12,066 nucleotides of DNA from Candidatus Bathyarchaeum sp. (lineage in GTDB: Archaea; Thermoproteota; Bathyarchaeia; Bathyarchaeales; Bathyarchaeaceae). The notes under the pieces were generated by a model that saw only the letters and a program-made list of their open reading frames with translations, made no database searches and was not told where the DNA came from. This document shows, in pieces, positions 1 to 12,066 of the stretch; the stretch's first letter is position 1; the number at the start of each line of letters is the position of its first letter. Both the position numbers and the translations under genes were made by a program. The stretch lies in the NCBI GenBank assembly GCA_026014495.1, contig JAOZIF010000102.1:1-12066 (forward strand), written 5' to 3'.

Positions 1-1
1 T

Positions 2-1168
2 ACTGTATTCTATTTTACTAGAAATGTAGAGCTTGTAGAGACGTATCCTGTTGAGCCGTATTTTGGGGTTTCTTTTTGTGGTGACACAGATGCAGAAGCT
101 AAGTTGTTGATTGATAAAATTAAGGATTACACGAATGTTTTTGTGTTGCAGTCGGGGCCTGTGAGTAAAAATGAAACTGCAACAAACATAATTTGTGATT
201 ATGCTGTTGATGCGGGCTTAGATTTTATTGTGTTTTTTGGGTGGTTTGATCCTAGTCAGCCGTGGCAGATTCCGTGGTTAGATTATGCTAAGGATCGCTG
301 GGGTAGTAGCTTTTTGGGCGTGTATTTCTTTGATGAACCTGGTGGTATTCAGGTTGATTATAACTGGACAATGATTTTTCATCACATACAAGAGGTTGAC
401 CCAGAGTTTTATCAGACAATCTCCGAGTATATCGAAGAGAGTGGTAACCAAACGGTGAACAGAGATTATGAAACAGTGAAAATTAGGTATATACATTATC
501 TGCAAGAGCATGTAGAGCTTTCTGTGTTAAATGAGCATTCGATTACTGCGTTCACGTCTGATTATGCTCTGTACTGGTTTGATTACCTTTCGGGTTATGA
601 TACAATCTTTGTTGAGTTAGGATGGAATCATGATCCACGGCAGCATATTGGAATGTGTAGGGGCGCAGCTACGGTGCAAGAAAAGGAATGGGGGTCAATT
701 ATTGTTTGGAATGACCTAGACAGAGAAAACAATCAAACAGGAGACTACAAGACTGGACCTGAAATGCTTGAAGACATGCATATTTCGTATGAGACAGGAG
801 CAGACTACATAATTATTTTTAATTACCCCACAGACCCTCCCGGAAACCCTTATGGCATCTTAACGGATGAACACTTTGAAGTGATGCAAGAGTTTTGGAG
901 TTACATGGAGCAAACTCCGGAAGATTACGGAAAAACGCAAGCGCAAGCTGCTCTAGTTCTTCCTGAAAATTATGGGTGGGGCATGCGTTCAGTGGATGAT
1001 CGAATATGGGGGTACTGGGGTCCAGATGAGCTGTCAGAGCAAATCTGGAACTTGTCCCAAGACATGCTTGACCAGTACGGTTTAGCGTTGGACATTGTCT
1101 ATGATAACCCAGACTATCCGCTTACTGATATTTATCAAGAAATTGTTTACTGGAACAGCACAGGCTAA
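2..1168 (+). CDS. Conserved archaeal hypothetical surface (glyco)protein, 5'-truncated; possible TIM-barrel glycoside-hydrolase-like fold
   Basis: The frame of the 104..1168 ORF is open back to base 2 (TVFYFTRNVELVETYPVEPYFGVSFCGDTDAEAK-LLIDKIKDYTN...), so the true start lies upstream of the window. Motifs GVYFFDEPGG, FTSDYALYWFDY and TIFVELGWN; six N-X-S/T sequons; acidic composition. Confidence 0.85.
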   Translation, partial: TVFYFTRNVELVETYPVEPYFGVSFCGDTDAEAKLLIDKIKDYTNVFVLQSGPVSKNETATNIICDYAVDAGLDFIVFFGWFDPSQPWQIPWLDYAKDRWGSSFLGVYFFDEPGGIQVDYNWTMIFHHIQEVDPEFYQTISEYIEESGNQTVNRDYETVKIRYIHYLQEHVELSVLNEHSITAFTSDYALYWFDYLSGYDTIFVELGWNHDPRQHIGMCRGAATVQEKEWGSIIVWNDLDRENNQTGDYKTGPEMLEDMHISYETGADYIIIFNYPTDPPGNPYGILTDEHFEVMQEFWSYMEQTPEDYGKTQAQAALVLPENYGWGMRSVDDRIWGYWGPDELSEQIWNLSQDMLDQYGLALDIVYDNPDYPLTDIYQEIVYWNSTG

Positions 1169-1230
1169 ATCTTTGAAGTCAACACAGTTAAACCATAACG
1201 TAACAACAAGATACAAGAGATGAAAAAACT

Positions 1231-1341
1231 GTGAAATGCTTAAAATGCGGGCACACATGGAAACGAACCAAATTCAATGAGTATGTTTCATTTCTTGCTA
1301 AATGCCCAAAATGCAGCTCAAGATTACTAGCCAGATACTAG
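1231..1341 (+). CDS. Small zinc-finger/zinc-ribbon protein (36 aa, CxxCG...CPxC)
   Basis: Manual translation from GTG1231 to TAG1341: (M)KCLKCGHTWKRTKFNEYVSFLAKCPKCSSRLLARY*. Two CxxC pairs in typical zinc-knuckle context (KCLKCGH.W, KCPKC). Below the ORF-track size cutoff. Confidence 0.75.
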   Translation: MKCLKCGHTWKRTKFNEYVSFLAKCPKCSSRLLARY

Positions 1342-1460
1342 TTGGAAACAGTGCTTTTTCAGGAAATTCCAAACATCAAGGGACCACGTTTTACGATAAT
1401 TATTCACATGTTTGTGCGGCATATTAGGAGACTAATAGAGGTACATTGTTGAAAACTAAC

Positions 1461-1476
1461 TTTTTTTCTGAAAAAA
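1461..1476. terminator. Possible bidirectional oligo-T terminator region between convergent small genes
   Basis: TTTTTTTCTGAAAAAA gives a T7 run on + and a T6 run on -, between the + strand zinc-finger ORF and the - strand acidic peptide. Archaeal intrinsic terminators are oligo-T tracts. Confidence 0.3.
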
Positions 1477-1578
1477 TCAGCACAGCACACGTTTGCTGCC
1501 AAAAATTCACACCCAGCAGTACACTCCAATAAGGGTTAATAAAAAATTGTTTAAAAAAATAATCGTTGTTGGTTTAGT

Positions 1579-1647
1579 TTACCATTCTTCGTCTTCATCT
1601 TCTTCGTCGTCGGTGTCTTCTTCCCAGTCCTCTTCTTCAAACAACAA
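1579..1647 (-). CDS. Very small hyper-acidic peptide (22 aa; up to 29 aa if ATG1668 is used)
   Basis: Minus strand reads GGAGGTGG (1654-1661), 6 nt, then TTG TTG TTT GAA...TGG TAA = (M)LFEEEDWEEDTDDEEDEDEEW*. Strong SD at canonical spacing, strict 3-nt periodicity of GAA/GAC/GAT codons, 58 nt downstream of the Mut7-C stop on the same strand. Confidence 0.65.
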   Translation of the reverse strand: MLFEEEDWEEDTDDEEDEDEEW

Positions 1648-1653
1648 ACAGTT

Positions 1654-1661
1654 CCACCTCC
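1654..1661 (-). promoter_or_regulatory. Shine-Dalgarno site (GGAGGTGG) for the acidic peptide
   Basis: The + strand CCACCTCC at 1654-1661 matches the archaeal SD consensus GGAGGTG on the - strand. Confidence 0.6.
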
Positions 1662-1705
1662 AAACCATTTCTCACTTGACAGAGCATACAAGAATCAAAT
1701 AAGCA

Positions 1706-2203
1706 TTACGTAAAAGATTTGCCACCATTAAGCACACTGTTTGCCGATTCCAAAGTAGTCAATATCCGCTTCCAGTGCGCACCCTGCCAATACACCTGAC
1801 CACACTCCGTGCAACCCCAAAAACTATCATAATTAATTGACGTTGCCTTGAGTATCTTATCATTCACTGAGTCCTTTGACACAACCTCAAGCAATCCATT
1901 ACATTTTGAACATCGAGAAACACTCAAGTCAACCATCAACTCAAAACCAAACCGCTCAGCCAAACTAGCAAGATTCTCAATAATATCCACTGATTCAACA
2001 AAAAACGGCTCTAGCCCTCTAGAAACAGCCCGCTGATACAACTCAGAATCACGAGTAAGCAAAACTCGCTGCTCAGACTCCGCCAACTCAAGGAGCTTCT
2101 TGTCGTCAGCAGCCCTGTAATATTCAACATCTTGCCCCAGCATACGAAGCCAACGAGCCAACTTGCCAAGCATGCCATCAGATAGGAACCGCAAAACAGT
2201 CAA
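1706..2203 (-). CDS. Mut7-C RNase domain protein (PIN-like fold with C-terminal zinc ribbon; DUF82 family)
   Basis: N-terminal RFLSDGMLGKLARWLRMLGQDV, D..LL..A..EQRVLLTRD, SRCSKCNG and FWGCTECGQVYWQGAHW are hallmark Mut7-C motifs. Confidence 0.93.
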   Translation of the reverse strand: MTVLRFLSDGMLGKLARWLRMLGQDVEYYRAADDKKLLELAESEQRVLLTRDSELYQRAVSRGLEPFFVESVDIIENLASLAERFGFELMVDLSVSRCSKCNGLLEVVSKDSVNDKILKATSINYDSFWGCTECGQVYWQGAHWKRILTTLESANSVLNGGKSFT

Positions 2204-2360
2204 CCAAAAAAATACAATGGATAAAACAGAATTTAACAGTGCTCATAACAACCCCAGTTTACACTAGGTGTCTGCTGAATGTCAGGCATCTTTTTCTGAC
2301 AGAATTTCAGCCAGATACACGCCAAAAAGTCAGGTAAGTATACGGATGCTACAAGATTAA

Positions 2361-2370
2361 ACTTAAATAG
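2361..2370 (+). promoter_or_regulatory. Candidate TATA box for iscS
   Basis: ACTTAAATAG about 25-35 nt upstream of GTG2395, compatible with a leaderless or short-leader archaeal transcript; motif match only. Confidence 0.3.
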
Positions 2371-2394
2371 CATATAACGGTGTTATGTCACTGA

Positions 2395-3567
2395 GTGAAA
2401 CAAATGAGCATTTACATGGACTACGCCGCAACAACACCAGTTGACCCACGAGTACTAAAAGCAATGGAGCCATACTTTAGCGAAGAATACGGAAACACCA
2501 TGTCCCTACACAAACAAGGTAGAACAGCAAAAAAAGCACTAGATCAATCCAGACAAACAGTCGCAGCACTCATGAACGCCCAACCAGACGAACTCATATT
2601 CACCGCAAGCGCAACAGAAGCAAGCAACATGGTTATAAAAGGAGTCGCCTACGCCAACAAAAACAAAGGGAAACACATCATAACCTCAGCCATCGAACAC
2701 AACTGCGTACTAGAACCAGCTAGATGGCTAGAACAACAAGGATATGAAATCACATGCCTCCCCGTAGACAAATATGGACTGGTTGACCCAAGCAAACTAG
2801 AAGAAAAGATAAGAAAAGACACAATTTTAGTCTCCATCATGCATGCAAACAACGAAATTGGAACAATCCAAGATATCCAACAAATCGGAAAAATTTGCAA
2901 AGAAAAAAATATCTACTTCCACTCAGACGCAGTGCAAAGTTTTGGAAAAATCCCCATAGATGTAAAACAGACGAACATTGACTTGTTATCTGTTAGCTCG
3001 CACAAGATGTATGGACCAAAAGGAGTCGGCGCACTCTACATAAAAAAAGGAACAAAAATTGAACCCCTACTTCACGGAGGAGGACATGAATTCCATAAAC
3101 GAGCTTCAACAGTAAATGTAGCAGGAATCGTCGGCTTCGCCCAAGCAGCACAAATCCAACAACAAGAAATGGCATTCGACGCACAAAAACAAACAAAACT
3201 CAGAGACAAAATCATAAACAAAATCCTAACAATAGACGACTCCCACCTTAACGGACACCCAACCAAGAGACTCCCAAACAACACAAACTTTTGGTTCGCA
3301 TACATCGAAGGAGAATCCCTACTCATGCACCTAGACATGGAAGGCATAGCAGTATCCACAGGTTCCGCATGCTCTTCAAACGACTTAGCAGCAAGCCATG
3401 TCTTACTAGCAATTGGACTAAAACCACAAGAAGCCCACGGGTCACTACGGCTATCAATAGGAAAATATACAACAGAAGAAGGCGTCGACTATGTTCTGCA
3501 AACAGTGCCCAAAGCAGTTCAACGACTAAGAGAAATTTCTCCATTCAAAAATGGATGGAAACAATAA
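2395..3567 (+). CDS. iscS: Cysteine desulfurase, IscS/NifS (group I), PLP-dependent
   Basis: YMDYAATTP, IEHNCV, MHANNEIGTIQ, HSDAVQSFGK, PLP-lysine motif SSHKMYGPKGVG, and catalytic-Cys loop STGSACSS. The start may be GTG2395 or ATG2404. Confidence 0.96.
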   Translation: MKQMSIYMDYAATTPVDPRVLKAMEPYFSEEYGNTMSLHKQGRTAKKALDQSRQTVAALMNAQPDELIFTASATEASNMVIKGVAYANKNKGKHIITSAIEHNCVLEPARWLEQQGYEITCLPVDKYGLVDPSKLEEKIRKDTILVSIMHANNEIGTIQDIQQIGKICKEKNIYFHSDAVQSFGKIPIDVKQTNIDLLSVSSHKMYGPKGVGALYIKKGTKIEPLLHGGGHEFHKRASTVNVAGIVGFAQAAQIQQQEMAFDAQKQTKLRDKIINKILTIDDSHLNGHPTKRLPNNTNFWFAYIEGESLLMHLDMEGIAVSTGSACSSNDLAASHVLLAIGLKPQEAHGSLRLSIGKYTTEEGVDYVLQTVPKAVQRLREISPFKNGWKQ

Positions 3568-3644
3568 CCCAACAAAAACTAGCTCATCACCATTAACTTT
3601 AAAGCACAAAAAACAGCTAGTGCTAACAAAGGGCGAAACACCCA

Positions 3645-4595
3645 ATGTCGTTTGATTTCTCAGAAATTTTAGTAACGGGAGGCGCAGGATTCATAGGCAG
3701 CCACATCGTGGACAGGCTACTTGACGAAGAAATAAGAGTGCGAGTTCTCGACAACCTTTCCACTGGAGACAAAAACAACATAGCCCAACATACAAACAAA
3801 AAAGCTTTCAAATTTATTGAAGGCGACATAAGAAACATCGAACAAGTAAAAAAGGCAGTCAAAGGCGTTGATGCAGTAATTCACCAAGCAGCACTAGTAA
3901 GCGTCACCCGTTCAGTAGAAGAGCCTCTGCTCTCAAACGCAATAAACACCACAGGAACAGTCAACCTGCTCAAAGCATCTGTAGACGCACACGTAAAACG
4001 ATTTGTTCTCGCATCCTCTTGCGCAATATATGGAGACACACAAACACTACCAAACCACGAAAAACTAGCACCCAGACCCCTTTCACCATACGCAGCCGAC
4101 AAAGTAGCTGCAGAAAATTACGCAAAAGCATTTCACAATGTGTACGACCTTAAAACAGTCAGTTTGCGCTACTTCAATGTTTATGGGCCCAGACAAAAAT
4201 ATGGACCATACAGCGGAGTAATATCCATCTTCATAAACAGCCTCTTGGAAAATAAACCCATAACAATTTTTGGAGACGGAAAACAGACAAGAGACTTTGT
4301 CAACGTCAAAGACGTAGTAGAAGCAAACATGAAAGCATTATCAAAACAGGGCGCAGCAGGAAAAACGTTCAACATCAGCACAGGCAAACCAAAAACAATA
4401 AACAAAATCGCACAAACAATCCAGCAGACAATGGACAAAACAACAATTAAACCAATTCATACCAAACCACGACAAGGCGACATAACCCACAGCTATGGAG
4501 ACATCACTGAAGCAAAAAAAAATCTTGAATATAAGCCTACAATTCAAATCAAAAAAGGACTAAACGAACTCGTTAAATGGTACTCAAACCAATAA
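3645..4595 (+). CDS. NAD-dependent epimerase/dehydratase (extended SDR; UDP-Glc/UDP-GlcNAc 4-epimerase-like)
   Basis: VTGGAGFIGSH Rossmann motif, DNLSTG, HQAA, YxxxK (SPYAADK) and RYFNVYGPRQ...YSGVISIF, typical of the WbpP-like UDP-hexosamine epimerase subgroup. Confidence 0.93.
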   Translation: MSFDFSEILVTGGAGFIGSHIVDRLLDEEIRVRVLDNLSTGDKNNIAQHTNKKAFKFIEGDIRNIEQVKKAVKGVDAVIHQAALVSVTRSVEEPLLSNAINTTGTVNLLKASVDAHVKRFVLASSCAIYGDTQTLPNHEKLAPRPLSPYAADKVAAENYAKAFHNVYDLKTVSLRYFNVYGPRQKYGPYSGVISIFINSLLENKPITIFGDGKQTRDFVNVKDVVEANMKALSKQGAAGKTFNISTGKPKTINKIAQTIQQTMDKTTIKPIHTKPRQGDITHSYGDITEAKKNLEYKPTIQIKKGLNELVKWYSNQ

Positions 4596-4606
4596 AAATG
4601 AGTATA

Positions 4607-5608
4607 TTACGCGCTGTCACAGTTGTTCTGTACTTTAGCCGTACTAAAAGCACAATCAGTAACTTTCAGGACTTTAAGCGCCTCTTTCGGAGTACAAAGC
4701 GGGTCTAAAACCTCGTTCTTTTTAACAGAATCAAGAAAACACTGCAGCTCCATCACCAGAGGCTCACTCACCGAAACAGCAAACTCCTCCTCAACATGCC
4801 TAGAAAGCCACAAAATATCATCCCAACTACCATTCTCAATATTTGCCTTAGGCGGAGCCCGATGCGCCCTCAATTTCTGCTGCGCATAATCCAGAGAATA
4901 AAATCGTTCATTACCATACAGATTAATGAGGCGCAACTTGTAATTCGGAAGCCAACTCGCTTCGATATGACTGTGAATATGACCATACTTCAAAGAGATG
5001 TACGCGTAATCTTCAAAACCATTATCTGAATTGCTGGAAAAATGAGCATACAAAACATTTGGCTGAACGCCTGTAAGATAATTCAGTATATCAATTTCAT
5101 GAGAAGCCAAATCCAAAAACACACCACTATACTTAGTCCGTGGCGGAAACGGCCCAAACCGCATAGAAACTGTCGAATAAATCTGAGAAAAATCCACAAC
5201 ACCCTTCAACCGCCTAACAGCAGAATTAAACCGCTCAATGTAGCCTACAGCAAGCAGCTTATCCACTGAAACAGCTTTTTTAGCCATCGCCTCACCTGAC
5301 TTTAAAGAATCAGCAAAGGGCTTCTCAACCAAAACATGCTTACCACGCTCCAAAGCAGACATAACAAAATCTTTGTGCATAGCGGTTGGAGTACAAACAC
5401 TCACTGCATCCAAATCAGCCTCAAGAAATGCCTCAAAATCAACACAAAACCTGCAACCATAAGCCTCAGCTAACTGCTGTTTTGTTGGGTCACTATCACA
5501 AATAGCAACTAGGTCACAGTCTTTCAGCTTCTTGTAAACCCTAGCATGTGCAGACCCCATAAACCCAAGTCCGACAACACCAACTTTCACTTTCATGTTA
5601 ACCATCAT
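4607..5608 (-). CDS. Gfo/Idh/MocA family oxidoreductase, probably nucleotide-sugar 3-dehydrogenase-like (WbpB/WlbA type)
   Basis: VGVVGLGFMGSAHAR, AVSVCTPTAMH, HVLVEKP, VGYIERFNSAV and DLASHEID motifs. The substrate assignment is inferred from family and neighbourhood. The start may be ATG5608 or a nearby in-frame ATG. Confidence 0.88.
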   Translation of the reverse strand: MMVNMKVKVGVVGLGFMGSAHARVYKKLKDCDLVAICDSDPTKQQLAEAYGCRFCVDFEAFLEADLDAVSVCTPTAMHKDFVMSALERGKHVLVEKPFADSLKSGEAMAKKAVSVDKLLAVGYIERFNSAVRRLKGVVDFSQIYSTVSMRFGPFPPRTKYSGVFLDLASHEIDILNYLTGVQPNVLYAHFSSNSDNGFEDYAYISLKYGHIHSHIEASWLPNYKLRLINLYGNERFYSLDYAQQKLRAHRAPPKANIENGSWDDILWLSRHVEEEFAVSVSEPLVMELQCFLDSVKKNEVLDPLCTPKEALKVLKVTDCAFSTAKVQNNCDSA

Positions 5609-5784
5609 CCTGAAGCAGTAAACATTTGCGCGATAATTTTGCAGTATACGATTAATAAGGTTTTAACAAAAACTAAAATAAAACAACACAGCACCCGCCC
5701 AAAATAAATATAGTTTACACTAGAGCATCAACGGTTGTCGCCTCACATACGACAGAATAACCGAAGACACCAAAAACAAGACAC

Positions 5785-5801
5785 AGCAGCAACTTGCTGC
5801 T
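5785..5801. repeat. Perfect 8-bp inverted repeat AGCAGCAA-C-TTGCTGCT (possible terminator hairpin or operator)
   Basis: Seen directly; 20 nt past the hydrolase stop and followed on the - strand by GTGTCTTGTTTTT. Confidence 0.5.
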
Positions 5802-5821
5802 AAACAATAAAAGCGAATTCT

Positions 5822-6418
5822 TCAGGTCTTGTCATGATTATTCAAACGCACAAGAATAGACAAAGCAAAAAGACCCAAAAAGAAAAGATGTGGAAAAAGT
5901 AACGCCAAAGGAAGATGCAACGGAAAAGTCAAGAGGGCAGGCAAAAGAACAGTCATCAACGGAACAAACAAAAGCCTATTTGACAAACACCGAGAAAACA
6001 ATAACTTCACATCCTTTGTCCTAAACAAAACAACAACAGCTACAACAAAAAGAACCCACTCAAGAACAACATTGGACAGACTATCAACACTAACAGCAAC
6101 CCCATACACACCAGTAGAAACAGGCCACAACAACTGCGCACCACCCGTCAAATAGTCTCCAATAAGACTATGCTGAACCACAGCCACAAAATACGGCACA
6201 GCCCGCCGCCTATACAACAAAAACAACGGAACAAAAAGCAAACAAAGAACCAACACCGAATGAAGAGGACCCCGATGCTCCAAAAAAGGAATAACTATAT
6301 CAATGTCAGGAAAAACAGACGCAAAAAAAATCAAAGAAAGATTAAGCTCAACACCCAAGAACCTAGACGCAACCTTCCCAGATAAGTACCCCAAAGCAAA
6401 GTGTCCAACAGCATACAT
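5822..6418 (-). CDS. Membrane-bound metal-dependent hydrolase (YdjM / LexA-binding inner-membrane hydrolase family)
   Basis: N-terminal GHF, PDID, HRGPLHS and QHSLIGD motif series within multiple TM helices; GAGG SD about 10 nt upstream of the ATG. Confidence 0.85.
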   Translation of the reverse strand: MYAVGHFALGYLSGKVASRFLGVELNLSLIFFASVFPDIDIVIPFLEHRGPLHSVLVLCLLFVPLFLLYRRRAVPYFVAVVQHSLIGDYLTGGAQLLWPVSTGVYGVAVSVDSLSNVVLEWVLFVVAVVVLFRTKDVKLLFSRCLSNRLLFVPLMTVLLPALLTFPLHLPLALLFPHLFFLGLFALSILVRLNNHDKT

Positions 6419-6568
6419 GAACTAAAATTCCTCAAACACCCTAATGAACAACAAAAAACAAAACGACAAATATTAACAATACTATTTCACACTCTATAAC
6501 AAAAATAAACAGACCAAATTCATCAACTCTATATACACAGAACATCCAAATGACAAAACAGATGCAAC

Positions 6569-6880
6569 ATGATACCCTTCGAACTAACAGCCATAGACCT
6601 CATCCTAGTCATAGCCGTCATAGTCCTACTAATACTATACATAACAAAATTCGAAACAAAGACACCCAAAAAAACACAATTAACACAACAAACAATAACA
6701 AAAAAACTAAACATACTAAAAAAACAAGAATCAAATATTCAAAACAAACAAACACAATGCCCACGAGGATTCGGAAACATCAAAAAACTTGGCGACAACA
6801 CCACCATACCAGAACGATGTTTAGGCTGCTATAAAATCATGGAATGCTACAGCGAAAAAGACTGCAAATATGAATTGTAG
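6569..6880 (+). CDS. Small single-pass membrane protein with C-terminal Cys cluster (C-x19-C-x2-C-x5-C)
   Basis: Hydrophobic helix LILVIAVIVLLILYI, Lys/Gln/Thr-rich linker, then CPRGFG...IPERCLGCYKIMEC (C64, C84, C87, C93, plus C99). Confidence 0.8.
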   Translation: MIPFELTAIDLILVIAVIVLLILYITKFETKTPKKTQLTQQTITKKLNILKKQESNIQNKQTQCPRGFGNIKKLGDNTTIPERCLGCYKIMECYSEKDCKYEL

Positions 6881-7019
6881 CTAAGGTTAAGCACTAATAC
6901 GATTACATTGGAGATTTAAATCAAAATTAAGCATCAATAACAATTTTTTTAATCATTAATTTTTATTTTTACAATTTTTTGAAATAACTGTATATGTGCA
7001 GAACAATTGAATAAAAATG

Positions 7020-7054
7020 TTTATTAAGTCTCAATATACATTATATCAAAGGTG
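7020..7054 (+). promoter_or_regulatory. Candidate TATA box (TTTATTAA, 7020-7027) and SD (AAAGGTG, 7048-7054) for the 155-aa gene
   Basis: A-rich BRE-like AATAAAAATG directly before TTTATTAA; the GGTG SD ends 6 nt before ATG7061. Confidence 0.45.
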
Positions 7055-7060
7055 TAATCT

Positions 7061-7528
7061 ATGGTAACTAAAGAAGCCTTAATCACAGGCATGATGCTCA
7101 TGCTCGTCACATACACATTAGGTTTATCTCTAGTAAGTCAAGCATTCCCTGCAGGACAAACAAGCACAACATTCTCCAGCACGGGGTCAATACAGATACA
7201 AACTAGTGCTGGAATTGGCGTTTATTTAGATTCAGAGTGTGGGACACAATTAGACTCCATGTCATGGGGAACCCTTCAACCAGGAGGAAGCCAAACAACG
7301 ACATGTTACATAAAAAATGAAGGTAGTTCAGCAACTACACTATCTTTGGAAACTGATGGGTGGAGCCCCACATCTGCTGAGACTTACCTTAATCTGAACT
7401 GGGACTATAGTGGCGATCCAATCAATCCAAATGAAATGGTACAAGTTACGTTAACATTGTCAGTAGATTCAAGTATCGAAGGAATATCATCGTTCAGTTT
7501 CGACATCACCATTGTTGGAACCAGTTAA
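7061..7528 (+). CDS. Secreted or N-terminally anchored beta-sandwich (Ig-like) hypothetical protein
   Basis: N-terminal hydrophobic segment (aa ~7-28); Ser/Thr/Gly-rich acidic mature part with alternating beta-strand patterns (WGTLQPG, CYIKNEG, LNWDYSG, VTLTLSV, FSFDITIVG); one Cys pair. Confidence 0.85.
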   Translation: MVTKEALITGMMLMLVTYTLGLSLVSQAFPAGQTSTTFSSTGSIQIQTSAGIGVYLDSECGTQLDSMSWGTLQPGGSQTTTCYIKNEGSSATTLSLETDGWSPTSAETYLNLNWDYSGDPINPNEMVQVTLTLSVDSSIEGISSFSFDITIVGTS

Positions 7529-7539
7529 TATCCACAGAA

Positions 7540-7570
7540 GTTCCATATATGGAACAATCCCTTTTTCTCT
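7540..7570 (+). terminator. Hairpin plus T-tract after the 155-aa gene
   Basis: Perfect 16-bp palindrome GTTCCATATATGGAAC (7540-7555), 11 nt after the stop, followed by AATCCCTTTTTCTCT. Confidence 0.5.
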
Positions 7571-7714
7571 TAAGAGTTAAATGTAAATGTTAGAAATTCA
7601 CAAACCGTCTTGTTGAAAGCATAATTGTCACGAAAGACGTTTTTGCGACATATATGAAGCGCACATGGGTTTTTAAGAAATAAACAAAACAGCGAGGGAA
7701 GTTTTGTTGGGTTT

Positions 7715-7921
7715 TTAGTTGTATGGCATGATTAAGCCTATCAGAACGGTGGCTACAAATGATGCGCCTAAAAGTAGCGCCACTAGTTGCATTTTTTGTT
7801 TGTCTATCGCAAAGTATCCAAAGCTAGTTGAGTAGGGAATTATTACTTTTGAAGTTGCTAGTAAAATAAGCGCCATTACTGCCAGCCAAAGACTAATGTC
7901 AGATAGTGATAGTGGAAGCAA
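7715..7921 (-). CDS. Small two-TM membrane protein (68 aa), hypothetical
   Basis: Two hydrophobic helices separated by a short loop containing IDKQK; TTG start with GGAGG SD 9 nt upstream, overlapping the previous gene's last codons; 5-nt intergenic gap. Confidence 0.75.
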   Translation of the reverse strand: MLPLSLSDISLWLAVMALILLATSKVIIPYSTSFGYFAIDKQKMQLVALLLGASFVATVLIGLIMPYN

Positions 7922-7926
7922 CGTGA

Positions 7927-9024
7927 TTATCCTCCAATTGTTTGATACCAGATGTCAACGGTTTTCAGGTCGGGCGTCACGTTGCTCTTGATTATAGTTA
8001 CTGGTTTTCCAATTGTCGTCGCTAGGGCGCATGCTATTGCACTTGTTAGCGGGCAGCCAATAACATGTACGCTTTTTAGCATCCGCTCTTTGGAGTATAA
8101 GTTTCTGTAGACCGAGTGTGTGATCTTTACATGAATACTATCGTTTTCTGGTTCAATTTCAAAGTCAGCAGCTAACTCTAAAGTGTCTACAATTAACCGT
8201 TGTAAGCTATCATACAAACTTTCGCGATCAATTTTTGTAAAGCTCATCTTTAGTTCAGTCTCGAAGATGCTTAGGAGTTCAGAGCCTGGAGGCGTAATGC
8301 ATAGGCCTTCAGGATTTTTAACCAAAAATTGACTTTTCACCAATTCTTCTATGGCAGGCATGCTTACTGTATCATTAGCTGAAATGAAAACCACTAGTTC
8401 TTTTAATCCTTTTAGATGTTCTGGAAGATATGCCTCTTTTGGATATGGTGGAATGTGTACAGAGTTGCCTGTGTAATGTAGGTCGTCTAGCGCACGATCA
8501 ATCGTTTTGTAAAAAGAAAGAACAGTGGAATCCAAGATGTCAGCTCTCACGAAACTTGTTGGTCTAACAAAAAGGAATAAAACACCCCAGAAAGTCAAAC
8601 TCAAACCAATCAATGTAAGAATTGTTGAGGCTAGTATAATGGAGTATAGAAGCAGCAACGCTCCGAAGATGAGAAGCAAAACGCCTATTTTGTGGGATGG
8701 CATTTGTTTAGACTTCGATGTTCCGTGCATTGCTGGTTGGTTTGGTTTCACTAACAACGTGTTTGAAGTAGCAACAGGCGGGGAATGCACTGAATCGCGA
8801 GTAAATTTTTTTGACAACAATTCAGTAAAAAATATTGCAAATAACGAAATTAAGTAAAATATGACATTAACTGATGACAACGACTCTATGAAGGTTTTAT
8901 TCCACACGACCATTGGTTGGACATGCGCCCAATAAATGAACCAAACTGCCGCCAATAAGAAAAGAAGCTGCAGAGCTCTGATTCCTTTGGATATACCAGA
9001 TTTCTGAGTTTGTTGATCAGTCAT
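7927..9024 (-). CDS. Conserved archaeal membrane protein (about 4 TM) with a cytoplasmic C-terminal alpha/beta domain, possibly V4R/H-NOX/Bet3-like
   Basis: ORF 7927..9075; ATG9024 (MTDQQ) preferred because GGTGA lies 8 nt upstream and it avoids overlap with the sortase. Two TM pairs, then a soluble domain with GLCITPPG and GCPLTSAIACALA..IGKPVTI. Confidence 0.8.
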   Translation of the reverse strand: MTDQQTQKSGISKGIRALQLLFLLAAVWFIYWAHVQPMVVWNKTFIESLSSVNVIFYLISLFAIFFTELLSKKFTRDSVHSPPVATSNTLLVKPNQPAMHGTSKSKQMPSHKIGVLLLIFGALLLLYSIILASTILTLIGLSLTFWGVLFLFVRPTSFVRADILDSTVLSFYKTIDRALDDLHYTGNSVHIPPYPKEAYLPEHLKGLKELVVFISANDTVSMPAIEELVKSQFLVKNPEGLCITPPGSELLSIFETELKMSFTKIDRESLYDSLQRLIVDTLELAADFEIEPENDSIHVKITHSVYRNLYSKERMLKSVHVIGCPLTSAIACALATTIGKPVTIIKSNVTPDLKTVDIWYQTIGG

Positions 9025-9062
9025 AAAAGTCATCACCAAATCTAATCCAATGTATTTTAAGA

Positions 9063-11147
9063 TTATGGCCTCCAAACAAGTTGAGGCTTATCAGTTATCT
9101 TTTTTATGGCTTTTTCCACAAGACCGTTTTCTTGAAGATGAGTCAACATATTCATTAGCTCTTCTGTTTGGAGAGATTCACTTGTGGCTTGTTCAATTGC
9201 GTGAGCAAGCTCTTCAGTTGTTGCTCCAGTTCCTTCATTTAGATTCTGCAATGTGTGATATAACAGCTTCTCATGTGTAGAGCCGAGGTTTTCAAAAAGT
9301 TTTAGGGAGTCCATTTTTTTTCTCCATTTTTGCTTGTAGTGAATAATTACAGTCACAATTATGAAAGTTATCGATATAAAGAGTAGTACTTGCAAAATGG
9401 GAATACTCAATGAAAAAAGAGATTGACTTTTGAGAGGTTCCCAGTATGTTGAAATTGCCTGAGCAAAAGTTAACAACTCATCTTCCAGTGCCGAGTATGA
9501 TGTTGAGTCGGGCGCCATAATTATCAGGCTTATTCTAACAAATTTTTGTTCAACAGTAAATCCAGTGTTGAACAACGCCTCTTCGTACCAGTATAAAGTA
9601 AGTTGAGTATAGTTATCGGGACTCTCAAACACAAAATAACGACCAATAATAGGTGGATTTTCCAGTAGCTGAATATCTCTTGAATCAATAACTGATACAG
9701 AAGGGGAGCGTCCGTGAGCAGTTTGCCAAGTAACATAACAAACTTCCCAGTTATGAAGGGTTGTTATCGAATCTGCAACTCCGATATCGACGTAAACCGT
9801 TTGTGTGGAGGCGTTCAAGGGCACATAGGCATACATTAGTGAAGCATCCTGACCAGATACTTCTTCGTAGTCAACATCACGGTAAAGGAATCTGAAGAGA
9901 TGCCCGTCAAACTCTGGAAAAATTTCAGCAGTATTTTCCATGTTTGGGTCATTGAACGTTAATCCTTGAGCAAAAGCGAACACAGGTGATTGTATACTTA
10001 AAGCGACCAAAAATAAACTCGTCATCAAAACAGAAGCTTTTATCCAGAATTTCTTTGGAAGTTTTGTGTGAAAATTGACGTTTTGAAGGAAGTTTCCGCA
10101 ATAATAGCAGAAGGATTCTTGTTTTTGGAGGCTAGTGCTGCAACTTGAACATGTCTGTAATTTGTTTGGTCGTCTGAATAGTTGTAAGTGTAAGAACTTT
10201 TCACTAATTAACAAGAGTCCCAGTATTCCACAGAAAACAAGAATCCAACCTGCTAGCCCATGGAATAGAGTCATAGCTAGTGCTTCGCCAAACCAGTAGC
10301 CAATTGCAATAATGGTAGATATTCTAATGATGTTTAGTGCTTGTAATAATACAAACCCAAAAAGAAAGAAACATGCCTTTTTGACAAGTGAGCCATCAAT
10401 TATGTATGCAAGAAAAGTGGCAAACATAACAAATGTAATTAATGAATAAATTCCTGAACAAGCTAGATCTACGGAAAATAGCATTGGTGTTTCTGAAGCA
10501 GTGTTAACGGCAATTGTTGGGGATCCATACGTAGAGTCTAGAATCACAGGCAGACCTAACGTTTTAAGCAACGTATAAGATGCCTGTGTGTTGAAGTTAC
10601 CAATTAGTGCACCTATTGTGTATGTTACTTCGGAGGGGATGGGTATGAAAAACAAAAGAAACAGAATGGGAAAAGCGATTACAATAGACGCTTTAAAGTT
10701 GAAAAGTATGAGCACTACTCCAGTAAGAAAAATTGGAAGAGAAACGAGATGATATTCAAGCGGGTAAAATGTTGAAGAGCCGTACCAGTATATAAGAAAT
10801 GAAAGGAGACAAAAACACAAGCCAACAACTTCGCTCAAAAAAGGGGGACTGGAACCCTGACGCAAATTCTCAAACTCTAAACTAGCTTTAAGAGAATCTC
10901 TTTTTCTGTATGCAATATATGCAGCTAAAACAGGAACAATAAGAACGTATGTTACTGCTTCGTTATACAGTGCTTCGTTGACTAAAAGTGAAAGATCATT
11001 CCAATAAACAATAAGAACCGTTAACAAAATTACAACTGCCGAAAGCGTAACATGAGGATTTCTTTTCAAATTTCGGATTACGTCTCGAAAAACGCTAGTC
11101 AATAGCCTCACCATTTCAAATAAGTGGTCATTGCATCTAGTTGTCAC
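9063..11147 (-). CDS. Exosortase/archaeosortase family protein fused to a zinc ribbon, an EpsI-like extracellular domain and a C-terminal winged-helix-like domain
   Basis: Multi-TM N-terminal half with FLLFFIPIP, VDLACSGIYSL (Cys230), LNIIRI (Arg275) and LFHGLAGW (His296), the exosortase/archaeosortase catalytic triad pattern. Then CSSC-x10-CYYCG, a TM, a soluble domain with TLHNWEVCY, a TM plus KQKWRKK, and ATTEELAHAI...LMNMLTHLQENGLVEK. The start may be ATG11114. Confidence 0.92.
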   Translation of the reverse strand: MTTRCNDHLFEMVRLLTSVFRDVIRNLKRNPHVTLSAVVILLTVLIVYWNDLSLLVNEALYNEAVTYVLIVPVLAAYIAYRKRDSLKASLEFENLRQGSSPPFLSEVVGLCFCLLSFLIYWYGSSTFYPLEYHLVSLPIFLTGVVLILFNFKASIVIAFPILFLLFFIPIPSEVTYTIGALIGNFNTQASYTLLKTLGLPVILDSTYGSPTIAVNTASETPMLFSVDLACSGIYSLITFVMFATFLAYIIDGSLVKKACFFLFGFVLLQALNIIRISTIIAIGYWFGEALAMTLFHGLAGWILVFCGILGLLLISEKFLHLQLFRRPNKLQTCSSCSTSLQKQESFCYYCGNFLQNVNFHTKLPKKFWIKASVLMTSLFLVALSIQSPVFAFAQGLTFNDPNMENTAEIFPEFDGHLFRFLYRDVDYEEVSGQDASLMYAYVPLNASTQTVYVDIGVADSITTLHNWEVCYVTWQTAHGRSPSVSVIDSRDIQLLENPPIIGRYFVFESPDNYTQLTLYWYEEALFNTGFTVEQKFVRISLIIMAPDSTSYSALEDELLTFAQAISTYWEPLKSQSLFSLSIPILQVLLFISITFIIVTVIIHYKQKWRKKMDSLKLFENLGSTHEKLLYHTLQNLNEGTGATTEELAHAIEQATSESLQTEELMNMLTHLQENGLVEKAIKKITDKPQLVWRP

Positions 11148-11241
11148 AAAATCAATTTTCAGAATTCTCTGGTTGTTAAGAGTTCAATGTTCAAAATAAA
11201 CTAAAAAAATGGTGAGACACTTAACAAAAAGTGAAAGATTG

Positions 11242-11751
11242 TTATCGTTCACAAATCACTTTTTTCTTTTTGACAATATATAGTCCTGTGGCTCCAAGAA
11301 ATGCTGCTACAGCAGCAATTGTTCCAAATGGAAACTCAGGAACGACATTAGGTTTCCATTGACTGCGACAGAAGAAACGCCAAAAGGACCATAGAAACCA
11401 TGGGCATCCTGTTGCTTTTGCAGAAACAGAGTATTCTCCTTCAGATGTTGCGATAACAGTTCCTACATACTTTACTGTATTTGTGTCCTCTAGCACTATT
11501 TCAAGATCGTACCACTCTGCAATAGATATATTGTTTGGGTCATAAACGATAACGTCGTGAATTGTAATTGTTTGGTTTGGGTCAATTGCTTCTGCTTTAA
11601 CGTAGATGTTCACTGCTTCTCCGGTTAAGTAGGTGTCTTTGTTGGTGTAGATTATGAAAGATTCTGTTGTTGCGTCTGCCATTGTTAATGGAACAAACAA
11701 GAACATCATACATAGTGCAATACTTATCACCACAATTGATGTTTTCCGCAT
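11242..11751 (-). CDS. PEF-CTERM (VPEF) protein-sorting-domain surface protein
   Basis: N-terminal signal peptide (MRK + hydrophobic + TMADA). C-terminal tripartite signal NVVPEFPF + TM (GTIAAVAAFLGATGLYIV) + KKKK. Mature domain begins IYTNKDTYLTGEAV (TDK..Y..GE.V-like, as in MG2/Ig-like domains); sequons NQT and NIS. Confidence 0.9.
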   Translation of the reverse strand: MRKTSIVVISIALCMMFLFVPLTMADATTESFIIYTNKDTYLTGEAVNIYVKAEAIDPNQTITIHDVIVYDPNNISIAEWYDLEIVLEDTNTVKYVGTVIATSEGEYSVSAKATGCPWFLWSFWRFFCRSQWKPNVVPEFPFGTIAAVAAFLGATGLYIVKKKKVICER

Positions 11752-11889
11752 TATTTTTTCACACAGTCAACAATTCAGCAAATTTTCATATTTAAAATAG
11801 TAAGAAAACTTAAACTAGAAAAAGGCACCAAAAAGTCTAGAATAAACGTAGCTAAACTGGACCATATCTACTCAAAGAACAAACCAAAA

Positions 11890-12066
11890 TCACGAGCTTG
11901 TTGTTTTTTCATAATAGTCAAACAGTTTTAGTAAATTCGTAGAAAAATTAGTCTCGTTAAACTGTTCCACGGTCTGCATCATATTGCGCGTGTTGTTTGG
12001 GGTCCAGCCAGTAACGAAGGCTTCTATTTTTTGTACAGCTTCAGTGATATTGTTGTATCTGTAATT
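11890..12066 (-). CDS. C-terminal end of a truncated CDS, probably a family 4 (GT-B) glycosyltransferase
   Basis: Open frame from the window end: NYRYNNITEAVQKIEAFVTGWTPNNTRNMMQTVEQFNETNFSTNLLKLFDYYEKTTSS* (TGA at 11890-11892). The helix pattern (Y.Y....EA...I......  ...F....F...L..L) resembles GT4 C-termini; only 58 aa are visible. Confidence 0.5.
   Translation of the reverse strand, partial: NYRYNNITEAVQKIEAFVTGWTPNNTRNMMQTVEQFNETNFSTNLLKLFDYYEKTTSS

Follow-up and report, generated by a model that had tools for sequence, protein, structure and literature searches.

A putative dedicated protein-sorting module in a surface-glycan gene island of Bathyarchaeia

The stretch of DNA analyzed here (the window) is an entire contig of 12,066 bases. 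It probably carries a dedicated protein-sorting module inserted in a surface-glycan island, in which a multidomain exosortase-family enzyme would be paired with substrates ending in a PExP-[LF]-GT signal, and not with the generic IPEF tails of the same genome. On the same reading, the neighboring DUF7982, 68-aa and 155-aa proteins are not obligate subunits of the enzyme.

Exosortases are, to our knowledge, among the most widespread protein-sorting enzymes never characterized biochemically. Studies of archaeal sortases have until now been built on haloarchaeal ArtA. A 2018 review limits its description of archaeosortases to some of the Euryarchaeota (PMC6098224), and no description of the window system was found in the literature on exosortases and archaeosortases in Bathyarchaeia/Bathyarchaeota or on DUF7982.

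Gene layout

The ORF list places five co-oriented genes on the minus strand, in the order GT4 tail, 169-aa substrate, exosortase-family gene, 365-aa gene and 68-aa gene. The gaps of 138, 94, 38 and 5 nt given in the earlier note are reproduced from the ORF coordinates; a sortase start at TTG 11102 makes the substrate-sortase gap 139 nt instead of 94 nt. A sixth conserved gene, convergent to the five, is as conserved a neighbor as the 68-aa gene.

11890..12066, minus strand: 3' end (58 codons) of a GT4-family glycosyltransferase gene that runs off the contig (product 40% identical to the C-terminal end of a PF00534 protein at the syntenic locus L059)
11242..11751, minus strand: 169-aa secreted protein, the putative substrate, with an N-terminal signal peptide, a ~110-aa beta-rich domain and a C-terminal sorting signal
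9063..11147, minus strand: exosortase-family enzyme (PF09721, TIGR04178); 694-aa ORF, or 679 aa from the probable TTG start at 11102
7927..9024, minus strand: 365-aa membrane protein, probably DUF7982 (382-aa ORF 7927-9075; ATG 9024)
7715..7921, minus strand: 68-aa protein with two TM helices, always directly after the DUF7982 gene
7061..7528, plus strand: 155-aa convergent protein, N-terminally anchored, Ig-like beta-sandwich (homologues in 33 loci)

The operon, put forward as a candidate complete one in the earlier note, is not complete in the window. The contig ends within the glycosyltransferase gene, whose first 321 codons form the start of contig C174; in a tblastn search residues 2-250 map to C174:744-1, where the ORF matches PF00534/PF13439. 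The locus runs on into that contig. The surrounding clusters contain a Wzx-type flippase, GT2, C-methyltransferases, GT4, a sulfatase and DUF2206.

The sortase and its EpsH-type core

Residues of the sortase are numbered throughout on the 694-aa ORF. The TTG start at 11102 is closely preceded by an SD-like GGTGAGG, agrees with homologue N-termini and yields the 679-aa protein of the database entry.

10206..11024, minus strand: EpsH-type multi-pass core, residues 42-314 (HMM matches, homologue alignment)
10458-10460, minus strand: Cys230, kept in at least 90% of 25 aligned homologues
10323-10325, minus strand: Arg275, invariant in 25/25 aligned homologues
10260-10262, minus strand: His296, invariant in 25/25 aligned homologues
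10098..10151, minus strand: CxxC...CxxC zinc ribbon, Cys333/336/347/350, predicted cytoplasmic (all four Cys invariant in 25 homologues)
9399..9995, minus strand: alpha/beta ectodomain flanked by two TM helices, residues ~385-583, EpsI-like, Mog1/PsbP-type fold
9066..9284, minus strand: cytoplasmic C-terminal winged helix, residues ~622-694 (VIA fold match)

By its sequence the enzyme belongs to the exosortase/archaeosortase superfamily. It scores 116.6 bits against PF09721 (cut-off 25.7) and 62.7 bits against TIGR04178 (cut-off 23), and the Cys/Arg/His residues pointed out in the earlier note are conserved as listed. The subfamily models, which that note had proposed as a check, place it in no defined subfamily. 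All named exosortase and archaeosortase models stay under their cut-offs, including EpsH TIGR02602 (90.2 bits, cut-off 105.55), XrtA TIGR03109 (90.3 bits, cut-off 208) and ArtC TIGR03762 (19.2 bits, cut-off 100), and neither the thaumarchaeosortase model TIGR04297 nor the ArtA model matches at E <= 1. There are at least 598 homologues of ~680 aa, and the domain layout is common to more than 500 homologues from Bathyarchaeia.

Domains added to the core

The multidomain architecture described earlier is real. The EpsH core is joined by a four-Cys zinc ribbon, an EpsI-like ectodomain, one additional TM helix (the tenth) and a winged helix on the cytoplasmic side, and this whole arrangement is present in each homologue that spans the region, even at 26% identity. 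The zinc ribbon gives weak matches to zinc-ribbon Pfam models.

Comparison of an ectodomain profile with a profile of 30 EpsI (PF11984) domains by hhalign gave a probability of 84.6% (P 6.8e-6, 128 columns) with controls at 0.5-0.9%, and the H-x-[PW]-E-x-C motifs of the two align; the EpsI link is this one profile-profile score, without a direct HMM match. The EpsI models PF11984 and TIGR02914 did not match the ectodomain directly, 44 C-terminal halves scanned with Pfam returned no match, and a single-sequence hhalign comparison with EpsI was not significant. Searching 1.84 billion representatives with the ectodomain profile gave 257 matches, the best 150 of which are all members of the window-sortase family. 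In structure the ectodomain matches Mog1 (VIA, Z 9.4), and Foldseek matches are PsbP, DcrB and LpqN.

The C-terminus of the sortase has a winged-helix fold. Its three helices and beta wing superpose on solved domains with VIA Z 9-10.8 and rmsd 1.3-2.0 Å over 63-67 residues, the best superposition having Z 10.8 and rmsd 1.3 Å over 66 residues. Among the 50 VIA matches listed, 49 fall on the winged helix (Fur, PadR, MecI, MarR, MCM and similar) and the remaining one is Mog1 on the ectodomain. Wherever the locus of a homologue extends over the region, the winged helix is kept, again down to 26% identity.

The substrate and its sorting signal

A tripartite tail of motif, TM helix and KKKK ends the protein encoded directly upstream of the sortase, as the earlier note had recognized.

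~11320-11340, minus strand: codons of the sorting motif, followed by a Gly/Ala-rich TM helix and then KKKK (from the sequence)

The motif reads VPEF, and the system had been called PEF-type. This assignment does not hold. Against the PEF-CTERM model TIGR03024 (cut-off 23) the substrate scores 13.5 bits as a whole protein and 18.2 bits as a tail alone, and its motif, which has an extra residue (PExP), fails the PEP-CTERM model TIGR02595. With a profile made from the sortase-adjacent tails of other genomes the tail reaches 54.4 bits, vs 7.6 bits with an IPEF-class profile. The two tail classes differ by 40-50 bits while sharing [VI]-P-E, and a few tails of the source genome are intermediate (C107, C81). 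The substrate tail belongs to a separate signal class, PExP-[LF]-GT, and not to the PEF-CTERM class of the genome.

Across 55 loci, about 58 PExP-[LF]-GT tails are encoded no more than 7 kb from the sortase; no tail of the IPEF-SW type was found within that distance in these loci. Orthologues of the substrate with 59-73% identity adjoin the sortase in L003, L015, L019, L020 and L036. T-runs occur downstream of the substrate stop codon, and thus some substrates appear to be separate transcription units.

The sortase co-occurs with this cognate tripartite signal. Across 151 genomes of the class, which are related and are not independent samples, the adjacent-tail profile has matches in 13/13 sortase-positive and 5/138 sortase-negative genomes, only two of the five being strong. 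There are one to four such matches per genome; the source genome has two, at 49-54 bits. Since sortase-adjacent tails, some probably from the species set later searched, went into the profile, the sortase-adjacent matches are partly circular, and the independent evidence for the pairing consists only of the non-adjacent matches and the almost complete lack of matches in sortase-negative genomes. The 169-aa surface protein is most likely the protein that the sortase processes.

A very different role can be considered, in which the protein acts on the glycan as a polymerase, a flippase or a membrane-tethered winged-helix regulator and the adjacent tails are ordinary membrane anchors. The surrounding glycan genes would suit such a role, a flippase or polymerase function was at one time suggested for EpsH (PMC1569441), and a winged helix is a typical regulator fold. 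It is nevertheless very improbable: the protein retains the Cys and Arg that mark the peptidase family, a specific tail class accompanies the enzyme genome by genome, and the clusters already hold a separate Wzx-type flippase.

A second sortase, probably for the generic IPEF tails

The genome-wide count of [VI]PEF tails proposed in the earlier note gives about 26 generic IPEF tails in the source genome, scoring 14-57 bits on the IPEF-class profile. It is among these, and not in the substrate, that the TIGR03024 cut-off is reached. A second sortase, encoded on contig C59, resembles thaumarchaeosortase (119 bits vs a cut-off of 250).

The window sortase could be the general PEF-CTERM sortase of the organism, processing every [IV]PEF-tailed protein; the VPEF motif of its neighbor and the [VI]-P-E common to both classes would fit. 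This is an improbable reading, set against the separation of the two tail classes, the presence of the second sortase and the distribution of the enzyme. The window-type sortase is found in only 13 of the 151 class genomes and in 0/3 other species of the same genus, and those three genomes keep IPEF-type tails with no match to the adjacent class. Because IPEF tails persist there, they probably belong to the thaumarchaeosortase-like enzyme, and the ~26 tails of the source genome are probably handled by the one on C59.

Comparison with known systems

The PEP-CTERM/EpsH system (Haft et al. 2006, PMC1569441) was described only in bacteria possessing an outer membrane. The window system resembles it in several respects. 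The best core HMM matches are XrtA and EpsH (90 bits each), an EpsI-like domain follows the core, polysaccharide genes surround the locus, and the substrates are small, diverse and secreted with a P-E-containing tripartite tail. Unlike it, the host is an archaeon presumed to have no outer membrane, the EpsH/XrtA cut-offs are not reached, the PExP motif fails TIGR02595, there are only 1-4 substrates per genome, and the enzyme is extended by a zinc ribbon, a tenth TM helix and a winged helix. A bolder proposal would be that Bathyarchaeia run a true counterpart of PEP-CTERM/EpsH-EpsI with their own, previously undescribed PExP-[LF]-GT signal, and that the gained zinc ribbon and winged helix couple sorting to a cytoplasmic partner or signal; this is rather unlikely.

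The fused EpsH-EpsI enzymes XrtD (TIGR04152) and XrtW (NF038142) likewise have a core and a C-terminal ectodomain in one polypeptide. The window core scores 69.5 bits with XrtD and 82.4 bits with XrtW, core-only matches far under the cut-offs of 400 and 425. The signal is different from theirs, and the window sortase has the extra cytoplasmic modules.

Among archaeal enzymes, ArtA of Haloferax volcanii with its PGF-CTERM substrates is the sole experimentally studied model, in which cleavage is followed by lipid attachment (PMC9263693, PMC6098224). The superfamily, the tripartite C-terminal signal and the conserved Cys and Arg are shared. ArtA, however, is a plain multi-pass protein with many substrates including the S-layer protein, whereas the window sortase is multidomain with few substrates; as third residue an Arg is critical in ArtA, and the window sortase has the conserved His296. 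ArtC/PEF-CTERM and thaumarchaeosortase/PEFG-CTERM are also archaeal with a P-E-F motif, but the window sortase is far from both (19.2 vs 100 bits for ArtC, no match for thaumarchaeosortase). The enzyme of the source genome that resembles thaumarchaeosortase is the other one, on C59.

Proposed mechanism

The window would represent the downstream end of a Bathyarchaeia surface-glycan gene island into which a sorting module has been inserted. The module would consist of a small secreted protein with a PExP-[LF]-GT tail and a 679-aa enzyme with a bacterial-type EpsH core. The substrate would be exported via Sec and stay anchored in the membrane through its C-terminal helix. On the outer face of the membrane, Cys230, Arg275 and His296 may then cut at the motif, and the cleaved protein may be handed to an acceptor, which would be a lipid, as with ArtA, or something made by the neighboring glycan genes. 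The sortase would serve only the one to four PExP-[LF]-GT proteins of a genome, two in the source genome. The DUF7982, 68-aa and 155-aa genes would be part of the glycan-island backbone, often beside the sortase.

With few substrates and usually adjacent sortase and substrate genes, the system is compact and suits co-expression. A natural comparison is provided by one genome with two sortases and two signal classes, and sister species minus one of the sortases. No curated model matches the PExP-[LF]-GT class; its surface proteins are therefore unannotated at present.

Downstream genes and the glycan island

The 365-aa protein was assigned to DUF7982 by the Atlas (PF25939 at 0.94), with structure TM 0.64/0.81 to DUF7982 clusters. 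Scans of the 365-aa, 68-aa and 155-aa proteins with NCBIfam and with a Pfam copy that does not include PF25939 gave nothing above noise.

8569-8697, minus strand: conserved TM hairpin of the 365-aa protein; its N-terminal helices are lineage-specific
7930-8556, minus strand: cytoplasmic Bet3/V4R/BcsD-like domain of the 365-aa protein, with a conserved G-C-P-L segment

This domain matches Bet3/TRAPP, MopR/PoxR, MJ1460 and BcsD with VIA Z of only 7-8.3, and the Foldseek E is 4e-3. The VIA match list is homogeneous (Bet3/TRAPP, MopR/PoxR, MJ1460, BcsD, H-NOX).

In the earlier note the sortase, the 365-aa protein and the 68-aa protein were proposed to work together as a multi-subunit membrane complex, conceptually similar to a GPI-transamidase. 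Co-occurrence of these genes with the sortase holds in the close clade, where order and strand are kept: the 365-aa gene follows the sortase in 31/32 loci and the 68-aa gene follows the 365-aa homologue in 28/28. In addition, 12 of the 13 sortase-positive genomes have DUF7982, and the cytoplasmic domains of the sortase and the 365-aa protein could touch. It fails in the distant clade, where 10/15 loci with a full-architecture sortase have neither gene nearby and the pair adjoins the sortase in only two of the 15. DUF7982 is also found in nine sortase-negative genomes and, in the Atlas, in Nitrososphaerota. The single-contig genome G090, of the same genus, carries the 365-aa, 68-aa and 155-aa genes at the syntenic place (L059), and no window-type sortase was found anywhere in it; the 68-aa gene also follows its partner in the sortase-free L060 and L061. 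Since G090 keeps the downstream genes without the sortase and most distant-clade sortases stand without them, an obligate multi-subunit sortase is not supported and is considered unlikely. The tight close-clade order, with its 38- and 5-nt gaps, is compatible with a physical interaction there, and in that clade, under the bolder and rather unlikely proposal above, the Bet3/V4R-like ligand-binding domain of DUF7982 could be the cytoplasmic partner of the sortase.

The family also shows that, in these abundant sediment archaea, cassettes of the surface-glycan island are exchanged between same-genus species. In the Atlas the 155-aa protein falls in only unnamed archaeal clusters, and in structure it resembles S-layer C and dockerin-bearing proteins. 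A paralogue of it lies upstream of the sortase in relatives, and here at C174:2529-3047.

Gene layout

The window is the whole of contig C161, part of a genome of 2.19 Mb in 196 contigs; its genes have their relatives in metagenome-assembled genomes of Bathyarchaeia. An ORF call reproduced the spacings reported earlier for the five minus-strand genes:

11890-12066, minus strand: 58-codon gene end, open at the contig edge
11242-11751, minus strand: 169-aa ORF, the sortase substrate
9063-11147, minus strand: 694-aa ORF, the exosortase-family enzyme (sortase)
7927-9075, minus strand: 382-aa ORF (365 aa from ATG 9024)
7715-7921, minus strand: 68-aa ORF, a two-TM protein

For the sortase, TTG 11102 is the more probable start: it gives the 679 aa of the recorded product, has an SD-like GGTGAGG in front and matches the N-termini of the homologues. 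A GGTGA lies closely upstream of ATG 9024 in the 365-aa gene. Both the 169-aa and the 68-aa gene have a T-run after the stop codon, so a single operon is an assumption and not a finding. At the other end of the contig, a 388-aa ORF (2-1168, plus strand) has no Pfam match; a homologue whose C-terminus is similar occupies the matching end of the syntenic locus in G090, a genome of the same genus.

The sortase

The enzyme scores above the cut-offs of PF09721 (116.6 bits) and of TIGR04178, the generic signature (62.7 bits). Scoring against the subfamily HMMs, as proposed in the earlier note, put it below every cut-off: XrtA 90 bits against 208, EpsH 90 against 105.6, XrtW 82 against 425, XrtD 70 against 400 and ArtC 19 against 100, with no match to the thaumarchaeosortase model in the HMM scan. 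By these scores, bacterial exosortase models are nearer to the core than any archaeosortase model is. In the database, at least 598 proteins of about 680 aa align with the enzyme end to end, the few named ones labelled only "exosortase" or "exosortase/archaeosortase family protein". Among 25 aligned homologues, Cys230 (numbered on the 694-aa ORF) is kept in at least 90%, and Arg275, His296 and all four Cys in a CxxC...CxxC ribbon (333-350) never vary. In one full-length homologue, P0117, Ser replaces the catalytic Cys230.

The C-terminal half is kept, down to 26% identity, in all homologues whose locus covers the region. Its predicted model (pLDDT 82) has four elements: a TM helix N-terminal to the ectodomain; an alpha/beta ectodomain resembling Mog1 (Z 9.4), PsbP, DcrB and LpqN; a long membrane-spanning helix; and a winged helix that superposes on the winged-helix domains of Fur, PadR, MecI, MarR and MCM (Z 9-10.8, rmsd 1.3-2 Å). 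The winged-helix region takes 49 of the 50 listed structure matches, the remaining one, at rank 22, being Mog1 on the ectodomain.

Some bacterial EpsH proteins carry an EpsH-EpsI-type fusion (PMC1569441). Direct HMM scans with PF11984 and TIGR02914 gave no match to the ectodomain, and an ectodomain profile searched against 1.84 billion representatives returned 257 matches, the best 150 of which all belong to the sortase's own family. The same profile was compared by hhalign with one built from 30 EpsI domains of Armatimonadota genomes. The alignment, over 128 columns (probability 84.6%, P 6.8e-6), pairs the invariant H-x-W-E-x-C of the sortase family with the H-x-P-E-x-C of EpsI; an unrelated profile scored 0.9% and reversed EpsI 0.5%. 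There is thus moderate support for the ectodomain being a divergent EpsI.

A related genome (G118:C44:2995-4521) retains 76 aa of the winged-helix end, with a TAG in frame, beside split DUF7982 matches, which suggests a copy of the sortase locus in decay.

A separate class of sorting signal

About 40 ORFs of the genome end in P-[ED]..., a hydrophobic stretch and a basic cluster. Most of these tails read IPEF-[PS]-S-W...L-P-L, and two of five tested IPEF-type tails reach the PEF-CTERM cut-off. The window substrate's tail differs from them in having F-G-T after the motif and then a Gly/Ala-rich helix. Across 55 related loci, about 58 tails of its class lie no more than 7 kb from the sortase, most often as one or two immediately upstream of it, and no IPEF-SW tail was found within that distance. 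Curated sorting-signal cut-offs were reached by none of 56 tails of the class. Two profiles, A from 55 foreign sortase-adjacent tails and B from seven tails of same-genus genomes without the big sortase, split the own-genome tails cleanly.

Own-genome tails scored with the two profiles
Window substrate: A, 54 bits; B, at most 8 bits
C71:3442-4353: A, 48.8 bits; B, at most 8 bits
About 26 generic IPEF tails: A, at most 9 bits; B, 14-57 bits
C107 and C81 tails: intermediate on both

The 303-aa protein encoded at 3442-4353 (minus strand) of contig C71, remote from the sortase and with the window substrate's class of tail, is probably a second substrate in this genome. Directly before the sorting motif of the window substrate (11356-11406, minus strand) is a Cys-bracketed, Trp/Phe-rich stretch that is kept in the orthologues of L003, L019 and L020.

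In 151 genomes sampled evenly across the class, in which related genomes are not independent samples, the C-terminal half of the sortase was found in 13; it was absent from the three other same-genus species searched. The tail profile matches all 13 (one to four matches per genome), a result that is partly circular for tails beside the sortase, from which the profile was built. The near-absence of tails in sortase-negative genomes is not circular: five of 138 match, two strongly (G110, G121) and three at the borderline (E 1.6e-4 to 8.4e-4), and in G121 the missing sortase looks like an assembly gap. The tail-profile search found no window-class tails in the three same-genus genomes without the sortase, which have many IPEF-type tails. 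A PEF-type system, as first proposed, does not fit a window tail of separate class and an IPEF set retained where the sortase is missing.

A thaumarchaeosortase-like gene is present in G090 and on contig C59 of the genome itself. This second exosortase-family gene (L002:1315-2391, plus strand; 358 aa) has a CbiB-like gene on one side and a GT2 gene on the other. It matches the thaumarchaeosortase model best, but its 119 bits fall short of the cut-off of 250, and its subfamily is therefore undefined as well. The C59 enzyme most likely handles the genome's approximately 26 IPEF-type, PEF-CTERM-like tails, and the window sortase is probably a dedicated enzyme for a few substrates.

The system appears to share its parts with PEP-CTERM/EpsH-EpsI and would work like it. 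It differs in that its enzyme falls within none of the defined subfamilies, its signal lies outside all curated models, and the enzyme has two added cytoplasmic modules. A literature search found no published description of this sortase-signal system. Its main value is a compact, testable sortase-substrate pair together with an unannotated signal class.

The glycan island

The 58-codon gene end belongs to a GT4 glycosyltransferase whose first 321 codons are at the start of contig C174. There the gene is followed by a sulfatase, a paralogue of the window's 155-aa protein, GH5, DUF2206, three GT2 genes and a methyltransferase. The paralogue is 54% identical to the copy upstream of the sortase in L036, and in relatives a Wzx-type flippase, a GT2 of about 230 aa and a 155-aa-protein paralogue lie upstream of the substrates. 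The locus, described earlier as a complete operon, thus extends onto C174 and is incomplete in the window. Its EPS-embedded setting is like that of bacterial EpsH (PMC1569441).

All loci were searched with local HMMs for the 365-aa and 68-aa genes.

The 365-aa and 68-aa genes at sortase loci
Close clade (at least 44% identity): 365-aa homologue directly after the sortase in 31 of 32 loci where visible; 68-aa gene next in 28 of 28
Distant clade (at most 42%, same full architecture), 365-aa homologue: adjacent in 2 of 15 loci, elsewhere in the locus in 3
Distant clade, 68-aa gene after it: 1 of 2 adjacent loci, 2 of 3 others; L033 has an upstream copy
Distant clade, neither gene: 10 of 15 loci

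Genome-wide, the 365-aa family occurs in 12 of the 13 sortase-positive genomes and also in nine sortase-negative ones. The decisive case against the proposed obligate complex of the sortase with the 365-aa and 68-aa proteins is locus L059 (G090:C1:1141000-1159000), in the single-contig genome G090. It begins with GT4, flippase, GT2, nucleotidyltransferase, epimerase and two C-methyltransferases, continues with the 365-aa homologue (43% identity) and the 68-aa, 155-aa and 103-aa genes, and ends with YdjM, a Gfo/Idh/MocA oxidoreductase, a class-V aminotransferase and Mut7-C. Apart from the missing substrate and sortase, the order is that of the window, and the sole exosortase-family gene of G090 is the short one, 100 kb away. 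The 365-aa and 68-aa genes are also paired without a sortase in L060, where they adjoin a flippase-sized ORF, and in L061. Together with the clade counts, these sortase-free pairs indicate that the 365-aa and 68-aa genes are backbone genes of the glycan island, and they lend no support to an obligate complex; in the close clade the two gene products may contact the sortase physically.

The predicted model of the 365-aa protein (pLDDT 79) has N-terminal helices that are lineage-specific, a TM hairpin that is conserved, and a 210-residue domain, which the charge distribution around the hairpin would place in the cytoplasm. Its structure matches are uniform, with middling scores (Z 7-8.3, Foldseek E 4e-3): Bet3/TRAPP subunits, V4R-type phenol sensors (MopR, PoxR, DmpR, MJ1460), BcsD/CesD and H-NOX. 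Ligands in the Bet3/V4R fold family are lipids, small hydrophobic molecules or glucan chains. The ESM Atlas places the protein in DUF7982 of Pfam 38.1, with Bathyarchaeota and Nitrososphaerota as taxa.

Between the shared GT4 and DUF7982 genes of L059, a 7.3-kb sugar-modification cassette replaces the substrate and sortase of window 7715-12066. The island swaps cassettes within the genus. In relatives, the convergent 155-aa Ig-like protein (7061-7528, plus strand) has paralogues on both sides of the sortase; some members of its nearest Atlas clusters carry the label of viral (Uroviricota) contigs. A 103-aa TM protein with a Cys-rich end (6569-6880, plus strand) and a YdjM-family membrane protein (5822-6418, minus strand) are conserved in L003, L023 and L059 at unchanged relative positions, and their genes are further backbone genes of the island.
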